Origin: Dehalococcoidia bacterium
GTDB lineage: Bacteria > Chloroflexota > Dehalococcoidia > Lucifugimonadales > UBA3495
Assembly: GCA_965204905.1 (NCBI GenBank)
Contig: OZ242042.1
Span: 1,282,778 to 1,346,777 of the forward strand
Direction: 5' to 3'
Length of the DNA: 64,000 bases
Shown here: positions 1 through 64,000 of the stretch, in pieces
How the letters are laid out: each line of letters starts with the position of its first letter
Position numbering within the stretch: position 1 is the first letter of the stretch
Position numbers and translations under genes: made by a program
Notes under the pieces: model-generated
Databases searched by the model: none
Told to the model about the DNA's origin: nothing
What the model saw: the letters and a program-made list of their open reading frames with translations, nothing else

Positions 1-967
1 GGTTGGCGACGATAGCATTATCCAAGTTACCAATGGTGAAGTGAAAGTCGTCATTGGCACCATCGATATCGCCATTTTTCCATTTGGCGACGCCCCGGTT
101 AGCGTAGGCCAGCGCATGCTGGGGGTTGAGCGTGATGGCGCGGTCGTAATCGGCGATGGCGCCGGCATGGTCGCCCTGATCGCTTTTGGCAATGCCCCGG
201 TTGTAATAGGCCAGAGCGTAGTCGGGGTTGAGTGCGATGGCTTGGTCGTAATCGGCGATGGCGCCGGCATGATCGCCCTGATCGCCTTTGGCAATGCCCC
301 GGTTGTTGTAGGCCAGAGCGTAGTCGGGGTTGAGTGCGATGGCTTGATCGTAATCGGCGATGGCGTCAGGTAGGTCGCCCTGATCGCTTTTGGCGATGCC
401 CCGGTTGTTGAACACCGTAGCATGGTCGGGATTGAGTGCGATGGCGTGGTCGAAATCGGCGATGGCGCCGGCATGGTCGCCCTGCTGTCGTTTGGCGTTG
501 CCCCGATTGTTGTACGCCGTAACATGGTCAGGGTTGAGTGCGATGGCGTGGTCGAAATCGGCGATGGCGCCGGCATGGTCGCCCTGCTGTCGTTTGGCGT
601 TGCCCCGATTGTTGTACGCCGTAACATGGTCAGGGTTGAGTGCGATGGCGTGGTCGAAATCGGCGATGGCGTCGGGTAGGTTGCCCTGCTGTCGTTTGGC
701 GTTGCCCCGGTTGTAGTAGGCTAGAGCGTAGTCGGGGTTGAGGGCGATGGCTTGGTCGAAATCGGCGATGGCGTCGGGTAGGTCGCCCTGCTGTCGTTTG
801 GCGTTGCCCCGGTGTGAGTAGGCCGGCGCGTATTCAGGATCGAGCGCGATGGCTTGGTCGTAATCGGCAATGGCGCCAGCGTAGTCGTCCTCGTCGGCTT
901 TGGCATAGCCTTGGTTCACCAAGCGTTCGACTTGTTGCTGAATTTCTGACTGATTCTGATCTGGCAT
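1..967 (-). CDS. TPR (tetratricopeptide) repeat protein, partial; C-terminus runs off the left edge of the window
   Basis: Absent from the ORF track because no stop is reached. Own translation from ATG 967..965 (GGAGG 8 nt upstream) gives MPDQNQSEIQQQVERLVNQGYAKADEDDYAGAIADYDQAIALDPEYAPAYSHRGNAK..., then at least 8 units of 34 aa (AIADxDxAIALNPDxAxAYxNRGxAKxxQGD), open to nt 1. Confidence 0.85.
   Translation of the reverse strand, partial: MPDQNQSEIQQQVERLVNQGYAKADEDDYAGAIADYDQAIALDPEYAPAYSHRGNAKRQQGDLPDAIADFDQAIALNPDYALAYYNRGNAKRQQGNLPDAIADFDHAIALNPDHVTAYNNRGNAKRQQGDHAGAIADFDHAIALNPDHVTAYNNRGNAKRQQGDHAGAIADFDHAIALNPDHATVFNNRGIAKSDQGDLPDAIADYDQAIALNPDYALAYNNRGIAKGDQGDHAGAIADYDQAIALNPDYALAYYNRGIAKSDQGDHAGAIADYDRAITLNPQHALAYANRGVAKWKNGDIDGANDDFHFTIGNLDNAIVAN
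434..637. repeat. perfect 102-bp tandem duplication (2 copies, identity continues about 33 nt into a third) inside the TPR gene
   Basis: 434-535 is identical to 536-637. The unit length equals one 34-aa TPR unit. Confidence 0.9.
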
Positions 968-1065
968 AGTCGCCTCCGTTCATAGCGCTGCATAGCTACC
1001 TAACTCAGCCTATTGCAGGGTATCAATGCAGCGGCGGGACATTGGCATAGCCTAAGTCCTCTCGA

Positions 1066-2310
1066 CTACCCCATCGCATTAACGTTCGCCATCCCCAGCC
1101 GGAACTGCCCCAAGTTGTCGTAGGCGCTGGTGTTGACCATGAAGTGTTGCGCGGCGGCGTTGATGTCCCTCATGCACCGTTGCAGGACGCGGTCGTTGTA
1201 AATCGCGCTGCCACCGCCGTATCGAAACGCCGTCGTCGTAACCTGGCATGCCACGTCCGTGGCGTACACGCATGCGCCCCGCAGCCTCAACTGCCGCTCC
1301 AGGTCCGGCCGTTCCTCGCGCAGGCAGAACTCCCATGCGTCCTCCAACGCCTCCCGGCACAGCGCTCGGGCCGCTCTGAGTTGCTGGTCGCATTTGCCCA
1401 GATCATGCTGTAGCGCGCCCCGCAGGCCGATTGGCGATGCCAGGTAGCCTCGCTGGTACGATCCTGCCTGTAGCGCAATCTCGTCCAGCGCCCGCCTCGC
1501 CACGCCCAGCGCGAAAGCCGCGTGGTCGGGCGTAACAAACCCGGGCCTCCCCATCCAGAACATCGGCCCTCCCTTTCGTGGGTCGGTGGTCGGCAGGTCG
1601 AACGCCAACTCCTCTGGAACGAAATAGTCCGTTAGCACGAAGTCGCGACTACCCGTGCCTTGCAGCCCCATCACCTGCCAGTTGTTCAGAAATTGAACAT
1701 CCTCCACCGGGCAGGCCATAATCATGTGCTCCGGCCCCGGTTCGTCGTCCCGCACAATGCGAAACCCGGCTAGCAGCCAGGAGGAATGCGCGGAACCGCT
1801 GGCGAACGGCCACCGTCCACTGACCCTCCACCCGCCTTCCACCGGCGTCGCCAGACCTCGGGGTATCAGCGCCCCCGATGCTATGGGCATCCGGTCGCCT
1901 GGGAATATCCGCTCCACGCCTGCGTCGGGAATAAATGCCCCGCACAGGGCGGTGCTGGTGCTGTTGATGAACGCGCACCATCCCGCCGAAGTGTTGATGT
2001 ACGAAAGCTCGTCGATCAGCTCCAGGTACAGGAGCGGGTCCACTTCCGGCCCACCCAATTCCCGTGGCACCTTCAACGACAGCAACCCCTCGCGATACAG
2101 CGCTTCCACCGACGACCACTCCAGCGTTTCGCCGGTATCGTTGGCCTCGGCGTCGGCTTCCAATACGGGCCGGATGCGGGCAATGGCATCCAGCAGGTCG
2201 CGGCGTAGCTCTTCCCGTTCGGCGGGCAACTGCGGGATGCCGAGCTCTTCCAGCGCAGTTACATCAAACGGATGGATCGCCTCCGTGGAGTCGGGGACAG
2301 CGGCGGTCAT
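1066..2310 (-). CDS. acyl-CoA dehydrogenase-fold flavoprotein (ACAD family / group D flavin monooxygenase-like)
   Basis: 414-aa ORF. It has an ACAD-like N-terminal domain (LYREGLLSLKVPRELGG), a beta-domain motif GLQGTGSRDF and a helical C-terminal domain. Its start overlaps the upstream gene stop by 4 nt. Confidence 0.75.
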   Translation of the reverse strand: MTAAVPDSTEAIHPFDVTALEELGIPQLPAEREELRRDLLDAIARIRPVLEADAEANDTGETLEWSSVEALYREGLLSLKVPRELGGPEVDPLLYLELIDELSYINTSAGWCAFINSTSTALCGAFIPDAGVERIFPGDRMPIASGALIPRGLATPVEGGWRVSGRWPFASGSAHSSWLLAGFRIVRDDEPGPEHMIMACPVEDVQFLNNWQVMGLQGTGSRDFVLTDYFVPEELAFDLPTTDPRKGGPMFWMGRPGFVTPDHAAFALGVARRALDEIALQAGSYQRGYLASPIGLRGALQHDLGKCDQQLRAARALCREALEDAWEFCLREERPDLERQLRLRGACVYATDVACQVTTTAFRYGGGSAIYNDRVLQRCMRDINAAAQHFMVNTSAYDNLGQFRLGMANVNAMG

Positions 2311-2510
2311 GCAGCGGCCTCTTTGCTTCTTAGGGCTTGGATTTCATCGTCGGTGAGACCAAGCTGGTCTCGGAGTATCCGCAGTGCGATGCGACGGTCT
2401 TCATCATTGCCATCAAGGAGTTCGATTGCTGTTTCCTGCCGTAGGCGGGCAAACTCGGGATCTCGGTTTGCCCTATCTCTAACATAATCATCATGTCTGA
2501 TAAGGGCCAT
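2307..2510 (-). CDS. short antitoxin-like protein (N-terminal DPEF-type region of HigA/antidote family, no HTH domain)
   Basis: 67-aa ORF with a strong SD (AAGGAGGG) 12 nt after the toxin remnant. IRHDDYVRDRANRDPEFARL resembles the N-terminus of addiction-module antidote proteins, but the XRE-type HTH is missing. Confidence 0.45.
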   Translation of the reverse strand: MALIRHDDYVRDRANRDPEFARLRQETAIELLDGNDEDRRIALRILRDQLGLTDDEIQALRSKEAAA

Positions 2511-2522
2511 GGTTTCCCTCCT

Positions 2523-2824
2523 TTATGCGTAGCGTTCATAGAGGCGCCGTGCTCTGGAGATGTCCGAACGTTGTTGGGTGGACTTGTCTCCGGCAGTCAA
2601 GAGCAACACTAGCCTATTGCCCTGCCGACAGAAATACAGTCTGATGCCCGGCCCCTGCCCATCAAACGACGCTCGAATACTCCCGGTACGCCGGCAACAG
2701 GTTTGTAGTCTCCCCAATTCCCTTCTGCCATACGGTCAATCACGCTGAGGACTCGGTTAGCGGTAGTTGAATCCAGCCCGTCCAGCCACTCGCTGAATTC
2801 GGGTGTTTGCTGAATCTCATACAT
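2523..2824 (-). pseudogene. frameshifted addiction-module killer protein (RelE/ParE superfamily, TIGR02683-like)
   Basis: The N-terminal half (MYEIQQTPEFSEWLDGLD...GDYKPVAGVPGVFE) is in one frame (ORF 2609..2824). The C-terminal half (FDGQGPGIRLYFCRQGNRLVLLLTAGDKSTQQRSDISRARRLYERY) is in another (ORF 2523..2717). The switch lies at about 2667-2671. The intact paralog at 60590..60883 shows the expected colinear sequence. Confidence 0.7.
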
Positions 2825-2829
2825 CGCGG

Positions 2830-3972
2830 CTAGACGCCCGTGGGCGTCTTCTCTATCTCCTCCATCAGCGCGTCCAGCATCTCGGCCTCTGCCACCACGC
2901 GCACCTTCTCCCCCTTGCGGAAGATAATGGCCCGGCCCGCGCCGGCGGCGATCCCCACGTCCGCGTCCTTGGCCTCACCCGGCCCGTTGACCTCGCAGCC
3001 CATCACGGCGACCTTGACGTTCTTGTCCGTCCCTTTCAGCAGCGCGTCCACGTCGTTGGCCAGCTTGCGTATGTCCACGTCCGCGCGGCCACAACTGGGG
3101 CAGGCCACCATTACCGCGCCCTTGTCCCGCAGGTTCAACGATTTCAGAATCTCGTACCCCGCGATCACTTCCTCCACGCTGTCATCGCTCAACGACACCC
3201 TGATGGTATCGCCGATCCCCTCGTACAGCAGCACACCCAGGCCCACGGCAGTACGGATCGAACCGGACTTGGCGGTGCCCGCCTCGGTAATGCCCAGATG
3301 CAGCGGGTACGGGACCATCTCGCTGAGCTGCCGATAGGCTTCCACGGTGGTCGGGACGTCAAAGGCTTTCATGGAGATTTTGATCTGCTCAAAGTCCTGC
3401 TCTTCCAGCAGGCTGATTTCCCACAGCGCGGTCGCGACCATGTGGTCAACCACGCTGTAATCGCCTTCCTGGGCCTCGCCCGCCTTGGGCAACTGGTTCA
3501 CCAGGTCCATGTGCCGCGAGAACCCTCGCGTCCGACCGATGCCTCCCACCGGCGGCAGGCTGCCGAAGTTCACGCCGATCCTGATGGGGATGTTCCGCTC
3601 TTTGGCCGTCTTCACCACCTCGCGCACCTGGTCCTCGTTCCGCAGGTTCCCTGGATTCAGACGCAGGCAATCCACTCCGCCGGCCGCGCACTCCAAAGCC
3701 AGTTGATAGTGGAAGTGTATGTCGGCAATCAGCGGGATGTTGATCTGCTTCTTGATTTCCGCCATCGCCTTGGCGGCTTCCATGTCCGGCACTGCCGAGC
3801 GGATGATCTCGCAGCCCGCCTCTTCCAGCTCGTGAATCTGCCGCACCGTGGCCCTGACGTCGCGGGTGTCCGTCTTGGTCATCGACTGCACCGTGATGTC
3901 GGCTCCGCCGCCGACCTTGACGCCGCCTACGTACACCGGCTTGGTAACGCGCCGCTTGGTCATCGTCATCAT
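2830..3972 (-). CDS. ispG: 4-hydroxy-3-methylbut-2-en-1-yl diphosphate synthase (flavodoxin), MEP pathway
   Basis: 380-aa ORF with a typical GcpE sequence (VYVGGVKVGGGADITVQSMTKTDTRDV, CPSCGR). Confidence 0.95.
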   Translation of the reverse strand: MMTMTKRRVTKPVYVGGVKVGGGADITVQSMTKTDTRDVRATVRQIHELEEAGCEIIRSAVPDMEAAKAMAEIKKQINIPLIADIHFHYQLALECAAGGVDCLRLNPGNLRNEDQVREVVKTAKERNIPIRIGVNFGSLPPVGGIGRTRGFSRHMDLVNQLPKAGEAQEGDYSVVDHMVATALWEISLLEEQDFEQIKISMKAFDVPTTVEAYRQLSEMVPYPLHLGITEAGTAKSGSIRTAVGLGVLLYEGIGDTIRVSLSDDSVEEVIAGYEILKSLNLRDKGAVMVACPSCGRADVDIRKLANDVDALLKGTDKNVKVAVMGCEVNGPGEAKDADVGIAAGAGRAIIFRKGEKVRVVAEAEMLDALMEEIEKTPTGV

Positions 3973-4432
3973 CGCACCGCCATTCGGGGTTGTGGGACGC
4001 TATCGTTGCTATTGTCCGCAATCATACATGATAGCCCGTTCCCCTTACCACCAGGCCGCCGCTCATCACAGCGCAATCTTGCCTTGACACGGACAATTAT
4101 TACCCGTGGTTGCCAGTTCTTGCGGTAATATATGTCCTTCATACCTCGTAGCGGCGATTGCGCCTCCCACACGCTTGGCTTCCAATCCTGAGAATCTCCT
4201 GATACGGCAAATCTTGAGCGGACGAGCCGGTTACAGGCCCATGCAACCGTTACAGCCGCAGTAGAAACCATGCCCGATTTATATGGTTGGCGATGGTGCT
4301 GGCCCGGTGCCGGCCCGTCGCTATCCTACACGCCCGAGTATTCGGAAGTGCGTGGGTGCACAGCGCGCGAAAGTACACGGCTATGCGTTCGTGCGCGGTG
4401 ACATGCGGGTGTCCGGTGATGTAAGCGGCTCA

Positions 4433-4729
4433 ATGAGCATACGTCGTTTCATCATTTTCTTGACGGCGTTGGCCCTCGTGCTAGGAGTATCGCTGTGGTG
4501 CTTCGACTATTGCGATAGACACAGATGGGAGGATCCACCGACAGACTCCGATGACATCATCTGTGGGCGAATGCCGGTCGCGGGACTGGACTACCTGAGC
4601 TGTAAAAATCCGGAAACCGGTGAGTGGGAGGATTACCTGCCGAAAACGCCTTTGCCAGATTGGGCTAGCCATTGCCGAGAAGAAGTTCGACAGGACGGGA
4701 ATATTTGCTATAAATCCGGTTCCCGGTAG
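4433..4729 (+). CDS. hypothetical small Cys-rich membrane-anchored or secreted protein
   Basis: Internal ATG of ORF 4283..4729 followed by a signal-anchor (MSIRRFIIFLTALALVLGVSLW) and 6 further Cys. No family recognised and the SD is weak. Confidence 0.3.
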   Translation: MSIRRFIIFLTALALVLGVSLWCFDYCDRHRWEDPPTDSDDIICGRMPVAGLDYLSCKNPETGEWEDYLPKTPLPDWASHCREEVRQDGNICYKSGSR

Positions 4730-4874
4730 GCTCCCCTTTCTCCCTCAGAGTGGGGCAAGGAGAGTTCACTTTGGCGCGAGTCGTGATCCGTCGGTGGCAA
4801 TTCCAGCGAAAAATACTAACCGCATGGAGTTGCAGCGTGCCCGGGGCCTTTCGGTTTTCAAAACCCTACCCGCC

Positions 4875-4932
4875 ATCCCCGCGCGGGAAAAGCCTGCCCC
4901 GCGCTCGATACGGGGTCCGGAATAACGGGAAT
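4875..4932. repeat. composite palindromic element (CCCGCG..GGGAA + AGCCTGCCCCGCGCTCGATACGGGG + CCGGAAT..GGGAAT)
   Basis: Shares the 25-nt core AGCCTGCCCCGYGCTCGAYACGGGG with 9113-9137 and arm motifs with the ATTCCSGC family. Confidence 0.7.
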
Positions 4933-5193
4933 AATCAAAAATCCCCCAACTACTGACACCCTCCCCTTGCAATACCGCACGCACGTTCTCTACACTGTAC
5001 TCCACATCGGTCGCCAAGCCCCTGGCCAGGGCCCAACGCCCGACACCGGCCAAATCCAAAATCGGGTCATCAGAGGTTCAGGATTCACGTTGCGCCCCCG
5101 GCGCAACACCACGGTCAAACCAAGTCGGATTTACATGCAACGCCGGCTCGCGCCTGAGGACGACCTATTCATCGTCATGGCCGAGACCGGTAC

Positions 5194-5223
5194 GGCGGGT
5201 GTCACCACCGCTCCGCGAGGGCC
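5194..5223. repeat. 30-nt repeat module GGCGGGTGTCACCACCGCYCCRCGAGGGCC
   Basis: 28/30 identical to the reverse complement of 59969-59998. Here it is fused directly to the CCCTCTCCC hairpin module. Confidence 0.8.
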
Positions 5224-5230
5224 GCAAGTC

Positions 5231-5265
5231 CCCTCTCCCCTGGCGGGAGAGGGTTAGGGTGAGGG
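5231..5265. repeat. hairpin repeat CCCTCTCCC-loop-GGGAGAGG-nTnGGGTGAGGG
   Basis: Stem 5232-5239 / 5245-5252. Same architecture in inverse orientation at 15984-16018. Confidence 0.8.
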
Positions 5266-5607
5266 GGAAATCCCTCATCGACCAATACGGTCAGCACGCG
5301 GAAGTCTAGGACGCAATATCGCATACCACGCTCTGGCCGTAGCGCCGACGATTCTGAACCTCGCCGACCCGAATCAATCATCAATAATCCAGCAACTAGG
5401 AGAACCCAGAAAAAAGAAAACCGCGCAACCGTCAAACCAGGAGCGTTAATCCACAATGGGGACCGTCCCGTACCATCGCCACAAGGCCGACGAGCTTCTG
5501 AACCGTGCCGACTGCGCCATCGCCTTGCGCGATCCGCTCATCCTGAGCTCGTCGAAGGAGGCCGTCTCCGCACCCGGCTTTTTTGCACTCTCAAACCGGC
5601 ATTGGAG

Positions 5608-5613
5608 TATAAT
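5608..5613 (+). promoter_or_regulatory. candidate -10 box (TATAAT) upstream of the xdhC-like gene
   Basis: Perfect TATAAT 45 nt upstream of the GTG start at 5659. The -35 is only weak (TTGCAC at 19-nt spacing). Confidence 0.35.
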
Positions 5614-5658
5614 GGTATGTGTTAGCCCCGCCGAATCAGGTTTCAGGCAGGTGATGTC

Positions 5659-6795
5659 GTGCGTGAAGTAATCCAGGAAGCCGTTAATCAACTGGACTCG
5701 GGGAGCCCTTGCGTCCTCGCTACTGTGGTTCGCACCAAGGGGTCAACCCCCCAAAAGGCCGGCGCAATGCTCCTCGTGCGCGAGGACGGCACTGCCGTGG
5801 GCACGCTGGGTGGCGGCTGTGTCGAAGGCGACATCTGGTTTGCCGCTCGCGAAATCCTGCGCAACCACGGCGAGCCGGAGTTCAAGGACTACTACCTCAA
5901 CGAGGACATTGCCGCCCGCGATGGCTTGGTCTGTGGCGGCACCATGTACTTCTACCTGGAACCCTTCTGGGACACCGATGACTTTACCGACATCGGCAAC
6001 GAACTCATCGGAGCCTACGACGGCGCAGAGCCGGCCGCCCTGGCTACTATCGTAAGGTCCGACGGCGATACCGCTGCGTTGGGAGCCAAGTTGCTGCTCC
6101 GCTCTGACGGCTCCATCGTCGGCGGCATCGGAACCGCCGAACTCGATGAAATGGCTCTTGAAGTCGCCTCCCGTGTCGCCGCCGTCGGCGCCAACGAATC
6201 GGTCGCCATCGACGACCAAACCGAGCTGTTTGTGGAGGGTTTCACCACTCCGCCCACCCTGGTCATGGTCGGTGGCGGGCATGTTGGCAAAGCCACCGCT
6301 GATCTCGCCCATCGCCTCGGGTACCGGGTGTACATAATCGACGACCGCGAGGATTTCTCCAACTCCGAGCGTTTTCCCTACGCCGAGGAAACCATCGTCA
6401 CTCCCTACACCAACTGGGCCGAACACCTGGACATCAACGTCAACAGCTTTATCGTTGTCGCGTCCCGCGGCCACTGGTTCGACGACGTGGCCCTGGAATC
6501 GGCCCTGACTACTCGCGCCCGCTACATCGGCCTGCTGGGTAGCCGCCGCAAGACCCTGATGATCTACCAGCGTCTGCTCCAGGAAGGCCTCCCCCGTGAA
6601 CGACTCGCCGAGGTGCGCGCCCCCATCGGCCTCGACATCGGCGCTCTCGAACCCGAGGAACTGGCCGTCAGCATCATGTCCGAGATCATCATGGCTCGTC
6701 GCGGCGGCAAGGGCAGCCCCATGACCATGGATGATTGGTACTTGGAACGCGCCGAGCGCCGGGCTAACCGTGCCATGGGACTGCCGGCAGACTGA
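5659..6795 (+). CDS. XdhC/CoxI-family molybdenum-enzyme maturation chaperone
   Basis: 378-aa ORF. N-terminal XdhC_CoxI motif (LATVVRTKGSTPQKAGAMLLVREDGTAVGTLGGGCVE) and a C-terminal Rossmann domain (LVMVGGGHVGKA). Confidence 0.85.
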   Translation: MREVIQEAVNQLDSGSPCVLATVVRTKGSTPQKAGAMLLVREDGTAVGTLGGGCVEGDIWFAAREILRNHGEPEFKDYYLNEDIAARDGLVCGGTMYFYLEPFWDTDDFTDIGNELIGAYDGAEPAALATIVRSDGDTAALGAKLLLRSDGSIVGGIGTAELDEMALEVASRVAAVGANESVAIDDQTELFVEGFTTPPTLVMVGGGHVGKATADLAHRLGYRVYIIDDREDFSNSERFPYAEETIVTPYTNWAEHLDINVNSFIVVASRGHWFDDVALESALTTRARYIGLLGSRRKTLMIYQRLLQEGLPRERLAEVRAPIGLDIGALEPEELAVSIMSEIIMARRGGKGSPMTMDDWYLERAERRANRAMGLPAD

Positions 6796-6837
6796 CCCTC
6801 AGTTTGGGTTAGCTAACGCGACTATTAGTTTCACCTC

Positions 6838-7110
6838 ATGGATCCGCAGGACGAATACGCCGAAATGCCCGAGGACATGCAGGAGTTTCTGCGTGAGTTG
6901 AGGGAGGACCCGGACGCGCTTTCCCTGATGCGGTCCCTCTGCATCATACCCGACGTCCGGGACCTGAGCTACGATCTCCGACGCGCGAACCTGTCCCCCG
7001 ATTCGATGGTGCAACGGATCATTTACGACGTCATTGACGATGTAACCTTTCGCGACCAGTTCGTGGATCTGCTGTTTCGCGACTACATCCCTCCGGAACC
7101 CGAGTCCTGA
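6838..7110 (+). CDS. hypothetical small acidic protein
   Basis: 90-aa ORF between xdhC-like and mocA-like genes on the same strand. Third codon positions are GC-rich. No SD and no family recognised. Confidence 0.4.
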   Translation: MDPQDEYAEMPEDMQEFLRELREDPDALSLMRSLCIIPDVRDLSYDLRRANLSPDSMVQRIIYDVIDDVTFRDQFVDLLFRDYIPPEPES

Positions 7111-7148
7111 CTAGAGCGCCCGTTTGCGAAAGCCAACCGGGCCCGCCA

Positions 7149-7835
7149 GTGCTGGAACATCCGATAATGCCGACGCGCGAACTCGTGGGAAACTCCAACG
7201 AACCGCAATTCACGTCCGCCATACTCCTCGCCGCCGGAGTATCCCGCCGCATGGGGACGCTGAAAGCGCTCCTGGATTGGCAGGGCCGTCCCCTCATCAT
7301 GCACCAAATCGTCGCTCTCCGCGAGGCCGGCGCAGACGAGGTAGTCGTGGTGCTGGGCCACCGCGCCGACGAGCTTCAGGCCCGCATCGGGGCCAACCGC
7401 GACGTGTATTCCGTAGGCAACGTGCGGTGCGTCGTCAACTCGCACTATGCTGAGGGCAAAACCACGTCAATCAAAACCGGGTTGCGAGGCATTTCGACCG
7501 ACCCGGACCACCGGGGCCCAATCCTCATGCTCAACGTGGATCAACCCCGCAGCGCAACCGTGATCCGGCAAGTTCTCGCAGCCCATGGCGAAGGCGACGC
7601 TCTGATTACTATCCCCACCTGTGGCGGAAAAGGGGGACACCCCATCGTAGTCAGTAGAAGCTTGCATGGGGAAATGCTTGAAATCAGCGAGGCCACCCAG
7701 GGTATGCGCGCGGTTACTCAACGCCACCAGGGAGAGACGCAGCGCGTGGAACTGGAGGCCCCGGAACTGCTTTGGGACGTCAACACGCCCGAACAGTATC
7801 AAGCGGCGCTGGCCGAATCCAGGTCGGTCAAGTAG
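7149..7835 (+). CDS. MobA-like NTP transferase (molybdenum cofactor cytidylyl/guanylyltransferase, MocA-like)
   Basis: 228-aa ORF with the AILLAAGVSRRMGTLKALL glycine-rich NTP-transferase motif, in XdhC context. Confidence 0.8.
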   Translation: MLEHPIMPTRELVGNSNEPQFTSAILLAAGVSRRMGTLKALLDWQGRPLIMHQIVALREAGADEVVVVLGHRADELQARIGANRDVYSVGNVRCVVNSHYAEGKTTSIKTGLRGISTDPDHRGPILMLNVDQPRSATVIRQVLAAHGEGDALITIPTCGGKGGHPIVVSRSLHGEMLEISEATQGMRAVTQRHQGETQRVELEAPELLWDVNTPEQYQAALAESRSVK

Positions 7836-7861
7836 TCCGGCTTTCCCCACCGCACAAAGTT

Positions 7862-7910
7862 AGAGGCCGGAACCCGATAAACAGTCGGTGTTCCGGCCTC
7901 TCTTTTCTCC
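7862..7910 (+). terminator. rho-independent terminator after the mocA-like gene
   Basis: 12-bp perfect stem AGAGGCCGGAAC / GTTCCGGCCTCT (7862-7873 / 7890-7901) with 4 extra inner pairs, followed by CTTTTCTCC. Confidence 0.75.
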
Positions 7911-8227
7911 CATCGATGTTGCCGCTGGATCCGTCTGTGCCCGGTCCCTTCCGCCTTTTTCGGGAGCGCCTTGGCTGCGCTGCTTTCCGGCGGTTTGGCG
8001 TTGTCAGCGCCAATTGCGGCCCGCTCGATGCGGTTCCGCCCCTGTTGGCGGTGCCGCGGTGTCGTCACACTGCGTCGGCTCCGCCAACGGGGCGGTTACA
8101 AGGGAATTGCCAACTATGGTTCAGCGTTATCAGCGAAACCACTTCTAACCTCCTGTGATGACGACGGCGGTTTGCCATCGGGTTTCCGGTGTGTGGGGGT
8201 TCCCTGCAACCCCAGCACCTTGAATAC

Positions 8228-8256
8228 ATACTATAACGTATCGTGATGCTTGTCAA
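8228..8256 (-). promoter_or_regulatory. sigma70-like promoter on the minus strand with no obvious gene behind it
   Basis: Minus strand reads TTGACA (8256-8251), 17 nt, TAGTAT (8233-8228). TATAGT is also possible at 15-nt spacing. Confidence 0.4.
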
Positions 8257-8602
8257 CACCCATTGACGTGCAATTTTCAGGCGAATTTGCCGAAGCCATA
8301 ACCGCGCTCTTTTCACCCTTCTGTGACACCCTCCTCCTTGCCCCCACGCGCCACCTGTCCATACCATATTTAACTATCTAACCGTCCTACTCCATCACGA
8401 TTAACCCATCCGCCCGCGCATGTAGCCTGCCGCCCGCTCATGGTGCGAAACGTCCGCCTTTGGAGGAAGCCTATCGAACCACTAGCCCGTCCAGTACCCG
8501 CCCCCAAAACCTCCCACCGGCCCGCCAAAACCGTCATTTTCATTCTCAAAACCGCCCAATCCGCCCCCATTCTGCCCCCATCACCGGCTCCCGGCCCTAC
8601 TC

Positions 8603-8630
8603 AAATGACCAGAAATGAGCGGAAATGAGC
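8603..8630 (+). promoter_or_regulatory. three direct repeats AAATGA(C/G)C phased at exactly 10 nt
   Basis: AAATGACC 8603-8610, AAATGAGC 8613-8620, AAATGAGC 8623-8630, about 100 nt upstream of the ATG at 8733. Confidence 0.35.
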
Positions 8631-8668
8631 GGGATTCCGCCAAATTCGCCACCATCCCGCCCCTCGCC

Positions 8669-8713
8669 GTCATTCCCGCACCCCCACCGTCATTCCCGCG
8701 AAAGCGGGAATCC
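8669..8713. repeat. ATTCCCGC-GAAA-GCGGGAAT palindromic element plus an upstream half-copy
   Basis: Half-site GTCATTCCCGC 8669-8679. Full hairpin 8692-8711. Confidence 0.8.
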
Positions 8714-8732
8714 AGACCTCAGAGGCAACCCT

Positions 8733-9056
8733 ATGACCATCTCCCAAATCCGCAGCCGCATCAACGCCCTCAAGCGCAAGTTCGCCCCCGAACTGGCCAT
8801 CCTCAAGCTCCGACGCATCGCCGAAGCCGTCTCCGAAGACTGGGACCCCTCCGAACCCCCGGAACCCGCCGAAGTCATCGGGCGTATCGCCGATGCCGGC
8901 TTCCGACTCCCTAGATTTATGTGGCTTCGCCGCTACCTCGATGACATCCGACGCCAGGAGGACGTCCCCGAGCCTGAATCAATCGTCCTCCAACTGCTCC
9001 CCTGGGCCGACCACAAACGCTACCGCGCCTTGCTCCTCCAGGAGCTGCCCGCCTAA
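8733..9056 (+). CDS. hypothetical protein
   Basis: Internal ATG of ORF 8625..9056. The longer form would translate the palindromic repeat (SFPRKRESG). No family recognised. Repeat elements flank it on both sides. Confidence 0.4.
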   Translation: MTISQIRSRINALKRKFAPELAILKLRRIAEAVSEDWDPSEPPEPAEVIGRIADAGFRLPRFMWLRRYLDDIRRQEDVPEPESIVLQLLPWADHKRYRALLLQELPA

Positions 9057-9096
9057 CGCGGTAGGCCACGCCCGTCATACCACCCATCCATATGCC

Positions 9097-9166
9097 ATTC
9101 CCGCGAAAGAACAGCCTGCCCCGTGCTCGACACGGGGCCACCCCGTACATGATACGGGGCGGGAAT
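9097..9166. repeat. composite palindromic element: ATTCCCGC arms enclosing two CCCCG..CGGGG hairpins
   Basis: Arms 9097-9104 / 9159-9166. Inner core AGCCTGCCCCGTGCTCGACACGGGG 9113-9137 and CCCCGTACATGATACGGGG 9141-9159. Confidence 0.75.
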
Positions 9167-9196
9167 CCGGAACGCCTTTGGTGTAAAGTATTCTAG

Positions 9197-9217
9197 ATTC
9201 CGGCTCAAAGCCGGAAC
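9197..9217. repeat. ATTCCGGC-loop-GCCGGAA(C) palindromic element (G-subfamily)
   Basis: ATTCCGGCTCAAAGCCGGAAC. Confidence 0.65.
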
Positions 9218-9261
9218 GACCGCATGGGCCTATAGCGTTTGAAACAGGAGAAGCCGTAGCC

Positions 9262-10461
9262 ATGAGCGAAATCACCGGCAACGGAACTGCGCCAACCCCG
9301 ACGGTTCCCAGCGTGTACGGCGACGACGGAGTGACCATCATCGGCATGATCGGTGTGGTGCGTGAAGCCGCCGCCAACCAGGGCGCGACCCTCAGCCTCT
9401 TCGGAGGAGGCATCAATCCCGGGGCCGAAGTCCCCTCCGGCGTTGATCCCGACTACATACTCGATTTCGCCCGGACCCACGAAGACGCCGGGTTCGATAT
9501 GGTGTTGACCGGCTACTCATCGTCAACCCCCGACGGTTTTGAAGTCGCCGGCTACGCCGCCGCGCACACCGACCGACTGGGCTACCTGATCGCCCACCGG
9601 CCCGGCTTCGTCGCGCCGACGCTGGCCGCCCGCAAAGCCGCCACTTTGGACCAGCTAACCAACGGACGTATCGCGCTGCACATCATCACCGGCGGCAACG
9701 ACGTTGAGCAGCGGCAGGATGGCGACTGGCTCGACCACGATGCCCGCTACCGCCGCACTGACGAGTACCTGTCAGTAATGCGCCGCATCTGGACCGAACA
9801 CGAGCCCTTCGACCATGAGGGTGAGTTCTACCGTTTTCAGGACGCCTACAGCCAGGCGAGGTGTCGCCAGCAACCCCACGTCCCTCTGTTTTTCGGCGGC
9901 GCTTCCGACATCGCGCTGGACGTTGCCAGCCGCCGCGCGGATCTTTTCGCGCTGTGGGGAGAACCTCGCGCTTCCATTGCACAACGCATCGCAGACGTTA
10001 AAAGCCGCGTTGCTGCCGCCGGCCGGGATCCGTCTGAAATTCGATTCAGCCTGTCGGCCCGTCCTATCCTGGCTGACACCGAGGAAAGGGCCTGGGAACG
10101 CGCGGACCGCATCCTGGCCAGCATCAAGCAAGCCACCGCCGGCCGAATCACGCCGGGCGTACCCACGCGCCCGCAGTCCGAAGGGGCGTGGCGTCTGCTG
10201 CGCTTTGCCGCAGAGGGCAATGTCCACGACGAACGGCTCTGGATGCCGATAGCCGCTGCCAGCGGCGCATCCGGCAGCACCACTTGCCTGGTCGGTACGC
10301 CTCGCCAGGTCGCCGATTCGTTGCTGGCGTACTACGATCTCGGCTGCACCGCGTTCATCATCCGCGGATTTGATCCCCTTGCCGACGCCGCCGATTATGG
10401 CGGAGAGCTCATCCCCCTCGTCCGCGAAGGAGTCGCGGCGCGGCGCAAGAGGTGGGTATGA
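9262..10461 (+). CDS. LLM-class (luciferase-like) flavin-dependent oxidoreductase
   Basis: 399-aa ORF. TIM-barrel LLM signature region (RLGYLIAHRPGFVAPTLAARKAATLDQLTNGRIALHIITGG, RYRRTDEYLSVMRRIWT). Confidence 0.85.
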   Translation: MSEITGNGTAPTPTVPSVYGDDGVTIIGMIGVVREAAANQGATLSLFGGGINPGAEVPSGVDPDYILDFARTHEDAGFDMVLTGYSSSTPDGFEVAGYAAAHTDRLGYLIAHRPGFVAPTLAARKAATLDQLTNGRIALHIITGGNDVEQRQDGDWLDHDARYRRTDEYLSVMRRIWTEHEPFDHEGEFYRFQDAYSQARCRQQPHVPLFFGGASDIALDVASRRADLFALWGEPRASIAQRIADVKSRVAAAGRDPSEIRFSLSARPILADTEERAWERADRILASIKQATAGRITPGVPTRPQSEGAWRLLRFAAEGNVHDERLWMPIAAASGASGSTTCLVGTPRQVADSLLAYYDLGCTAFIIRGFDPLADAADYGGELIPLVREGVAARRKRWV

Positions 10462-10946
10462 CCGACGAATCGCCGCTGTCGGTCTTATGGGACTTGGCGG
10501 AGATCCTGTGGCTGCCGTTGCTCGTCGGGTTGGTTGTAGCAGGCGTAACCTGGCTGATCTGGTACTATACGTCTATACCGTGTGCGCCTGAATTGGCTGG
10601 ATCGCATTACTGCAACCCGTCGCCAGTTGCGAAGTACATCAACGCGGAAATTTGGACGCGGTGTTTGACGCTGGGGACGCTGTCTGGCGGGCTCATCGGA
10701 GGAGGTGTGAATTACGCGATGTTTAGCAGAGAGCGAGCGGCACGTATCGCCGCTGAAACCATTGCCGCGGAAGAGCGCAAGCTACGCGAAGAAGAACGCA
10801 AGCTACGCGAAGCAGACCGTCAACGCATCGACCAATTGGTCGTACAATTTGGCGAAACGCAGCAGGCAATGCTATCTGCCATCACTGCATTAACCGCGGA
10901 AGTGTCGGAACTCCGCCGTCAGCGCAACGGTGAAAGCGGTCATTAA
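10458..10946 (+). CDS. hypothetical membrane-anchored coiled-coil protein
   Basis: ATG overlaps the LLM stop (ATGA). An N-terminal TM segment is followed by a charged coiled coil with a near-perfect 21-nt tandem repeat (10773-10814, ERKLREE x2). Confidence 0.5.
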   Translation: MTDESPLSVLWDLAEILWLPLLVGLVVAGVTWLIWYYTSIPCAPELAGSHYCNPSPVAKYINAEIWTRCLTLGTLSGGLIGGGVNYAMFSRERAARIAAETIAAEERKLREEERKLREADRQRIDQLVVQFGETQQAMLSAITALTAEVSELRRQRNGESGH

Positions 10947-10963
10947 CCAGTCGAGGTTCACAC

Positions 10964-12175
10964 ATGGTCGATTATGCATCCCTATTCTCCAACAACCTTC
11001 CCCGCTCGGTGTCAACGCCCGAGGGAAGCAACGCCCAGGTGAAGTACATCTTTTCCATCACCAACGCGGTGCCCGAAGTCATCAACGCGCAGAATTATCT
11101 TGACGCGATCCGCGCCGGACTCGAATCCGGCGGTCCCAACTCGTTGGCGGCATACCCTCCGCCCACGGGACATAACGGCCTGCGCGAACTGGTGGCGGAG
11201 CGGCTGGCTGCCAATCGTGGGTTCAGTGCCTCGCCCGATGATGTCTTCATCTCAGACGGAGCCGGCGGAGCCATCAACATCATACTGGACTCGTTCATCA
11301 ATCCTGGCGACGCAATACTGGTGGAGGAATTTACCTACATGGGTAGCCTCCGCATGATGCTGGAGCGCGGCGCGGAACCCATCCACGTCCTCTGCGACGA
11401 GGACGGTATGCTGCCCGATGCCCTGGAAGATGCCTTGGCTTCCCTGGCCAGCGTTGGGCGCAAGCCCAAGTTCGTATGGATGATTCCGGTGTACCAGAAC
11501 CCGTTGGGATTTACGCCACCTGAATCCCGCCGCCGCGCGTTGCTGGACATCGCGCAGCGGTACAACGTCCCGGTCCTGGAGAACGAGTCCTACGCCGACT
11601 TCCGCATCGATGGTGATCCGCTGCCAACCGCCTTCTCCGGCCTCAGCGACCAGGGCGACATCATGTACGTGTCGTCCTTCACCAAGCTCTTGGGCTGCGG
11701 GCTGCGTGTGGGATTTGGGGTGCTGCCGCCTGCCGTCCGCGCGGCTCTGCCGCAGGTCAATGCCGAAAACCTTCCGCGCCGGGGTGTCAGCCATCTCGCC
11801 ACAATGATGGTGTACGAATACCTGCGCGAGCATGAAGCCGAGCACATCGAAACCGTCCGAAGCGCTCTGCAAGTCCGCCGCGACGCCATGTTGGATGCTT
11901 TGCAACAGAACTTCCCGGCGTTCTGCGAATGGACCCATCCGCAGGGAGGGATGCTGGTGTTCGTGCGCCTGCCGGAGGGGGCTGACACCTGGGCCACGCT
12001 GAAAAAAGCCACGGAGCGCGATGTGAAATACAACCCCGGCGGAGTCTTCCGGGCCGACCGGGATCGTAACAACTACCTGCGGCTTACCTACAGCCACAAC
12101 TCCCCGGATGAGATCCGTGAGGGAGTTGCCCGTCTGGCGGAGTTGTTCCGAGAGGAAGGTTACTTCGAAGGTTAG
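10964..12175 (+). CDS. PLP-dependent aminotransferase, class I/II fold (LysN/2-aminoadipate aminotransferase-like)
   Basis: 403-aa ORF. YPPPTGHNGLRE, NPGDAILVEEFTY, NPLGFT, and the PLP-lysine motif SSFTKLLGCGLRVGF. Confidence 0.85.
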   Translation: MVDYASLFSNNLPRSVSTPEGSNAQVKYIFSITNAVPEVINAQNYLDAIRAGLESGGPNSLAAYPPPTGHNGLRELVAERLAANRGFSASPDDVFISDGAGGAINIILDSFINPGDAILVEEFTYMGSLRMMLERGAEPIHVLCDEDGMLPDALEDALASLASVGRKPKFVWMIPVYQNPLGFTPPESRRRALLDIAQRYNVPVLENESYADFRIDGDPLPTAFSGLSDQGDIMYVSSFTKLLGCGLRVGFGVLPPAVRAALPQVNAENLPRRGVSHLATMMVYEYLREHEAEHIETVRSALQVRRDAMLDALQQNFPAFCEWTHPQGGMLVFVRLPEGADTWATLKKATERDVKYNPGGVFRADRDRNNYLRLTYSHNSPDEIREGVARLAELFREEGYFEG

Positions 12176-12187
12176 GGTAACCGGGCG

Positions 12188-12676
12188 TTAGCCTCTCAGG
12201 CGCGCCCGTTCTCTTCCCTCAATGAAATGAATTGCCTCATCCGCATTTATCCGTCCCACGGGACCACTCGCGTACATGGCGCCTAGCACAGTCCCACCGC
12301 GTCCCAGCAGGAATTCAGTGGGCTGAATGTAGCCGCCGCGATCTTCGGACCACCAGGAACCCAATAGATCCGCGTCTTCTCTAGTAACGCCATACGCCAT
12401 GGGGAAAGACACCCCGGACTTTTCGGCCATCTCCTGAACGACTTCCTTCGGTTCGACGCTGGCGCCGATCATAGTGAGCCCCATCTCGGCCAGCGCATCC
12501 TTCTGCGATTCCCAAGCGGCTAACTGCCGCGAGCAATAGGGTCACCACACTCCACGGTAGAACATCACTGCCAAATACCGTGAGGACATGTCCCCCGGCA
12601 GCTCCAGCGTGTTCCCGTCAATCAGGTTGAGCGTAATCGGCGGCAGTCGGTCGCCTTGTTGCAGTTTCTCGCCCAT
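12188..12676 (-). CDS. peroxiredoxin-like (AhpC/TSA, Prx-like2) thiol oxidoreductase, probable selenoprotein with a U-x-x-C redox motif
   Basis: The ORF track shows only the last 98 aa. Own translation from ATG 12676 (SD AAGGGAG) gives MGEKLQQGDRLPPITLNLIDGNTLELPGDMSSRYLAVMFYRGVW-TGA-PYCSRQLAAWESQKDALAEMGLTMIGAS..., in frame with ORF 12188..12484. The TGA (12542-12544) replaces the first Cys of the family FYRGxWCPYC motif. Confidence 0.75.
12504..12535 (-). promoter_or_regulatory. candidate bacterial SECIS hairpin downstream of UGA 12544-12542
   Basis: The mRNA reads UGACCCUAUUGCUCGCGGCAGUUAGCCGCUUGGGAAUCGCAG. Apical stem GCGGC/GCCGC with loop AGUUA, 11 nt after the UGA, extendable by UGC/GCA across an internal loop. 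Confidence 0.35.
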
Positions 12677-12700
12677 AGCGATGCTCCCTTCGTCGGCCTG

Positions 12701-13183
12701 TCAACTCTGCGGACGTTCCGGCCAGAACAGTTCGTAAAGACGCTCCGATAGTTCCTCGCACAGTTCCAGCCCGTCGGTAACTTCTTCAGTGGACTGTTCA
12801 TCCTCGTAGAAGTTGCTATGCAAAACGCGGGCGATATTGAAGGAATTGTTAATCCATCTGCGCGTGTTGATGTCGCCAGACTCGTCCACCAGTCCGGACA
12901 ACTGCCGAACCACCTCCCAAATGGAACGGTGCTGGTGAATGATGCCGCCGTGCCGCGCGCTGACCGCCTTTACGGTTTCGGCTACCATACCCCACGCCTT
13001 GTTGGACGCCTGCGGCAAGTCGCCGTCCTCTCGCAAGTGCCTCCACGCGCTGGCGCGGAAGTTCCGGCTGAGACTGGCGTATTTTTCCGGCGTCCGGCCG
13101 GCATCGTCGGGCTGAGCGCGATCACGGGCGGCGTCCAGCCCTCGGGCTACGGCGGCGGCGATGGCGTCATCGGCGAATGTCAC
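12701..13183 (-). CDS. PaREP1-like / HEPN-superfamily helical protein
   Basis: GTG start 2 nt after the upstream LLM stop (the track's longer form would overlap by 52 nt). ASNKAWGMVAETVKAVSARHGGIIHQHRSIWEVVRQL resembles the PaREP1 family core. This is recall-based. Confidence 0.5.
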   Translation of the reverse strand: MTFADDAIAAAVARGLDAARDRAQPDDAGRTPEKYASLSRNFRASAWRHLREDGDLPQASNKAWGMVAETVKAVSARHGGIIHQHRSIWEVVRQLSGLVDESGDINTRRWINNSFNIARVLHSNFYEDEQSTEEVTDGLELCEELSERLYELFWPERPQS

Positions 13184-13185
13184 GG

Positions 13186-14409
13186 CTAATTCCCAACCGC
13201 TTCCGCGGTTTCGGACTTGAGCTTCTCCGGCCACCACGGGTCATCGTATTCGTTGAACAGACCCTTCATGTGGGGCATAACCTCGTTGGCGAACAGGTCT
13301 GTGTTCTTCTTGACCAGTTCCGGCGGCATACTGCCGATTTGCAGCAGCACCATCAGGTGGCCGATCCGCAGCAACTCGCAGGCTTCGGTAAGCTTGCGCC
13401 GTACGGTTTCGGGGCTGCCGCCGATAACGTGTCCCTGCTCGATGTAGTCTTTCCAGCTGTTTTCCTTGGCCGTCCGCTGGGCCTCTTCGCCCATCTGGGG
13501 CCGCAACGACTTGCGGATGGAATCCAGCGAACGATAACCAGGGGATTCGGCGAATGGCGGGTACACGCGCAACATCTTTTCGTAGAAGTACTTGACGTGT
13601 TCCTCGTAGTCCTGCTCCGCCTGCTCGTCGGTCTCTGAAACGCAGACCAGTTGTAGGAATCCTAAGCGGTGCGGGTTGTCGTCAATGCCCCGCTCGGCGA
13701 CCCGTTCCCAGTAGCCCTTCACGATGTTGTGCCCGCGCAGGTAACCGTAGTAGGACAGGTAGCAGTACACGTAGTCCCGGTCCAGCACCCAGTCCCACGT
13801 CTCCAGGCTGCCGGATCCGGGCACCCAAACCGGCGGGTGCGGCTCCTGCATGGGCCGTGGCCAGATACTGATGTAGCGCAGCTTGTTGTATTTGCCGTTG
13901 AAAATCGTGGGATGGTGCTGTGTCCAGGCTTGCATGACCACATCATGAGCCTCGGTGTGCCGGTCGCGCAGTGTGATCGGAACCTGACCGTATGAGAACG
14001 TCGTGTCCATGGACGTCCCCACCGGGAACCCGGCTACTAGTCGTCCGCCCGAGATAACGTCAATCATCGCCATCTCTTCGGCGACACGGACCGGAGGGTT
14101 GTAGAGCGCCAGGCTGTTGCCCAGCACGATCACGGCGCCGTTGTTGGTGCTGTTGGCCAGTACCGAGGCGATGAGGTTGGGCGACGGCATGATGCCGTAG
14201 GCGTTGTTGTGGTGCTCGTTGACGCAAATTCCATCGAAACCCACCTCGTCGGCGTACCGCAACTGGTCGATGTATTGAGCGTAATACTCGTTGCCTTTGG
14301 CGGGATCGAAATTCTCGTTAGGCAGATCAACCCAGGCGGAATGATGCTGCTCGGCGAAATCGTCGGGCAGGTCCTGGTAGGGCATCAGGTGGAAAAAGGA
14401 AACTTTCAT
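13186..14409 (-). CDS. LLM-class flavin-dependent oxidoreductase
   Basis: 407-aa ORF. MKVSFFHLMPY..., EVGFDGICVNEHHNNAYG and GGRLVAGFPVG are typical of the luciferase-like monooxygenase family. Confidence 0.9.
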   Translation of the reverse strand: MKVSFFHLMPYQDLPDDFAEQHHSAWVDLPNENFDPAKGNEYYAQYIDQLRYADEVGFDGICVNEHHNNAYGIMPSPNLIASVLANSTNNGAVIVLGNSLALYNPPVRVAEEMAMIDVISGGRLVAGFPVGTSMDTTFSYGQVPITLRDRHTEAHDVVMQAWTQHHPTIFNGKYNKLRYISIWPRPMQEPHPPVWVPGSGSLETWDWVLDRDYVYCYLSYYGYLRGHNIVKGYWERVAERGIDDNPHRLGFLQLVCVSETDEQAEQDYEEHVKYFYEKMLRVYPPFAESPGYRSLDSIRKSLRPQMGEEAQRTAKENSWKDYIEQGHVIGGSPETVRRKLTEACELLRIGHLMVLLQIGSMPPELVKKNTDLFANEVMPHMKGLFNEYDDPWWPEKLKSETAEAVGN

Positions 14410-14478
14410 AATTGCGAATCCTCGGCGGCAACGGCGTACTGGTCAGGGATTTTTGGATTGTAGCATAGCCTGATGGAG

Positions 14479-15069
14479 CTACTGCGCCGGGCTGGCCGGC
14501 GGGGGGAAGAGATCGGTCACCGGGCAGGCGAAACCGGGCAATACGGGTTCTGCGGTGACGGTATCGCTGTAGCGGAACACCGTGGCCCGATCGGGCCACA
14601 GCGCAATGATAGTGCGATGTGGGGGGATTACCAGCCAAACCAGTTGCACTCCAGCCGCGAAGTATTCCTCCACCTTGTCCCAAACGTCCAGCGTCATATT
14701 GTTGGGAGAGATGACTTCCACCGCCATTATGGGCACCAGAGCCAGGATTGCTTCCGGGCCCGTAGGAAGATCGCCTTCTAAGACCGCCAAGTCAGGACGT
14801 CGAGTGCGGTTACGGTTTGCGCCTACGTCGAACAGAGCTTCCGCGAAAACTCTAATCGGAAGGCGATTTTCCGTCCGCTGTTCCAAAGCCCGCCATATAA
14901 GACGAACCACCTCGGCGTGAATGAGCATCTCCGGTGTCATGCCCATTTCATCACCATCCCACACGTGCTTTTTGACGATGCGGCCATCAAGCAACTCGCA
15001 GCCTCGGGTAATGTCTCTGGGCAGGGCAACGAATTCTTCCCAAGAGTACAGCTGTTCGGTGGTAGTCAT
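14479..15069 (-). CDS. Uma2-family (DUF820) PD-(D/E)xK nuclease-fold protein
   Basis: MTTTEQLYSWEEFVALP...CELLDGRIV...RPDLAV...AVEVISPNN...KVEEYFAAGVQLVWLV...LPGFACPVTDLF. A TTG at 15114 is an alternative start. Confidence 0.8.
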   Translation of the reverse strand: MTTTEQLYSWEEFVALPRDITRGCELLDGRIVKKHVWDGDEMGMTPEMLIHAEVVRLIWRALEQRTENRLPIRVFAEALFDVGANRNRTRRPDLAVLEGDLPTGPEAILALVPIMAVEVISPNNMTLDVWDKVEEYFAAGVQLVWLVIPPHRTIIALWPDRATVFRYSDTVTAEPVLPGFACPVTDLFPPPASPAQ

Positions 15070-15110
15070 CTGAACGCCCCGAATATTAGCGTGTGCCGGC
15101 GAAGCAGAGA

Positions 15111-15953
15111 TCAACCCGCGAGCCAGTTCTTGACCGCCGCGATGAAGTCAGCGGGGTTGTCCTCGAAGACCATGTGCCCGGCTCGCTCGATTTCCACCAG
15201 AGTGCCCTGCGCCAGCGTGTCGATCATCTGCCGCGCCGTTTCTTCGGTCAGCAGGTCGGTTTCCGTGCCGCGTACCACCAGCGTCGGGCAGACGATGCGT
15301 TCCAGGGCCGGCCATAGATCCGCCGCTGGCGCCGCCGTGCCGTTGATGCGCTGTTCTCGGATGGCCGGATCAAATTTCCAACCGATTTTGCCGTCGGAGG
15401 TTTCGTAAGTCTGCCCGCCCAGGCGTCGCCGCATAACCGATTCGGACGCGAACCGGTTGCCGGTCTGGACGTGGGCCAGGGCGTCCTCGAAGTTGTCGAA
15501 CTGGGGCGGCAAGCTCCGCAGTTCCTCGGTGATCCGGTTCCCGCCCGCCGGTTCGATGCGCGGGCCAATGTCCACAATGCAGAGACGCTCCAGTCGTTCC
15601 GGATTTTCGCCGGCGAAGGCCATGCTGTTCCGGCCGCCCATGGAATGGCCAAATAGGATGAACTTGTCCAGCCCTATGGCGTCCACGAATCCAGCGAGGT
15701 CTGCGACAAAGGCGTCGGTGGAATAGTCGCCGCCCGGAGCGTGGTCAGTGTCGCCCCGGCCTCGCTGGTCAAGAGCATACACGTGGTAGTCGCCGCATAG
15801 CGCTTCTGCCACGTCTTCCCAAACTCGGGCGTGGCCGCGCAGTCCGTGCAATAGCACTAGGGGCGGAGCGCCCTCTGCGCCCCATTCCAGGTAGTGAATG
15901 TTGATTCCGTTGGCGGTCAGAGTTTTGCTGCTGGGTTGTACCTGTGTGGTCAT
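15111..15953 (-). CDS. alpha/beta-fold hydrolase
   Basis: 280-aa ORF. HGLRGHARVW, nucleophile elbow GHSMGG, C-terminal GHMVFEDNP. Confidence 0.85.
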   Translation of the reverse strand: MTTQVQPSSKTLTANGINIHYLEWGAEGAPPLVLLHGLRGHARVWEDVAEALCGDYHVYALDQRGRGDTDHAPGGDYSTDAFVADLAGFVDAIGLDKFILFGHSMGGRNSMAFAGENPERLERLCIVDIGPRIEPAGGNRITEELRSLPPQFDNFEDALAHVQTGNRFASESVMRRRLGGQTYETSDGKIGWKFDPAIREQRINGTAAPAADLWPALERIVCPTLVVRGTETDLLTEETARQMIDTLAQGTLVEIERAGHMVFEDNPADFIAAVKNWLAG

Positions 15954-15983
15954 GGCGACTTCTCCTTGTCCGTAGTGTGTTCA

Positions 15984-16018
15984 CCCTCACCCAAGCCTCT
16001 CCCATCATAGGGAGAGGG
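15984..16018. repeat. hairpin repeat CCCTCACCC-n-CCTCTCCC-loop-GGGAGAGG (inverse copy of 5231-5265)
   Basis: Stem 15996-16003 / 16010-16017. Lies between the crotonase stop and the hydrolase start. Confidence 0.8.
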
Positions 16019-16019
16019 A

Positions 16020-16808
16020 TTACTTCAGTTGCCAATTGGGCCGGCGCTTCTCCGCAAACGCGCGTGGCCCTTCCTTGCTGTCTTCCGTGGTCAAAATGTA
16101 GTCGTAGGCCACATAGGTCTTGGCGCTGACTTCGGCGATGGACATGTCCAGGCTGCTGTACGCCAGCTCTTTGATGGTTCGGACTGCCAGCGGCGCATTC
16201 TGCGCGATGCTTTCCGCCATCCTGATTGCTTCCGGCACCAGTTCGTCGGCAGGAACCACCTTGTTCAGGAAGCCCATCTCCTTAACGCGCTCTGCGGGCA
16301 ACAGGTCGGCGGTCATCACCAACTCCAATACGTTGGAGATTCCGATCATCTTGGTCAGCTCTACCGCAAAGGGCGGCATCAGGCTCCACTTGGTTTCGGT
16401 GATGCCCAAGCGCGCGTTGTCGGCGGCGAGACGAACGTCGCACATCTGGGCGATAGACCATCCGCCGGCGGCGGCGGCCCCGTTGACGGCAGCCACCAGC
16501 GGTTTCGTAGGGCGTTCCCACATGTGCGGCTTGTTAGGCGACATGCTGTTTTCGGCGCGGGCCTGTACGCCTTCGGCGTTATCCGCCGCGCGCTCCTTCA
16601 GGTCGCGCCCAGCGCAGAAATTGCGGCCGGATCCCGTGACGACCGCCACCCAAGCCTCGTCATCCTCGTTGTCGAAGTGGTTGATGACTTCCTGGAGTTC
16701 CCGCCGGAGCTGGCGATTGATCGCGTTGGAAGCTTCGGGCCGGTTCAATGTGATGACGGCGACGTGGTTATCCGTCCCGGTCTTTTCGTAGAGTATGGTT
16801 TCAGGCAT
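16020..16808 (-). CDS. enoyl-CoA hydratase/isomerase (crotonase) family protein
   Basis: Start moved to ATG 16808 (SD AAGGAG). HVAVITLNRPEASNAIN and VAAVNGAAAAGGWSIAQMCD are crotonase signatures. Confidence 0.85.
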   Translation of the reverse strand: MPETILYEKTGTDNHVAVITLNRPEASNAINRQLRRELQEVINHFDNEDDEAWVAVVTGSGRNFCAGRDLKERAADNAEGVQARAENSMSPNKPHMWERPTKPLVAAVNGAAAAGGWSIAQMCDVRLAADNARLGITETKWSLMPPFAVELTKMIGISNVLELVMTADLLPAERVKEMGFLNKVVPADELVPEAIRMAESIAQNAPLAVRTIKELAYSSLDMSIAEVSAKTYVAYDYILTTEDSKEGPRAFAEKRRPNWQLK

Positions 16809-16860
16809 TGTAGTTTGGTCTCCTTGATCAAACTGGTCGTGGTGATAATCCCTGCCGGCG

Positions 16861-17220
16861 TCAGGCATAATGGCCCAGGTATTGACCGCCGATGACGTGC
16901 AGATGACCGTGGGATTGACTTTGCAATCCATCATAGCCGAAATTGGACAGGATACGAAAACCGTTGGGGCAATACATGCAACCAAGGGTGGTTGCCACGT
17001 CCCCGATCCTGGTCAAAATACCGCTGCTCCACAGTTCCAGCTGGCTCATGTGCCGCCTGGGCATTACCAACAGCATGATAGGCACCCACGTCAGTCGGTT
17101 GACTATGGCGATGATGTCATTGTCCAGATACCTGATTCTAGCCGGCTCACGGCCGGCCACTATCTCGCAGAATACGCAATAGGGTGTGGTTGGTGATGGG
17201 GTGGAGTTGCTGTTGGTCAT
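16861..17220 (-). CDS. HIT (histidine triad) family nucleotide hydrolase/transferase
   Basis: CVFCEIVAG near the N-terminus and the histidine triad HGHLHVIGG near the C-terminus. The start at 17220 (MTNSNS) is uncertain; the track form starts at 17286. Confidence 0.8.
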   Translation of the reverse strand: MTNSNSTPSPTTPYCVFCEIVAGREPARIRYLDNDIIAIVNRLTWVPIMLLVMPRRHMSQLELWSSGILTRIGDVATTLGCMYCPNGFRILSNFGYDGLQSQSHGHLHVIGGQYLGHYA

Positions 17221-17405
17221 TTTGCTTCTTGTTAACCTTCGGTCGATGCGTAAGTAGTAAGTATCGTCTGCCTGATTGTAACGCATTTCGAGGCGTCAGC
17301 ATTGACGATAATCTGCGGACACTACACGCACTGGCGCAAGTGTGGGGACGTTATAATGTTGACGAGAGCATGATTCACCGTCGCAACTATCCATAACCAT
17401 GAAAA

Positions 17406-18464
17406 ATGAAACTGCGCATTGATAATCCATTCGCCGGCCTCGGTGCATCGACTATATCCCGGCTGGCTGTCTTTCTTGGAGTAATAGCGTGCGGCGCAGT
17501 AGCCGCCGGCTGCTTCGTCGGCCAGTGGTTCGGTGGAGGGGATCTGCCGCAAATCGCCTATATCTCTTCCGACGGGCAGCAAACCCAGGCGTGGATCAGC
17601 GAACCCGGCGGGGATGATCCCGTCAGCATTTCTCCTCCCAACGCTGTCGCTAAGTTCATTCGCTGGTCCCCGGAACAACGTTACGTCGCTTGGGTAGCCG
17701 GCGGAGATGTCGCGCTGTTGATGCTGTACGATGTCGAAACGAAAGAAACTCAGTTACTGGTTTCCGGTGTGGACGAATCCCAGCCCCCGGTCTGGGCGCC
17801 GGAAGCCGACCGCATTGCCTACGTGTCCGACGCTGCGGACTCTCCGGACATATACATGGTGGAGTTGGCAACCGGCGAACAAACCCGGCTCACCTTCAGC
17901 GATGAAAGGGAAAAGGTCGGAAGCTGGTCCCCGGACGGTCAATGGCTGGTCTTCACCCAGGAAGGTCGCAAGGGACTTTTGCTGCGCAATCCTACAGGTG
18001 TAAACCTCATCGAACTGACCGACAGCGAGGACGGCAATCCGGTGTGGTCGCCTAAGGGAGACCGTATCGCCTTTTTGCGCGATACCGATGATGGGCGGGA
18101 TATCTACGTTCTCCGTCCCACTAAAGACGATTGGGCCGACGACACCGACGAGTTGGCGGTCGCTGACACTGAGTATGACGAAACCGATCCCTCTTGGTCG
18201 GCGGACGGCCGCCGGCTGGCCTTCGTAGTCAATTTCGATGACCAATCCGAGATATTCACCGTCTTGGTGGACGGCTCCGAACGGAAGCAACTAACCTACA
18301 ACACCGCCGACGATCTGATGCCGGATTGGTCTCAATCCGGAGATAAAATCGTGTTTGTATCTTTCGCGTATGGCAACTCCGAGATTCTGTACATGAACCG
18401 CGATGGCACGGAACAAACGCGATTGACTACCAACGAAGGCACGGATACTCAGCCGGATTGGTAG
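17406..18464 (+). CDS. TolB-like periplasmic beta-propeller (PD40/WD40-like repeat) protein
   Basis: 352-aa ORF with a signal-anchor, then repeated units such as SPDGQWLVF, SPKGDRIAFL, SADGRRLAFV, SQSGDKIVFVS. Confidence 0.75.
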   Translation: MKLRIDNPFAGLGASTISRLAVFLGVIACGAVAAGCFVGQWFGGGDLPQIAYISSDGQQTQAWISEPGGDDPVSISPPNAVAKFIRWSPEQRYVAWVAGGDVALLMLYDVETKETQLLVSGVDESQPPVWAPEADRIAYVSDAADSPDIYMVELATGEQTRLTFSDEREKVGSWSPDGQWLVFTQEGRKGLLLRNPTGVNLIELTDSEDGNPVWSPKGDRIAFLRDTDDGRDIYVLRPTKDDWADDTDELAVADTEYDETDPSWSADGRRLAFVVNFDDQSEIFTVLVDGSERKQLTYNTADDLMPDWSQSGDKIVFVSFAYGNSEILYMNRDGTEQTRLTTNEGTDTQPDW

Positions 18465-18501
18465 CGGATACCTCTCGCTGACCACTGCGCGCCCGACTTC
18501 T

Positions 18502-19119
18502 TTGATGCTCACGCCTGCCCCAGATATTGACCCTGCCGATTGCGGGCCCATGCTCGCGGGGTTGAGCGCTCCTTTGGCGGCTGTGTCAGTCCGTTCAGGC
18601 GACATCGTAAATGCGCAGATCGCGGTGGCAATCACCGCCGCATCTATCGTTATTCAGCGCCCCCGGTTGATCGTTCAGATCTACCATACCAATTACACGC
18701 ATGATCTCATCGCCGCCAGCGGAGTTCTCGCCGTCAACTTCCTGAACCAGGGACAACTGCCGCTGATCTGGGAGTTGGGGATGCGGTCAGGGCGTGATTC
18801 CGATAAGCTCGAGGATGTTCCGTACACAACCGGAGTAACCGGCAGTCCTCTGCTGGAAGGTTGTTTTGGCTATCTCGACTGCAGCGTCGTTAACGCCATG
18901 GATGGTGGCGATATGACTGCGTTCCTGGTGGAAGCGCTGCTGGCCGAAACCATTGGTGGAGAACGCATGACGTGGCGGGATGCGCGCCCGCGACTGCCTC
19001 AGCGATGGGCTGAAGAGTGGGACCGCAAAATCGCGGGCGAAATGGACGTTTCGTTGGCGAACATGGGCCAGATTGACCCAGCGGCGTGGGCCAGCCTGAC
19101 CAGTACCCTGCCCCGCTAG
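18502..19119 (+). CDS. flavin reductase-like (FMN-binding split-barrel) protein
   Basis: 205-aa ORF. SGVLAVNFL...SGRDSDKL...SPLLEGCFGYLDCSVV matches the Flavin_Reduct domain pattern. Confidence 0.7.
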   Translation: MMLTPAPDIDPADCGPMLAGLSAPLAAVSVRSGDIVNAQIAVAITAASIVIQRPRLIVQIYHTNYTHDLIAASGVLAVNFLNQGQLPLIWELGMRSGRDSDKLEDVPYTTGVTGSPLLEGCFGYLDCSVVNAMDGGDMTAFLVEALLAETIGGERMTWRDARPRLPQRWAEEWDRKIAGEMDVSLANMGQIDPAAWASLTSTLPR

Positions 19120-19167
19120 GGATGCTACAATTGTGATGCCGTTGGCCGGCCCTTTTCGGATTTCATA

Positions 19168-20337
19168 ATGAGCAATCACTCTGTTGACACAGTTATGGAC
19201 GACGCTATTGCCGGTGTCGTGGCGCGCATTCACGATACGCCGGAACAATCCGTTCTGGCCGTTGCGGGGGCCGGCAACTATGCCATTGCCTGGTTGCTCG
19301 GCGTTGGCGGCGCGTCGCGCACTGTTTTGGAAACTCGAGTGCCCTACGGGTACCTTGCCATGACCGATTTTCTTGGCGGGTATGCCCCTGACCAGACCGT
19401 CTCGGCCGATACCGCCCGCCGCATGGCCCGCTCCGCCTGGAAGCGAGGACTGGCCTTGCGGGAGTACGATGCGCCCATCGTCGGTTTGGGCTGCACCGCG
19501 ACCATCGCCACTGACCGCACCAAGCGCGGCGACCACCGAGCCTTCATTGCCACTTGGGACGACGCCGGCATCGTAACCGATGCTGTGATCCTGGAAAAAG
19601 GTCTGCGAGACCGGGCCGGCGAAGAAGACGTCGTAAGCCGGTTGGTAATCGCCGCTTTAGCCCGTGCGTGTGGCATTGACGCAGAAATTGACCTCCGCTT
19701 GGCGCCCGGAGAAAGCGTGTCCACGCAGAGGAGCGCCCATGCGGGTTCCATCCAACAGCTATTAGACGGTGAAGTCGAATGGGTGACTGTACGTCCCGAT
19801 GGCAGCATAGGCGCGGAGGACGAACCGCCTGTCGCCTTGCTGCCCGGTTCGTTCAACCCACTGCATCGCGGACACAAGGAGTTGGCTTCGGCTGCGTCCC
19901 AGGCATTAGGCGTTCCGGTATCCTACGAGCTATCGGTGGTCAACGTGGATAAGCCACCGCTGGAATTGGCTGAGGTTCAACGCCGGGTGGCCCAGTTCCA
20001 AGATGCTGGTACGGTGGTGTTGACCAGGGCTGAAACCTTCCACAAAAAAGCGCAACTTTTCCCGGGTTGCAGGTTCATACTAGGTTGGGACACCGCTGCT
20101 CGGTTGATCCAACCCCGATACTACGATGACTCTGAGTCGGCAATGCTTACCGCGCTGGCGGAAATGTGGGGTTTGGGCTGCCGGTTTTCCGTGGCTGGCA
20201 GAGTAGATGGTGCGGGCGTGTTTCGCACACTGGCAGACGTAAACCTGCCCACAGGTTTCCACCCCCTGTTCTCAGACATACCGGAAAGCGCCTTCCGGTC
20301 AGACTTATCATCCACCGCCATCCGCGACGCTGGGTAA
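19168..20337 (+). CDS. fusion protein: CinA/PncC-like (NMN deamidase fold) domain + NadD-like nucleotidyltransferase domain
   Basis: The N-terminus (VLAVAGAGNYAIAWLLGVGGASRTVLETRVPYGY...IVGLGCTATIATD) resembles the CinA C-terminal domain. The C-terminus has GSFNPLHRGH (HxGH) and LSSTAIR (ISSTxxR) motifs of NaMN/NMN adenylyltransferases. Confidence 0.6.
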   Translation: MSNHSVDTVMDDAIAGVVARIHDTPEQSVLAVAGAGNYAIAWLLGVGGASRTVLETRVPYGYLAMTDFLGGYAPDQTVSADTARRMARSAWKRGLALREYDAPIVGLGCTATIATDRTKRGDHRAFIATWDDAGIVTDAVILEKGLRDRAGEEDVVSRLVIAALARACGIDAEIDLRLAPGESVSTQRSAHAGSIQQLLDGEVEWVTVRPDGSIGAEDEPPVALLPGSFNPLHRGHKELASAASQALGVPVSYELSVVNVDKPPLELAEVQRRVAQFQDAGTVVLTRAETFHKKAQLFPGCRFILGWDTAARLIQPRYYDDSESAMLTALAEMWGLGCRFSVAGRVDGAGVFRTLADVNLPTGFHPLFSDIPESAFRSDLSSTAIRDAG

Positions 20338-20346
20338 CCGGGTGAT

Positions 20347-20375
20347 TTGACACCCTAAACGGGCGTTGGTAGGAT
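20347..20375 (+). promoter_or_regulatory. sigma70-like promoter of the nuo operon
   Basis: TTGACA (20347-20352), 17 nt, TAGGAT (20370-20375), 36 nt upstream of the nuoA ATG. Confidence 0.55.
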
Positions 20376-20411
20376 TTCGCCGTTTGAGCCTCCATTTCTG
20401 TACGGCCTAGA

Positions 20412-20834
20412 ATGTTGATCCCGACAAACATCCCAATCCTCCAGGCCTTCAACCCGACCGCCTACGCGGGCAACTGGTTGGCGGTGGTTATAGCCGTCCT
20501 TATTGCTCTGGCCGCTATTGGGGCTATGTTCGCGGGATCACAGCTTCTTTCTGCCCGGCGGCGTTCCGCTGAGAAACTGACCACCTATGAATGTGGAATT
20601 CCCCCCACTCCGTTCGCTTGGTCCAACATCAATATCCGTTTTTACATCTTTGCTATCCTGTTCCTCATATTTGACGTGGAGGCGGTGTTCCTGTTCCCGT
20701 GGGCGGTGGTGTTCATTAAGGAACAGGCAGCCGGCAACCCGATTCCGTTCTACGCCATGATCCTCTTCCTGGCGATGTTGTTCTTCGCGGTGATCTACGG
20801 GTGGCGCAAGGGGGTGCTCGATTGGCAGAAGTGA
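20412..20834 (+). CDS. nuoA: NADH-quinone oxidoreductase subunit A
   Basis: 140-aa ORF. YECGIPP...[23 protein letters not shown]. Confidence 0.93.
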
Positions 20835-21424
20835 CTTCACAGTCTGGCGAGACCCCATCGCCGTTGGCTCTGCCGCCGCAGCCAACCGAGATTATCCTCG
20901 GCTCCGGCAACCGACCCGGTCCCAGCCTGCTCAATCAGGCCGCCGAGGGACGAGTGCCCGGTGTTATCACTACCACCACAGAACAGCTATTTGCCATGGC
21001 GCGCAAATCATCCCTGTGGACGCTAAGCTTTGGGTTGGCCTGCTGCGCTATCGAGATGATCTCCACCTACATGGCGCACCACGACTTTGACCGTTTTGGC
21101 GTGGTAACCTGGCCCTCTCCTCGCCAATCTGATGTGATGATCGTGGCCGGTACTGTGGTCAAGAAGATGGCCGAGCCCATTCGCCTGCTGTACGAACAGA
21201 TGCCGGAACCGAAATGGGTGATCGCCATGGGCAGTTGCGCCACCAACGGCGGCCCCTACTACCGTTCCTACTCGGTGGTGATGGGCGTGGATCACATAAT
21301 TCCGGTGGACGTGTACGTGCCGGGGTGCCCGCCGCGTCCCGAGGCTTTACTGTACGGCATCCTCAAACTCCAGGAAAAGATCATGGCCGACGCAGGAGAT
21401 CGCAGTGCCTCGACCGAGACGTAA
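20831..21424 (+). CDS. nuoB: NADH-quinone oxidoreductase subunit B
   Basis: [36 protein letters not shown]. The GTG at 20831 overlaps the nuoA stop (GTGA). The track form starts at 20801. Confidence 0.9.
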
Positions 21425-21935
21425 CGCTCCTGACACCGAAGCGGAACCACCTCCCGATCCCGTCGAACTCTTGTCGGCGGACCGACGTGCTACTCTCGAC
21501 CACGCCATGCGCGTTTTGGGTGCCTGGGCGCCTGCTCCCGGCGCCCTCAGCGATTTGCCCCAGGTCACCGTTCCTGCCGATTCTATAGAGTCGGTTTGTC
21601 AGGCTTGTCGGGAGGATCCTGAACTGGACTCTCAGATGCTCCATTGCCTGGCGTGCGTGGATTATCAGGAACGGTTTGAGTTGGTGTACTTCCTGCAATC
21701 GCTAGCACGAGAGTGCTCGTTGGTCATCAAAACCTCGGTGCCCTATGATGCTCCCGAGTTGCCGTCGGTCTCCGCCGTCTGGCCCGCTGCAGATTGGTAC
21801 GAACGGGAAGCTCACGACCTGTTCGGAGTTTCCTTCGTAGGCAACCCTGATCTCTCTCCGTTGCTGCTCTACCCGGAGTTTGAAGGTTTCCCGGGCCGGA
21901 AAGAGTACGACTTTTACGACTACCGGGAGTTTTAG
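21405..21935 (+). CDS. nuoC: NADH-quinone oxidoreductase subunit C
   Basis: 176-aa [27 protein letters not shown] and EGFPGRKEY are typical of the 30-kDa subunit. Confidence 0.9.
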
Positions 21936-21936
21936 T

Positions 21937-22239
21937 TTGACCGTGGCCAGCGAAAATAACTCCGAGCAGGCGGATGTACCTGTACAGTTAACGGCCCGTG
22001 TAGCGCGCGACGGCCATCGTTTCATCGCCACCGTGGACGGCCTTGACTTGGAGGGCAAAGGCAACACCCCTGATGCCGCCCAGGAGTCCCTGGTGCAGAC
22101 GATGCGCAGTTGGCTTGAGCGACTCGACACCACAGGCAAGTTGGGCGATGCTCTTGGGGTTGACGGTTTGAGCGAAGATACCGAAATCGTCTTGCACTTT
22201 GCCGCCGGTAACGAAGAGAATCGGGCGGCTTCCCAATAG
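21937..22239 (+). CDS. HicB-like / UPF0150-fold small protein (no HicA partner)
   Basis: TTG start 1 nt after the nuoC stop, GGGAG SD. ARVARDGHRFIATVDGLDLEGKGNTPDAAQESLVQTMRSWLE follows the HicB N-domain pattern (x-DG-x-F-x-A-x-V-P-x-L-x-G-x-G-x-T-x-EEA-x-YLE). Confidence 0.5.
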   Translation: MTVASENNSEQADVPVQLTARVARDGHRFIATVDGLDLEGKGNTPDAAQESLVQTMRSWLERLDTTGKLGDALGVDGLSEDTEIVLHFAAGNEENRAASQ

Positions 22240-22242
22240 GCC

Positions 22243-22533
22243 ATGGATCGCATCGTGTACCAAATTGAAGAGTCGCGGGCCGGGTTGGGCTGGTCAGCCC
22301 ATTGTCCTGAACTTGAAGTGTCCGCTTTTGGGGACAGTCGCGACGAGGCCCGAATCGCGCTGCGCCGTCAAGTGGGTGATTATCTGGAGGATTGCGAAGA
22401 ATTGGGCATACTGGAGGATACGTTGATTGAGGCCGGGTTCTACGATAACGGAGAGGTGTGGATGAGCAGTCTGGTGGAACCACCCGAGCCAAGCATCAGA
22501 TTCATCGGCTCCCCTTTCCCTACCGGCGAATAA
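22243..22533 (+). CDS. HicB-like / UPF0150-fold small protein
   Basis: IVYQIEESRAGLGWSAHCPELEVSAFGDSRDEARIALRRQVGDYLEDCEELG matches the HicB-family pattern. Starts 3 nt after the previous stop. Confidence 0.55.
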   Translation: MDRIVYQIEESRAGLGWSAHCPELEVSAFGDSRDEARIALRRQVGDYLEDCEELGILEDTLIEAGFYDNGEVWMSSLVEPPEPSIRFIGSPFPTGE

Positions 22534-22567
22534 CGTATTCCTGAACTCTGCCCGGTTACCTGTTCTC

Positions 22568-23713
22568 ATGCTTGAACCAACTACTGCACAAGGAGCGCTC
22601 GCTGAACGCGCTGATGCGCAGCCGGTGGAGATGCTGCTCAACATGGGCCCGCAGCATCCCTCAACCCACGGCGTATTCCGGATGGTCCTATGGGTGGACG
22701 GCGAAAAGGTCGTGGATGTGGAACCCCATATCGGGTACCTCCACCGGGGATCAGAGAAACTCTGTGAGGGCGAACAGTACCACCAGATCGTCACCCTGTT
22801 CGACCGGATGGACTACATCGGAAACTTCAACAACGAACTGGCTTATTGCATGGCCGTAGAGAAGTTGATGGGTTTGGAAGTCCCCGAACGCGCCGAGTAC
22901 ATCCGCGTCATTCTGTGTGAGCTGAACCGTGTCGCCAGCCACCTGCTCTACGTTGGCACCATGGGGCTGGACGCCGGCGCTATGACCCCCGTGATGTTTT
23001 CCTTCCGGGGGCGGGAACGGGTCCAGGCTCTATTTGAAGCGGTGTCCGGCGCGCGAATGATGCACAACTACTTCCGCATCGGTGGATTGAAGGAAGACGT
23101 GCCCGACAATTTCGTTGAGTTGATGAACGAGCTGATGCCAATTCTCCGGGAGGACGTTGAACAGAGCGATCGGATTCTAACCTTCAACGAAATTTTCCTG
23201 TCCCGGCTCAAGGACGTCAGCCCGATCACGGCCGACGAGGCCATCGCGTTCGGTTTGACCGGGCCGATGCTGCGCGCTTGCGGCTACGAATACGACGTGC
23301 GTAAGGCGCAGCCCTATTCCGTCTATGATCGCTTCGACTTCGAGGTTCCGGTTGGACTGGACGGCGACTGCTGGGATCGGCATTGGGTGCGGGTCCAAGA
23401 GATGTACCAGTCGTTGCGGATAGTGGAACAGGCTATGGAACAACTTCCGGAGGGTCCCGTAGCATCGCCTTTGGGTCGGCGTCTCATCCGCCCGCCGGCC
23501 GGGGAATCTTACATCCGCGCCGAAAATCCCCGTGGTGAAATCGGGGTCTATCTCGTAAGCGATGGCACCGACAAGCCCTACCGCCTCAAGGTGCGGCCCC
23601 CGTCGTTCTGCAATTTATCCGCCCTGCGCCGCCTGCTGGTCGATACCTGGCTGGCCGACAGTGTAGTTGTGCTGGGTTCGCTGGACATCGTGCTCGGCGA
23701 GGTTGACCGGTGA
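22568..23713 (+). CDS. nuoD: NADH-quinone oxidoreductase subunit D
   Basis: 381-aa ORF. NMGPQHPSTHGVFR, HIGYLHRGSEKL, C-terminal LGSLDIVLGEVDR. Confidence 0.95.
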   Translation: MLEPTTAQGALAERADAQPVEMLLNMGPQHPSTHGVFRMVLWVDGEKVVDVEPHIGYLHRGSEKLCEGEQYHQIVTLFDRMDYIGNFNNELAYCMAVEKLMGLEVPERAEYIRVILCELNRVASHLLYVGTMGLDAGAMTPVMFSFRGRERVQALFEAVSGARMMHNYFRIGGLKEDVPDNFVELMNELMPILREDVEQSDRILTFNEIFLSRLKDVSPITADEAIAFGLTGPMLRACGYEYDVRKAQPYSVYDRFDFEVPVGLDGDCWDRHWVRVQEMYQSLRIVEQAMEQLPEGPVASPLGRRLIRPPAGESYIRAENPRGEIGVYLVSDGTDKPYRLKVRPPSFCNLSALRRLLVDTWLADSVVVLGSLDIVLGEVDR

Positions 23714-24822
23714 GTTTCCTGATCAGCATCGGTTGGAGCGCGCTCGGCTTGGCGGTCATGTTCGCCGTGCTGTCGGTGGTGGTGCTCTCGATGGTTTGGC
23801 TTGAGAGAAAGGCGCTGGGCCGGCTCCAGCTACGCTACGGCCCGACCCGCACCGGAAAGTTCGGCCTGCTCCAGCCCATCGCCGATGCCATCAAGCTGAT
23901 CGTCAAAGAGGACATAATCCCCAACGATTCGGAAAAAGCCATATTCTGGGTCGCGCCGGTCATTGTGGTGGTGTCCGCCTTCGTCATTTGGGTGACCATA
24001 CCCGGCGGCGACGGGGTGGTCATCAAGAACCTGCCCCTCGGTCTGTTCTATATCATCGCGTTTGCAGTGATCGGCATCCTGGGCCTGGTATTGGCGGGTT
24101 GGGGATCGGCCAACAAGTACGGCATCATGGGCGGATTGCGGTCTGCGGCCCAGTTGATTTCCTACGAGATCCCGGTTGTCCTGGTGGCGGCTGCGGTTGC
24201 AATCCTCGCCCAATCGCTTGATATGCGGGAAATCGTCGCAGCCCAGACTTCTTACCCGTACCTTGTGGTGCTGCCCCTGGGCCTGGTGATCTTTTTCATC
24301 GCCGGTTTGGCAGAGGTTGGGCGGACGCCGTTCGACATCTATCACGCCGAGAGCGAGGTCGTGGGCGGCCCGTTCGTGGAGTATAGCGGCGCGCACTGGT
24401 CGGTGTTCTTCCTGGCCGAATACATCAACACTTTCGCCATTGCCGCACTGACGGCGCTGCTGTTCCTGGGCGGTTGGGGCGGCCCTGCCTTGCCCGACGT
24501 GGTGTGGTTCCTGTTCAAGACTTACGCGGTGGTGCTGGTCGTATTCTGGGTGCGCGGCACGTTCCCACGCCTCCGCATCGACCAACTGATGGCTTTCGCC
24601 TGGAAAGTGATGGTTCCCCTGTCCTTCTACACCGTCATTATCGCCGCCGTTTACCGTTTCTATGGTCTGCCGTGGTGGAGCCTGACCATCCTCTCGCTGG
24701 CTGGCCTAGCGGTGGCGGGCTGGATCATCTACCGTCGCATGACGGCGCCGGCTCGGCGGGTAATCCAGATACGGGAACGTCTGGCGGCACAGCAGCGCGC
24801 TGCGCGGTCGTCAAGCACGTGA
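23710..24822 (+). CDS. nuoH: NADH-quinone oxidoreductase subunit H
   Basis: 370-aa polytopic ORF. ERKALGRLQLRYGPTRTGKFGLLQPIADAIKL, EVGRTPFD, EYSG. Confidence 0.95.
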   Translation: MSFLISIGWSALGLAVMFAVLSVVVLSMVWLERKALGRLQLRYGPTRTGKFGLLQPIADAIKLIVKEDIIPNDSEKAIFWVAPVIVVVSAFVIWVTIPGGDGVVIKNLPLGLFYIIAFAVIGILGLVLAGWGSANKYGIMGGLRSAAQLISYEIPVVLVAAAVAILAQSLDMREIVAAQTSYPYLVVLPLGLVIFFIAGLAEVGRTPFDIYHAESEVVGGPFVEYSGAHWSVFFLAEYINTFAIAALTALLFLGGWGGPALPDVVWFLFKTYAVVLVVFWVRGTFPRLRIDQLMAFAWKVMVPLSFYTVIIAAVYRFYGLPWWSLTILSLAGLAVAGWIIYRRMTAPARRVIQIRERLAAQQRAARSSST

Positions 24823-24869
24823 ACGATGATACTGGTATGATATTGGCAGATTGTTGAGACGCCGAAGCC

Positions 24870-25457
24870 ATGACTACCCAAACGCGCAAAATTACCGTGG
24901 ATGAGTTCTGGGAGATGGCCGCCGACCCCGGCCATCGCTACGAACTGGTCGATGGAGAACTGGTTGACATGGATGGCGCTCCCAGACACGGCAGGATGAC
25001 AGGCCACATATTCGTATTGGTTAACAGCCACATTACGCTGAACGATTTGCCGCTGGACGCTGGTGTCACTACGGGTTTCCAGATGGACCCTTATACCTTG
25101 AGAGTCCCGGATGTTCATGTCACCCGGTGGGACCGGATGGCAGAATATGACGAGGATGCTGGCGGCTGGCCTCGATTCGCGCCCGATGTGGCGATTGAAG
25201 TGGTGTCCCCCAGCAACACGCCGGCTGAGCTGGCCCGCAAAACCGAGGAATATTTCGCCAACGGGGCGCAGGCCGTTTGGATTGCTGACCCGGTTCCCCG
25301 TACCGTGGCGATCCGCCGCCCCGTTGCGCCGGAGCAGGTTTTCGGCGTTGGTGATGTCTTGACCGGCGAACCGGAAATACCCGGATTTACTTGTGATGTC
25401 GCCGAAATTTTCGCTATCCTGGACCGGATGCCAAAGCCCGGCGCAGAAGGTAACTGA
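24870..25457 (+). CDS. Uma2-family (DUF820) PD-(D/E)xK nuclease-fold protein embedded in the nuo operon
   Basis: ITVDEFWEM...YELVDGELV...VPDVHV...APDVAIEVVSPSN...KTEEYFANGAQAVWIAD...IPGFTCDVAEIF. Lies 47 nt after nuoH and 2 nt before nuoI. Confidence 0.8.
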   Translation: MTTQTRKITVDEFWEMAADPGHRYELVDGELVDMDGAPRHGRMTGHIFVLVNSHITLNDLPLDAGVTTGFQMDPYTLRVPDVHVTRWDRMAEYDEDAGGWPRFAPDVAIEVVSPSNTPAELARKTEEYFANGAQAVWIADPVPRTVAIRRPVAPEQVFGVGDVLTGEPEIPGFTCDVAEIFAILDRMPKPGAEGN

Positions 25458-25459
25458 CC

Positions 25460-25999
25460 ATGCTGGAAAGCCTGAAAGGAATGATGCTCACGTTGGCGTC
25501 CACGGTCACCGGTTTCCGCCGGCCGGTGACTCAGCAGTACCCGACGCAGCCCACGCCGGTCAAGCCGCGCTTTATGGGCTTTCCGGCGCTGACGTGGGAC
25601 GGCAACGTGAGCGAGCCCTACTGCACCGGCTGCATGGTTTGCATTCGCAACTGCCCCACGCAGTGCATGTCGGCCAGCATGATGGACAACCCCAAACACG
25701 CCGACGGGGACAGCAGCCGGCGCAAGATCGTCGATTACTTTGAAATCAACCTCAACCGTTGTATATTGTGCGGAATTTGCGTCGAGTACTGCAATTTCGA
25801 CGCAATCGTGATGAGCCATGAGCACGAGATGAGCACTTACGCTCGCAACGGGGATCGAGTGGATCTGCCTGCGTTGCTGGAAATCGGCAAGAAATACCAG
25901 GACGCTACCGACTGGATTCCCCCAACCGTGTTAGCCAAACAGAAAGCCGATGCCGCCAAAGCCGCTTCGGGGGAACCTGCTGAGGAGTCCGACGGCTAA
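25460..25999 (+). CDS. nuoI: NADH-quinone oxidoreductase subunit I (2x[4Fe-4S] ferredoxin)
   Basis: CTGCMVCIRNCP and CILCGICVEYCNFDAI cluster motifs. Confidence 0.93.
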   Translation: MLESLKGMMLTLASTVTGFRRPVTQQYPTQPTPVKPRFMGFPALTWDGNVSEPYCTGCMVCIRNCPTQCMSASMMDNPKHADGDSSRRKIVDYFEINLNRCILCGICVEYCNFDAIVMSHEHEMSTYARNGDRVDLPALLEIGKKYQDATDWIPPTVLAKQKADAAKAASGEPAEESDG

Positions 26000-26031
26000 G
26001 CCGCTGCCCTACCCGCCCACCGAGGATCAAA

Positions 26032-26337
26032 GTGCCCAGAGAAGACGAACGTTACCGTAACCTGTCGCCCCGGCACCCGCAGTACTGCACCTGCGTCGAG
26101 TGCGTGGAGAAGAGGCTGCAGGGGAAGGACGATGGCCCGGTGGCGCGCGTCGGTGGATTGGTCGGCAAAATCGCCGGCAAGGCTGCCAAAGCGGGCAAGA
26201 TTGGCAAGGGCAAGAAACGCGGCAAGTCCGGAGGTTCCGGCAAAGCGCGTGGCCGCTCGCGCGCTGTGGGCGAACCGGTTCGCAAGCATAAAGCCGATTG
26301 CGAATGCGCAACCTGTACGCTCCTGAAGTCCATCTAA
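26032..26337 (+). CDS. hypothetical small basic protein with two CxCxxC motifs
   Basis: GTG start with a GAGGA SD. CTCVEC at the N-terminus, CECATC at the C-terminus, and a Lys/Gly/Arg-rich centre. No family recognised. Confidence 0.45.
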   Translation: MPREDERYRNLSPRHPQYCTCVECVEKRLQGKDDGPVARVGGLVGKIAGKAAKAGKIGKGKKRGKSGGSGKARGRSRAVGEPVRKHKADCECATCTLLKSI

Positions 26338-26458
26338 CCGTCTGAGCCGCGAATCCGTTCTGGTTCTCCCGCCTATCCAGCAATGCCGAAACTGTATTCA
26401 ACGCCACAGCACCGGAGCCGCCGACGGGGCGGCTCATACTTTGGCATCGCGTTTCTGG

Positions 26459-26478
26459 ATTCCCGCTTTCGCGGGAAT
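26459..26478. repeat. ATTCCCGC-TTTC-GCGGGAAT palindromic element
   Basis: Perfect 8-bp stem with GGATTCCC...GGGAATGACGG flanks as in the other copies. Lies between the small Cys protein and nuoJ. Confidence 0.8.
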
Positions 26479-26528
26479 GACGGAGAAGTGCGCGGGGATG
26501 ACGAGGGTAAGTTGAAGGACGATTAGCG

Positions 26529-27047
26529 ATGCAGCTTGCCCTGTTCATTATCGTGGCAATCTTCACTATCGGCGGCGCGTTGGGCGTGGTGGCTACTCGC
26601 AACGTAGTCCACGCCGCCCTGTTCCTGCTGCTTTCCCTGTTGGGAGCCGCCGGCGCCTATCTGCTGTTGTTCGCCGAATTCCTGGCTCTGGTGCAGGTAT
26701 TGATTTATGGCGGCGCGATCACCATCGTCGTGCTGTTTGCCGTGATGCTGACCCGTTCGTCTGAGTACCCACGCATCACCGACAACAAGCAGTGGCCACT
26801 GGCTTTGCTCACGGCGGCGGCGCTGTCCGGGGTGCTGGGAGCAGCGTTCTGGCTCGCCCCTGAGGTTGTTGCCGAACCACAGGCGCCCGTCTTTAGCGAA
26901 CTGGCGGCATCGTTGTTCACCAAGTGGGCCTTGCCTTTTGAGATAGCCTCGCTGGTGCTGCTGGTCGCCTTGATCGGAGCAATCATCATCGCCCGCGCCC
27001 AGAACGTTGACGCACCCACCGATGCGTCATCGGATGGCGAGGGTTAG
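26529..27047 (+). CDS. nuoJ: NADH-quinone oxidoreductase subunit J
   Basis: 172-aa hydrophobic ORF (NVVHAALFLLLSLLGAAGAYLLLFAEFLALVQVLIYGGAI). Confidence 0.9.
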   Translation: MQLALFIIVAIFTIGGALGVVATRNVVHAALFLLLSLLGAAGAYLLLFAEFLALVQVLIYGGAITIVVLFAVMLTRSSEYPRITDNKQWPLALLTAAALSGVLGAAFWLAPEVVAEPQAPVFSELAASLFTKWALPFEIASLVLLVALIGAIIIARAQNVDAPTDASSDGEG

Positions 27048-27054
27048 CCGGGCC

Positions 27055-27375
27055 ATGGTTCCGCTGCTGTATTTCCAGCTCCTGGGAGCGGCCCTGTTTG
27101 GCATTGGCCTTTATGGGGTTCTGGCGCGCCGCAGCGCGGTCCTGATTGTCCTGTCCATCGAGTTGATGCTGAACGCGGTCAACATCAACCTGATTGCCGC
27201 CGCTTCCTACCTAAATGGCATTGGTCGATTCGATGCGTTTGACGGCCAGATAATCGCCATCTTCGTCATCACCGTGGCGGCTGCGGAGGTCGGCCTGGCC
27301 TTCGCCATTATCCTTCGGATGTACCGGAACCGCGGCACTGTCAACGTTGACGAAATCAACATTCTGAAGTGGTGA
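27055..27375 (+). CDS. nuoK: NADH-quinone oxidoreductase subunit K
   Basis: Start moved to ATG 27055 (GAGGG SD, 7 nt after the nuoJ stop). LGAALFGIGLYGVLARRSAVLIVLSIELMLNAVNIN. Confidence 0.9.
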   Translation: MVPLLYFQLLGAALFGIGLYGVLARRSAVLIVLSIELMLNAVNINLIAAASYLNGIGRFDAFDGQIIAIFVITVAAAEVGLAFAIILRMYRNRGTVNVDEINILKW

Positions 27376-27376
27376 T

Positions 27377-29308
27377 ATGCCGCTGGCCTTTCTGATTCCC
27401 GTATTTTCGTTCGTCGCCTGTCCGCTGATCATCCTGTTCCAGCGCTGGCTGCCCGGGCGCGGCGCGCCTTTGGCCATCCTGGCGATTGGCGGCGGATTCG
27501 TCGTATGGGCGCTGGCCACTATCGGATTCCTGGGCGCATCACCGGATAACCCGGCTTGCGACGTGAGCACCATCACCGGCGCGCTGACCTGCCATTTCAG
27601 CACCGATTGGTTCACGGCGGGAGTGCCTGGCGAGCAAATCACAGATGTGATCCATCTCGATTGGGGTATCCTGATTGACCCGCTGACCATCGTACTGCTG
27701 GGCCTGATTACCTTCGTTGCCCTGGGCGTGCAGCTCTATTCGCTGGAGTACATGAAGGGTGATCCGCGGTTCGGCTGGTACTACGCTTGGCAGGCGCTGT
27801 TCGTGGCCGCGATGTTGACGCTGGCGTTGGCCGACAATTTCCTCTTGTTATACATCGCCTGGGAACTGGTGGGCCTGTGCTCGTACCTGCTCATCGGGTT
27901 CTGGTTTGAGCAGCCGGGGCCGCGGGAGGCGGCGAAAAAAGCCTTCGTGGTGACGCGCATCGGCGACGTGGGCTTGCTGGTTGGCATCCTGCTGCTGTGG
28001 CTCAACGTGGGCAGCTTCAGCATGACCGAGGCTTTTGCGGCGGTGGAGTCTGGGGCGATAGGCTCCGGGACGACCACGGCCATCGCTATCCTGCTGCTGC
28101 TGGGCGCGATGGGCAAATCGGCGCAGTTTCCGTTCCACGTGTGGCTGCCGGACGCCATGGAGGGGCCTACGCCGGTTAGCGCGTTGATCCACGCCGCCAC
28201 CATGGTCATTGCCGGCGTGTACCTGGTGGCGCGCGCCTATCCCATATTCGCCGCGTCTCCCGAAGCATTGCTGATTATCGCAATCATCGGAATCATCACC
28301 GCCCTGGGCGCGGCCACCATCGCCCTGGTGTCCACCGACCTCAAGCGCATCCTGGCCTATTCCACGGTGTCCCATCTGGGCCTGATGATGCTGTCGCTGG
28401 GCGCGCTGGGCTGGACGGCGGCGGTGTTCCATCTGATGGCACATGGCTTCGCCAAGGCCCTGCTGTTCCTGGGGGCGGGCAGCGTGATGCACGGCGTGGG
28501 CGCGCACGGCGACGTGGACATCCGCAGGGTTGGCGGACTGCGCCGGGCCATGCCGTTGACGGCGACGGTGTTCAGCATCGGCGCGCTGTCGCTGGGAGGC
28601 ATACCGATACTGTCCGGCTTCTGGAGCAAGGACGAGATCCTGCTGTCCGTCTCTCACCACCTGCCGGCCATCTTCATCGTGCTGGCGTTTTTGACGGCGT
28701 TCCTGAGCGCGCTTTACATGGCTCGGGCCATGTTCGTCGTGTTCTTCGGAGCGGAAGGAGAGGACAGCCACCACGCCCACGAGTCGCCGATTTTGATGAC
28801 CGGGGTGCTGTCCGTGCTGGCGGTGCTGGCAGTGGGGTTTGGCTGGATCGCCTTCAACTGGCCGGGGGCATTCGGCGGGTTCGGCAGCTTTGTATTTTAC
28901 GACCATGCCGAGGGGTTCCACTTTAATCCCTTGATCGCCGCGCTGTCCGTTGTGCTTGCCGTTGCCGCATTTGCGCTGGCCTGGCTGGTGTACGTGCGGC
29001 GAGGCTGGTCGCACGAATCGGTGCGGGCCAGGTTAGCCCCGGTTTTGTGTGTCGTGGAGAACCGCTACTACATTGATGAGACGTACCAGTGGGTCATTGA
29101 CCGGGTGGTGCTCACGGTGTCGGCGGCGTTGGCGTTCTTCGACCGGGCGGTGGTCAACGACGTGGGAATCAACGGCCCGGGCGATGTGGTGCGCAGAGTC
29201 GGTGTAGCCCTGCGGCTGCACGTTACCGGCCACGTGTATTCGTATGCGCTGGTGGTTGCCCTCGGCGTCATCGCGCTGGCGATTTTCTGGTGGCTGCGGT
29301 CGGTATAG
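27377..29308 (+). CDS. nuoL: NADH-quinone oxidoreductase subunit L
   Basis: 643-aa antiporter-like subunit (GKSAQFPFHVWLPDAMEGPTPVSALIHAATMV). Confidence 0.95.
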   Translation: MPLAFLIPVFSFVACPLIILFQRWLPGRGAPLAILAIGGGFVVWALATIGFLGASPDNPACDVSTITGALTCHFSTDWFTAGVPGEQITDVIHLDWGILIDPLTIVLLGLITFVALGVQLYSLEYMKGDPRFGWYYAWQALFVAAMLTLALADNFLLLYIAWELVGLCSYLLIGFWFEQPGPREAAKKAFVVTRIGDVGLLVGILLLWLNVGSFSMTEAFAAVESGAIGSGTTTAIAILLLLGAMGKSAQFPFHVWLPDAMEGPTPVSALIHAATMVIAGVYLVARAYPIFAASPEALLIIAIIGIITALGAATIALVSTDLKRILAYSTVSHLGLMMLSLGALGWTAAVFHLMAHGFAKALLFLGAGSVMHGVGAHGDVDIRRVGGLRRAMPLTATVFSIGALSLGGIPILSGFWSKDEILLSVSHHLPAIFIVLAFLTAFLSALYMARAMFVVFFGAEGEDSHHAHESPILMTGVLSVLAVLAVGFGWIAFNWPGAFGGFGSFVFYDHAEGFHFNPLIAALSVVLAVAAFALAWLVYVRRGWSHESVRARLAPVLCVVENRYYIDETYQWVIDRVVLTVSAALAFFDRAVVNDVGINGPGDVVRRVGVALRLHVTGHVYSYALVVALGVIALAIFWWLRSV

Positions 29309-29326
29309 GCCAGAACGATTCTGCGT

Positions 29327-30844
29327 ATGTGGACCAACTTCGATCAGGTATCGCTGCTGCTGCTCGTCCTCGTGCCGCTGGCCGGGGCAGTGCTGGCGAT
29401 GTTCTTGCCCAAGGACCGGCCCCGGGACGCCTGGCAGTTCGCCATATTCGTCGCAGCAATATCCTTCGTGCTGTCCGTCGTCGTGTTTCTCCGGTATGAC
29501 TATGCCATGGGTGGGGTTCAGTTCCAGCGCGCCTACGACTGGATTGACGAACCACTGAACATCAGCCTGCACTTCGGGCTGAACGGGATCGGCGCGCCGC
29601 TGGTGCTGCTCAACGGTATTGTGTTGCTGGGGGCGGTGCTGATCAGCCAGACCATCACCCGACGGACGCGGGATTTCTTCGTACTGCTGCTGGCGTTGGG
29701 ATCCGGCGTGTTCGGCGTGTTCATCGTCCGCGACCTATTTTTCCTGTTCTTCTTCTACGAGTTGGCCGTGCTTCCCATGTACCTGCTCATCGGGGTTTGG
29801 GGGAGCAGCACCGATTTCGGCACGTTCCTGCGCACGAAAGAGTACGGCGCGATGAAGCTGATGCTGGTGCTGGTGGCGGGCAGCGTGCTCATCTGGATCG
29901 GGATACTGGCGTTGTACGTGGCGTCGTCCCAAGCCGGCAGCCCCACGTTCAACATCGACACGCTGGCGGAACTGCGGGAGGGCGGCGCGTTTTCGCGTAC
30001 CCTGGAGCTGTGGGTGTTCCCGCTGTTCGCCGTGGGGTTCGGCATCCTGGCCGGCCTGTGGCCCTTCCACACCTGGTCGCCCGACGGACATGTCGCCGCG
30101 CCCACCGGGGTCAGTATGCTCCACGCCGGGGTGCTGATGAAGCTGGGCGCGTTCGGCATCATCCAGGTGGGGATGATCCTGACGCCCGTGGGCGCGGAGA
30201 TGTGGATGCCGGTGCTGATTGGCCTGGGAACCGTCAACGTAATCTACGGGGCTATATCCGCGCTGTCGCAGAATGACCTGAAGTACGTTATCGGCTATTC
30301 CAGCGTGAGCCACATGGGTTACGTGCTGATGGGCATCGCGACGCTGCACCCGGTGGGTCTGGCCGGCGCGGTGTTGCAGATGTTCTCCCACGGCATCATG
30401 ACGGCTCTCATGTTCGCCATGGTCGGGGCGATTTACGAGCGGGCGCACATCCGCGATTCGATGATCCTCAACGGTTTGATCAAGCGCATGGGCGTGACCA
30501 CGTTCTTCTTCGCCATCGCCGGCCTGGCATCGCTGGGCCTGCCCGGGCTGAGCGGATTCATCGCCGAGTTTATGGTATTTACTGGGGCGTTCCGCACCTA
30601 TCTGCCGCTGGCCGTGCTGGGGGTCATCGGCGCGGCCATCACCGCCGTGTATATCCTGCGCCTGCTGGCCCGCTCGTTCTTTGGGGAGGCTGATCCGCAG
30701 TGGGATCACCTGACCGACGCCAGCCCGATTGAGAAGGGAGTGGGCGCGGCCTTCGTCATCATCCTGATTGCCGTGGGCGTCTGGCCGGCCCCGTTGCTCA
30801 ACGTCATCAACACCGGCGTCGAAAGCGCCCTGTCCGTGTTCTAA
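29327..30844 (+). CDS. nuoM: NADH-quinone oxidoreductase subunit M
   Basis: 505-aa antiporter-like subunit (LWPFHTWSPDGHVAAPTGVSMLHAGVLMKLG). Confidence 0.95.
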   Translation: MWTNFDQVSLLLLVLVPLAGAVLAMFLPKDRPRDAWQFAIFVAAISFVLSVVVFLRYDYAMGGVQFQRAYDWIDEPLNISLHFGLNGIGAPLVLLNGIVLLGAVLISQTITRRTRDFFVLLLALGSGVFGVFIVRDLFFLFFFYELAVLPMYLLIGVWGSSTDFGTFLRTKEYGAMKLMLVLVAGSVLIWIGILALYVASSQAGSPTFNIDTLAELREGGAFSRTLELWVFPLFAVGFGILAGLWPFHTWSPDGHVAAPTGVSMLHAGVLMKLGAFGIIQVGMILTPVGAEMWMPVLIGLGTVNVIYGAISALSQNDLKYVIGYSSVSHMGYVLMGIATLHPVGLAGAVLQMFSHGIMTALMFAMVGAIYERAHIRDSMILNGLIKRMGVTTFFFAIAGLASLGLPGLSGFIAEFMVFTGAFRTYLPLAVLGVIGAAITAVYILRLLARSFFGEADPQWDHLTDASPIEKGVGAAFVIILIAVGVWPAPLLNVINTGVESALSVF

Positions 30845-30849
30845 CTACT

Positions 30850-32406
30850 ATGCCCACCGAACTGACTTCAAACCTGCATTTGCTGGCGCCGGAGTTTGCG
30901 CTGACGGCGCTGGCCTTCCTGGTGTTCACGGTGGATTTGTTCCTGCCGGAGCGCAGCAAGGAATGGCTGGCCGGGCTGTCGGTGGTCAGCCTGGTGGCGG
31001 TGATGGTGGTCGCGCTGGTGATGCGGCCGGCCGGTAGCGTGGAGCTATACGGCGGCCTGATTGTGGTGGACGACTTCGGGCTGTTCTTCAAGATCTTCTT
31101 CCTGGGGATCGGAGTGGGCATCATTGCCCTGTCGTGGGAGTACGCGCGGGACCGGTTGCAGCACCGGGGCGAGTTCTATGGGCTGCTGCTGTTCAGTATC
31201 CTGGGCATGAACCTGCTGGCGATGTCCCGTGAGTTGCTGACCGCGTATATCTCGCTGGAACTGCTCTCGTTCAGCCTGTACGTGATGGTGGCCTACGGAC
31301 TGCGAGAGGCGCGCTCGAACGAGGCCGGCATCAAGTACATCATCATCGGCGCGCTGTCGTCGGCGATCATGCTGTACGGGTTGAGCAATATCTACGCTGC
31401 CCTGGGAACGACCTACTTCTCAGGCATTGCCGCTGAACTCGCGTCGCCGGGTGCTGCGAGCCCGGTGCTGTGGGTGGGCGTGGCCCTGCTGGTGGTTGGG
31501 TTGGGGTTCAAGCTGTCCGCTGTGCCCTTCCACATGTGGGCGCCCGATGCCTACGAGGGCGCGCCGCTGCCGGTGACGGCGTATCTGGCGATAGGCTCCA
31601 AGGCGGCGGCGTTCGCGCTGACTCTGCGGCTGTTTGCCGAGGCCATCATTCCGGCGGTCAACCTGTGGGGCGAGTGGCAGTTGGTGATCGCGGTGCTGGC
31701 GGCCATTACCATGCTGCTGGGCAACCTGGTGGCGTTGGCGCAGCGCAACTTGAAACGGCTGATGGCGTACAGCAGTATCGGGCACGTGGGCTACGCGCTG
31801 GCCGGCGTCGCCGTGCTGGGCAGCGACTTCGCGCTGGCGGCCAAGGGCGTGATTTTCTACCTGGTGGTGTACGCGGTGACCAACCTGGTGGTGTTCGCGG
31901 GCATCACGGCCTACTACAACCGGGAGGGCAAGGACGACATCGCTGACCTGGCCGGCCTGGCGGACCGGCAGCCGTTCACGGCGGCGGCCATCGCCATCGG
32001 GCTATTCTCGCTGGCCGGGCTGCCGATATTTGCCGGGTTCACGGCCAAGTTCTACCTGTTCGCGGCGGTAGCCGACGGCGGGATGCTGTGGCTGGCCGGC
32101 GTCGCCATCTTCACCAGCCTGGTGTCGCTGTACTATTACCTCCAGGTGATGCGGCAGATGTACATCGAGTCGCCGGCGCATGATGCCCACGACGCGGCGG
32201 CTCACCAGGCCCATGACGAGCACGACGGCATCCACCAGCACGCCGCCCACGAAGAGCCGCCGGCGCCTCCCATGCCGCGCCCGTCGTGGCTGCTGGCCGG
32301 TACCATGGGCGTCGGGCTGCTGGTGGTGACGTGGCTGGGGGTTTATCCGAGGCCGCTGCTGGGGTTGATTGAGATGGCGAGCGCGGCGATAGTGCCGTTG
32401 GGGTAG
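30850..32406 (+). CDS. nuoN: NADH-quinone oxidoreductase subunit N
   Basis: 518-aa antiporter-like subunit (FKLSAVPFHMWAPDAYEGAPLPVTAYLAIGSKAA) with a His/Ala/Asp-rich C-terminal insertion. Confidence 0.93.
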   Translation: MPTELTSNLHLLAPEFALTALAFLVFTVDLFLPERSKEWLAGLSVVSLVAVMVVALVMRPAGSVELYGGLIVVDDFGLFFKIFFLGIGVGIIALSWEYARDRLQHRGEFYGLLLFSILGMNLLAMSRELLTAYISLELLSFSLYVMVAYGLREARSNEAGIKYIIIGALSSAIMLYGLSNIYAALGTTYFSGIAAELASPGAASPVLWVGVALLVVGLGFKLSAVPFHMWAPDAYEGAPLPVTAYLAIGSKAAAFALTLRLFAEAIIPAVNLWGEWQLVIAVLAAITMLLGNLVALAQRNLKRLMAYSSIGHVGYALAGVAVLGSDFALAAKGVIFYLVVYAVTNLVVFAGITAYYNREGKDDIADLAGLADRQPFTAAAIAIGLFSLAGLPIFAGFTAKFYLFAAVADGGMLWLAGVAIFTSLVSLYYYLQVMRQMYIESPAHDAHDAAAHQAHDEHDGIHQHAAHEEPPAPPMPRPSWLLAGTMGVGLLVVTWLGVYPRPLLGLIEMASAAIVPLG

Positions 32407-32928
32407 GTCGGGTCCGGCGGCGAGCGGTAGTTTGGGTTCATAGGCGGCTGCTCCTTTGAGGCGGTGGTTTCAATTCGGGTATCCAGTCTGCCAGAGGTGA
32501 GGGTTGCCAGGGGTTCGGGCGTTGTCAGCCCCACGGCCGCGGGGTTACGCAACTATTTGACCTACTTTTTCGTGTACTCGGTACGCCAAAGGCGTACTTG
32601 CGCGCGGGCTCGGATGGACCCGGGGACACCAGTGGGGCACGCGCCGGTGGGGAGTCAGGTCTTTGAGCGGCGTTGGCCACCTGGGCCGGTTGCGATTTAG
32701 GGTTCTGACGGGGTGGCCGTGTACGACCGGACGGATGGCTGGTTTCACCTCTGGCTGGCTGATGACTGGATTTGAAGTGCTGCACGAGGTTATGATAGCA
32801 CGGATGTTTCTATTGGTGTCAAGCGGCATTAGGCCGTGATTTTGGGATTGGCGTGATCGACAGATATTCATGGGCGGGATAGTTTCGACCTTGTGCCGTG
32901 CGCGTTGTTTGAGTATCGTCACGATGGT

Positions 32929-32957
32929 GGTGAACGCCGCGTTCACCCTTTTCTTTT
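32929..32957 (+). terminator. rho-independent terminator about 520 nt downstream of nuoN
   Basis: GGTGAAC-GCCGC-GTTCACC (32929-32947) followed by CTTTTCTTTT. Confidence 0.6.
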
Positions 32958-33083
32958 GTGAAGGTTGTTGACATGGCTACGGATATAGTCGCAAGAGGCG
33001 GGACCGCCGTTGATCCGGGGCCATACCTGGTCGGATCAAGGTGGTTGGCGAGGGCTTGACCGTGGTGATGGAGGCGGTTAGGA

Positions 33084-33113
33084 GCAAATTATTATTCGCC
33101 CCTACGCTTTGCC
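33084..33113. repeat. degenerate copy of the AGGGGCGAATAATCATTTGCCCCTACGC element
   Basis: GCAAATTATTATTCGCCCCTACGCTTTGCC; compare 44827-44856. Confidence 0.55.
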
Positions 33114-33151
33114 CGGTGATATAATTGCGGAGACCGGGAGTTGACGGGGTT

Positions 33152-33556
33152 ATGACTGTTGAAGTGCCGTTCTCATTTATCATCGCGCTGGCTGCGATTA
33201 ACAGCGGCGCGGTAGTTGCCTTAGTGGGCGTCGTGGTGTATCTGGCGCTGCGAGTGGGCCGTTTGCCGACACGCCAGGAGCACAACGAGCTTCGCAATGA
33301 GTTCAAGGGAGACTTGGTTCAGCTCCGTGAAGAGTTGAAGGCGGACAATGCCCAGCTCCGCGAAGAGTTGAAGGCGGACAATGCCCAGCTCAGGGCGGAC
33401 ATGAGGGAGGATATGGCCCAACTCCGTGAGGAATTTCGCCGCAGCCACCAGCAGATTATGCTGGCTCTGGCGAATCACTCTCACCGCGAGGACGGCCAAG
33501 CGGTGTTCACTCTGCCGCCGGAAGTTGAAACCATACCCGCTCCCGCTGATAACTAG
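33152..33556 (+). CDS. hypothetical membrane-anchored coiled-coil protein
   Basis: Internal ATG of ORF 33125..33556. A TM segment is followed by a coiled coil with a 33-nt tandem duplication (33323-33388, LREELKADNAQ x2) and a SHQQIMLALANHSH tail. TGaTATAAT (33114-33122) lies about 30 nt upstream. Confidence 0.5.
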   Translation: MTVEVPFSFIIALAAINSGAVVALVGVVVYLALRVGRLPTRQEHNELRNEFKGDLVQLREELKADNAQLREELKADNAQLRADMREDMAQLREEFRRSHQQIMLALANHSHREDGQAVFTLPPEVETIPAPADN

Positions 33557-33698
33557 GAACGCGGTTCCGAACATCTAGCTGGGCATCCGCCACCGTGTCC
33601 GCGGTGATTATCTCGCGCCGGCCGTTCAGGGGTGTCGCGCTGCGGGATTCGGCGGCCCATCATAACGACCACTTTCCATTTTCCGAGGTGATACCACG

Positions 33699-34229
33699 AT
33701 GATCATTGCAGTTATTGGGAATTTTGACCCGCCGCCGCATGTGTATGGCCTGGCGGAACAGGTCGGTAGAGAGCTGGCGCGGCGGGGCATCACCGTGGTT
33801 TGCGGAGGGCTTACCGGGGTGATGGAGGCGGTTTGCAAGGGGGCGAAGTCGGAGGGTGGGACTACCATTGGGATTCTGCCCAGCGGGTCGCCGCATACGG
33901 CCAATGAGTACGTGGATATTCCCGTCGCCACCAACATGGGCTACGCGCGGAACGTGGCGGTGGTCAGCACGGGGCGCGCAGCCATCGCCGTGGGTGGCGC
34001 TTTCGGCACGCTGTCGGAAATCGCTTACGCGCTGAGCTACGGCATTCCGGTGGTGTCGCTGAACAGCTGGCCGCTGACCCTGCGAGGCGACGGCCTGCCC
34101 GTGGGCGACGGCTATATCATCGCCGCCGACCCGGTGGACGCCGTGGACAAGGCCATCGCCGCCGCCGAAGCCCGCACCGAACCCACCGGTACCGTCGTGT
34201 TCTCGCAACCCATCAGCGGAGAAGCCTGA
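33699..34229 (+). CDS. TIGR00725-family (LOG/SLOG-like Rossmann) protein
   Basis: MIIAVIG...[31 protein letters not shown]...[16 protein letters not shown]. Confidence 0.8.
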
Positions 34230-35527
34230 TGCCTGAAACCACCATCTCATCCATCGTTGCCCGCGAAGCTTTGGACTCTCGCGGCAATCCCACCGTTGAG
34301 GCTGGAGTCGCCCTGTCTGATGGCAGCGTGGGGCTGGCTCTGGTTCCATCCGGCGCCAGCACCGGCAGCTACGAAGCGCTGGAGTTGCGGGACGGCGACG
34401 CGGCCCGATTCGGCGGCAGCGGGACGCTCACCGCCGTCGCCAACGTGAACGACCGCATCGCGCCGGCGCTGGCCGGAGTGTCGACCTTTGAGCAGGCCGA
34501 CGTTGACCGGCGGCTCAACGAACTGGACGGTACGGACGACAAGAGCGGCCTGGGGGCCAACGCCGTGCTGGCGGTGTCGATGGCCGTGGCGCGGGCCGCA
34601 GCGGTATCGGCGCATGGCGGTTCGCTGTGGCGGCATCTGTCGGCTGGCGGAGACGTTAGCCTGCCCGTGCCGCTATTGAACATCCTCAACGGGGGACGGC
34701 ACGCCTCCAACTCCGCGGACGTGCAGGAGTTCATGGTCGCGCCGGCTGGTTTTGACCGTTTCGCCGACGCGCTACGGGCCGGCGTGGAGATTTACCAGTC
34801 GCTGAAATCCATACTGCGCCAGGGTGGGCACAACCTGAACGTGGGCGATGAGGGCGGCTTCGCTCCGTCGCTGCCGTCCAACCGGGACGCCATTGAGGTA
34901 GTTTTGCAGGCCATCGAGACCGCCGGCTATCGGCCCGGGGAGCAGGTGTACATCGCGCTGGACGTGGCGGCGTCGGAACTGTGGAACGGCGACGCCGGAC
35001 GCTACGACCTGGAGCGGGAAGGCGTGTCGCTGACGGCCGGCGAGTTGGTGGACCTGTACGCCGGGTGGTGTAGAGAATATCCCATCATCAGCATTGAGGA
35101 CGGGCTAGACGAGGACGATTGGGACGGCTGGGCGGCCATGACCCGGCGGCTGGGCGACTCCGCGCAACTGGTGGGCGACGACCTGCTGGTGACCAACATC
35201 GGGCGGTTGCAGCGGGGCATCGCGGAGTCTGCTGGCAACGCCATCCTGCTGAAGCCCAACCAGATTGGCACGCTATCGGAGACTCGCGCCGCGCTGGATC
35301 TGGCTCGCAGCGCCGGCTGGACCGCCGTGATGAGCCACCGCTCTGGCGAAACGGAGGACACCACCATCGCCGACCTGGCGGTGGCGTGGAACGTGGGACA
35401 GATCAAGACGGGGGCGCCGGCGCGCTCGGAGCGGGTGGCCAAGTACAACCGGCTGCTGCGGATCGAGGCGGAGCTGGGTAGCGCGGCGCGGTACGCAGGG
35501 GAGGAGATGTACGCCGGGTTAGGGTGA
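34229..35527 (+). CDS. eno: enolase (phosphopyruvate hydratase)
   Basis: 432-aa [51 protein letters not shown]. The start shares 1 nt with the upstream stop. Confidence 0.97.
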
Positions 35528-35576
35528 TGCCAACGGATTGACTACTTTGCCAAACCGTCCCGCCCGGCTGTTGCGG

Positions 35577-35585
35577 TGGTATAAT
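35577..35585 (+). promoter_or_regulatory. extended -10 promoter element (TGgTATAAT) upstream of gap
   Basis: TGGTATAAT at 35577-35585, 77 nt upstream of the gap ATG. It sits in the loop of the inverted repeat GCGGTGG/CCACCGC. Confidence 0.45.
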
Positions 35586-35662
35586 CGCCACCGCCAGGCG
35601 CGCTGCGTTTCGCCTGTCCACTAGCAATTGGCCATTACTGAACTGACGGGAGGCACACCGAG

Positions 35663-36673
35663 ATGGCGACGCGCATCGGTATCAACGGCTTTGGCCGCAT
35701 CGGGCGGCTGGTGGCACGCGCGGCCCTTTCCGACACTTACCGAGACCGGCTGGACCTGGTGGCGGTCAACGGCACGGGCGACACCGATACCGCCGCCCAT
35801 CTGTTCAAGTACGACAGCACCTACGGTCCGTATGCGGGAACCGTCGGAACCGATAATGGGAACCTGGTTTTTGACGGCAAAACCGTTCGCAAATTCCAGC
35901 AACCAGACCCCGCCAACATTCCCTGGTCGGAGATGGATGTTGACATCGTGGTGGAATGCACCGGGGTTTTCACCGATGCCGCCAAAGCCGCCGCGCACAT
36001 TGACAGTGGCGGCGCCAAAAAGGTGATCATCTCGGCGCCGGCCCGGGGGGCGGACGCGACCATTGTCCTGGGCGTCAACGACGAGGTGTACCAGGGCGAC
36101 GAGCATCGCATCATTTCCAACGCCTCCTGCACCACCAACTGCTTCGCGCCGATGGTGAAGGTGCTGCACGACGCGTTCGGCATCGAGCGCGGATTGATGT
36201 CCACCATCCACGCCTACACCAACGACCAGAGCATCCTGGACCGCAACCACCGGGACTTGCGACGCGCCCGCGCCGCCGCCCAGAACATCGTCCCCACCAG
36301 CACTGGGGCGGCCCGCTCCGTGGGCGTGGTTCTTCCTGAGTTGGAGGGCAAGCTGCACGGCATCGCCTACCGAATCCCCACCTCCGTGGGATCGGTGACC
36401 GACTTCGTGGCCGACCTGAAGCAGAACGTCACAAAGGATGACATCAACGCCGCGTTCAAGACGGCGTCGGAAGGCTCCCTGAAAGGCATCCTGGAGTACA
36501 CGGAAGACCCCATCGTCAGCTCGGATATTCGCGGCAATACCCACAGCTGCATTTTCGACGGGTTGAGCACCATGGTGCTGGACGACAACATGGTCAAGGT
36601 GATGGGTTGGTACGATAACGAGTGGGGTTATTCCTGCCGCACCGCCGACTTGTGTTGCATGGTGGGCGGATAG
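35663..36673 (+). CDS. gap: type I glyceraldehyde-3-phosphate dehydrogenase
   Basis: 336-aa ORF. INGFGRIGR, active site SNASCTTNC, WYDNEWGYS. Confidence 0.97.
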   Translation: MATRIGINGFGRIGRLVARAALSDTYRDRLDLVAVNGTGDTDTAAHLFKYDSTYGPYAGTVGTDNGNLVFDGKTVRKFQQPDPANIPWSEMDVDIVVECTGVFTDAAKAAAHIDSGGAKKVIISAPARGADATIVLGVNDEVYQGDEHRIISNASCTTNCFAPMVKVLHDAFGIERGLMSTIHAYTNDQSILDRNHRDLRRARAAAQNIVPTSTGAARSVGVVLPELEGKLHGIAYRIPTSVGSVTDFVADLKQNVTKDDINAAFKTASEGSLKGILEYTEDPIVSSDIRGNTHSCIFDGLSTMVLDDNMVKVMGWYDNEWGYSCRTADLCCMVGG

Positions 36674-36697
36674 GCTATACCGCCCGGGGTAATCGTA

Positions 36698-39600
36698 TTG
36701 AACGCGCTCCGGTTCCGCATACCTGGCCCCCTGCGTCATTTGTGGGGGGCTAATTTTTTGCTGGTGGCGCTGCTGGCAGTTGCGTTGGCGTTGCGCCTTT
36801 ACGGGATCGACTGGGACCAGGGCCACGGGTTCCATCCCGATGAGCGGTCGTTCTATATGCGGGCCGGGGATATGCTGTGCCTGCTCACGGCCGGCCCGGA
36901 TACTGACGGCCCCTATTGCTCGGCGGCGCACCTCCGCTCTCTGCTGGCCGGCGATCAATTCCAGGGGATAGAGCCGGGGCTGCCCGATCTCCGAACTGCA
37001 CTGTCCGCCGAGCGCAGCCCGCTGAATCCCCGCTGGTTCCCCCTGGGCAGCGCGCTGATCTACGCTCTCGTCCTGCTGCGTACGTTGCTGGAACCGTTCG
37101 TAGATTGGGGCGTGATGGAGCTCAGATTCGCGGGGCGCACGCTGGCGGCGCTGGCCGACGTGGGTTCGGTGTGGCTGCTCTACCTCTTAGGCCGGCGCAT
37201 GTATGGGCCGTGGACGGGCATTTTGGCCGCTGCCTTCACCACCTTTGCGGTTATTCACATTCAGCACGCCCACTTTTACCGCCCTGAGCCATTTACGGTG
37301 TTGGCATCACTGGGTGCGTTGTGGGCTATGCTCCGTTTCATCGACTCAGGGCGGGCCCGCGACGCCGCGTTGTTGGGCGCGCTGGTGGGCCTGGCGATGG
37401 CGCCCAAGGTATCGGTCGCGCCGATTCTGGCGCCGCTTGTGCTCACGTTCCTGTGGGTGGCCAAGGACCGCGCCCAACGGGAGTGGACGCAGTTGAGGCC
37501 CGGCGACATCGCGCGTGTTGTCCCGGTGGCCGCGTTGGCTGGCGTGGCGGCCCTGGGGACGTTCTTCATCACCACGCCCTACGCTTTCCTGGACTTCGCC
37601 AATTTCATCGGCGACATACGCGAGCAGGCCGGCATGGCCGGCGAGGCCGGGCGGTTCCCGTTCACCTGGCAGTATGCTGACACGCCGGCTTTCCTGTACC
37701 AGATTCGTCAGACGGCGGTTTGGGGACTTGGTCTTCCGTTGGGCATAGCCGCGTGGGTGGCGGCTCCGGTGACTGCGTGGTTCGCCTGGCGCGGCGGCAT
37801 CACCCAACGCTCCGATCTGCTGCTTTTGGCATGGGCGGTGCCGGCTTTTGTGTTCCTGGAGTTGTTCGAGGTCAAGTTCCTGCGCTACGTGTTTCCGCTA
37901 ATGCCGTTCTACATCCTGATGGCGGCGCGGGTGCTGGTGGCTTTTGTGGCTTGGGCCAGAACTCGCCGGCTGCTGGTTGACGGGAGTCGTGAACCCCTGC
38001 CCGACGATGCGCCGTTCTCGGAGGAGTGGCACGCCACGCCGCCCACTGTGGGTGACGACCTGATCTTCGACGAACCGCTGTTTGGCGATGAACCCTTCGG
38101 CGACGCTCCCTTTTCGGAAGAGTGGCACGCTACTCCGCCGCTCGCCGGAGCATCGGTGTCTGCCGCGCCTATCGTGCCTGCTCCCCTTTCGCCGCCTGCT
38201 TACCGGCCTGGGCTCGCCGGGTTAATCGACCGTTGGGCCCTCCCAGCAGCGCTGACCACCCTGGTGCTTGTGCTCGCCGTGACCTTCCTCTACGCCGTGG
38301 CGTTTGTCGGTGTCTATGGCCGCACTCACACGGCCGTTGCTGCCTCGGATTGGATCAACGACAACGTTTCCCGCAATGCGTCCATCATCAACGGCGGTTC
38401 GTACTGGGATGAGCAGATACCCAACCTGCGCGGTTACGATCTCTGGACGTTCCCCGCCTATCACCCCGATCACGATCCCAACAAGATTCCCGAGTTGATT
38501 GAACGGCTGGCCGACTCCGACTATGTGATTTTCTACTCCAACCGCGCTTATGGTTCGGTGGCGCGTCTGCCCGATGAGTTTCCGCAGAGTTCCGCGTTCT
38601 ACCGGCTGTTGTTCTCGGGCGAACTGGGCTACCAACTGGAGCGGGCGTTTACGTCATACTCATCGTTGGCTGGCGTTCAGCTGCGGGACGATCCCTACGG
38701 GCGGGCCGGGCTGGCAACGCCACCCATCGCGTCGGGCGGCAACGACGGACAGCCGGACGGCATCGTAATCAACCTGGGGTACGCCGATGAGAACGTCATC
38801 GGGTACGACCATCCGCAAGTGTTGATATTTCGGAACGTGGAGCAGCTAGCGGAGCGGCAGATACGGAACAGTATCAACGCGGCAGCGGAGGCCGCTGCAT
38901 CAACCGACGCTCCCCTGATGCTGTCTCCGCCCGCGCTGGAGGCGCAGCGGTCGGGCGGGACCTGGTCGGAACTTTTCAACCGGGACGGTTGGGCCAATCG
39001 TGCGCCCTGGCTATCGTGGCTGTTGGTGATCGAGCTGATCTGCCTGGTTGCCTTCCCGTTCACCTGGTGGCTGATGCGACCGCTGCCCGACCGGGGCATC
39101 CTGTTCGCCCGGGTGTTGGGCTTGCTGCTGGTGGCCTGGGTGGCCTGGATGCTGGTGAACGTCGGCGTGTTGCGCTTTTCGGCGGGTACGGTGTGGGTGG
39201 CGATGTTCGTCGTTGCGATACCGTCCGCCGTTGTCCTCTGGCGACAATGGCGACCGATGGTTGATTGGCTGCGTGAAAAATGGCGGTTGGCACTCACTGC
39301 CGAGGCGTTATTTCTGCTGGCCTATCTCGCGTTCGTGCTGGTGCGCGCCGCCAACCCCGATCTGTGGCACCCGTGGCGCGGCGGCGAAAAGCCCATGGAG
39401 CTGGCTTACTTCACTGCGGTCGCGCGTTCTTCCGTGCTGCCGCCATACGATCCTTGGTTCAGTGGCGGTTATCTGAACTACTACTATTGGGGATATTTCA
39501 TCCTCTCGGTTCCCGTGCGGCTCACGGGCATCCCGCCGGCCACCGCGTTTAATGTTGCCGTGCCGCTGCTGTTTGCGCTGACGGCGACGGGGGTCGGTTC

Positions 39601-41485
39601 GCTGGTGTATAACCTGGTCGCCGCGGCACGCCGCCGTCAATCATCGGCTCCTTTCCCGCAATCGTTCTCCCCCGGCGGCGCTTGGATTCCGGCTTTCGCC
39701 GGAATGACGGTGAGGAGGATGGTCCGATGGTTTCCCGGCGGCGCAGCCGTCGCCGGACTTGCTGCTGCCCTCATGGCCACTGTGTCGGGCAATCTCGACG
39801 GCGTTGCGCAACTCGGCGAAATGGCGCAACGAAAATTGGACGGAATGGCCGCTCCACTGTCGAGTTTCGATTTCTGGCGCAGCAGCCGCGCAATCCCTGA
39901 AGTGCCCGAATTCGAGCCGTCCAGGCTCACGCCATGGCTCGAATCCGACAATTTAGTAGAAACGGCGTTTCACATCACAGAGTTCCCATTCTTCACCTTC
40001 CTCTTCGCCGACCTGCATGCCCACATGATGACCATGCCCTTTGCCGTACTTTCATTGGCGTTGGGATTCGCCTTGATTGCTGGTTTGAGCCGGGTGTCGT
40101 TGCGCGCCTTATGGCCCTGGGTTGTCGTTGTGATGCTTGCGCTGGCGGTGGGAAGTCTGTGGGCGATCAATTCGTGGGAGTACCCGGCCTACGCTCTGTT
40201 GATGCTCGGATGCGTCGTCGGCGCCGCGTGGATAATGCCGGGCCGGATCAGGATACGCCTGGCCGTCGCAGTCGCGTTGAGCCTGCTGACACTGGTGGTG
40301 AGCTATCTCGCTTTTCAACCGTTCCACGCCTCCAACGAGACCTTCGGAACCGGCATCGAACCCACCCGTTGGCGCACGCCCGTATACAACTACCTACTGA
40401 TCCACGCCTTGCCGCTGCTTGCGGCTGTGTGCCTGCTGTCCGCCACTTTGCCCCGCGCCATCGCTCCGGTCCTGGCGCGCGTGAAACGGCGCGAACCGCC
40501 GGTGGTTCTGGATCAATGGCTGTTGGTCGGCGCGGCCCTGGGTCTGATTCTGGTCTGCTACTTCTGGGCGGCAGGGTTTATCACCGTCGGATTCCTTGCC
40601 GTCGCGCTCACGCTAACGGCGTGGGCATTGCTCGCATCTCTGGCAGCCGAAGAATATCCCCAGCGTCGTGCCGACCTGATGGCGTTGGCGATGCTGGCAA
40701 TGGCCCTCGCTATCGGCATTGGCGTTGACCTGATTCGCGTCGAGGGCGACATCGCGCGGATGAACACGCTGTTCAAGTATTACCTGGTGGCGTGGCTGTT
40801 GTTCGCAGCGTCCGGCGCCTATGGGCTGTGGCGCGGCTGGACGTTCGCCAATAACGTGGGGGGGTTCGCGCGCAACACGCTCAGGTGGATGGCGGCTGGC
40901 GTCGTTCTGGCCATCTTTGCGGGAACTTTAGTCTATCCCGCGCTGGCTACTCCGGTTCGCATCGCCGACCGATTCAACCCCTTGCCGCCGACGCTGGACG
41001 GGGAAGTGTGGATGCCGGCCGCGGTGTATCATCCCCCGGACTGGTGCGCCGAACGGCCCCTGGAACCCATCGAACTGAAATGGGATTACGAGGCGATGCG
41101 TTGGCTTCAGGATAACGTCTCTGGGACGCCGGTCGTGCTGGAGGGACACGGCACTCAATACTGCTGGAACAGCCGCGTTGCGCAGTACACGGGTCTGCCC
41201 ACCGTTCTGGGCTGGCCCTGGCACCAGCAGCAGCAGCGCGGCGACGGCGAAATCGTACGCCGGCGCGCCCGGGACATAGAGACCATGTACAGCACGCCCA
41301 GCCACGACCGGGCGCTGGAGTTGCTGGAGGAATACGACGTTGAGTACATCGTCGTCGGGGCTTTGGAACGCGGCTACTACGGCGAGCGAGGAATCGCCAA
41401 GTTCGATGCCATGGTCGAAAAAGGTTCGTTGACCCTGGCCTACGGCAACGATGGCACGCGGGTCTATCAGGTTGCGGGCCGTTGA
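36698..41485 (+). CDS. giant polytopic membrane protein: GT-C/PMT-like N-terminal domain + DUF2298 (Chlor_Arch_YYY) domain
   Basis: 1595-aa ORF. GIDWDQGHGFHPDERSFYM near the N-terminus, dozens of TM segments, the signature GGYLNYYYWGYF (about 39466-39500), and a C-terminal soluble domain (LEEYDVEYIVVG). Confidence 0.85.
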   Translation: MNALRFRIPGPLRHLWGANFLLVALLAVALALRLYGIDWDQGHGFHPDERSFYMRAGDMLCLLTAGPDTDGPYCSAAHLRSLLAGDQFQGIEPGLPDLRTALSAERSPLNPRWFPLGSALIYALVLLRTLLEPFVDWGVMELRFAGRTLAALADVGSVWLLYLLGRRMYGPWTGILAAAFTTFAVIHIQHAHFYRPEPFTVLASLGALWAMLRFIDSGRARDAALLGALVGLAMAPKVSVAPILAPLVLTFLWVAKDRAQREWTQLRPGDIARVVPVAALAGVAALGTFFITTPYAFLDFANFIGDIREQAGMAGEAGRFPFTWQYADTPAFLYQIRQTAVWGLGLPLGIAAWVAAPVTAWFAWRGGITQRSDLLLLAWAVPAFVFLELFEVKFLRYVFPLMPFYILMAARVLVAFVAWARTRRLLVDGSREPLPDDAPFSEEWHATPPTVGDDLIFDEPLFGDEPFGDAPFSEEWHATPPLAGASVSAAPIVPAPLSPPAYRPGLAGLIDRWALPAALTTLVLVLAVTFLYAVAFVGVYGRTHTAVAASDWINDNVSRNASIINGGSYWDEQIPNLRGYDLWTFPAYHPDHDPNKIPELIERLADSDYVIFYSNRAYGSVARLPDEFPQSSAFYRLLFSGELGYQLERAFTSYSSLAGVQLRDDPYGRAGLATPPIASGGNDGQPDGIVINLGYADENVIGYDHPQVLIFRNVEQLAERQIRNSINAAAEAAASTDAPLMLSPPALEAQRSGGTWSELFNRDGWANRAPWLSWLLVIELICLVAFPFTWWLMRPLPDRGILFARVLGLLLVAWVAWMLVNVGVLRFSAGTVWVAMFVVAIPSAVVLWRQWRPMVDWLREKWRLALTAEALFLLAYLAFVLVRAANPDLWHPWRGGEKPMELAYFTAVARSSVLPPYDPWFSGGYLNYYYWGYFILSVPVRLTGIPPATAFNVAVPLLFALTATGVGSLVYNLVAAARRRQSSAPFPQSFSPGGAWIPAFAGMTVRRMVRWFPGGAAVAGLAAALMATVSGNLDGVAQLGEMAQRKLDGMAAPLSSFDFWRSSRAIPEVPEFEPSRLTPWLESDNLVETAFHITEFPFFTFLFADLHAHMMTMPFAVLSLALGFALIAGLSRVSLRALWPWVVVVMLALAVGSLWAINSWEYPAYALLMLGCVVGAAWIMPGRIRIRLAVAVALSLLTLVVSYLAFQPFHASNETFGTGIEPTRWRTPVYNYLLIHALPLLAAVCLLSATLPRAIAPVLARVKRREPPVVLDQWLLVGAALGLILVCYFWAAGFITVGFLAVALTLTAWALLASLAAEEYPQRRADLMALAMLAMALAIGIGVDLIRVEGDIARMNTLFKYYLVAWLLFAASGAYGLWRGWTFANNVGGFARNTLRWMAAGVVLAIFAGTLVYPALATPVRIADRFNPLPPTLDGEVWMPAAVYHPPDWCAERPLEPIELKWDYEAMRWLQDNVSGTPVVLEGHGTQYCWNSRVAQYTGLPTVLGWPWHQQQQRGDGEIVRRRARDIETMYSTPSHDRALELLEEYDVEYIVVGALERGYYGERGIAKFDAMVEKGSLTLAYGNDGTRVYQVAGR
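39686..39705. repeat. ATTCCGGC-TTTC-GCCGGAAT palindromic element lying in frame inside the DUF2298 CDS
   Basis: CTTGGATTCCGGCTTTCGCCGGAATGACGGTGAGG matches the intergenic copies at 26459 and 41547, with compensatory C/G stem changes. It is translated as AWIPAFAGMTVR. Confidence 0.75.
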
Positions 41486-41497
41486 CTAGCAGTAGTT

Positions 41498-41517
41498 ATT
41501 CCGACGAAAGCCGGAAT
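41498..41517. repeat. ATTCCGAC-GAAA-GCCGGAAT palindromic element
   Basis: First of two tandem copies just after the DUF2298 stop. Confidence 0.7.
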
Positions 41518-41546
41518 GCAGCGTTCATGTTGCGATGGCGTTCTGG

Positions 41547-41566
41547 ATTCCCGCGAAAGCGGGAAT
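41547..41566. repeat. ATTCCCGC-GAAA-GCGGGAAT palindromic element
   Basis: Perfect 8-bp stem, GNRA-type loop, GGATTCCC...GGGAATGACGG flanks. Confidence 0.8.
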
Positions 41567-41600
41567 GACGGGGTGGGTTAGGGAATGGCAGGATGAGTTT

Positions 41601-41629
41601 TTGACCGGCCCCAACCCTTACCCTATAAT
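41601..41629 (+). promoter_or_regulatory. near-consensus sigma70 promoter of the Gfo/Idh/MocA gene
   Basis: TTGACC (41601-41606), 17 nt, TATAAT (41624-41629). The GTG start at 41681 has a GGAGG SD. Confidence 0.6.
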
Positions 41630-41680
41630 CGCGTTCGCTGCGCCGTTGCTGACAACCCTGCCGGCGCTGGAGGTACAACT

Positions 41681-42715
41681 GTGGCAATCGAATCCGTCCG
41701 CGTCGGCCTGATCGGCGCCGGCCGCAACACCCGAGACCGGCACATTCCCGGCTTCAACGACACTCCCGGCGTTGAGATTGGCGCCGTTGCCAACCGCTCC
41801 CGCGAGTCCGGCCAGCAGGTCGCTGACGCTTTCAACATCCCCACCGTCTATGACAATTGGGAAGAACTGCTGGAAGACGAGAGCCTGGACGCGGTTTGCA
41901 TCGGCACGTGGCCGTATATGCACCGCACGTTGACGACTGCCGCGCTGGCCGCCGGCAAGCACGTCCTTTGCGAAGCGCGTATGGCCATGAATGCGGCCGA
42001 GGCCCACGAGATGTTGGCCGTATCTCAGCAGACCCCCGGATTGGTGGCCCAGATTGTGCCGTCGCCCATGAGTTTCGGCATTGATGACCTGCTCATCCGG
42101 CTCATATCCGAGGGATTCCTGGGCGAGTTGGTGTCGGTGGACGTGCAGTCCCAGACGGGTTTTGCCGACCGTGATTCGACCATGCACTGGCGGCAGGACC
42201 GAGACCTCAGCGGGTTCAACATCCTCAACATGGGGATCTGGTACGAGGCGATGATCCGCTGGGTGGGACGCGCTACCCAAGTCATGGCCATGAGCAAGAT
42301 TTCGGTGCCCCACCGCAGGGACGACGATGCCAACTGGCGTTCCGTCACGATCCCCGACACGGTGGACATCCTGTGCCGCCTCGCCAATGGGGCCAATGCC
42401 CACCTGCGGTTCAGCGCCTGCGCCGGCCTGTCGCCCGGAAACTCGGTGTGGCTGTACGGCACCGACGGGACCATCCACGTGGACAACCGGATGCGGGTGT
42501 TCGGCGGCAAGCGCGGCGACTCCGAGTTGCAGGAAATCGCCAACCCGCCGGAAAGCCGCTATGCGTGGGCAGTGGAGCAGGAGTTCATCGCCTCCATCCG
42601 GGATGGCGCGCCCGTGATGCGCACCCCGTTCAACATCGGCGTCCACTACATGGAGTGGACGGAGGCCGTGACCGTCAGCGCCCAAACCGGCGAGGCGGTG
42701 TATTTGCCGCTGTAA
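41681..42715 (+). CDS. Gfo/Idh/MocA-family NAD(P)-dependent oxidoreductase
   Basis: 344-aa ORF. VRVGLIGAGRNTRDRHIPGF, GKHVLCEARMA. Confidence 0.9.
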   Translation: MAIESVRVGLIGAGRNTRDRHIPGFNDTPGVEIGAVANRSRESGQQVADAFNIPTVYDNWEELLEDESLDAVCIGTWPYMHRTLTTAALAAGKHVLCEARMAMNAAEAHEMLAVSQQTPGLVAQIVPSPMSFGIDDLLIRLISEGFLGELVSVDVQSQTGFADRDSTMHWRQDRDLSGFNILNMGIWYEAMIRWVGRATQVMAMSKISVPHRRDDDANWRSVTIPDTVDILCRLANGANAHLRFSACAGLSPGNSVWLYGTDGTIHVDNRMRVFGGKRGDSELQEIANPPESRYAWAVEQEFIASIRDGAPVMRTPFNIGVHYMEWTEAVTVSAQTGEAVYLPL

Positions 42716-42738
42716 ATCCACAGGAACAATCACGAAAC

Positions 42739-42767
42739 GTAGGGGCGGGTTTCAAACCCGCCCCTAC
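42739..42767. repeat. 29-nt perfect hairpin GTAGGGGCGGG-TTTCAAA-CCCGCCCCTAC between convergent genes
   Basis: 11-bp stem. A sister copy lies at 56700-56728 (GTAGGGGCAGG-TTTCAAA-CCTGCCCCTAC, compensatory change). Confidence 0.85.
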
Positions 42768-42792
42768 GAATTGGGCCAATCGTCGGCGTCGT

Positions 42793-43335
42793 TTACCTAT
42801 CCACCAGACACGCAATCGCCTGTGGCGCGGCCGTTGCCGCGCGTTCCGACAGTTCGGAGTCGTTGAGGGTGACGATGGGGTGCTCTACGATGGCCAAGCC
42901 GTACTCCGGGTCGCCGCGCATCCGGGACATGGCGTGCGCCTGGCTGATGAACGGACGGGTGGTCAGCACGGTTGAGGGGATGCCCAGCAGTTCGGTTTCC
43001 ATTGCGTCGTGCACACTGCACGCGGTGCAGGACCCTCATTCAGCCGTGGCGTGTATCGCTACGTCAATGCTCTTGGCGGTGCGTTGCAGGTCCTCAATGC
43101 GGGCCGGCCACTGCCAGCCGCCCTTGTTGTGCTCAACGGTGCCGGCGATGTCGTAACGCTCGCCGATGATGGCGGCGATACGTCGCAGCAGGTCTTCCGA
43201 GTGGGGCTTGTTGTTGGCGAACAAGCCGATTACCTTGCCGTCCAGAGTCGCCGGCCGTTGCGCCAGGCGCGCCGGAGCCTGCGGCCCGTCGTCGCGGGGG
43301 TCCAGCGTCACGATTGGTGAGTTCTGCATTGTCAT
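42793..43335 (-). CDS. UGSC-family protein, probable selenoprotein (Sec at the in-frame TGA 43036-43038)
   Basis: ORFs 43036..43380 and 42793..43014 are in the same frame, separated only by a TGA. Read-through gives ...SIDVAIHATAE-U-GSCTACSVHDAMETELLGIPSTVLTTRPF..., that is the U-G-S-C motif. Likely start MTMQNSP at 43335 (GAGGAG SD). Confidence 0.75.
43006..43033 (-). promoter_or_regulatory. candidate bacterial SECIS hairpin immediately 3' of UGA 43038-43036
   Basis: The mRNA reads UGAGG-GUCCUGCAC-CGCGUGCAGU-GUGCACGAC. Eight base pairs with one C.C mismatch and a 10-nt loop containing GU. Confidence 0.35.
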
Positions 43336-43392
43336 AGCATTTTCTCCTCGACGTGTAGTGACAATCCTGTTGCTCAGCATTTTTCCGGCCGC

Positions 43393-43689
43393 TCAATCCG
43401 CAACCGTTTCTTCGACCGCTCCTTGTTGCGACGGCTCTATGCCATGCTGTCGTAAAATGGCGTCCACGAAAGGCTTGAGCGCTCCTTGGGCGCCAATTAT
43501 GTGCATCCCAACGGCTAATGCGCCTGCACTGCCGGGGTCCTGATCATAGAACATCGCCACACCGTTGGCGATTGAATCGCCAAAAGCAGTATCCTCGCCA
43601 TTGGTGATGAACAGCACGTCTGCATCCGTGTCGTAGGTTACAGCGATATTTGGCAGGCCGGACTCCGGTTTCACTGATTTTGCGGCCAT
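43393..43689 (-). CDS. small DUF2283-like protein
   Basis: Start moved to ATG 43689 (GGAGG SD). IAVTYDTDADVLFITNG resembles the DUF2283 YDxExDxLYI motif. This is recall-based. Confidence 0.45.
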   Translation of the reverse strand: MAAKSVKPESGLPNIAVTYDTDADVLFITNGEDTAFGDSIANGVAMFYDQDPGSAGALAVGMHIIGAQGALKPFVDAILRQHGIEPSQQGAVEETVAD

Positions 43690-43767
43690 GGTCGTCCTCC
43701 AAATCGGTAGCCGGTCAAAAGCTCGCCGCAATCGCCCATTCTCGTCGCTGTGTTGGCTCATTTTACG

Positions 43768-44769
43768 CTAGCTCGGCACGTTCACCCGCCGAGTTACTGA
43801 CCGGCTGCTGCCCCAGGTGCTGATGAGGCTGACGAATCCGCCGGCCATGCCGCCGCCCGGCAGGACGGTGATGCGGTCGGCGTCGGCTACCACTGGGACC
43901 ATGCGGTCGTGGTCCAACTCGTGGCCCATGCGATGCCAGCGCATCCACTCGGCTACCGGGAGCTGGGCCTTTTCGTGCAGGAACTCCGCCACTCGCTGCC
44001 GCGACCAACCCGCCTCAGCGATGTGCAGCATGGCCTCCGGGCTAATGACGCAGATTACCTCCGGCATTCCGGGGCCGAAGGCCAGCATCGAGTGGGCCAC
44101 GGTGGTCAGAAAGTCCGCGGGATCCCGGTCGCCGTGCAGAGTGACCTGCAAGGGCCCCAAGGTGGCGTAGGCGGTCACTATCGTCGCGTCGTCGCCGTAG
44201 CCCAGTTCCGAGGCCAGCGACGGCCAGGGGCTGATCGCCAGGTTCTCGGGGAAGCAGAACGTGATCTTGCCGGGATGTCCGAAGGTGCTGTTGTCCATCA
44301 CCACCGGAACCGACCCGTAGAAGTTGGCCTTGAACAGGTTGACCGCCCGGCCGATAGCGGCGTTGGCCCGGCTGCCGTTGCCCATCATCTCGACACCACC
44401 GTTCATGCCGATGGCGTCGGCGTAGGGGCCGCTGACCACTGTCAGCACCGTTACGCCGTTGGTGGACGTGCTGCTGGCGTGCAGGTTGAACGAGCGGTCG
44501 GCGATGGCGGACAGGGATGCCAGCACCACCGGAAAGTGCTCGGGAGTGCAGCCGGCCATCACTGCGTTGACCGCCGCCTTGCCGGCCGTGAACCGCTTTT
44601 GCCGAATTACCTCGGTGCCCAGGTCGTGCTCGGCGGACACGCCGGCGTAGTCCAGCATCGCCTGCACCCGATCCTGGGTCGGCGGTACGATGGGCAGGCC
44701 GTCGGTGAGGCCGTTGTCAAAGTAGTAGTCCTGAGCGGCGCTCCAGTCGTCGAAACTATGTGTGGTCAT
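43768..44769 (-). CDS. conserved-looking hypothetical protein, family not recognised
   Basis: About 333 aa from MTTHSFDDWS. Globular and non-repetitive (GLTDGLPIVPPTQDRVQAMLDY, AVNAVMAGCTPEHFPVV, GNGSRANAAIGRAVNLF). First gene of the cassette ending in the UGSC gene. Confidence 0.6.
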   Translation of the reverse strand: MTTHSFDDWSAAQDYYFDNGLTDGLPIVPPTQDRVQAMLDYAGVSAEHDLGTEVIRQKRFTAGKAAVNAVMAGCTPEHFPVVLASLSAIADRSFNLHASSTSTNGVTVLTVVSGPYADAIGMNGGVEMMGNGSRANAAIGRAVNLFKANFYGSVPVVMDNSTFGHPGKITFCFPENLAISPWPSLASELGYGDDATIVTAYATLGPLQVTLHGDRDPADFLTTVAHSMLAFGPGMPEVICVISPEAMLHIAEAGWSRQRVAEFLHEKAQLPVAEWMRWHRMGHELDHDRMVPVVADADRITVLPGGGMAGGFVSLISTWGSSRSVTRRVNVPS

Positions 44770-44826
44770 AAAGTAAAGCTCTCTCAAAATGGATTGGCGG
44801 TTCAGATTATGCCAGCATTTGGTTGC

Positions 44827-44856
44827 AGGGGCGAATAATCATTTGCCCCTACGCAT
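44827..44856. repeat. AGGGGC-GAATAATCATTT-GCCCCT(ACGC) hairpin element overlapping the 3' end of the DnaC-like CDS
   Basis: Stem 44827-44832 / 44845-44850. The DnaC-like stop (44839-44841) lies in the loop, and the last residues (MRRGK) are encoded by the element. Confidence 0.7.
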
Positions 44857-46254
44857 TGCGCCGCCCTGCCGGTAATCGGGCGCTTCTATCGGCCACTCGG
44901 TCACTACCAGAGGGTCTTGCAGGCGGGACGCGATGCGTGGGCGGGTGGCAGCGATGTCCTCGATCCTGTGGGAGGTTGTGATGATGGTCGGGAGCCGTTC
45001 CTCGTATCGATAGCCTACTATCTGGAACAGTTTGTCCTCGGCGAAAGGAGTGCTGCGTTCGGCTCCCATGTCGTCCAGCACCAAGACGTTGGCGGTCCTG
45101 ATACGATCCAGCAGGTCCTCGTGGGCTATTGGACTATCCGGGGCGAAAGCGGCACGCAAGTAATCGAGCAAATCCGCCACGGTCGCAAAAAATACTTCGT
45201 CGCCCCGGTCTTCGCGCTCGGCGGCGGCGGCCACCGCCAGGTGGGTTTTCCCTACACCAAACGGCCCGTGCAGGCTCAGCCATCCGTTGGGTTGGTTAGC
45301 CCAACGCTGCACGTAGGATTTTGCCGAGCTAAGGCTGCGTATTTCGTGCGCCGCCAGATCACCGTTGCCTTCCGGGTTGAAAGCCTCAAACGTCATACGC
45401 TGTCGCATACTAGTTGGAATCATTCCCATCGTGCGTCCGATAGCGCTGTTGACGCGGCCCAGGCGGTAAATGCGCCCGAAACCGTCGGCAGATTCCATGC
45501 GCGTCAGCAAGAACTCGTCAAGGCGATTCGGATCTCCTCGTAGTGTGATCACCGTCGGCAATCTTTGTGAATGGCGCCACGCTAACAGCTGGAACAGCCG
45601 CTCTTGTCCCCACGGACTGGCAGGACGGGCCGGCAAGTCGTCCAATACCAGCAAATCGGCCTGACGCACCTGCTCGAAAAGGTCGATGAATCCTAACTCC
45701 GAGTCATCGTCAAAACCACCGCGCAGATAGTCCAGCAGGTCAGTGGAGGTTATGAACAGCGCAGCCTTGCCGTTGTCGATGCGCCGGTTGACGATGGCGG
45801 CGGCCAGGTACGTTTTTCCGCTGCCGCTGGGCCCGACGAAAGTTATCCAGCCTTGTGGATCTGCGGCGAATTCGCGCGCCGCCTGAAACGCGCTGACAAA
45901 CGCGGCCCGGTTGGCTGATTCGTTATTCGGGCCGTTGGGATCGCTGTTGGCAAAGGTCCATTGGCGCAGGGCTCCCAGGTTGCTGTACCGTTCCAACGCC
46001 GCCACGCGCCTGGCCCGGTCAGTATCGGACTCCTGGCACTGGCACGGAACCGCTTTGCCAAAATCGGGATGCTCAACCGGCGTTCTCGACGCGAGCCAGC
46101 CGGCGCCGCCGCATACGTTGCAACTGTCAGCCGCCGTTTCCGTCCGGGACGTTGTCAGGCTCCCAAGGTAGCCGTCCGTATCGGCGTCGATAGCTCTCCA
46201 GGTACCCTGTGCGGCGATCCGGCGCAGTATCGTGCCCAAGCTCTCCATCGTCAT
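44839..46254 (-). CDS. DnaC/DnaI/IstB-like helicase-loader ATPase with two tandem AAA+ modules and an N-terminal Cys4 motif
   Basis: 471-aa ORF. CNVCGGAGW...VPCQC; Walker A GPSGSGKTYLAAAI plus Walker B LLVLDDL; then a second Walker A GPFGVGKTHLAVAA plus Walker B VLVLDDMG. Confidence 0.75.
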   Translation of the reverse strand: MTMESLGTILRRIAAQGTWRAIDADTDGYLGSLTTSRTETAADSCNVCGGAGWLASRTPVEHPDFGKAVPCQCQESDTDRARRVAALERYSNLGALRQWTFANSDPNGPNNESANRAAFVSAFQAAREFAADPQGWITFVGPSGSGKTYLAAAIVNRRIDNGKAALFITSTDLLDYLRGGFDDDSELGFIDLFEQVRQADLLVLDDLPARPASPWGQERLFQLLAWRHSQRLPTVITLRGDPNRLDEFLLTRMESADGFGRIYRLGRVNSAIGRTMGMIPTSMRQRMTFEAFNPEGNGDLAAHEIRSLSSAKSYVQRWANQPNGWLSLHGPFGVGKTHLAVAAAAEREDRGDEVFFATVADLLDYLRAAFAPDSPIAHEDLLDRIRTANVLVLDDMGAERSTPFAEDKLFQIVGYRYEERLPTIITTSHRIEDIAATRPRIASRLQDPLVVTEWPIEAPDYRQGGAMRRGK

Positions 46255-46954
46255 GGCGTCTTTCTCTTGGCTGCGCCACTATCTCAGGTGAGGCGCTGGG
46301 TTTGCCTTCTTGCAGCCACCGCCGCAGGATAGCATGAACGTAACCCCAGCTACGCACGTTTTGGTTGTTGGCAATCTCAAAAGCTTCTTCAATCCAGCTG
46401 GCCGGATATTCTTCTTCGGCGGCCTTGAGCTGTTCCGCCGCGCCGTGTCCGAACGTGCCGATGTGCTGCTCGTACAGGGAGAATATATTAGCACGGGACG
46501 CGCTGCGTTTCGCCGGCTTGACGAACTCGGAATCCGTTGCTTCGTTTGCGTCTGCCACGCCAATGTCGGATGCTTTCAGCGGCGCTAATCCCGTCTTAAC
46601 CAGGTATTCCTGTACCCGTTCGTCGTTACTCAGCAACCGCACGTCGCCAGCCACCCTGACGGCGACCAGCGTTTCCCGCCGCAACGCTCCGGCCAACGCC
46701 CTCCGGATGTTATCGTCGCTGCCCAACCCGGCCGCCCGTCGCAGCGTCCCGTCGTCCAGCAAGGCATCAAGTGACAGCGACGGCGGCAGCCCCCTTCGCG
46801 TGGGCTCTGCCGCAAGTAACCCAACCGTGCGCAGCGTTACCTTCAGTTCGCCGGGATCGTCTATCTCCGCCAGCCATTGGTCCAGGGCGGCGGCCGGCAC
46901 CGGTATCCGCCGGGCTTCTCTCGGCAGTGGTGGCCTGCGCCCGGGCTGCGTCAT
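46127..46954 (-). CDS. DnaD-domain (DnaB_2) replication initiation/primosome protein
   Basis: 275-aa ORF. FSLYEQHIGTFGHGAAEQLKAAEEEYPASWIEEAFEIANNQNVRSWGYVHAILRRWLQEG is a DnaD C-terminal domain pattern. The start abuts the dnaB stop. Confidence 0.65.
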   Translation of the reverse strand: MTQPGRRPPLPREARRIPVPAAALDQWLAEIDDPGELKVTLRTVGLLAAEPTRRGLPPSLSLDALLDDGTLRRAAGLGSDDNIRRALAGALRRETLVAVRVAGDVRLLSNDERVQEYLVKTGLAPLKASDIGVADANEATDSEFVKPAKRSASRANIFSLYEQHIGTFGHGAAEQLKAAEEEYPASWIEEAFEIANNQNVRSWGYVHAILRRWLQEGKPSASPEIVAQPRERRHDDGELGHDTAPDRRTGYLESYRRRYGRLPWEPDNVPDGNGG

Positions 46955-48340
46955 CTACGCCACCGATTCTTCGTAGCGCATCAACTCGTCAAATCGCATC
47001 AGGGTGTCGCGGAAGTACAGGTGGAGGCTGCCAGTTGGGCCGTGCCGGTGCTTGGCTACGATAAGTTCCGCGATGTTGCGGGGGTACGGACGACCCGGGG
47101 CGTGCTGCTCCCATTCGTCCTCCGTGAAGTTTCGGTCTTCCCGGTAGATGAACATAACCACGTCGGCGTCTTGCTCGATGCTGCCGCTGTCGCGCAGGTC
47201 GGACAATTGCGGGCGATGGCCCGGCCGGTTCTCCACCACGCGGCTCAGCTGGGAGCAGGTGAAAACCGGAACTTCCAGGTCCCTGGCCACGGCCTTTAGC
47301 GACCGCGAAATCTCGCTGATTTCCTGGACCCGGTTTTCGCCGTATCCGCGCCGGCTGCCCTGTCCCTGCGCCAGTTGGAGGTAGTCCACCACCAGGAAGT
47401 CCAAGCCGTGCTCCAGTTTCAGCCGCTGCGCCTTGCTGCGCATTTCCATGGCAGTCTGGAACGGGGTGTCGTCAATAAAGATGGGCAGGCCGGAAAGCAC
47501 ACCCACCGCGTTGGCGATGACGCTCTCTTCCTGCTCCGACAGCAAGCCCAGGCGCAGCCGGTGGGAATCCACGCCCGACTCGGCCACCAATATGCGCATC
47601 GCCACCTGTTCCCGGCTCATCTCCAGGCTGAAAATCCCGCACACCTGACCGCTCTTGGCGGCGTTCACGCAGATGTTCAACGCCAGGCTGCTTTTGCCGA
47701 GGCCGGGCCTCGCGCCCACGATCAGCAGATCCGACCGTTGCATCCCGCCCAGCAGGCTGTCCAGGTCGCTGTAGCCGCTTTGCAGGGGCGGCATGTCGGT
47801 CAGTGAAACGTCGCCGATGTCCCCCTGGAGGTACACGTCCAGTACCGAGCTCAACGGAATGAAGCCCCGCTCGGTGTTCGCCGGCTGCACGCTGAACAGG
47901 ACGTCCACCGCTTGCCGCATAGCGTCCTCGGCATCGTCCGAGTCCTCGAATCCGATCTCGGCAATTCGATTGCCGGCCGCAATGATGCGCCGCTTGGCGG
48001 CGGTGTCGGCCACGATGCCGGCGTAATACTCCACGTTGACCGACGTGGGGGTATCGGCGATCAACTGCCCCAAGTAAGGCAGGCCACCCACCTCTTCCAG
48101 CCGGTTCCGTTGCTGCAACTCCCGCGCTACCGTGATCTGGTCAACGGCCTCGCCTCTTTGGGACACCGAGACGCAGGCGTCAAAGCAGAACTGATTGCGC
48201 GCCCGGTGAAAATCCTCCGCCTTGATCAGGGGCAGCACCCGGTGCAGGGCCTCGCCGTCAATCAGCAATCCCCCTAGAACCGCCGCCTCTGCGTCGAGGT
48301 CGTGCGGAGGTTGTCGCTCGATGTACTGGGCGACGACCAC
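46955..48340 (-). CDS. dnaB: replicative DNA helicase
   Basis: 461-aa ORF. PPHDLDAEAAVLGGLL, Walker A GARPGLGKSS, FLVVDYLQL, SQLSR. No intein. Confidence 0.96.
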   Translation of the reverse strand: MVVAQYIERQPPHDLDAEAAVLGGLLIDGEALHRVLPLIKAEDFHRARNQFCFDACVSVSQRGEAVDQITVARELQQRNRLEEVGGLPYLGQLIADTPTSVNVEYYAGIVADTAAKRRIIAAGNRIAEIGFEDSDDAEDAMRQAVDVLFSVQPANTERGFIPLSSVLDVYLQGDIGDVSLTDMPPLQSGYSDLDSLLGGMQRSDLLIVGARPGLGKSSLALNICVNAAKSGQVCGIFSLEMSREQVAMRILVAESGVDSHRLRLGLLSEQEESVIANAVGVLSGLPIFIDDTPFQTAMEMRSKAQRLKLEHGLDFLVVDYLQLAQGQGSRRGYGENRVQEISEISRSLKAVARDLEVPVFTCSQLSRVVENRPGHRPQLSDLRDSGSIEQDADVVMFIYREDRNFTEDEWEQHAPGRPYPRNIAELIVAKHRHGPTGSLHLYFRDTLMRFDELMRYEESVA

Positions 48341-48346
48341 GGGTGT

Positions 48347-48802
48347 TTACTCCTCGATGGACGCGATCACGTTCACCGTGGCCCTGATTTCGCTGGACAG
48401 GTTGAGGACCACTTCGTACTCGCCCGGCTCGCGGATCGGCTCCACCGAGTTGGTGATCCTGCGGTCGATATCGCGGTCAAGCAGTTCGCCCAGGGCATCG
48501 GCGATGCGAATGCCGCTGATCGCGCCGTAGTACCGGCCGGTGGGCGTAACCCGGCCCTCGATGGTCACGGTGAGGTTGTCCAGAGCCTCTGCCAGTTCTT
48601 CGACCACCTGGGTGTCCCGCGCCCGTTCTGCATCCCCGGCCGCCTTCACCTTGTCCAGGCGTTTCATGGTTTCGTCGGTGGCGATTTCAGCCAACCCCTT
48701 GGGCAGCAGGTAGTTACGGGCGTATCCCCGGGAAACCCGTCGCACCTCGCCGGCGCGGGCCTTGTCGGGAACGTCCTTCAAAAACAACATCATCATAGTC
48801 AT
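48347..48802 (-). CDS. rplI: 50S ribosomal protein L9
   Basis: Start moved to ATG 48802 (GAGAGG SD). MTMMMLFLKDVPDKARAGEVRRVSRGYARNYLLPKGLA is a typical L9 N-domain. Confidence 0.9.
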   Translation of the reverse strand: MTMMMLFLKDVPDKARAGEVRRVSRGYARNYLLPKGLAEIATDETMKRLDKVKAAGDAERARDTQVVEELAEALDNLTVTIEGRVTPTGRYYGAISGIRIADALGELLDRDIDRRITNSVEPIREPGEYEVVLNLSSEIRATVNVIASIEE

Positions 48803-48851
48803 TTGGAGCCTCTCGTTGCATCCGGCCCGGAGTTGCCAGCCGCCGGACTTT

Positions 48852-49046
48852 CTAATTTGTCGATAGTGGGTGTGGTCTGGATTCCGTAGCAGAATTCGCT
48901 GAGGCGATGGCTTGCAGTTTTGCCTCACCCGTCATGCCCGGATTGGCTAGAATCGCGGCGATGATTCGTTGTCTTTCACTGGCGCGACCATCCTCGAAGC
49001 CTTCGGCATACCATTTTCTCGGGTAGTGCAGGGCAAAATCCATCAT
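48852..49046 (-). CDS. hypothetical small protein, paralogous to the C-terminal half of 49067..49552
   Basis: MMDFALHYPRKWYAEGFEDGR...QRIIAAILANPGMTGEAKLQAI parallels MIDFALGRRREWREEGIEQGR...QRAIAAISADSELSDTAKLRAI. Confidence 0.35.
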   Translation of the reverse strand: MMDFALHYPRKWYAEGFEDGRASERQRIIAAILANPGMTGEAKLQAIASANSATESRPHPLSTN

Positions 49047-49066
49047 GCTGATGACGAAACCTACGG

Positions 49067-49552
49067 TTAATCGTCCTGGACAGAGTTTATGGCTACTATG
49101 GCCCTCAGCTTAGCGGTGTCAGATAGTTCGGAGTCGGCTGAAATTGCAGCGATGGCCCGTTGTTTTTCCTCGTACCGCGCTCTTTCTTCGTTGCGGCCCA
49201 TTTCGATGCCCTCGTTGCGGCCCATTTCGATGCCCTCAATGCGGCCCTGCTCAATGCCTTCTTCCCGCCACTCGCGGCGGCGGCCCAGGGCAAAATCTAT
49301 CATTGTCATGGTGACTCCAATAACAAACGGCACTGTTCCAATCGCAGCCTGCGCCGTTACTCCGCACACGAACAGCAGCAACGCCATTTTGAAGTAGGAT
49401 ACGCGCGTCAGCGCTTCTACAATCGTCTGTCCTTCCTTGATTCCGATTACGGTTTCGTTGATGATCAGAGCCGCCAAGAATAGCAGCGTTACCCAAATTC
49501 GCCAGCCGTTGATTGCTCGAGAAATGGCCTGTGGCAAATCCGCTAACCGCAT
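49067..49552 (-). CDS. hypothetical membrane protein with a charged EGxExGR-repeat tail
   Basis: 161-aa ORF. Two or three TM segments, then REEGIEQGRIEGIEMGRNEGIEMGRNE with a perfect 24-nt tandem repeat (49190-49237). Confidence 0.45.
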   Translation of the reverse strand: MRLADLPQAISRAINGWRIWVTLLFLAALIINETVIGIKEGQTIVEALTRVSYFKMALLLFVCGVTAQAAIGTVPFVIGVTMTMIDFALGRRREWREEGIEQGRIEGIEMGRNEGIEMGRNEERARYEEKQRAIAAISADSELSDTAKLRAIVAINSVQDD

Positions 49553-49572
49553 AATAGCACATACGGCCTATG

Positions 49573-50487
49573 TTAGACCATAAACACCGGCGCGTCGTCC
49601 CGATTGATGCGGTTTTCGCCGGCTATGCCCTCGCGGATGTGTCGGGGCAGCGTGAACATGGCGGCGTGGCTTTCGCCATCGTAATGGAAGAGCCGCTTGT
49701 CCACCCGTTTCGCCACCCGTCGGTCGATCTCTTCGGGGGTCAGTTGAGGTAGCGCCGAGTCGGACGCCATTGAGAATCCCCAAAGGGTAATAAATGACGG
49801 TACGTGCGCTTGATAGGTCAGGGAATGGGGAAAGATGCTGTGCAGCGTGTTGTAAATCGTGGTAAAGCACTCGTGCAGGCTCAGGTATCCCGCCGGCCCC
49901 GACTGTGTGACCAATATGCCGCCCGGTTTCAATCGGGCCCGGGCGATGTTGTAATACTCCTCGGTGTACAGGAGATACGCCGGGCCGCCCTCCAGAGGGT
50001 CCACCAGGTCCATGATCATCACGTCATATTGCTTGCTGTCGGTTTCGAGATACTTGCGCGCGTCGTCGTGGAGCAGCGTGGTGCGAGCGTCGTCAAAGGC
50101 TCCCTGGTGGTGCTGGGGCAGATGCTCGCGGCACAGTTCCACAACCTGCCGGTCAAGGTCAACCATCACCACGCTTTCCACCGTGTGATGAGCCAGGGTT
50201 TCCCGTAGCGTACCGCCTTCGCCGCCGCCGCCAATGAAAACTGTGCGCGGCTCGGGGTGCATCAGCATCGCCGGATGGACCAGCGACTCGTGGTAGATGT
50301 GCTCGTCCCGCTCCGTCGATTGTGTTTTGCCGTCGAGGAGCAGGCTGCGACCGTACACCTCCGAGTGAACCACTTCCACCCGTTGGTAGCCGGTGTGCCC
50401 GGAGAACAGCACATCATCAACCTTCAGCATGATCGCAAGATCCGGCATAACGGTTTCAATCACCCACTTGCCGGTGATTTCTTCCAT
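49573..50487 (-). CDS. speE: spermidine synthase (polyamine aminopropyltransferase)
   Basis: YQRVEVVHSEVYGRSLLLDGKTQSTERDEHIYHESLVHPAM, VFIGGGGEGGTLRE, VMVDLD. The start at MEEITGKW (50487) avoids overlap with speD; the track form starts at 50538. Confidence 0.9.
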   Translation of the reverse strand: MEEITGKWVIETVMPDLAIMLKVDDVLFSGHTGYQRVEVVHSEVYGRSLLLDGKTQSTERDEHIYHESLVHPAMLMHPEPRTVFIGGGGEGGTLRETLAHHTVESVVMVDLDRQVVELCREHLPQHHQGAFDDARTTLLHDDARKYLETDSKQYDVMIMDLVDPLEGGPAYLLYTEEYYNIARARLKPGGILVTQSGPAGYLSLHECFTTIYNTLHSIFPHSLTYQAHVPSFITLWGFSMASDSALPQLTPEEIDRRVAKRVDKRLFHYDGESHAAMFTLPRHIREGIAGENRINRDDAPVFMV

Positions 50488-50512
50488 TGGATAACTGGCC
50501 ACGAGTGAATCC

Positions 50513-50893
50513 CTAAAGGGTGGCCTGCAATTCAGCAACGCGGGCGCCGCTAAGACCGCGCCGGATCTGCGTAATTTGCGGGTCGCGGCACCGGAGCGCT
50601 GCGACTATCGATTCCGTGGCCCGATCCGGCATGGTCTGGTCGCCGCAAGTGAAGACATCCGCCGCCGCGTAACCGAGTTCCGGCCAGGTGTGTATGGAGA
50701 TGTGGGATTCGGCGATGGATAGAATGCCGGTCACTCCCTGGGGAGTGAACTGGTGAAACGATTCGCCCACTACCTGCGCGCCCACCTGCGCGGCCGCCGT
50801 CAGCAATTTCTCCCTGATGTACTCCAGATCGTCAAGTAATTCAGGATCGCAATCTCTGAGTTCCAACAGCACGTGCGTACCTAGTACATTCAA
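50513..50893 (-). CDS. speD: S-adenosylmethionine decarboxylase proenzyme (SpeH/class 1 type)
   Basis: 126-aa ORF with the self-processing site motif LSIAESHISIHTWPELGYAAADVFTCG. Confidence 0.9.
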   Translation of the reverse strand: MNVLGTHVLLELRDCDPELLDDLEYIREKLLTAAAQVGAQVVGESFHQFTPQGVTGILSIAESHISIHTWPELGYAAADVFTCGDQTMPDRATESIVAALRCRDPQITQIRRGLSGARVAELQATL

Positions 50894-51164
50894 TCACCCT
50901 CTCCTCCGTCTGAATTGGCCATGCCAAGGAGGCCGAATCAGGTTCCCCCTGAACTAAATGGCAGAGAGAGATTGTACTCAAACCCGCGCGCCGATTCAAG
51001 CACGACTTCCCTGACGCAAACGCGCCTGTGGATATATCATCGTAGCGCTCCTCAGGTGGATGTCCGTTTTCGTTAGCTGCAATTTTCTGGTCTATTTTCA
51101 AAATCTTCGAAAACGGGACTTTCAAAACCGAATCCAAAGGCTGCTTGCGACATTCCCCTTGTTG

Positions 51165-51170
51165 TATAAT
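51165..51170 (+). promoter_or_regulatory. candidate -10 box (TGTATAAT) for the radical SAM gene
   Basis: Perfect TATAAT in the AT-rich divergent intergenic region, about 90-115 nt upstream of the possible starts. Confidence 0.35.
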
Positions 51171-51259
51171 GATCCACACTAAGACAGCCCAGCATGAAGC
51201 CCCACTTGTCCCGCCAAATGCGTTCATCATCATCCTGAGCAGAATCCCGACCCCGCATA

Positions 51260-53128
51260 ATGGCATTTGGAGAATGTGAGCTTATGAGCGTTATACCTTT
51301 GCTCGACGAAAAATTCGACGGCACCCCGTCAACCGCATCGCCCGTCTCCATCCAACTCCAGGGCGACCGCACCCGCCGCGTAATGATGGTACAACCGGCC
51401 TCCGCCGGCGGCAATTTTGAGTACATCGCCATTCCCCGTCAGGGTATGTTGTTCCTGTCCGGAGCGCTTGCTCAGTGGGAAGGCCCCTACGTGTATGAGC
51501 GCGACATCTGGTTCGAGGACCGCCTGGGCCGCATGGACCCCGACCGGGACCTGGACGGCGTGGACATCCTGATGATCACATCCCTGATCAACGAGACGCC
51601 GCGCGCATACGAAATCGCCCGCCAGGCCCGCGAGTTCCACCCCGGTCTCGTCATCCTCGGCGGCGGCCCCCAGATGAGTCCCCTGGCTGAAGAAGCCTTT
51701 GCCCGGGGCGGTTTCGACGTTATCGTCAACCGCGAAGGCGAGGACATCATCGGGCAACTGTGCGACATACTCCTCACCTGGCGCGACGACCGCAAGTACC
51801 AATACCTGGAGCGCGTCGCCGGCATCTCATACATGCAGGACGGACACCTGGTCGTTACCCGTCGCAAGGGTCTGGTATCTCCGGACTTTGTGGAACTGCC
51901 CGATTTCCGCTCCATCCGAGGGCTTTCCCCGGGCAATCCTATGGCTGGGGCCGTGCTGGAAACCGTGCGCGGCTGCACTGAAAACTGTTCCTATTGCCAG
52001 GTTATCCAGCAATTCCTGGGCTATCGCCTCATCAGCCGGGAAACCGAGTTCAAGCGATTGGAGCAGCTGGAGGATCTGGCCGCCGATGGCCTGATTCACA
52101 CCGGGCGCAACGGCAAGTTCAACGTTTTCATTTCCGACGACCTGCATACGCCTCCCCTTCGGGCGGTCAAGTTCCGCAACGAGCGTCTGGAGCGACTCCA
52201 GGGTTGGCAGGGTAGAACCGACTCCATGAACATGATCTGTCAGGCCCGGGCGGAGATCGGACAGGATGACGAACTGGCCGACGCCCTGATGGCTGCCAAC
52301 ATCAAGATGCTCTACCTCGGCGTGGAATCCAATAACGCCGAAAGCCTGGCCGCCGTGCGCAAACGGCAGGAACCCGGTCAGATGGAACGAGACCTGGTTC
52401 ACCTCAACGAAAAGGGCTTTTCCGTAGTCGCCATGACCATCATCGGCCTGCCCTACGATACCGAGGAGTCCATTATGACCCTCGCCGACTGGGTGACCCA
52501 GCACAGTCGCTACCAAACGGCCAACCTGCTGACGCCTTTGCCGGCAACCTCCAACTGGAGCCTGAAGCCCCTGAACGGCGACGGCCAACCGTTGCAGGAA
52601 GGGGAAATGCGCCCCTACGAGCTCTACACTGGTCGCCAATTTGTCCACGAGGACGAACGTTGGAATATGGCCGAGAGCCGGGATCTGTTCGACAAGTACA
52701 ATTCCAAGCTCACTTCCATTGACGCTCTTTACGGGCGCATCTTCCGCATCCTGGGCAACTACCGAATGCGCCAGGCCCGCAGCGTGCAGGACCTGTCCGA
52801 GACCACCGAGACCATGCGTACCTGGTCGCACCAGGTTCAGCAGGCCGGCAAGGAGTTTGAGGAGAACATCCACGCCAAGGTCACCGAAATGTCCGATACT
52901 CTCCGCTCCGTGAGCCAGCCCCTTTCCAACATGGGAGCCGACTTCATGGACAACCTGCGGACGCGCATCAACGAGACTTCCGACGCTTTGCGCAACTACG
53001 CCGAACGCGCCGATACCGGCAGCAAGGACGTGGCCGCCGGGATCACCGTTCGGATCAGCGAAGTTACCGAAATGCTGAACGGAGTGCTCGACTCTCATCA
53101 GCGTCGCAACCCCAATCGGGCCGGTTAG
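51260..53128 (+). CDS. B12-binding-domain radical SAM protein with an amphipathic helical C-terminal extension
   Basis: 622-aa ORF. N-terminal cobalamin-binding-like Rossmann (VDILMITSLINETPRAYEIARQAREFHPGLVILGGGPQ), radical SAM cluster motif RGCTENCSYCQV, and about 130 aa of helical repeats at the C-terminus. An alternative start is ATG 51284. Confidence 0.85.
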   Translation: MAFGECELMSVIPLLDEKFDGTPSTASPVSIQLQGDRTRRVMMVQPASAGGNFEYIAIPRQGMLFLSGALAQWEGPYVYERDIWFEDRLGRMDPDRDLDGVDILMITSLINETPRAYEIARQAREFHPGLVILGGGPQMSPLAEEAFARGGFDVIVNREGEDIIGQLCDILLTWRDDRKYQYLERVAGISYMQDGHLVVTRRKGLVSPDFVELPDFRSIRGLSPGNPMAGAVLETVRGCTENCSYCQVIQQFLGYRLISRETEFKRLEQLEDLAADGLIHTGRNGKFNVFISDDLHTPPLRAVKFRNERLERLQGWQGRTDSMNMICQARAEIGQDDELADALMAANIKMLYLGVESNNAESLAAVRKRQEPGQMERDLVHLNEKGFSVVAMTIIGLPYDTEESIMTLADWVTQHSRYQTANLLTPLPATSNWSLKPLNGDGQPLQEGEMRPYELYTGRQFVHEDERWNMAESRDLFDKYNSKLTSIDALYGRIFRILGNYRMRQARSVQDLSETTETMRTWSHQVQQAGKEFEENIHAKVTEMSDTLRSVSQPLSNMGADFMDNLRTRINETSDALRNYAERADTGSKDVAAGITVRISEVTEMLNGVLDSHQRRNPNRAG

Positions 53129-53129
53129 G

Positions 53130-54389
53130 ATGACGGCCAACGGTTCTTCCGGTCAGCAGGTGGTGGTGACGGGCCTGGGTATGGTCAGCCCGTTGGGTCT
53201 CAACATTTCCGATAGTTGGGATGCCGTGGTTGGCGGCCAATCCGGCATCGACTACATCACCAGCTTCGACGCGGAAACGTTCGATACCCGTTTCGCTGCC
53301 GAGGTCAAGGGCTTTGACCCGGAAAACTACCTGGACCGGAAAGACGCCAGGCGTATGGATCGGTTCGCTCAGTTTGCCGCCGTGGCCGCGCAGGAAGCTT
53401 GCCGGCAGGCCGAACTGGAACCCCGCGAGATGGACCGATACAGCGTCCACGTCGTCATTGGCAGCGGTATTGGCGGCCTATCGACTCTAACCGAGCAGCA
53501 CCGGGTGTTGCTAGAGCGCGGGCCGCGGCGGGTCTCTCCCTTCCTCATCCCCATGATGCTGGCCGATATGGGTTCCGCGCAGGTTTCGATGGTGACCGGA
53601 GCGATGGGCGCGAACTACTGCATCACCTCGTCGTGCAGCAGCGGCGCCGACGCCATCGGCGCCGGTTGGGAACTCATCAGCAACGGCGGCGCCGACGTTG
53701 TACTCGCCGGTGGGGCCGAGGCGCCGATAACCCCCCTGGGCGTGGCGGGATTCAACGCCCTGCGCGCCCTGTCCCGCCAGAACGACCATCCCCAACGCGC
53801 CAGCCAACCCTTCAACCGGACCCGCGACGGTTTCGTGCTGGCCGAGGGCGCGGCGGTACTGGTCCTGGAAAGCGCCGACCACGCGGCTGCCAGAGGAGCC
53901 GAGCCGCTGGCCGAACTGCGCGGTTACGCCGCTACCAGCGACTCGCATCACCTCACTGAGCCGAACCCCACCGGCCAGAGCGCTGCCGCCGCCGTGACCG
54001 CCGCCCTGGACGCCGCGCAACTTTCGCCCGCCGACGTTGACTATCTCAATGCCCATGGCACCTCGACTCCCCTGAACGACTGGCACGAAACAAAGGCGTT
54101 GAAGCTGGCTTTGGGCGACCAGGCGTACCGCATCCCGGTCAGCAGCACCAAGAGCATGACCGGGCATCTGCTGGGAGCCGGTGGCGCGCTCGAAGCCGCC
54201 CTGTGCACCGTCGCCCTCGGCAACGGGATTATGCCCCCGACCATCAACCTGGACGATCCCGACGACGAATGCGATCTTGACTACGTGCCCAACGCCGCGC
54301 GTCCGGCCGATCTAAGCGTCGTGCTGAGCAACTCTTTCGGGTTCGGCGGGCACAATTCGGTGATAGTCCTGACGCGCGCCGGCTTGTGA
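53130..54389 (+). CDS. fabF: beta-ketoacyl-ACP synthase II
   Basis: 419-aa ORF. VVVTGLGMVSPLG, active-site ITSSCSSGADAIG, NAHGTSTPLND, SNSFGFGGHNS. Confidence 0.95.
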   Translation: MTANGSSGQQVVVTGLGMVSPLGLNISDSWDAVVGGQSGIDYITSFDAETFDTRFAAEVKGFDPENYLDRKDARRMDRFAQFAAVAAQEACRQAELEPREMDRYSVHVVIGSGIGGLSTLTEQHRVLLERGPRRVSPFLIPMMLADMGSAQVSMVTGAMGANYCITSSCSSGADAIGAGWELISNGGADVVLAGGAEAPITPLGVAGFNALRALSRQNDHPQRASQPFNRTRDGFVLAEGAAVLVLESADHAAARGAEPLAELRGYAATSDSHHLTEPNPTGQSAAAAVTAALDAAQLSPADVDYLNAHGTSTPLNDWHETKALKLALGDQAYRIPVSSTKSMTGHLLGAGGALEAALCTVALGNGIMPPTINLDDPDDECDLDYVPNAARPADLSVVLSNSFGFGGHNSVIVLTRAGL

Positions 54390-56083
54390 CAACGCAGCCG
54401 ACGAGTCCGCCTCCGAAACGGTGGCTCCCGCCCCCTCCGGCGGATGGGCACAGGTTGCCCCCCGACCTGCCCGCGCCCGCCGTTCAGTTGCTCCTGTCCC
54501 GCGGCATAGGAACGCGCCGCGCTCTTGAGCAATTTCTCGACCCGGCCGGGCTGCCGCACTCACCCAACTTGCTGGCCGGCATCGACGCGGCGCTGCCCCG
54601 GTTGGCCGCCGCCGCCCGTGCCGGCGAGACGGTAGCGGTGTTCGGTGACTTTGACGTTGACGGCATCACCGGAACCGCCATACTGACCGAGACCCTGAAC
54701 CGGCTCGGCGCGAACGTCATTCCGTATTTACCGCATCCGGTGAATGAAGGGCATGGGATGACGCCCACCGCTGTGGAGCGATTGGTTGGCCAGGGAGCGA
54801 CCCTCATCGTGACGGTTGATTGCGGAGTCAGCGACGCCGACGAAATCGCTAATGCCATGCGGTCCGGCTCCGACGTCATCATCACCGACCACCATACTCC
54901 GCCTGAACGCAAGCCTGATGCTCTGGCCATCGTGAACCCCCGGATGCCGGGCAACGTGTACCCTTTTCCCGAGCTTTGCGGAGCCGGCATCGCCTACAAG
55001 CTGGCTGGCGCCTTGCTCGATTACGTGGGTCAAGCCGGGGATCCGTCGCTGCTGGAGTTGGCCGCCCTCGGCACTGTGGCCGATCTGGTTCCCCTGCGGG
55101 ACGAGAATCGCTACCTCGTGCAGCGTGGATTGGAGACCCTGGGAGCAACCCGTCGACCCGGACTGCGCGCTCTGCTGCGGCGGGTCAACCTGGAAGGTCG
55201 CCAGGTCCGCGCCGAGGATGTCTCCTTTCGGATCGCTCCCCGCCTCAACGCATCGGGACGAATGGCTCACCCCGAAACCTCTCTGAAGTTGTTGCTGACT
55301 CAGGATGCGCGGGAAGCCGATACCCTCGTCGCGCAGCTCGAAACCTACAATACTCAACGGCGTGAACTCACGGAGCGCGCTTGCGAAATCGCTGTTGACC
55401 GGATCCTGCATGAGGATGCGATTCCGGCCATCATTATTTCCAGAGACGATGCATACACACCCGGCATCAACGGCCTGATCGCCGGACGGCTGGCCGAAAC
55501 CTTCAACCGTCCCGCCGTGGCCCTCGCCCGCGCCGATGCCGACTACCTGGTTGCCAGCGCCCGCAGTCCCGGCAACTTCAACCTCATCGAAGGCATATCA
55601 CAGTGCCGCGACCTCCTCGTCCGCTATGGTGGACACGCTGCTGCCGCCGGATTCACGGTTCGCAATGACCAATTCGAGCGGGTAGCCCAACGTCTTCGGG
55701 AGATCGCCAAATCCGATATGGGGTTGTTTGAACCTGAACCAGTGCTGGAAATCCACGCCGAGGGTGCCCTGGACGAGTTGCTGAGTCCGCAACTGGCTGC
55801 GCTATGCGCGCAGCTGGAACCCTTTGGCAAGGACAACCCCACTCCCGTTTTCCTGACTCGTCGCGCGCAGGTGCTGAACTGGGGATACGTGGGCGCTCAG
55901 GGTCAGCACCTCAAGTTGAATGTGTCCAGCGGTGGGCGCACCGTGGATGCTTTGTCGTGGAACCATGGGGCCGACTGGGGTGAGTATCACGCCGTGGACC
56001 TGGTATTCCAACTCGCCGAGGACAGGTATCGCGGTGAGAGCCGCACCTATCTCCGCATTGAGGATCTGCGGCCGGCGGTATAA
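54386..56083 (+). CDS. recJ: single-stranded-DNA-specific exonuclease RecJ
   Basis: 565-aa ORF. FGDFDVDGITG, DCGVSD, ITDHHTP, GGHAAAAGF. GTG start overlaps the fabF stop by 4 nt. Confidence 0.9.
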   Translation: MTTQPTSPPPKRWLPPPPADGHRLPPDLPAPAVQLLLSRGIGTRRALEQFLDPAGLPHSPNLLAGIDAALPRLAAAARAGETVAVFGDFDVDGITGTAILTETLNRLGANVIPYLPHPVNEGHGMTPTAVERLVGQGATLIVTVDCGVSDADEIANAMRSGSDVIITDHHTPPERKPDALAIVNPRMPGNVYPFPELCGAGIAYKLAGALLDYVGQAGDPSLLELAALGTVADLVPLRDENRYLVQRGLETLGATRRPGLRALLRRVNLEGRQVRAEDVSFRIAPRLNASGRMAHPETSLKLLLTQDAREADTLVAQLETYNTQRRELTERACEIAVDRILHEDAIPAIIISRDDAYTPGINGLIAGRLAETFNRPAVALARADADYLVASARSPGNFNLIEGISQCRDLLVRYGGHAAAAGFTVRNDQFERVAQRLREIAKSDMGLFEPEPVLEIHAEGALDELLSPQLAALCAQLEPFGKDNPTPVFLTRRAQVLNWGYVGAQGQHLKLNVSSGGRTVDALSWNHGADWGEYHAVDLVFQLAEDRYRGESRTYLRIEDLRPAV

Positions 56084-56118
56084 TTCGAGGCATCAGCGAG
56101 TAGCCGGAGGCGATCAAA

Positions 56119-56703
56119 ATGACGCAACCCAAAGCAAAGCCGCGTACCAAGTTGACCAACGCGGACTATATGGCGATGACGCCGCCGGCGAACACGGGGC
56201 CGCGCTACCAACTTATCAACGGGGAGCTGATTCAGATGGCCGGAGCTAGTGACGCTCATCAAGTGTTCCTGATGTGGTTGTGCTCGGCACTGATGTCGCA
56301 GGTGTATGCTTTGGTCATAGGCGAAATCCGCATTGCCGCATACGACGTACACGTTGACCCTTTCAACACTTTCCAGCCCGACCTGCTGTACGTGTCCAAC
56401 GAACGGCAACACATTTTCAACGTCGATGGCCGCGGCATTACCGGCGCGCCGGACGTGGTAGTGGAGATATTGTCTGAGTCCACCCGGCGGCGGGATCTCA
56501 GCGAGAAGTTGCCCGTTTATCTCAACGCCGGCGTCAAGGAAGTCTGGGTTGTCGATCTGGATGCCGCCACAGTGGCAATCCACTCTGGAGATGCCATGAC
56601 TCCTGTGGCTGTGTTTGCCGCTGAGGATACACTGACCTCGGATGCGATGCCCGGTGTTGCAATTGAGTTGGCGCCAATTTTCGCACGCGCAGTTGGCGTG
56701 TAG
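56119..56703 (+). CDS. Uma2-family (DUF820) PD-(D/E)xK nuclease-fold protein
   Basis: YQLINGELIQM...QPDLLYV...APDVVVEILSEST...KLPVYLNAGVKEVWVVD...MPGVAIELAPIF. Confidence 0.8.
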   Translation: MTQPKAKPRTKLTNADYMAMTPPANTGPRYQLINGELIQMAGASDAHQVFLMWLCSALMSQVYALVIGEIRIAAYDVHVDPFNTFQPDLLYVSNERQHIFNVDGRGITGAPDVVVEILSESTRRRDLSEKLPVYLNAGVKEVWVVDLDAATVAIHSGDAMTPVAVFAAEDTLTSDAMPGVAIELAPIFARAVGV

Positions 56704-56728
56704 GGGCAGGTTTCAAACCTGCCCCTAC
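56700..56728. repeat. 29-nt perfect hairpin GTAGGGGCAGG-TTTCAAA-CCTGCCCCTAC between convergent genes
   Basis: Overlaps the Uma2 stop codon and ends 2 nt before the lgt stop. Sister of 42739-42767. Confidence 0.85.
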
Positions 56729-56730
56729 GC

Positions 56731-57612
56731 TTAGTCCCGGCTCTGCGCAGGCCGCACCAGGCGCGCCCGGTAAATCAGCAGGGGAACCGTTACCAGCATT
56801 ATCACCAGCGCCACCAGTTGCGCCTCGTTGAACCCGAAGACGTAGGTGTTCTGTTCTTCGCGCAGGAACGATATGAAGAACCGTCCTGCGGAGTAGCCGG
56901 CGAAGAACAGGGCGAACAGCATTCCCCGGGGCCGGATACGGTCCCGCATCAGCCAGAGCACTCCCGCCCAGATCAGGCAGAAGATCAGCTCGTAGGCCAC
57001 CGCCGGATGCGAAGCGGGCCGGCCAAATCCGAAACTGTCCGGGTCCGTGTACACCCATCCCCACGGCAACTCCGTAAAACTAGACCAGTGCTCGCCGTTG
57101 ATGACGTCGCCGATGCGTCCGATGGCCAGCGCGATCAATAGGGCCGGGGACGCGATGTCGGCCAGGTGCGCTACGGAGGGGATTTGTGGGAATGGCCGAT
57201 GCAGCCCCGTCCACCGCAGCCCGCCGTTGTCGCAGATTCGATGCAGCCACACGGCGTTGCGCATGGTGATGTAGATGGCGCCGCCGGCGAACCCGCCGAG
57301 ATAAGCTCCGAAGATGGCGATGCCGCCGTTCCAGAACTGGACAATTCGCGCCGGATCGTACTGGTACACGTCGTCCCAGAAGTCGATCACGTGCAGCACG
57401 CGCGCGCCAATGATCCCGCCGATGATGCACCAGGTGGACACCGAGAGTATAGCATCGCCATCCAGGCCGTCCTTGCGGCCCCAGCGCCAGGTGAGATAGA
57501 CGGCGACGGCTACCGCGACGAAAGTAAAGAACCCGTGCCACGACAGTATGAATCCGGCGGTTCGGATGATGTCGGGGTCGAACGGTATGTTGATTACGGC
57601 GAGTATGTCCAT
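56731..57612 (-). CDS. lgt: prolipoprotein diacylglyceryl transferase
   Basis: 293-aa polytopic ORF. GGIAIFGAYLGG, GRIGDVINGEHWS, and the HPAVAYE region. Confidence 0.9.
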   Translation of the reverse strand: MDILAVINIPFDPDIIRTAGFILSWHGFFTFVAVAVAVYLTWRWGRKDGLDGDAILSVSTWCIIGGIIGARVLHVIDFWDDVYQYDPARIVQFWNGGIAIFGAYLGGFAGGAIYITMRNAVWLHRICDNGGLRWTGLHRPFPQIPSVAHLADIASPALLIALAIGRIGDVINGEHWSSFTELPWGWVYTDPDSFGFGRPASHPAVAYELIFCLIWAGVLWLMRDRIRPRGMLFALFFAGYSAGRFFISFLREEQNTYVFGFNEAQLVALVIMLVTVPLLIYRARLVRPAQSRD

Positions 57613-57646
57613 GAAATCCGGTTCCCGGTAAATTTTGGCTTCAACA

Positions 57647-58522
57647 TTATACGGCGTGCGCCGGGTTTATCGTTCGTATCAGGTACGCGGTTGCGCCGGT
57701 ATTCTGTAACGCTGCCGCAACTTTCACCTGTTCGGTTTCGTCTGACGGCATACAGAAAAACGCGGGCCCGGCTCCCGAGAGGCAAGGGGGGAACTTGGTT
57801 ACTGCCGCCACTCTTTCCCATACGTCGTTGAGACCCGGAAAGATCTCTAACGCCGCTCGCGTGAACACATTGCGGCAGGAGTTGCCGGTGAGGGTTGCAG
57901 TTGTAAGGACGGCTGAGTCGGCCAGCCGACGGGTTTGCGCTCCGTCGGAGTAGTCGTCCGGGGTCAACGCGCCATAGAGTGTCGGCGTTTTCCTGGAGAT
58001 TGTTCCACCGGGCGCTACCAGCAACAGGCGGGTGGTTGCTACCGCCGGCAGTTGCTTGAGTCGGTCGCCCCGGCCGGTTCCCAGCGCGGCCCCTCCCGCC
58101 AGCAGAAACGGCACGTCGGAGCCGAGGCTCGCTGCCACTGAAACCAGTTCCGCATCCGGCAGGTTCAATCCCCACAGTACATTCAGGCCGCGCAAGGCTG
58201 CCGCCGCGTCTGCCGAGCCGCCGCCAAGCCCGGCGGCCACCGGGATTCGTTTTTCAATCGTGATGTGGGCATTCGGCGCTATGCCCGCGTGCTTTGCCAA
58301 GGCAACGGCGGTATCCCAAACGATGTTGGCGTCCCCGGATAGCGTTGGGTCATCGCAGGTAACGGTCAAGCCGTCCGCCGGCCGCAGCGTTATCGTGTCG
58401 GCCAGGTCAACCGTCTGCAGGATGGTGGCTACTTCGTGATAGCCGTCATCCCGGCGCCCGATCACCTCCAGCGAAAGGTTGATCTTGGCGTATGCCGGCA
58501 TGGACAGCGTATCGGCTGCCAT
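57647..58522 (-). CDS. ispE: 4-(cytidine 5'-diphospho)-2-C-methyl-D-erythritol kinase
   Basis: AYAKINLSLEVIGRRDDGYHE and GLGGGSADAAAAL (GHMP kinase). The start at 58522 shares 1 nt with the rsmA stop. Confidence 0.9.
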   Translation of the reverse strand: MAADTLSMPAYAKINLSLEVIGRRDDGYHEVATILQTVDLADTITLRPADGLTVTCDDPTLSGDANIVWDTAVALAKHAGIAPNAHITIEKRIPVAAGLGGGSADAAAALRGLNVLWGLNLPDAELVSVAASLGSDVPFLLAGGAALGTGRGDRLKQLPAVATTRLLLVAPGGTISRKTPTLYGALTPDDYSDGAQTRRLADSAVLTTATLTGNSCRNVFTRAALEIFPGLNDVWERVAAVTKFPPCLSGAGPAFFCMPSDETEQVKVAAALQNTGATAYLIRTINPAHAV

Positions 58523-59364
58523 CAATTGGCCCTGCTGCGCGGCGCGTCCGGGGGCCAGACGGTATCGAGCTTGCCCCATTCGGCGATGGTAAGCGTCGCC
58601 GGCCGGCGCGTTTCGTCGATGCCGGCATTGTCCAGCGTCGCGCTCACCGCGTCTGCGGGCGCGCCCGTACCCTGGGCCAGCGAGTTGCGAAGCTGCTTGC
58701 GCGGCGCGGCGAACCCGGCCCGCACCAACGCGAAAAACCTTGACACATCCCCAACCGGAACCGCTGGCTTGTCGAGAACGCTCAGCTTCACTACCGTGGA
58801 CGCCACCTTGGGCGGTGGGCGAAAGGCGCGCGCCGGAACCTGCGCCACCACTGACGCTTTTGCGTAGAACTGCGTTGCCACCGACAGCAGCGTCATCGCT
58901 CCGGGCTTGGCGGTCATTGCCTCTCCAACCTCCCGCTGCACCATCACCACCATCAGCGTCGGCGGCGTATCCGATTCCAGGAACCGCCGCACTATGGGAG
59001 ACGCCGCATAGTAAGGCAGGTTGGCGACCACCTTGTACGGATTCCTCAAGCCCGCCAGATCAGCGATTGCAATCGTCCGCGCGTCGCCGTGATGAACTTC
59101 AAGGTTTTCGGGCATCCCCATCCGGGCCGGCAACTCCGCGGCCAATCGTTGGTCTAATTCAACTACCACCACGCGCCCGGCCCGCTCCACCAGCCGGCGG
59201 GTCAGCACGCCGTTGCCTGGCCCGATTTCCAACACCGTATCCCCAATCGCAAGGTCGGCCGCCGCCACTATGCGGTTGGCGACCCTGGGGTCAACCAGAA
59301 AATGCTGCCCCAGCGATTTTCGCGGCCGGCGTTTGTTGATCAGCGTTGTGGGTTGGGCAGACAT
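58522..59364 (-). CDS. rsmA: 16S rRNA (adenine1518-N6/adenine1519-N6)-dimethyltransferase
   Basis: RPRKSLGQHFLVD, VLEIGPGNGVLT, NLPYYAASPI. Start taken at MSAQPTT (59364); the track form starts at 59415. Confidence 0.92.
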   Translation of the reverse strand: MSAQPTTLINKRRPRKSLGQHFLVDPRVANRIVAAADLAIGDTVLEIGPGNGVLTRRLVERAGRVVVVELDQRLAAELPARMGMPENLEVHHGDARTIAIADLAGLRNPYKVVANLPYYAASPIVRRFLESDTPPTLMVVMVQREVGEAMTAKPGAMTLLSVATQFYAKASVVAQVPARAFRPPPKVASTVVKLSVLDKPAVPVGDVSRFFALVRAGFAAPRKQLRNSLAQGTGAPADAVSATLDNAGIDETRRPATLTIAEWGKLDTVWPPDAPRSRAN

Positions 59365-59931
59365 AGAACGGAAAAAGTGGCCGAGCACCTCCCGTTGACT
59401 ACAGCCTGGGGGCATATCGTCGGGACTGGCTCAGGCCAGGCGCTCCCACGGCGCCCGCGGGACATCGCTTACCGTTGCTGCCGTCAAGCCCTGGCGGAGT
59501 TCACGAGCCTGCGCCGCGTGGGACCCGGCCGTCAACGCCACTCCCTGGGAAATTGGCCCTTGCGCCTTGCCGAGGGGAGGAATTCCACCCCGCTGTGGCG
59601 GGTTGCGGGTATAGGGCACCGCCAGCTCCCCGTGTAGCACGACCACTGCAAACATGGTATGCGGGCATGGGCTGGGTGTCAAACGCCGGCGGCGCCGGGC
59701 GATTGTTCAGAGTTGGGGTACTCCGGTCACGGGGCAGACTGTTCTTGTGCGGAATGATGATTTGGGTCAGCGGGTGGTTTTGGGGTTCCTCCGATTTGAG
59801 CGATTGGGTTTTGGGATTTTTCGGTGTCAGGTTGGTGGTTCGGGTCGAGTGTCGGAGCACGGCCAACACTATTTTTTTGCAGAGTTTGCGTCCTAGATTT
59901 CCACGTGCTGGCCGTTGCCCCGCTCCGCCGG

Positions 59932-59952
59932 ATTCCGGATCACGTCCGGAAT
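59932..59952. repeat. ATTCCGGA-loop-TCCGGAAT palindromic element (G-subfamily)
   Basis: GGATTCCGGATCACGTCCGGAATGACGG, directly adjacent to the 30-nt module at 59969-59998. Confidence 0.7.
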
Positions 59953-59968
59953 GACGGTTTGAGGCGTT

Positions 59969-59998
59969 GGCCCTCGTGGGGCGGTGGTGACACCCGCC
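59969..59998. repeat. 30-nt repeat module (reverse complement of 5194-5223)
   Basis: 28/30 identity to GGCGGGTGTCACCACCGCTCCGCGAGGGCC. Confidence 0.8.
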
Positions 59999-60250
59999 GG
60001 GTCCGGGAGCTTGGCCGGGGAATAGACCGACTCTAGGCTCCTTGGGAACCATTTCTGCGATTTGTACCGACAGGCCGTTATCGACCCGAACCGTATGAAC
60101 ACCTCGCTATGTGTGTAGTTTGGCGAACGCCGCTGCATGCGATGCGGCGAACCTGACACAATCAGGATAGGACGTGGGTGCGTAGCGGCGAAATAGGCGG
60201 GGTGTCACAACCATTGTTCAAAGTTGGCGGGCGTTCCGGTACAGAGGCAG

Positions 60251-60583
60251 TCAGTGTGCGCTGTCGTCATGCAACGACGGTTCAATCAGCAGGCGCAGGT
60301 CCAGAGCGCGGGCGATTTTCAGCACAGTTGCGAAGGACGGGTTGCCTCCGGTCGAGAGAGCCTTGTACAGCTCTTCCGGGGTCGTGCCCGCCGCTTTGGC
60401 CAGGTGGGCCATGTTTCGTTCCTGAACCTGCGCGATGTCGCCCAGCGCGGCGCGGATCATGCTGCCGTCGCCAGTGTCTTCCGCGACGGCGGCTTCCAAG
60501 TAATAGTGGATGTCCTCAGGAGTCTTCAGATAGTCGGACAGATTCCAGCGTTTCAATTCCTTTCCGGTGAGTTCCTCAACCAT
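60251..60583 (-). CDS. addiction-module antidote protein (HigA-like, XRE-type HTH; TIGR02684-like)
   Basis: 110-aa ORF. SDYLKTPEDIHYYLEAAVAEDTGDGSMIRAALGDIAQ, then an HTH (MAHLAKAAGTTPEELYKALSTGGNPSFATVLKIARALDLRL). Confidence 0.8.
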   Translation of the reverse strand: MVEELTGKELKRWNLSDYLKTPEDIHYYLEAAVAEDTGDGSMIRAALGDIAQVQERNMAHLAKAAGTTPEELYKALSTGGNPSFATVLKIARALDLRLLIEPSLHDDSAH

Positions 60584-60589
60584 CGCGTA

Positions 60590-60883
60590 TCACCTCCATT
60601 CCTGCGCCAGTTCTTTGGCTCGGCTGATGTCGCGTTCCTGGCTGTCCTTGTCGCCCCCGTAGAGCATGACGATCATGGTGGGACCGCGTCGGAGGAAGTA
60701 GAGCCGATAGCCCGGCCCATAGTGGATACGCATTTCGGATACGCCGTCGCCCACTGGGGCAACATCGCCGAAGTTGCCTTCCGTGGCCCGCTGCAGACGA
60801 AACTGGATTCTGCCTACGGCCCGCCGGTCGCGCAGGCGACGCAACCACCGCTCGAATTCCGGGGTCACCTGGACTTCGATCAT
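60590..60883 (-). CDS. addiction-module killer protein (RelE/ParE superfamily; TIGR02683-like)
   Basis: 97-aa ORF. TPEFERWLRRLRDRRAVGRIQFRLQRATEGNFGDVAPVGDGVSEMRIHYGPGYRLYF...YGGDKDSQERDISRAKELA. Confidence 0.85.
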   Translation of the reverse strand: MIEVQVTPEFERWLRRLRDRRAVGRIQFRLQRATEGNFGDVAPVGDGVSEMRIHYGPGYRLYFLRRGPTMIVMLYGGDKDSQERDISRAKELAQEWR

Positions 60884-60920
60884 GCTGGCATTGTAGCTCT
60901 GTATCTACGGTTATGCCAGC
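60884..60920 (-). promoter_or_regulatory. candidate promoter/operator of the toxin-antitoxin pair (TACAAT -10, 8-bp inverted repeat; possibly leaderless)
   Basis: The minus strand reads GCTGGCAT-21 nt-ATGCCAGC immediately before the ATG. TACAAT (60895-60890) is only 6 nt upstream of the start codon, and there is no SD. Confidence 0.4.
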
Positions 60921-60962
60921 AGACCGCAATCGCGGATAAGGATGGTGCAGCAGTCCTTACGC

Positions 60963-62789
60963 TTACTGGCAAAACTCCAGGCCAAGCCGATGCAAGTCGT
61001 TCACCACTACCGTCTGTAATCCCGGCGGTACGCACCCCGTCAACTGGTTGCCTCCTAATTGCAGAAGCCACAGTTCCGAGAGGCTGCCCAGCTCTGCCGG
61101 AATCGCTCCGGTCAGCAGGTTGTCATACAGGAACAGCCGCTCTACGTTTGTGAGTTGACCCAGCTCTGCCGGGATCTCCCCGGTCAGAAGGTTTTTCGAA
61201 AGACTCATGAAGGCCAAGTTTGAGAGAGCGCTCAACTCCACCGGTATAGGTCCACTCAGTGCGTTCCTGCTCAGGGCAAGTTGTTCCAGGTTTGAAAGAT
61301 CTCCCAACGTGATAGGTATCACGCCATTCAGGCGGTTCCCATCGAGGTCCAGTCTTTTTAGGTTTGATAAATCGCCGAGCTCCGCCGGGATCGGTCCGTC
61401 CAATTGATTGTAATCCAACTCCAACCGCTCCAGATTGGAAAGATTCCCCAACTCAGAAGGTATCGCGTCGCTCAGCTGATTGCCACCGAGGTACAACTCT
61501 TCTAGGTTCGAAAGGTTGCCCAATTCCGCCGGAATCGCTCCGCTGAACTGGTTGAAACTGGCGTTGAGATACGTCAAACCGTCGAGCATCCCTAGTGCTG
61601 TTGGAATTTCTCCGCTCAATTGGTTGTCATACAGGCGCAACCGTTCCAAGTTGGCAAGATTACCTAACTGAGCAGGAATGGGGCCGCTCAGTTCGTTGCC
61701 AAAAAGACGCATATCCTGCAAGTTAGACAGGTCGCCCAGTTTAGCGGGAATCGGACCGTTCAACTGGTTATTGCCAAGACTCAAGTAGGTCAGACTGGCG
61801 AGGTTGCCTAGCTCTGCCGGGATCGGTCCGCTCAACTGGTTGCTGTATAGATCCAGCGATTCTAAGTTGGCTAGATTGCCCAACTCGATGGGGATCGTCC
61901 CGCTTAACCGGTTGTCATACAGGCTCAACTGTTCCAGGCTAATGAGGTTGCCCAGCTCTGCCGGTATCGGCCCGCTCAGCCGATTATCGTTTAGGCTCAG
62001 GCGGGTCAAGTTGGTGAGATTCCCCAGATCTCCCGGTATCGGCCCTTCTAACCGGTTTCCCCAGAGCCTGAGATTGGTCAAATCCGTCAGGTTGCCCAGT
62101 TCCGATGGTATGGGCCCGCTCAACTGGTTGGAGTTGAGGTCCAGGGAGGTCAAGTTAGCCAAGTCACCTAATGATGCTGGAATTTCACCTTCCAACCGGT
62201 TGCGATACAGGCCAAGCCAAGTTACGCAACCGTCTCTGCTGGCGCCTACCCCAACCCACGTGTCCACCGGGTAGTCGCTCAGCCAGTTGTCTTTCCTCAA
62301 CCAATCGTCTCCGTCAGTGGCGTTGTAAAGTTCCACCAGCACGTCCCGGTCTCCGGCGCACGCCTCGCTGACACCAACCGCAAATGGACCAAACCACGAC
62401 GGCGCCCATTGCGGTTCACTGTAGCGCGTCTCGCTGCTGGCTACTGTGAAATAGTAGGGTTCGCCCACCGTGAGGTTCTTCACCGTATAGGTAGTTTGAC
62501 CTAGATTCTCAACGCTAGCCATTTGCATGGCATCCCGCCAGTCCCGTCCTTCACTGACCACCGCTCGGACATTGTCCGCAGTGGCCCAAGCGATACGATA
62601 AAATCCGGCCTCAGGTACTGCGTTCCAACTAACGATTACCTCGCCAGGGTTGTCGCCGTTTTCCACCGTCGGAGTATCGGGGGCGGCGAGTCCGCCGCCG
62701 TCCTGTGCTGTAACCGACGTCGTGCTTCCGCCGGCGATGGACAACGCGACAACTAGTAAAAGGGCAACCGCTATAGCTGGGTATTTCAT
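60963..62789 (-). CDS. secreted leucine-rich repeat protein (signal peptide + FN3-like domain + about 17 plant-type 24-aa LRRs)
   Basis: 608-aa ORF. MKYPAIAVALLLVVALSIAGG, then repeated LxxLxxLxLxxNxLSGPIPAELGNLxN units (72-bp DNA periodicity). Confidence 0.85.
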   Translation of the reverse strand: MKYPAIAVALLLVVALSIAGGSTTSVTAQDGGGLAAPDTPTVENGDNPGEVIVSWNAVPEAGFYRIAWATADNVRAVVSEGRDWRDAMQMASVENLGQTTYTVKNLTVGEPYYFTVASSETRYSEPQWAPSWFGPFAVGVSEACAGDRDVLVELYNATDGDDWLRKDNWLSDYPVDTWVGVGASRDGCVTWLGLYRNRLEGEIPASLGDLANLTSLDLNSNQLSGPIPSELGNLTDLTNLRLWGNRLEGPIPGDLGNLTNLTRLSLNDNRLSGPIPAELGNLISLEQLSLYDNRLSGTIPIELGNLANLESLDLYSNQLSGPIPAELGNLASLTYLSLGNNQLNGPIPAKLGDLSNLQDMRLFGNELSGPIPAQLGNLANLERLRLYDNQLSGEIPTALGMLDGLTYLNASFNQFSGAIPAELGNLSNLEELYLGGNQLSDAIPSELGNLSNLERLELDYNQLDGPIPAELGDLSNLKRLDLDGNRLNGVIPITLGDLSNLEQLALSRNALSGPIPVELSALSNLAFMSLSKNLLTGEIPAELGQLTNVERLFLYDNLLTGAIPAELGSLSELWLLQLGGNQLTGCVPPGLQTVVVNDLHRLGLEFCQ

Positions 62790-62880
62790 CAGGTCCCTCC
62801 TTGGGTGATGAAATTACACAGTCTCCTTCACATAATTAGCCATAGCCTTTTGTCTATGCACTTGCAACGTTACCGGTGAT

Positions 62881-63840
62881 TCATGCCCGGAAATGGGGCA
62901 CGATGTCCTTGGCGATTACTTCCAGGTGGCGGCGGCGGTCTTCCCGGGGCGCCGCGATGCTGAAGACGATGTACCGCGCGCCGGCGTCGATGTATTCCTG
63001 CAACCGCTCGATGCACATTTTCGGGGTTCCCAGCAGGCAGTATCGCCGCACGATGCTGATGAATTCGCCGCCGTAGAGGTATTGATTTCCGAGGGCTTCC
63101 GCCGCCGTCCGCGCTGCCTGCTCTTCGGTGGGCGCGATGTTGATGTAGGGGAAGAACGCCCACTGGAACTCCGTGAGATCGCGCCCCGACTCGGCGGCGA
63201 ACTCGCCAATTTTGGCCACGCTGTCCCGGTATCGCTCCGGACTGTAAAAGTACGGGAGCCAGCCGTCGCCATAGCGCACGGCCCGTCGCATTGCGGCGTC
63301 CCGGCGGCCGGCCACCCAAACCGGCGGGTGGGGCTTTTGGGCCGGCTTGGGGTTGATGGCGGCTTCATCCAGCGTGTAGTGCCGGCCCCGCATGGTCACC
63401 CCGTCCTCCGTCCACAAGCGGCGCAGCCCGTCCAGGCATTCGTCCGTGCGCCGGCCCCGGCCTCGGGTGTCGATACCGGCGTTCTCGTACTCCATGGGGA
63501 ACTCGCCGCCCACGCCGACCCCCAGCGTCAGCCGTCCGCCGGATGCAATATCCAGCGTCGCCGTCATCCGCGCCAGCATCAGCGGATGATAGAACGGGGC
63601 CAAAACTACCGACGACAGGATACGCATCCGTTCCGTGGCGCCGGCGGCCACTGCCAGCAGAGGCAACGCCGCGTGGGTCGGTCCGGGAGGCCGGCCGCGC
63701 ATGAAATGCTCTCCCGCGCCCATGTACTCAAAGCCCAGGTCTTCCATCAACCTGGCTTGCTCAACCGTGCGGTCTGCTGGGAGCGCCATGCTGGCCCCAA
63801 AATGCAGATCATTGTTATTGACCGATGTATTTGATGGCAT
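62881..63840 (-). CDS. LLM-class (possibly F420-dependent) oxidoreductase
   Basis: 319-aa ORF. EDLGFEYMGAGEHF, SGGRLTLGVGVGGEF, and RYIVFS near the C-terminus. Confidence 0.85.
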   Translation of the reverse strand: MPSNTSVNNNDLHFGASMALPADRTVEQARLMEDLGFEYMGAGEHFMRGRPPGPTHAALPLLAVAAGATERMRILSSVVLAPFYHPLMLARMTATLDIASGGRLTLGVGVGGEFPMEYENAGIDTRGRGRRTDECLDGLRRLWTEDGVTMRGRHYTLDEAAINPKPAQKPHPPVWVAGRRDAAMRRAVRYGDGWLPYFYSPERYRDSVAKIGEFAAESGRDLTEFQWAFFPYINIAPTEEQAARTAAEALGNQYLYGGEFISIVRRYCLLGTPKMCIERLQEYIDAGARYIVFSIAAPREDRRRHLEVIAKDIVPHFRA

Positions 63841-63873
63841 GGTTTCCCTGGTTTCCTCCGGAGGTGTTCGATG

Positions 63874-63959
63874 GTCATTGCGAGGAGCGAAAGCGACGCG
63901 GCAATCTCGTCAGGTCGATGCAGTACGCAACGAGATTGCTACGCTGCGCCCGCAATGAC
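63874..63959. repeat. 86-nt nested long hairpin element (GTCATTGCG...GCAATCTCGT-loop-ACGAGATTGC...CGCAATGAC)
   Basis: Outer 9-bp stem 63874-63882 / 63951-63959. Inner perfect 10-bp stem 63901-63910 / 63930-63939. Only one copy occurs in the window. Confidence 0.6.
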
Positions 63960-64000
63960 AGCAGGATAATATGAACGCTACTATATCACCCGGCAAATCC

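Follow-up and report, generated by a model that had tools for sequence, protein, structure and literature searches.

The stretch of DNA analysed here (the window, 64,000 nucleotides) carries on its minus strand a gene for a peroxiredoxin-like (Prx-like) protein that is interrupted by one in-frame TGA. From the translation, the full-length coding sequence occupies 12188..12676 and consists of 162 codons followed by TAA, with the ATG start codon at 12676-12674, the TAA at 12190-12188, and a Shine-Dalgarno motif, AAGGGAG, at 12684..12690, 7 nt 5' of the ATG as read from the sequence. The protein begins with MGEK and continues through FYRGVW, the single TGA, and PYCSRQL. The TGA (codon 45, 12542..12544) holds the N-terminal position of a UxxC motif, U45-P-Y-C48, in which U denotes a putative selenocysteine (Sec), and the TGC codon of the resolving or partner Cys, Cys48, lies at 12533..12535. 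On re-reading, these coordinates and the spacing of the hairpin described below were as given in the initial annotation of this DNA. With U replaced by C, the translation matched Pfam AhpC-TSA (PF00578; E = 4.9e-18; 65.7 bits, cutoff 26) and, as a second match, Redoxin (1.9e-11), bearing out the family assignment that had been made earlier. The list of open reading frames in the window held only two fragments of the gene, 12542..12676 (44 aa) and 12188..12484 (98 aa). Public annotations of the orthologs give shortened products of 94-119 aa, named 'redoxin domain-containing protein', from which the active site is missing, and at some loci a separate 44-aa ORF is annotated for the upstream part.

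Orthologs were retrieved from 80 species-level Dehalococcoidia/SAR202 genomes, which with the window gene made a set of 81 sequences. The codon-45 column is TGA in all of them (80/80 genomes and the window), at protein identities down to 59%, and the assemblies include long-read complete chromosomes. The tblastn matches in the 80 genomes cover residues 1-162, crossing the TGA and extending upstream of it; homologs that aligned only to the downstream part had been named beforehand as grounds for giving up the selenoprotein reading. The dN/dS ratio was 0.138 for the 41 codons analysed upstream of the TGA and 0.192 downstream (pS about 0.66), showing that purifying selection acts on these 41 codons no less strongly than on the downstream part. 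MGEKLQQGD is the common N-terminus of all orthologs, and the nucleotide sequence 5' of it diverges completely among them. Cys48 is present in 81/81 sequences, Q118-P119-x-E121 is likewise invariant, and the invariant motifs of this ortholog group are FYRGxWUPYC, GGYIQPTEFLLGRGG and MYASGPVGR. More distant full-length homologs (P0013, P0017, P0021, P0024, P0029, P0030 and P0058) have Cys at the TGA column in the motif FYRG[TH]WCPYC, and three Cys forms checked at the DNA level have TGC or TGT there. The proposal that the TGA stands where a CxxC motif would have its first Cys is upheld by this alignment, in which the Cys-form homologs read FYRGTWCPYC.

Downstream of the UGA lies a putative bacterial-type SECIS core (12516..12530, minus strand), a hairpin with a 5-bp stem, GCGGC/GCCGC, and the loop AGUUA, whose first nucleotide is 11 nt past the UGA. 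In the 81-sequence alignment the codons R50-Q51-L52-A53 are fixed as CGG (81/81), CAG (81/81), TTR (81/81) and GCC (79/81); by comparison, the entropy at other Arg columns of the orthologs is 1.5-2.3 bits. The pS value is 0.35 in codons 46-54 versus 0.62-0.66 elsewhere in the gene. The five upper pairs of the hairpin are paired in 98.6% of cells, and the closing pair is G·C in 56 sequences and U·A in 20, a covariation seen in several amino-acid contexts, although it may stem from few evolutionary events. One more pair further out, the sixth (columns 17-33), forms in only about half of the sequences; slid-register controls gave 25-50% pairing versus 91% for the 6-pair version. In the same register the hairpin has a folding energy of -9.7 kcal/mol in the window gene versus -2.7 to -3.4 in three Cys forms, in which it is degraded and which have neither the TTR codon nor the GU loop. 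These data indicate a constraint at the RNA level on codons R50-A53 beyond that of the protein sequence. The hairpin that the initial annotation had noticed is therefore conserved at synonymous sites and has a covarying closing pair; because the TGA is common to 80/80 related genomes as well, both the TGA column and the hairpin go beyond what chance would produce.

Folding of the single sequence after the UGA was no more stable than that of shuffled sequences (z = +0.65 for 71 nt and -0.68 for 48 nt), so the support for the hairpin is purely comparative. A permissive Rfam scan of 12440-12600 returned only noise, with no curated SECIS model matched, and Rfam at gathering thresholds found only the large SRP RNA in the whole window. 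A longer lower stem formed by the CCC/GGG flanking the hairpin was 69% paired without covariation and was rejected. The fdhF-type SECIS of E. coli is a hairpin within the coding sequence, with a minimal upper stem-loop about 11 nt past the UGA and G-U in the apical loop. The present hairpin resembles it in all three respects, but it has only 5 bp, no bulged U and no supported lower stem, and it matches no Rfam model. It is a stem-loop that follows the UGA directly and has a small apical loop containing G, as the SECIS element is worded in PMC1088965, and its most likely role is that of a bacterial SECIS element. The 81-sequence alignment would represent a covariation-supported minimal SECIS for Chloroflexota and could be of use in calibrating predictors of bacterial SECIS elements; about 13% of entries still escape these predictors according to BSepDB (PMC13326102).

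The window contains a second, independent selenoprotein gene, of the UGSC family, at 42793..43335 on the minus strand, with its TGA at 43036..43038. It matched Pfam PF24696 (UGSC, 1.3e-41) and NCBIfam NF041046 ('UGSC family (seleno)protein', 2e-31), and its minimum free energy fold places a hairpin with a GU-bearing loop past the UGA. The initial annotation had counted this gene as a second case in the window, and UGSC is indeed a curated selenoprotein family. In a survey of TGA-joined ORF pairs with redox-like context in the window, only the Prx-like and UGSC genes were credible; this was not a systematic screen, the other pairs being set aside by the look of their translations and some by position. 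Those checked by position lay opposite a supported gene or at a normal stop and were discounted.

A conserved in-frame UGA with coding sequence on both sides, Cys homologs and a stem-loop past the UGA are among the standard features by which selenoprotein genes are recognized computationally, and the Prx-like gene has all three. Together, the TGA in 81/81 sequences, the upstream selection, the Cys homologs and the conserved hairpin support the selenoprotein interpretation given in the initial annotation, and on these comparative grounds UGA codon 45 is very probably a Sec codon in a Prx-like UxxC oxidoreductase. None of selA, selB and selD was found among the approximately 48 Pfam-annotated ORFs of the window, and no tRNA-Sec gene was found in the window or in the 60 flanking ortholog loci scanned (L001-L060). 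We infer that the window's own genome encodes the Sec machinery. In SAR202 bin87 (locus L032), which carries a Prx-like ortholog, a published COG table gives SelA = 3 and SelB = 1 (PMC5649159 Table S4), and BSepDB records Dehalococcoidia MAGs that have 46-49 selenoproteins (PMC13326102).

Other readings of the TGA have to be set against insertion of Sec. If the UGA were read through without Sec, as near-cognate Trp or Cys under stimulation by the hairpin, the failure to find Sec machinery in the 64-kb window and the lack of a match between the hairpin and a curated SECIS model would be accounted for. We nevertheless consider such readthrough very unlikely. The site corresponds to the nucleophilic Cys in a CxxC motif and is occupied by Cys in homologs, and with Trp there the redox centre would be lost; taken together, the Cys/UGA pairing, the canonical 11-nt spacing and the small G-containing loop are what the standard criteria ask of a selenoprotein; and the lineage has SelA and SelB listed for bin87, is documented as selenoprotein-rich, and has the UGSC gene in the same window. 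That the TGA is a true stop, whether in a pseudogene, through an assembly error or between two small genes (a 44-aa peptide and a 98-117-aa protein), is suggested by gene callers and public annotations with their shortened 94-119 aa products and occasional 44-aa ORF, yet hardly any probability can be given to it. The same TGA occurs in 81 independent assemblies, the 41 upstream codons are selected in the same frame, and the downstream ATG (M65) is not kept in distant orthologs. By the model described below, a split would also be expected to part beta-1 from the active-site helix and to bisect the CxxC motif. A genome-wide reassignment of TGA (code 4 or 25, to Trp or Gly) would explain why four JGI-derived protein entries (P0002, P0003, P0005 and P0012) show Trp at codon 45. 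The contigs behind these Trp calls are short (1-2 kb) and read TGA in their DNA; in the window 14/38 Pfam-supported ORFs end in TGA, as does the Prx-like gene itself in 20/81 orthologs. These counts show that UGA is still a stop elsewhere in the lineage, and we regard reassignment as practically dismissed.

Sec insertion thus remains the preferred reading, and because the active-site TGA is most likely Sec, the gene is broken into two parts by standard annotation. Every public record of the gene that was inspected is shortened without the active site, split into two ORFs, or shows Trp at the Sec position, and as a consequence hundreds of Dehalococcoidia/SAR202 MAG annotations, and the redox inferences derived from them, miss a functional selenoenzyme.

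Prx-like UxxC selenoproteins are a catalogued family (PMC1088965, PMC2398784, PMC13188914). It has been known since 2004-2005 as a Prx-like thiol:disulfide oxidoreductase selenoprotein family, named 'Prx-like protein' in the Sargasso Sea study and 'Prx-like 1, pfam00578, UxxC' in the GOS study, and its members are described in the literature as 'predicted with high confidence', without experimental verification. The window gene fits this family, which is catalogued as "Prx-like thiol:disulfide oxidoreductase (UxxC)". It has the PF00578 domain and a UxxC motif (W-U-P-Y-C) instead of the TxxU of Sec-Prx, many Cys homologs, a marine bacterial origin, and a stem-loop directly past the UGA with G in a small apical loop, a likeness judged from the published description rather than by direct alignment with the exemplar WP_010940744.1. 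It differs from the published family in forming a Dehalococcoidia/SAR202 ortholog group with its own motifs and the nucleotide-invariant core CGGCAGUURGCCG. We regard it as a real, ordinary selenoprotein gene of a marine SAR202/Dehalococcoidia bacterium that adds to a known family, one more example in a lineage already documented as rich in selenoproteins, by which no concept is altered.

The fold was examined in an AlphaFold model of the Cys-form relative P0013 (pLDDT 89), in which the CxxC motif caps the N-terminus of helix 46-57 and a C-terminal helical extension is formed by helix 146-171. The model is nearest to BCP/Prx and ResA folds. The closest overall fold is that of BCP/PrxQ, represented by Sulfolobus Bcp4 (PDB 3hjp; Foldseek E = 7e-13, TM 0.79/0.86), and the best sequence matches among solved structures are the ResA/TlpA/CcmG proteins (PDB 3c71 and 4nmu; E = 1.4e-5). 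Against the curated NCBIfam cutoffs the protein scored low for both, with 27.4 bits versus 170 for ResA and 32.3 bits versus 140 for BCP. In the alignments, Cys48 falls on the peroxidatic Cys of Prx (Bcp4 T-S-V-S/C), the Prx Thr corresponds to U45, the Pro of the Prx motif to Arg41, and the catalytic Arg (Bcp4 'KRSVFVID') to Pro119 (codon at 12320..12322, minus strand), the predicted cis-Pro of the thioredoxin fold. Only the Cys of the canonical Prx triad is kept, P-x-x-x-T-x-x-C reading R-G-V-W-U-P-Y-C here, and the protein is hence not a canonical Prx. The W-C-P-x-C of ResA (WCPHC), by contrast, aligns with W-U-P-Y-C, and the ResA cis-Pro motif 'PT.FLID..G' ('LPTSFLID') aligns with 'QPTEFLLGRGG'. 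The W-C-x-x-C at a helix N-terminus and the cis-Pro loop that characterize ResA/TlpA are seen in the 3c71 and 4nmu alignments, in the P0013 model and in the invariant P119; the active site is ResA/TlpA-like (W-U-x-x-C and cis-Pro119) and does not have the canonical Prx triad. Unlike the ResA/TlpA/CcmG proteins, which are membrane-anchored, extracytoplasmic and Cys-containing, the Prx-like protein would use Sec and has the C-terminal extension seen in the model, and its N-terminus, MGEKLQQGDRLPPITLNL, is by inspection hydrophilic and without signal or anchor, the domain starting at residue ~6. The Prx-like selenoprotein is accordingly predicted to be cytoplasmic.

Because the site is ResA/TlpA-like and lacks the Thr and Arg of Prx, the Prx-like selenoprotein is more likely to act as a thiol:disulfide (selenol:disulfide) oxidoreductase than as a classical peroxidase, and as to substrate class we lean slightly towards reduction of disulfides or sulfenates over peroxidase chemistry. 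It is possible, but distinctly less likely, that the protein works as a peroxidase, with Sec45 as the peroxidatic residue performing GPx-like chemistry in a Prx fold on H2O2 or organic hydroperoxides, for example those leaked by the adjacent monooxygenase described below. Selenols react fast with peroxides, the best structural matches are the BCP-type peroxiredoxins, AhpC-TSA is the top Pfam family, and the gene has a luciferase-like (LLM-class) monooxygenase as a neighbour at many loci and, in one distant lineage, a MarR-type regulator on its upstream side. Nevertheless, the protein retains only one of the three residues of the Prx triad, W-C/U-x-x-C with cis-Pro is the signature of ResA/TlpA, with ResA as the best PDB sequence match, and the family is classed as thiol:disulfide oxidoreductase in the literature (PMC2398784, PMC1088965, PMC13188914). 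The peroxidase question concerns function alone and is compatible with insertion of Sec.

For the preferred oxidoreductase reading, the following mechanism can be proposed. The gene would encode a 162-residue thioredoxin-fold protein of the Prx-like (AhpC/TSA) superfamily with the redox centre Sec45-Pro-Tyr-Cys48. UGA codon 45 would be read as Sec rather than as a stop through the 15-nt hairpin (5-bp G+C stem, loop AGUUR) 11 nt downstream; the hairpin, whose conservation and covariation are seen in the alignment, would recruit SelB·GTP·Sec-tRNASec to the ribosome, by presumed binding of SelB, and Sec would thereby be inserted. From the model of the Cys-form relative, the Sec45 selenolate would sit at the N-terminus of helix alpha-1, where it may attack the substrate, which could be a disulfide, a sulfenate or a peroxide. 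Resolution of the resulting intermediate by Cys48 would leave an intramolecular selenenylsulfide, and a reductase of the thioredoxin or glutaredoxin type could recycle it.

Upstream of the Prx-like gene in the window lies the LLM-class flavin monooxygenase gene (13186..14409, minus strand; Pfam Bac_luciferase, 1.1e-32). The SAR202 luciferase-like flavin monooxygenases are thought to drive the oxidation of recalcitrant organic matter. A monooxygenase with 95-99% amino acid identity is found upstream in 52/80 loci, ending ~27 nt before the Prx-like start in some of them, and it is a possible operon partner; that the selenoenzyme protects or services the monooxygenase is speculative. A bolder proposal, to which we give little credence, is that the Prx-like gene is a lineage-specific accessory of SAR202 LLM monooxygenases, dedicated to clearing their hydroperoxide by-products or to mending their oxidized thiols, and that it is recognized through the unusually minimal, invariant 13-nt SECIS core as a Chloroflexota-type SelB site. 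If this were true, the core CGGCAGUURGCCG would define the Chloroflexota-type SelB binding site. At locus L083, of the Cys forms, the neighbouring gene is a Grx-flavoprotein reductase fusion. The link with the monooxygenase is limited to one clade, and the distant orthologs adjoin genes for MarR, a metallo-beta-lactamase-fold protein and others.

Reading of the minus strand gave a gene of 162 codons (12188..12676). It starts with the ATG at 12676-12674, has AAGGGAG upstream of it at 12690-12684, and ends with the TAA at 12190-12188. Codon 45 is an in-frame TGA (12544-12542), and the translation is MGEKLQQGDRLPPITLNLIDGNTLELPGDMSSRYLAVMFYRGVW-TGA-PYCSRQLAAWES…RARLRG. The mechanical ORF list of the window contains this gene only as two pieces of 44 and 98 aa. 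The hairpin GCGGC-AGUUA-GCCGC is located at 12530..12516 (minus strand) and begins exactly 11 nt past the UGA. The coordinates proposed in the initial annotation, including the position of this hairpin, were all reproduced.

When the TGA codon was translated as Cys, the protein matched the Pfam families AhpC-TSA (4.9e-18) and Redoxin (1.9e-11) over residues 6-130, a region that spans the TGA; the NCBIfam matches to BCP and ResA were both sub-threshold. In a search among 5.8 billion proteins, every close relative (75-98% identity) was a truncated call, 94-119 aa long and starting past the TGA column; the source, where named, was a Dehalococcoidia or Chloroflexi MAG. Relatives of full length (about 165-176 aa) were only 51-61% identical. 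In the protein alignment, seven full-length relatives carried Cys at this column (FYRGTWCPYC), as expected if the TGA replaces the first Cys of a CxxC motif, and one carried Ser. Four JGI-derived proteins (P0002, P0003, P0005 and P0012) carried Trp. The DNA encoding P0003 (L081:841-1338) has TGA at this codon; therefore, its Trp is an artefact of translation with an alternative code, which can mislead alignments, and the Trp of the other three probably has the same origin.

We scanned one genome per species for orthologs and obtained 80 loci, all from Dehalococcoidia, Chloroflexota or SAR202 MAGs, many of which are complete chromosomes. The tblastn matches extended over residues 1-162, so that homology is not confined to the part downstream of the TGA, and TGA occupied the same column in 80 of the 80 loci. 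Two distant orthologs were also called in pieces, with a 44-aa N-terminal ORF that ends at the TGA followed by a second ORF of 116-119 aa (L085:4857-4991 and 5001-5360; L087:4848-4982 and 5001-5351).

M/V-x-EKLQQGD is the common start of all orthologs, whose sequences diverge completely 5' of it. Nei-Gojobori estimates over all pairs gave a dN/dS of 0.138 (pS 0.66) for the 41 codons before the TGA, 0.212 (pS 0.35) for codons 46-54, which contain the hairpin, and 0.192 (pS 0.62) for the 123 alignment columns from codon 55 to the end. These dN/dS values, together with synonymous sites that are near saturation outside the hairpin, rule out a pseudogene, two independent genes, and a sequencing error as the source of the TGA, the last of which the initial annotation had already judged unlikely. 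Reassignment of TGA to an amino acid was rejected because TGA ends 14 of the 38 Pfam-supported ORFs in the window and is the terminal stop of the Prx-like gene itself in 20 of 81 orthologs. Since one UGA is decoded and another terminates in the same mRNA, UGA decoding is context-dependent.

Codon usage within the hairpin was determined in an alignment of 81 sequences (80 genomes and the window). Arg50 was CGG and Gln51 was CAG in 81/81, Leu52 was TTG or TTA in 81/81 and never CTN, and Ala53 was GCC in 79/81, with GCT in the remaining two keeping a G·U pair. Elsewhere in the gene, invariant Arg columns used CGG in 11-37 of 81 sequences (entropy 1.5-2.3 bits), Gln columns used CAG in 25-65 of 81, and CTG predominated in Leu columns. 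Pair counts on the same alignment showed that four stem pairs were never broken (three invariant, one with G·U in two sequences), and that the closing pair covaries (G·C 56, U·A 20, broken 5). In sequences with U·A, codon 49 ends in T (AAT, GTT or GCT, encoding three amino acids) and codon 54 is changed from Ala to Glu; in those with G·C, the third position is G (TCG, GCG, CGG, AAG or CAG) and codon 54 encodes Ala. Pairing over the five upper pairs was 98.6%, and in the AGUUR loop only R varied. Sliding the register of a 6-pair version reduced pairing from 91% to 25-50%. The pair counts did not support a sixth outer pair or a CCC/GGG lower stem, folding of the single sequence was unexceptional in the hairpin region, and no Rfam family matched the hairpin. 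As a negative control, three Cys-form homologs, two of them closely related, were compared at the DNA level. These use CTA or CTG for the Leu codon and have AGCUA or ACCUG loops, and the hairpin in the same register has an energy of -2.7 to -3.4 kcal/mol versus -9.7 kcal/mol in the window. This small control agrees with a hairpin that is tied to the UGA.

The window has the gene content of ordinary chromosome (nuo operon, enolase, DnaB, L9, RecJ, KsgA, SRP RNA and four luciferase-like monooxygenases), with no tRNA genes in its 64 kb and no SelA, SelB or SelD among its approximately 48 annotated ORFs. The evidence for Sec decoding in the lineage comes from outside. One of our loci, L032, belongs to 'SAR202 cluster bacterium bin87', for which Supplementary Table S4 of a sponge metagenome paper lists three SelA (COG1921) and one SelB (COG3276) (PMC5649159), and BSepDB places two Dehalococcoidia MAGs, with 49 and 46 selenoproteins, in the top ten selenoprotein-rich bacteria (PMC13326102). 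The second TGA-interrupted redox gene that the initial annotation had pointed out (42793..43335, minus strand; TGA 43036..43038) is a member of a curated family, UGSC, according to Pfam (PF24696, 1.3e-41); it also matches the NCBIfam model 'UGSC family (seleno)protein' at 2e-31, under the curated cutoff of that model. Its MFE fold contains a 6-bp hairpin, CGUGCA-GUG-UGCACG, with a G-U in the loop, at a similar distance from the UGA (13 versus 11 nt). Another TGA-interrupted Prx/TlpA-like gene (…VVLFAWASW*ACREQLPVW…) adjoins a Cys-form homolog at L082:4181-4912 (plus strand), where the gene caller gave no more than a 41-aa AhpC-TSA fragment. This gene probably encodes one more UxxC selenoprotein; the same organism has Cys in the ortholog studied here.

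The AlphaFold model of the Cys-form homolog P0013 (53% identity to the window protein; pLDDT 89, pTM 0.85) has a thioredoxin/Prx fold, with the C-P-Y-C motif at the N-terminus of helix 46-57. Foldseek with this model found BCP-type peroxiredoxins as nearest (Bcp4, TM 0.79/0.86), with ResA just behind, and the best PDB match by sequence was ResA (1.4e-5). At the residue level, the Prx motif P-x-x-x-T-x-x-C_P aligns with R41-G-V-W-U45-P-Y-C48, and both the Prx catalytic Arg and the cis-Pro of ResA align with the invariant Pro119. The fold is Prx-like and the active site thioredoxin/ResA-like. Unlike ResA/TlpA, the protein is probably cytoplasmic, because its N-terminus is hydrophilic. In the mechanism we propose, the Sec45 selenolate would attack a disulfide, sulfenate or peroxide, Cys48 would resolve the intermediate to a selenenylsulfide, and a Trx- or Grx-type system would recycle the enzyme. 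Since the protein has only one of the three residues of the Prx triad, we provisionally favor disulfide reductase over peroxidase chemistry as the predicted substrate class. A candidate for a dedicated reductase of the subfamily is a 402-aa fusion of glutaredoxin and pyridine-nucleotide-disulfide oxidoreductase (L083:1771-2979, plus strand), which ends 22 nt before a Cys-form gene (3001-3504).

About 50 of the 80 genomes share the gene order enoyl-CoA hydratase, α/β-hydrolase, (Uma2), LLM-class monooxygenase, (PaREP1-like), Sec-Prx-like and a convergent aminotransferase. The monooxygenase (13186..14409, minus strand, in the window) is 95-99% identical in protein sequence across the species of the window and L001-L049, but in the same species the Prx-like protein is only 74-96% and the aminotransferase 78-94% identical; this luciferase-like monooxygenase is under unusual constraint or else has spread recently. 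Its end lies about 27 nt 5' of the Prx-like start in several loci. The PaREP1-like gene lies between the two in 39 of the 80 loci and in the window (12701..13237, minus strand), where its stop is 24 nt 5' of the Prx-like ATG. Distant orthologs have other neighbors, such as MarR (a MarR-family regulator directly upstream in L085 and L086) and a metallo-β-lactamase-fold protein. Any functional connection with the monooxygenase is no more than a weak possibility.

The Prx-like UxxC selenoprotein family has been known since 2004-2005, with 22 Sargasso Sea members; GOS data contain 225 Sec and 2,740 Cys forms, and a 2026 review describes the family as 'predicted with high confidence' (PMC1088965, PMC2398784, PMC13188914). 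The UGSC family is equally well known. The gene studied here has the defining features of the former, namely the PF00578 domain, UxxC, Cys homologs and a SECIS-like hairpin, and falls outside the definition of a canonical peroxiredoxin. The interpretation in the initial annotation is supported overall, and the gene is most likely a lineage-specific addition to a known selenoprotein family; earlier work has already shown the lineage to be rich in Sec. In practice, the analysis corrects an annotation error that recurs systematically among Dehalococcoidia/SAR202 MAGs and provides a probable minimal SECIS for the phylum, cleanly defined by comparison.

Eukaryote-like leucine-rich-repeat proteins are typical of sponge symbionts. 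The window encodes one of 608 aa (60963..62789, minus strand), in keeping with the names of the closest MAGs, which are sponge-derived (IRC4_bin, RHO3_bin, SB06xx_bin and bin87). The sole Rfam match in the window at gathering thresholds was a bacterial large-type SRP RNA (RF01854, 138 bits; 59381..59642, minus strand). The PaREP1-like gene and the three genes for Uma2-family putative endonucleases (14479..15114, minus strand; 24870..25457 and 56119..56703, plus strand) are small and variably present, and one of the latter lies within the nuo operon, flanked by the NADHdh (nuoH-like) and 4Fe-4S (nuoI-like) genes.

Follow-up and report, generated by a model that had tools for sequence, protein, structure and literature searches.

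A palindromic repeat assigned to the CGTC-1 REP class lies in frame in a membrane-protein gene of a Dehalococcoidia bacterium

We found that a short palindromic repeat, assignable to the CGTC-1 class of CGTC-tagged REPs (Di Nocera, De Gregorio & Rocco 2013, BMC Genomics 14:522; PMC3733652), lies in frame inside the gene for a large membrane protein of a Dehalococcoidia bacterium. Our preferred reading, to which we give a probability of about 85%, is that a CGTC-1 REP copy, probably belonging to a two-hairpin dimer, landed in this coding sequence for a GT-C-like membrane protein of two modules and is tolerated in a disordered loop. The gene would have survived because the insert preserved the reading frame and fell in a permissive loop between two membrane helices, a disordered, fast-evolving and probably cytoplasmic segment in which about 10 extra residues may be harmless. 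The insert would then be neutral, and the dimer may already have entered the ancestor shared with the sister species G021. The features of the gene in the window (the whole stretch of 64,000 nucleotides analysed) are as follows.

36698–41485, + strand: host gene, 1595-aa membrane protein (ORF list, translation, Pfam/TIGRFAM matches, orthologues)
39626–39733, + strand: hypervariable, Arg-rich, disordered loop, residues ~977–1012 (hydropathy, AlphaFold model, orthologue alignment)
39682–39710, + strand: putative CGTC-1 REP copy, CCGGC/GCCGG subtype (pattern matches, family alignment, fold, published anatomy)
39636–39663, − strand: possible decayed partner hairpin, GTCAATCATCGGCTCCTTTCCCGCAATC (local alignment to the reverse consensus)

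The N-terminal part of the host protein is PMT_2 (GT-C glycosyltransferase-like; PF13231 at residues 143–261), and the C-terminal part is DUF2298/Chlor_Arch_YYY (PF10060 at residues 811–1369), with a TIGR03662 match at residues 772–1592 (526 bits). A search of PDB sequences with the DUF2298 domain as query gave no match. The first-pass annotation had described a palindromic repeat in frame within this DUF2298 gene and a 1595-aa frame that stays open. Both points held: the 25-nt core matches a genome repeat family, and the ORF at 36698–41485 is intact and runs uninterrupted through the hairpin, where the predicted product reads ...FSPGGAWIPAFAGMTVRRMVRW... and the copy itself would be translated as (A)WIPAFAGMT(V). 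Orthologues are full-length and free of stop codons in 23 congeners, at 65–85% identity.

The CGTC-1 class is defined by a CGTC head, an 8-bp stem starting with AT, a 4-nt loop and a CCA tail; the CGTC tetranucleotide is unpaired and sits beside one stem end, with TGTC and CCTC as variants (PMC3733652). We found each of these parts in the gene copy. On the + strand it consists of the tail TTGG, the stem ATTCCGGC (39686–39693), the loop TTTC (39694–39697), the stem GCCGGAAT (39698–39705) and the head GACG(G). Read on the other strand, TTGG is CCAA, and the GACG of GCCGGAAT GACG G at 39698–39710 is CGTC; the two stem arms pair over 8 bp, with complementary A and T at the first two positions. Positions 39684–39708, GGATTCCGGCTTTCGCCGGAATGAC, are an exact copy of the genome repeat, and this 25-nt core is identical in 22 other genome copies. 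The only deviation from the family consensus is a T for C two bases before the core (TTGG vs CTGG). Furthermore, the family is dispersed as expected of the class, being high-copy, mainly intergenic and partly arranged in inverted dimers. The gene copy thus belongs to the CGTC-1 class as judged by its anatomy and its identity with the published consensus features and peptides.

The hairpin is included in the minimum-free-energy fold of 39660–39735, and in stability this 76-nt region did not exceed shuffled sequence (z = −0.6), giving no evidence for a larger structure. An Rfam search of 39400–40000 at a permissive threshold returned chance-level matches only (E above 2), so that the segment does not correspond to a described RNA family. 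Local alignment of 39636–39663 to the reverse consensus scored 21.5 (P = 0.026 against 3000 random genome windows), which is suggestive of a decayed reverse member of a canonical 76-nt REP dimer. The insert is shorter than the 25–35 residues first proposed for it: the recognisable part covers about 10 residues (29 nt), and at most about 25 when the decayed upstream partner is counted.

The placement of the insert in a loop, by contrast with its length, was borne out. Residues 977–1010 hold six K+R and no D+E and are flanked by TM-like segments at 945–976 and 1011–1030 in the hydropathy profile, and the loop probably faces the cytoplasm. An AlphaFold model of residues 772–1595 was confident overall (mean pLDDT 86, pTM 0.89), and its only stretch below pLDDT 50 was 210–241, equivalent to protein residues 981–1012. 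The loop varies in length among orthologues and could not be aligned.

We then considered the family as a whole. The pattern GGATTCCSGC-N(2–12)-GCSGGAATGAC matched four times in the window, at 8689(−), 26457(+), 39684(+) and 41545(+), with no match in 100 shuffles; a single pattern thus covers the gene copy and the three intergenic copies (26459, 41547 and 8692) with which a common architecture had been claimed. The other members in the window, including one found with a looser pattern, are these.

41495–41569, unstranded: intergenic REP dimer just past the host-gene stop codon, reverse copy at 41495–41519 (3 mismatches), forward copy at 41545–41569, spacer 25 nt
26457–26481, + strand: intergenic copy of the CCCGC subtype, with a degenerate half-site after it (pattern match)
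8689–8713, − strand: intergenic copy followed by tandem half-sites gcgggaatgacgg (pattern match)
59930–59955, + strand: variant copy with a 6-nt loop and a CCGGA/TCCGG stem, GGATTCCGGATCACGTCCGGAATGAC (looser-pattern match)

A pattern slightly looser than that used for the window found 142 copies in the 4.2-Mb genome (62% G+C), and a reversed control pattern found none in any of the 41 genomes searched. The stem variants come in pairs, CCCGC/GCGGG in more than 56 copies, CCGGC/GCCGG in 23 and CCTGC/GCAGG in 9, and every subtype keeps ATTCC...GGAAT. The gene copy is an exact member of the second commonest subtype, and the compensated differences between subtypes genome-wide bear out the suggestion that paired C-to-G and G-to-C changes preserve the stem. 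The loop is mostly TTTC or its inverse GAAA, with a 6-nt loop in a minority subtype. Most of the 142 copies carry GACGG after the core, where the next two positions are G in 89% and G in 76%; the consensus before the stem is CTGG (CCAG on the other strand), with 87% and 92% conservation in the two bases just ahead of the core. Copies occur as singletons or dimers, some with short half-site arrays after them. All 16 dimers are arranged reverse-then-forward and none in the opposite way, with spacing fixed at 25–27 or 43–52 nt and spacers of unrelated sequence. Given this lack of spacer conservation, the doublet seems not to be copied as one unit. In a scan of public genomes the exact 28-nt core was present in many phyla, including records of Neisseria lactamica and N. 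dentiae, and copy number in congeners ranged from 0 to 372.

According to our own crude gene calls, 129 of the 142 copies are intergenic, 6 lie across gene ends and 7 fall within called genes. Four of those seven (~3% of all copies), the DUF2298 copy among them, are robustly in frame inside real genes; this genome-wide map answers the question of how many copies are intragenic. All four are in linkers or loops, the other three in linkers of an MFS transporter, RecG and a methylase-like protein. Copies at C1:289942, 2783054, 2790942, 2974412, 3085484, 3321224 and 3377041 were dismissed as in-gene copies, the apparent genes being antisense shadow ORFs typical of high-GC DNA, and C1:751826 was dismissed as probably upstream of the true start. 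The RecG linker holds copies in two species, in different frames; a first look at the MFS linker among congeners found no second carrier. Five of the six frames of the element are without a stop codon, and the following peptides were read from them.

WIPAFAGMT: host gene (PMT_2 + DUF2298), this genome
LDSRFRGND: G021
SFPRKRES: G017
SFPRRRES: G003
RHSGESRNP: MFS transporter
VIPTQAGIQ: RecG

These correspond to the same five frames as the published in-frame peptides, which for single copies are WMPAFAGMT, WIPAFTGMT, SFPRKRES, DSRFRGND, VIPAKAGI and CHSRESGNP and for dimers take the form SF.RK.ES-spacer-LDSRFRGND (PMC3733652 Additional file 3). Near matches are published for Rickettsia, Sphingomonas and Coxiella (PMC3733652).

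To follow the insert among relatives, orthologues of the host gene were compared. The peptide segment is missing from the orthologues of G002 and G011, two congeners with no copy of the repeat anywhere in their genomes, and from all 14 orthologues of other families of the order. Its presence in repeat-free genomes would have contradicted the idea of an insertion, and the idea therefore stands. Copies also lie in this loop in four of 24 congeners, differing in frame or orientation; the loop is occupied in five of the nine species of one clade, to which all carriers belong, and both orientations and three reading frames are seen. The peptide is a side product of the repeat DNA and no protein motif under selection, given that relatives translate the hairpin in different frames and also in reverse orientation. 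For a loop only as permissive as intergenic DNA is on average, about 0.4 loop copies would be expected over the 25 genomes.

The sister species G021 carries a canonical 76-nt dimer in the loop, in another frame, its distance to the downstream anchor equal within 1 nt. Its reverse copy, with 3 mismatches, occupies the matching place 26 nt ahead of its forward copy; the forward copies of the two species have the same orientation, and their downstream flanks are ~70% identical. Four-fold sites of the host gene differ by 35% between the two species, and the 25-nt hairpins differ in one compensatory pair (P ~0.002 if orthologous and neutral). The 50-kb syntenic block holds four intergenic copies, none of them common to both species. 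Those at 26457 and 41495–41569 are absent from the syntenic sites in G021, and that at 8689 lies within a ~900-nt stretch missing there. At 26457 and 41545 the empty sites are too diverged for insertion boundaries or target duplication to be read, and the in-gene loop is too variable among orthologues to define a clean empty site or target duplication. A hairpin nearly unchanged against 35% four-fold divergence, intergenic copies that are not shared and occupation in five of nine clade species all cast doubt on neutrality. As a residual puzzle, the loop copies are recurrent insertions or else are conserved beyond neutral expectation.

The family may have been spread by an enzyme acting in trans. 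The integrase of prophage Nf1 is IS110/Piv-like and, since it also acts at the Neisseria repeat dRS3, the IS110-family transposase (PF01548) was considered as a mobiliser. It was rejected: the genome has four copies, three of them near-identical 1.35-kb elements, and no REP was found within 2.5 kb of any of the four. Nf1, a filamentous prophage, integrates at dRS3 in Neisseria through an integrase that acts there (Neisseria review); nothing comparable was seen in this genome. The RAYT/Y1 transposase PF01797 had no match in the genome while control genomes gave matches, in agreement with the published statement that CGTC REPs have no dedicated transposase (PMC3733652). A MITE would have terminal inverted repeats with a target-site duplication and a related autonomous insertion sequence; no related insertion sequence was found.

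It is conceivable, though less likely than not, that the loop is a preferred landing site and that the copies in the five species are independent, recent insertions, an older partner hairpin possibly directing a new one to the canonical dimer spacing of ~26 nt. Hairpin cores are perfect in four species despite 35–60% divergence at neutral sites, L005 and L008 show a single difference over 25 positions (P ~4e-8 under orthology and neutrality), and both orientations and three frames are found in one loop. Fast turnover of intergenic copies between the two closest species and the RecG linker copies in different frames point the same way, and the reverse-then-forward dimers with fixed spacing and unrelated spacers fit a second hairpin placed at a set distance. 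The excess is modest, however, once the singling-out of this loop is allowed for: the expectation is ~0.37 further events, giving P ~0.05 for two and ~0.007 for three, and the test is weaker still if, as is probable, the real permissive space is below the crude 648-kb intergenic estimate. Moreover, carriers from a single clade also fit one or two old insertions, and no target motif or duplication was identified.

An old orthologous insertion, its hairpin kept by gene conversion or by selection on the nucleic acid, is less probable again and in our view unlikely. Selection could act on an mRNA structure that influences stability, processing or the pausing of translation between two membrane helices, or on a DNA site bound by a host factor. 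The forward copies of this species and G021 do match in position (within 1 nt), orientation and flank (~70%), core differences are limited to a compensatory pair, and the family core is conserved across phyla; since the two species read the hairpin in different frames, a constraint, if there is one, does not act at the protein level. But the close clade relatives G002, G019, G018 and G023 do well without the hairpin, the upstream partner is decaying, and the 76-nt region folds no better than shuffled sequence. An orthologous intergenic dimer of G004 and G020 has also decayed at a nearly neutral rate (3/25 and 5/25 differences vs 21% at four-fold sites). A chance or convergent palindrome in a GC-rich loop has only the general abundance of such palindromes at 62% G+C in its favour, and we regard it, together with a pseudogene or assembly artefact, as refuted for practical purposes: the core is identical to 22 other copies, shuffles and reversed-pattern controls gave no match, the ORF is unbroken over its full length in 23 congeners, and the model is confident on either side of the insert. 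We give only a small probability to the view that the loop hairpins are not neutral, either because set-distance placement (~26 nt from an existing hairpin) recolonises the loop or because selection or gene conversion keeps them in the mRNA or DNA while the codons around them drift and even shift frame.

If true, this non-neutral view would offer a handle on how transposase-less CGTC REPs are made and maintained. For annotation, the 'ghost' peptides WIPAFAGMT, LDSRFRGND, SFPRKRES, RHSGESRNP and VIPAKAGIQ represent the five stop-free frames of a single DNA hairpin; they are not protein motifs and are safe to treat as loop insertions. The assignment extends the CGTC-1 class to a Dehalococcoidia-like lineage, and the exact core occurs in many more phyla than the five of 2013. 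In addition, the 24 congeners, with 0–372 copies each and one loop occupied in five species, form a natural series on the origin, pairing and persistence of REPs.

Several known systems resemble the family. Like RAYT-mobilised REPINs, it forms inverted short-hairpin doublets with fixed spacing, high copy number and persistence in a lineage, but its tag is CGTC and not GTAG, its dimer spacers are not conserved in sequence and the genome has no Y1 transposase gene. Neisseria dRS3 is a 20-bp unit, ATTCCC-N8-GGGAAT (Neisseria review). The commonest subtype here (>56 copies), ATTCCCGC-N4-GCGGGAAT, fits that pattern, as do the other three pattern-matched window copies, whereas the gene copy is ATTCCG-N8-CGGAAT, a compensatory variant outside strict dRS3. 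In Neisseria the repeat forms large arrays interleaved with RS repeats, the neisserial intergenic mosaic elements (NIMEs), while the copies here are dispersed singletons and dimers.

The likeness to CGTC-1 as published (PMC3733652) extends to anatomy, high copy number, mostly intergenic location, closely matching peptides, the lack of a dedicated transposase, frequent inverted dimers with spacers of 20–100 nt that can share length but not sequence, and occasional in-frame gene copies, mostly in linkers. The insertion of such a hairpin in genes is itself not new and has already been described in other bacteria. The hosts in that survey were Proteobacteria, Chlorobi, Bacteroidetes, Spirochaetes and Thermotogae, whereas ours is a member of the Dehalococcoidia (Chloroflexota), with nucleotide matches of 70–78% to a public MAG of that label; the DUF2298 gene is not among the host genes listed, and repeated occupation of one loop across congeners is not described there (PMC3733652).

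A further counterpart is found in Rickettsia, where palindromic elements such as RPE-6, RPE-4 and RPE-1 also lie in frame as repeats within genes that stay intact and conserved. The classic RPE-1 is a longer element of ~100–150 bp and of unrelated sequence. CGTC-1, on the other hand, is the same as Neisseria dRS3 and as RPE-6 of Rickettsia conorii (PMC3733652), and the parallel drawn in the first-pass annotation is thus closer than an analogy, both falling in one published REP class. R. conorii has the most in-gene CGTC copies of that survey, compared with ~3% (4/142) robustly in frame here. Its peptides include WIPAFTGMT, SFPRKRES, LDSRFRGND and VIPAKAGI (PMC3733652), and its in-gene dimers (SF.RK.ES ... 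LDSRFRGND) match the dimer arrangement found here.

We found that the palindrome lying in frame within the giant DUF2298 coding sequence is a repetitive palindrome (REP) of CGTC-tagged family 1 (CGTC-1). The features are as follows.

36698-41485, +, 1595-aa open reading frame; PMT_2 at residues 143-261, DUF2298 / Chlor_Arch_YYY at residues 772-1592
39636-39663, expected position of a reverse partner; weak resemblance, P = 0.026
39686-39693, +, first stem arm, ATTCCGGC
39698-39705, +, second stem arm, GCCGGAAT

The arms form an 8-bp stem around a TTTC loop with TTGG and GACGG flanks, and the predicted translation of the hairpin within the reading frame is ...FSPGGAWIPAFAGMTVRRMVRW...; the sequence of 39681-39715 matches that quoted in the first-pass annotation. 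CGTC-tagged REPs were defined by Di Nocera et al. 2013 (PMC3733652); members of family 1 carry CGTC at the head and CCA at the tail, and between them an 8-bp stem that begins with AT and closes a loop of 4 nt (PMC3733652). The in-gene copy possesses all of these features. The window contains four matches to the pattern GGATTCCSGC-N(2-12)-GCSGGAATGAC; 100 shuffled versions gave none. With a slightly looser pattern, 142 copies were found in the whole assembly (4.23 Mb, 62% G+C; the window is C1:1282778-1346777 on contig C1). Across this set the stem variants are paired between both arms, with CCCGC/GCGGG in more than 56 copies, CCGGC/GCCGG in 23, the in-gene copy being an exact member, and CCTGC/GCAGG in nine. 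Loops read TTTC or the inverse, GAAA, and the CT..GG flanks are kept in 76-92% of copies. Many copies lead into tandem arrays of degenerate half-sites, gcgggaatgacgg, made up of two to five direct repeats of 3' arm plus head with a period of ~17 nt (window 8640-8690 and 26482-26510; C1:1277500, 2528432, 3682734 and others). Sixteen pairs have the reverse copy first and the forward copy second, and no pair has the opposite order; the spacers fall into two length classes, 25-27 and 43-52 nt, and share no sequence relationship, and the stems of the two partners usually differ. The in-gene REP was probably once such a dimer. Copies with 4-nt loops are skewed between strands in this genome (75 forward vs 43 reverse) and near-equal in most congeners. 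A second palindrome, GGGGCGGGTTTCAAACCCGCCCC, directly abuts REP copies at at least six sites (C1:144515, 1149802, 3515306, 3531576, 3593247 and 3887288), an adjacency that suggests composite or mosaic repeat units.

When copies were placed with our own crude codon-usage gene caller, 129 of the 142 were intergenic, six overlapped gene ends and seven lay inside called genes. Intergenic copies fell between same-direction, divergent and convergent genes in proportions of 67%, 19% and 14%, little different from a baseline weighted by length (57%, 28% and 16%). Only four of the seven in-gene copies were robustly in frame within real genes.

PMT_2 + DUF2298 reading frame of the window, +
MFS transporter, central loop, peptide RHSGESRNP
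Linker ahead of an Eco57I-like methylase domain, peptide PSFPRKRES
Linker ahead of the RecG wedge domain, peptide VIPTQAGIQ

The MFS insertion was found in this genome alone, and the MFS loop of congener G018 reads SFDELRMSG, which resembles another repeat-derived peptide. In two species the RecG linker holds REP copies, and their frames differ. Another repeat family likewise gives in-frame peptides, ARPEPVEG / PEPVEGQ: it occurs in the RecG linkers of G018, G019 and this genome (C1:4066869-4069544), and it adjoins the REP in the methylase-like reading frame, C1:182418-185468. The assembly of the sister species, G021, breaks exactly within the RecG linker (residues 146-171; start of G021:C8, end of G021:C85), probably because of repeats there.

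Residues 772-1595 of the host protein (window 39011-41482) were modelled with AlphaFold from 33 orthologues. The model was confident (mean pLDDT 86, pTM 0.89), and its nearest solved folds were the GT-C glycosyltransferases DPY19, AglB, AftA and ArnT; with the N-terminal PMT_2, the protein looks like two GT-C-type modules in a single chain. The sole stretch with pLDDT below 50 was model residues 210-241, protein residues 981-1012, and the repeat-encoded residues 995-1004 fall inside it. By hydropathy, the loop (977-1010) lies between two membrane-helix-like segments. This loop is probably cytoplasmic, since it holds six K+R and no D+E under the positive-inside rule. The REP appears to be tolerated within this disordered loop. 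A single in-frame TAG interrupts a shorter DUF2298 paralogue of this genome (C1:96605-99109; ~830 aa, 30-33% identity), which may mean a pseudogene or an error in sequencing.

The gene was present in 24 of 24 congeners and in 14 genomes of the order that belong to other families. Both the length and the sequence of its loop are hypervariable, and the other families have a short loop; genomes of the genus carry between 0 and 372 repeat copies. The first-pass annotation had proposed an in-frame insertion, against which the same peptide in genomes lacking the repeat would speak. No trace of the peptide was found in the orthologues of G002 and G011, both with zero copies, so that evidence did not appear; G002, sister to this species plus G021, has the shortest loop. 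The element lies in the same loop of four congeners, all within a single clade of nine species.

Loop copies in congeners (protein identity to the window reading frame)
G021, 85%: perfect forward copy, LDSRFRGND; reverse copy with 3 mismatches 26 nt upstream, the two together making up a canonical 76-nt dimer
G003, 74%: perfect reverse copy, SFPRRRES
G017, 69%: perfect reverse copy, SFPRKRES
G001, 69%: reverse copy interrupted by an inner hairpin

The G001 element (L009) is a composite REP with a second hairpin (gtcacccc...gggg) between loop and 3' arm, a form also seen in the intergenic C1:197890-197995.

We then asked whether these copies behave as neutral passengers. Between this species and G021, 35% of four-fold sites in the host gene differ, and the compensatory pair is the sole difference in the 25-nt core (P ~0.002 if orthologous and neutral); the corresponding P was ~4e-4 for G017 vs G001 and ~4e-8 for G003 vs G017. 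Across a 50-kb syntenic block, the four intergenic window copies lacked a G021 counterpart and the loop copy alone had one. Such retention and turnover sit uneasily with simple neutrality and suggest that the copies in the loop were either inserted independently and recently or have been kept intact. Under independent insertion, if a 100-nt loop accepts copies as readily per nucleotide as does intergenic DNA (648 kb), the other 24 genomes should hold ~0.37 further events (P ~0.05 for two, ~0.007 for three); the excess is modest, and becomes weaker still if less DNA is truly permissive. For an intergenic dimer that is orthologous between G004 and G020, decay has run close to the neutral rate, giving no sign of general homogenisation. 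The simplest reading is that permissive linkers have been colonised repeatedly.

As to how the repeats spread, no Y1/RAYT transposase was found in this genome. Its IS110-family elements showed no association with the repeats and were rejected as mobilisers; they comprise three near-identical copies of a 1.35-kb element (99.3%; C1:858368, C1:2856381 and C2:26132, the last on a small contig) and a divergent fourth (C1:408016). The fixed dimer spacing with unrelated spacers suggests that the second hairpin would be placed relative to the first, instead of whole doublets being copied. CGTC elements 'apparently lack a dedicated transposase', and inverted dimers are frequent among them (PMC3733652).

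The matches listed for the exact 28-nt core, CTGGATTCCCGC-N4-GCGGGAATGACG, come from public genomes in many phyla, with Neisseria, Gallionella, Sphingomonas, Planctomycetes, Nitrospirae, Dehalococcoidia and a Peribacteria MAG among them. Chloroflexi were absent from the CGTC hosts of the 2013 survey (PMC3733652); MAGs labelled Dehalococcoidia are the public relatives, at 70-78% nucleotide identity across syntenic genes. In-frame insertion of the family is already known: single in-gene CGTC-1 copies encode WMPAFAGMT, WIPAFTGMT, WIPAFVRMT, SFPRKRES, DSRFRGND, VIPAKAGI and CHSRESGNP, and dimers encode such peptides as SFPRKRES...LDSRFRGND (PMC3733652, Additional file 3). The hairpin has five frames free of stops, to which these peptides correspond, and a sixth that contains TGA. 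The observation of the first-pass annotation was confirmed and its interpretation supported. CGTC-1 is the same as Neisseria dRS3 and R. conorii RPE-6 (PMC3733652), so the Rickettsia parallel that it drew is a family relationship, and the main subtype here fits the dRS3 pattern ATTCCC-N8-GGGAAT (PMC3898611).

Follow-up and report, generated by a model that had tools for sequence, protein, structure and literature searches.

UGSC-containing proteins form a selenoprotein family that is already well established. In the GOS metagenomes it ranked among the most abundant such families, with 255 selenocysteine (Sec) forms counted against 21 Cys forms (Zhang and Gladyshev; PMC2398784). The same 2008 paper suggested a thioredoxin-like fold for the protein and reported its fusion to an unknown domain, "Unknown_1" (PMC2398784). 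The family is also named in later reviews, and is covered by the profiles Pfam PF24696 and NCBIfam NF041046 ("UGSC family (seleno)protein"). It is a very abundant selenoprotein family of aquatic metagenomes, and functionally uncharacterised.

The second point of reference is the bacterial SECIS, the RNA hairpin that accompanies a Sec codon. In Escherichia coli, nucleotides G23 and U24 of this element (counting the U of UGA as 1) contact SelB, and U17 also has a role. Searches of the bSECISearch type look for an apical loop containing a G roughly 16-37 nt from the UGA. For comparison we used the E. coli fdhF SECIS sequence, which was matched at 100% identity in the fdhF gene of 5419 E. coli genomes. 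This element folds with an apical loop at nt 22-25 and a 3' arm running from U26 to C30.

Measured against these systems, a minus-strand stretch of the 64,000-nucleotide sequence analysed here (the window) constitutes one UGSC gene of a SAR202-like Dehalococcoidia bacterium, in which the UGA at codon 100 very probably encodes Sec, as predicted from sequence comparison (Table 1). The gene is new and unannotated, while the UGSC selenoprotein family itself was already known. The finding confirms known biology and is not a new kind of system. What is added here is a corrected start codon, a comparatively supported SECIS pairing, a conserved partner gene, and a fold prediction that is not thioredoxin-like.

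Table 1. Features of the UGSC locus in window coordinates. Nucleotide (nt) numbers count the U of the UGA as 1, such that nt n lies at window coordinate 43039-n.
Feature	Position	Strand	Remarks
UGSC-family (seleno)protein gene, complete	42793..43335	-	180 codons + TAA; codon 100 = UGA; from translation and PF24696/NF041046 matches
UGA in frame, predicted Sec codon (U of the UGSCTAC motif)	43036..43038	-	
GAGGAG, Shine-Dalgarno-like	43344..43349	-	8 nt upstream of ATG 43335; read from the sequence
SECIS-like element	43003..43029	-	nt 10-36; lower stem 10-12:34-36; upper stem 17-22:26-31
Upper hairpin C	43008-43022	-	6 bp, nt 17-31; triloop G23 U24 G25 = 43014-43016
Predicted transcription terminator (likely)	42738..42768	-	14-bp G+C-rich hairpin, then GUUUCGUG; 25 nt past the UGSC stop
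Partner gene, 339 aa, uncharacterised	43768..44787	-	upstream neighbour of the UGSC gene, same strand
ORF, 122 aa	43393..43761	-	between partner and UGSC genes; in L014 and L041 only (2/84 loci)

The gene is spread over two minus-strand open reading frames that share one frame, 43036..43380 (114 aa, with the TGA at 43036-43038 as its last codon) and 42793..43014 (73 aa). Translation from 43335 to 42793 yielded 99 residues, a stop, and a further 80 residues (...SIDVAIHATAE*GSCTACSVHDAMETELLGIPS...LVDR), ending at a TAA (42793-42795). The predicted peptide across the junction reads ...SIDVAIHATAE-U-GSCTACSVHDAMETELLGIPSTVLTTR. Judged from the sequence context, ATG 43335 is most likely the start codon rather than ATG 43380, since it has the Shine-Dalgarno-like GAGGAG upstream and since the N-terminal pieces of homologs begin at the equivalent ATG and, with few exceptions, have a length of 99 aa; the product would then be 180 aa. 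An earlier note, made from the letters alone, had described two same-strand frames parted by a TGA, a read-through sequence of ...VAIHATAE-[UGA]-GSCTACSVHDAMETELLGIPS..., and a protein of about 180 aa. Our coordinates and retranslation reproduce all three.

Downstream of the stop codon, the hairpin of the predicted terminator folded at -34 kcal/mol over a 71-nt segment (z=-4.4), and none of 200 shuffled sequences folded as well (0/200). The UGSC and Gfo/Idh/MocA genes converge on this hairpin, which probably serves as a terminator in both directions. A simple terminator scan did not flag this hairpin, owing to its weak U tract.

Family membership was established by scoring the read-through protein, with Cys in place of the UGA-encoded residue. 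PF24696 was matched at 143 bits (E=1.3e-41; gathering cut-off, 25 bits), with residues 11-178 aligned to profile positions 3-171 of 172, which is effectively full length. The N- and C-terminal pieces alone matched profile positions 3-90 and 94-171. Likewise, NF041046 was matched over positions 1-146 of 147 (E=2e-31), with the two pieces corresponding to the two halves of the model. By these matches, the protein lies inside the family at the Pfam level and is divergent from the NCBIfam seed. The UGA falls where the U/C-G-S-C motif begins (AE-[UGA]-GSCTAC). Both this placement and the assignment to a selenoprotein family described from marine metagenomes had been proposed in the earlier note. 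The full-length PF24696 match and the Cys-containing homologs bear out the former, and the matches to PF24696 and NF041046 together with the published description (PMC2398784) bear out the latter.

The locus resembles the described UGSC family (PF24696; NF041046; PMC2398784) in its full-length profile match, its U-G-S-C motif at the same column, the large excess of Sec over Cys forms, its uncultured aquatic hosts, and its link or fusion to the unknown domain "Unknown_1". It differs in that its score against NF041046, obtained with Cys replacing Sec, falls below the equivalog cut-off (109 versus 125 bits), and in that the Dehalococcoidia/SAR202 subfamily carries AE-U-GSCTAC rather than GD-C-GSC. 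The stretch around the Sec codon (residues 88-139) also showed weak, local matches to models of GrdB, GrdF, and PrdB (TIGR01917, NF040794, and TIGR04483), selenoproteins of the glycine, sarcosine, and proline reductases that bear a UxxC-type motif. However, the E values were only 0.09-0.16, far short of the cut-offs, and no GrdA/PrdA-type context was present. The UGSC protein is also much smaller, and sequence and fold searches of the PDB gave no support. We regard this similarity as a lead, with no relationship established.

Conservation of the UGA was assessed at 84 related loci, four from contig look-ups and 80 from a scan in which each species was represented by a single genome. The latter were all Dehalococcoidia, SAR202, or Chloroflexota metagenome-assembled genomes (MAGs), many of them closed chromosomes. 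TGA was present at the Sec column in 84/84 loci (55-96% identical), each followed by an in-frame, highly conserved 80-residue continuation that ended at a stop shared by all. More distant split genes (36-60% identical) also carried TGA (L085, L086/87, L088, L089, L090, L091, and L094), as did both UGSC copies of L093. The contig of L092 begins just past this column and gives no reading there. After the UGA, dN/dS was 0.04-0.22 (78 codons; window versus 12 loci), as low as in the 68 codons that precede it. To split an ordinary Cys gene, one change of TGC or TGT to TGA would suffice, whether by pseudogenization or by an assembly or sequencing error. Yet the same TGA recurs in all 84 independent assemblies, which include closed chromosomes from different projects, and strong purifying selection acts on both halves. 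These observations render such an origin vanishingly unlikely.

Translation across the UGA was further supported by the codons that immediately follow. Seven codons separate the UGA from the GTG "start" of the second frame and, among these, codons +1 (GGN) and +4 (ACN) showed synonymous variation only, which indicates that the gap is translated. This bears on a model in which the UGA terminates and ribosomes re-initiate at GTG 43012-43014, producing pieces of 99 and 73 aa that assemble non-covalently. Exactly these two pieces are called in every public assembly, and a GTG, ATG, or TTG is kept eight codons past the UGA in many lineages. The conserved GUG is nonetheless accounted for by an RNA hairpin (see below), and re-initiation would sever the U/CxxCxxC redox motif from both pieces. 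In addition, each homolog of the Cys form is one uninterrupted protein in which C-G-S-C spans the junction. Together with the synonymous variation between UGA and GTG, these points make re-initiation exceedingly unlikely. The view expressed in the earlier note, that the 73-aa piece merely begins at a GTG inside a continuous conserved sequence, agrees with the behavior of codons +1 and +4 and with the dN/dS values.

How the family appears in databases reflects the same UGA. Among 5.8 billion predicted proteins, the matches recovered were almost all 99 aa long, as the gene calls were cut at this codon while the DNA runs on in frame. Universal termination of homologs at this position had been named in the earlier note as an outcome that would speak against a selenoprotein; such 99-aa calls were indeed seen, but the underlying DNA continues in frame throughout. 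As that note had also anticipated for ordinary gene callers, the gene is truncated in public assemblies, where a pair of "hypothetical proteins" (99 aa and about 70 aa) stands in its place. This mis-annotation affects essentially all public assemblies of these Chloroflexota, which are abundant in aquatic habitats, such that the selenoproteomes and selenium demand of SAR202-type bacteria are under-counted.

An exhaustive HMMER search with the C-terminal piece recovered many full-length relatives of ~175-190 aa. The Sec column was read in 40 distant full-length homologs and contained Cys in 38 (as GD-C-G[SAG]C), Ser in one, and Gly in one. The closest Cys-form gene (encoding P0123, at locus L095) has TGC at this column, forming a Sec/Cys pair with the window gene. 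Hence the question of whether homologs carry Cys or Sec at the UGA column and continue past it was answered by Cys in 38/40 of these proteins, with sequence continuing beyond.

UGA retains its usual meaning elsewhere in the window. TGA closes 28/68 long ORFs, clearly real genes included, which rules out an altered genetic code. Four other in-frame TGA candidates in the window proved to be adjacent genes or were without support. One of the four consists of two minus-strand ORFs at 60251-60883 (97 aa and about 110 aa) that lie in the same frame, with a TGA and one codon before the ATG. On visual inspection they resemble a toxin of the RelE/ParE type and, after it, an HTH antitoxin, and were rejected as a selenoprotein because they are two adjacent genes.

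Codon usage directly 3' of the UGA points to a conserved RNA element. Among 81 distinct sequences, codon entropy was ~0 at codons +2, +3, and +5 to +9, compared with 1-2 bits where these amino acids recur in other parts of the UGSC gene. The frozen codons were TCC (80/81), TGC (79/81), GCG (68/68), TGC (81/81), AGT (81/81), GTG (81/81), and CAC (80/81). Judged from this pattern, the constraint acts at the level of RNA and not protein.

Three overlapping hairpins can form within this element: A (9-14:18-23), B (6-8:31-33 plus 10-14:25-29), and C (17-22:26-31). Single-sequence folding of 63-nt and 49-nt segments gave C, while a 41-nt segment gave B. None was significantly more stable than shuffled sequences (63 nt, z=+0.88; 41 nt, -13.6 kcal/mol, z=-0.3). 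As no fold beats its shuffles and the three hairpins overlap, thermodynamics alone cannot pick the SECIS.

Comparative analysis favored hairpin C. RNAalifold applied to 44 distinct sequences returned a consensus in which C stands on a lower stem of 3 bp (10-12:34-36), a structure with 98.7% of cells paired. Pair 18:30 was compensatory, being C-G instead of G-C in L086 and L088; the covariation for hairpin C thus comprises one pair in two related sequences. Hairpin A is broken in L086 and L088 and was set aside. Hairpin B was 92.6% paired, showed no covariation signal, and was set aside in favor of C. B is the 8-bp hairpin (43006-43033) proposed in the earlier note. It can form, and is the minimum free energy structure of the 41-nt segment, but its pairing is not favored by comparison. 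The broader proposal of a SECIS-like fold with a GU-containing loop directly 3' of the UGA holds as a conserved element, though not in its exact pairing.

More distant Sec forms retain the stem of hairpin C despite a different 5' flank, with loops of GUA, GUU, or UGUAU. The Cys-form gene at L095 is without hairpin C, and forcing its sequence into this structure costs +2.7 kcal/mol. The original suggestion of a probable UGSC selenoprotein is accordingly strengthened by three observations: TGA in 84/84 loci, the Sec/Cys pair, and an RNA element that is absent from the closest Cys form.

The element has the features sought in a bacterial SECIS stem-loop, namely a hairpin (nt 17-31) that follows the UGA directly and has a G23 U24 N25 loop. 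No Rfam family matched it at gathering or relaxed thresholds. Like the fdhF SECIS of E. coli, it is a hairpin within the ORF that begins just past the UGA and carries G23 and U24 in its apical loop. The two also share a 3' arm (U26-G27-C28-A29-C30) at equal distance from the UGA and an upper stem of UGCA:UGCA. Unlike the fdhF element, which has a GGUC tetraloop, the window element has a GUN triloop. It is without the bulged U17, its lower stem is only 3 bp, and SelB binding to it is putative. Under the standard bacterial mechanism, SelB carrying Sec-tRNA(Sec) would bind this coding-sequence stem-loop directly 3' of the UGA, using the upper stem (nt 17-31), the G23-U24 triloop, and the short lower stem. 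SelB would then deliver Sec to the UGA at codon 100, which would be read as Sec and not as a stop.

The Sec machinery itself was sought in the window. A tRNA search and Pfam searches of ~50 ORFs found no selA, selB, selD, or tRNA-Sec in the 64 kb, and the tRNA search found no tRNA of any kind in the window. Two Dehalococcoidia MAGs encode a Sec biosynthetic system, with 46 and 49 selenoprotein genes (PMC13326102), which places the Sec trait in this class; by analogy, we infer its presence in the source genome. The absence of the machinery from the window would suit read-through of the UGA as a residue other than Sec, for instance Cys, if tRNA(Sec) were mis-charged, or Trp, through near-cognate suppression. 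Against this, many genes of the window end normally at TGA, and the UGA is accompanied by a conserved SECIS-like hairpin that is gone where the codon is TGC. Moreover, UGSC is an established selenoprotein family (PMC2398784), and members of the Dehalococcoidia are documented Sec users (PMC13326102). We consider non-Sec read-through very unlikely.

Insight into the fold of the UGSC protein was obtained from an AlphaFold model of P0123, the closest Cys-form homolog (pLDDT 89.7). The model is a five-stranded parallel α/β domain of a Rossmann or flavodoxin-like type. It gives no support to the thioredoxin-like fold suggested in 2008 (PMC2398784). In this model, the Sec-equivalent Cys100 lies directly past strand 3, at the point where helix 101-116 starts, in a P-loop-like position. 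Such a helix-cap placement, as modelled, would suit a redox nucleophile of low pKa. Comparison with the PDB returned generic Rossmann/flavodoxin-like folds only (TM <= 0.47).

The UGSC gene has a conserved neighbor. The 339-aa partner gene is the same-strand upstream neighbor in 81/84 loci, while other neighbors vary. It keeps this upstream place in the distant loci of the Sec form and in that of the Cys form, and the stop and start codons of the two genes sometimes overlap. The partner belongs to a large family (>4600 matches), with no Pfam or NCBIfam family match. Its invariant features are Cys80 and the motifs NLHASSTSTNG and FGHPGK. An AF2 model of the partner (pLDDT 82.7) had no convincing match in the PDB (TM <= 0.31). 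PDB sequence and fold searches with the UGSC and partner models gave generic or low-TM matches only. The 122-aa ORF that separates the two genes in the window, which likewise had no Pfam or NCBIfam match, is probably an insertion outside the UGSC/partner module given its sporadic occurrence. A different arrangement was seen on one metagenomic contig (L093:193-2202), where a 349-aa partner-like gene is flanked by two UGSC genes, both Sec-containing.

The two proteins also occur fused. P0159 combines a NifU-like domain, a Cys-form UGSC domain, and a partner homolog in one polypeptide, the last being 36% identical to the partner over 333 residues (E=5e-48). This is probably the "Unknown_1" fusion of the 2008 paper (PMC2398784). 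In other Cys-form fusions, the UGSC domain is joined either to a Pyr_redox_2 domain resembling thioredoxin reductase (P0136) or to NifU-like CxxC domains (P0164 and P0411). Taken together, the four fusions hint at a redox or Fe-S-related role. The pairing and fusion with the 339-aa partner, the Cys-form fusions to thioredoxin-reductase-like and NifU-like domains, and the confident prediction of a non-thioredoxin fold provide handles on the function of this family.

From this genomic context, we tentatively propose that the UGSC protein could be a selenol/thiol redox carrier that acts with the 339-aa partner. In its U-G-S-C-T-A-C motif (UxxCxxC), Sec would form a selenenylsulfide with C103 or C106. 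The likely redox partner would be the 339-aa upstream protein with its invariant Cys80, the two forming a two-gene module. A more specific proposal, to which we give somewhat less credence, is that the pair might be a dedicated two-component selenoenzyme, in which the Rossmann-like UxxCxxC domain passes reducing equivalents to an active site in the partner. The partner has the invariant Cys80 and NxH/GHPGK motifs. The source of the equivalents could be an enzyme resembling thioredoxin reductase, on the pattern of the P0136 fusion. Were this so, the near-total preference for Sec over Cys in the clade would reflect chemistry that needs selenium.

The remainder of the window is ordinary chromosome, with a nuo operon and genes for enolase, GAPDH, DnaB, luciferase-like monooxygenases, and others. 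Three genes encode luciferase-like, flavin-dependent monooxygenases (9262-10461, plus strand; 13186-14409 and 62881-63840, minus strand), and a flavin reductase gene is located at 18502-19119. These genes and the nearest related loci are consistent with an origin in a SAR202-type Dehalococcoidia. Three genes of the Uma2 family (putative restriction endonuclease-like) were found at 14479-15114 (-), 24870-25457 (+), and 56119-56703 (+), one of them within the nuo operon between the NADHdh (nuoH-like) and 4Fe-4S (nuoI-like) genes. A 471-aa protein encoded at 44839-46254 (-) has two tandem AAA+ modules of the DnaC/IstB/DnaA type and a Cys-rich N-terminal segment. Its gene adjoins those of a DnaB helicase (46955-48340) and a DnaD-like protein, an arrangement kept in relatives (L001). 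The sole Rfam match in the window was a bacterial large SRP RNA (RF01854, 138 bits) at 59381-59642 (-). Finally, a 608-aa protein encoded at 60963-62789 (-) combines an fn3 domain with numerous leucine-rich repeats, an unusual make-up in a bacterium that lives freely.
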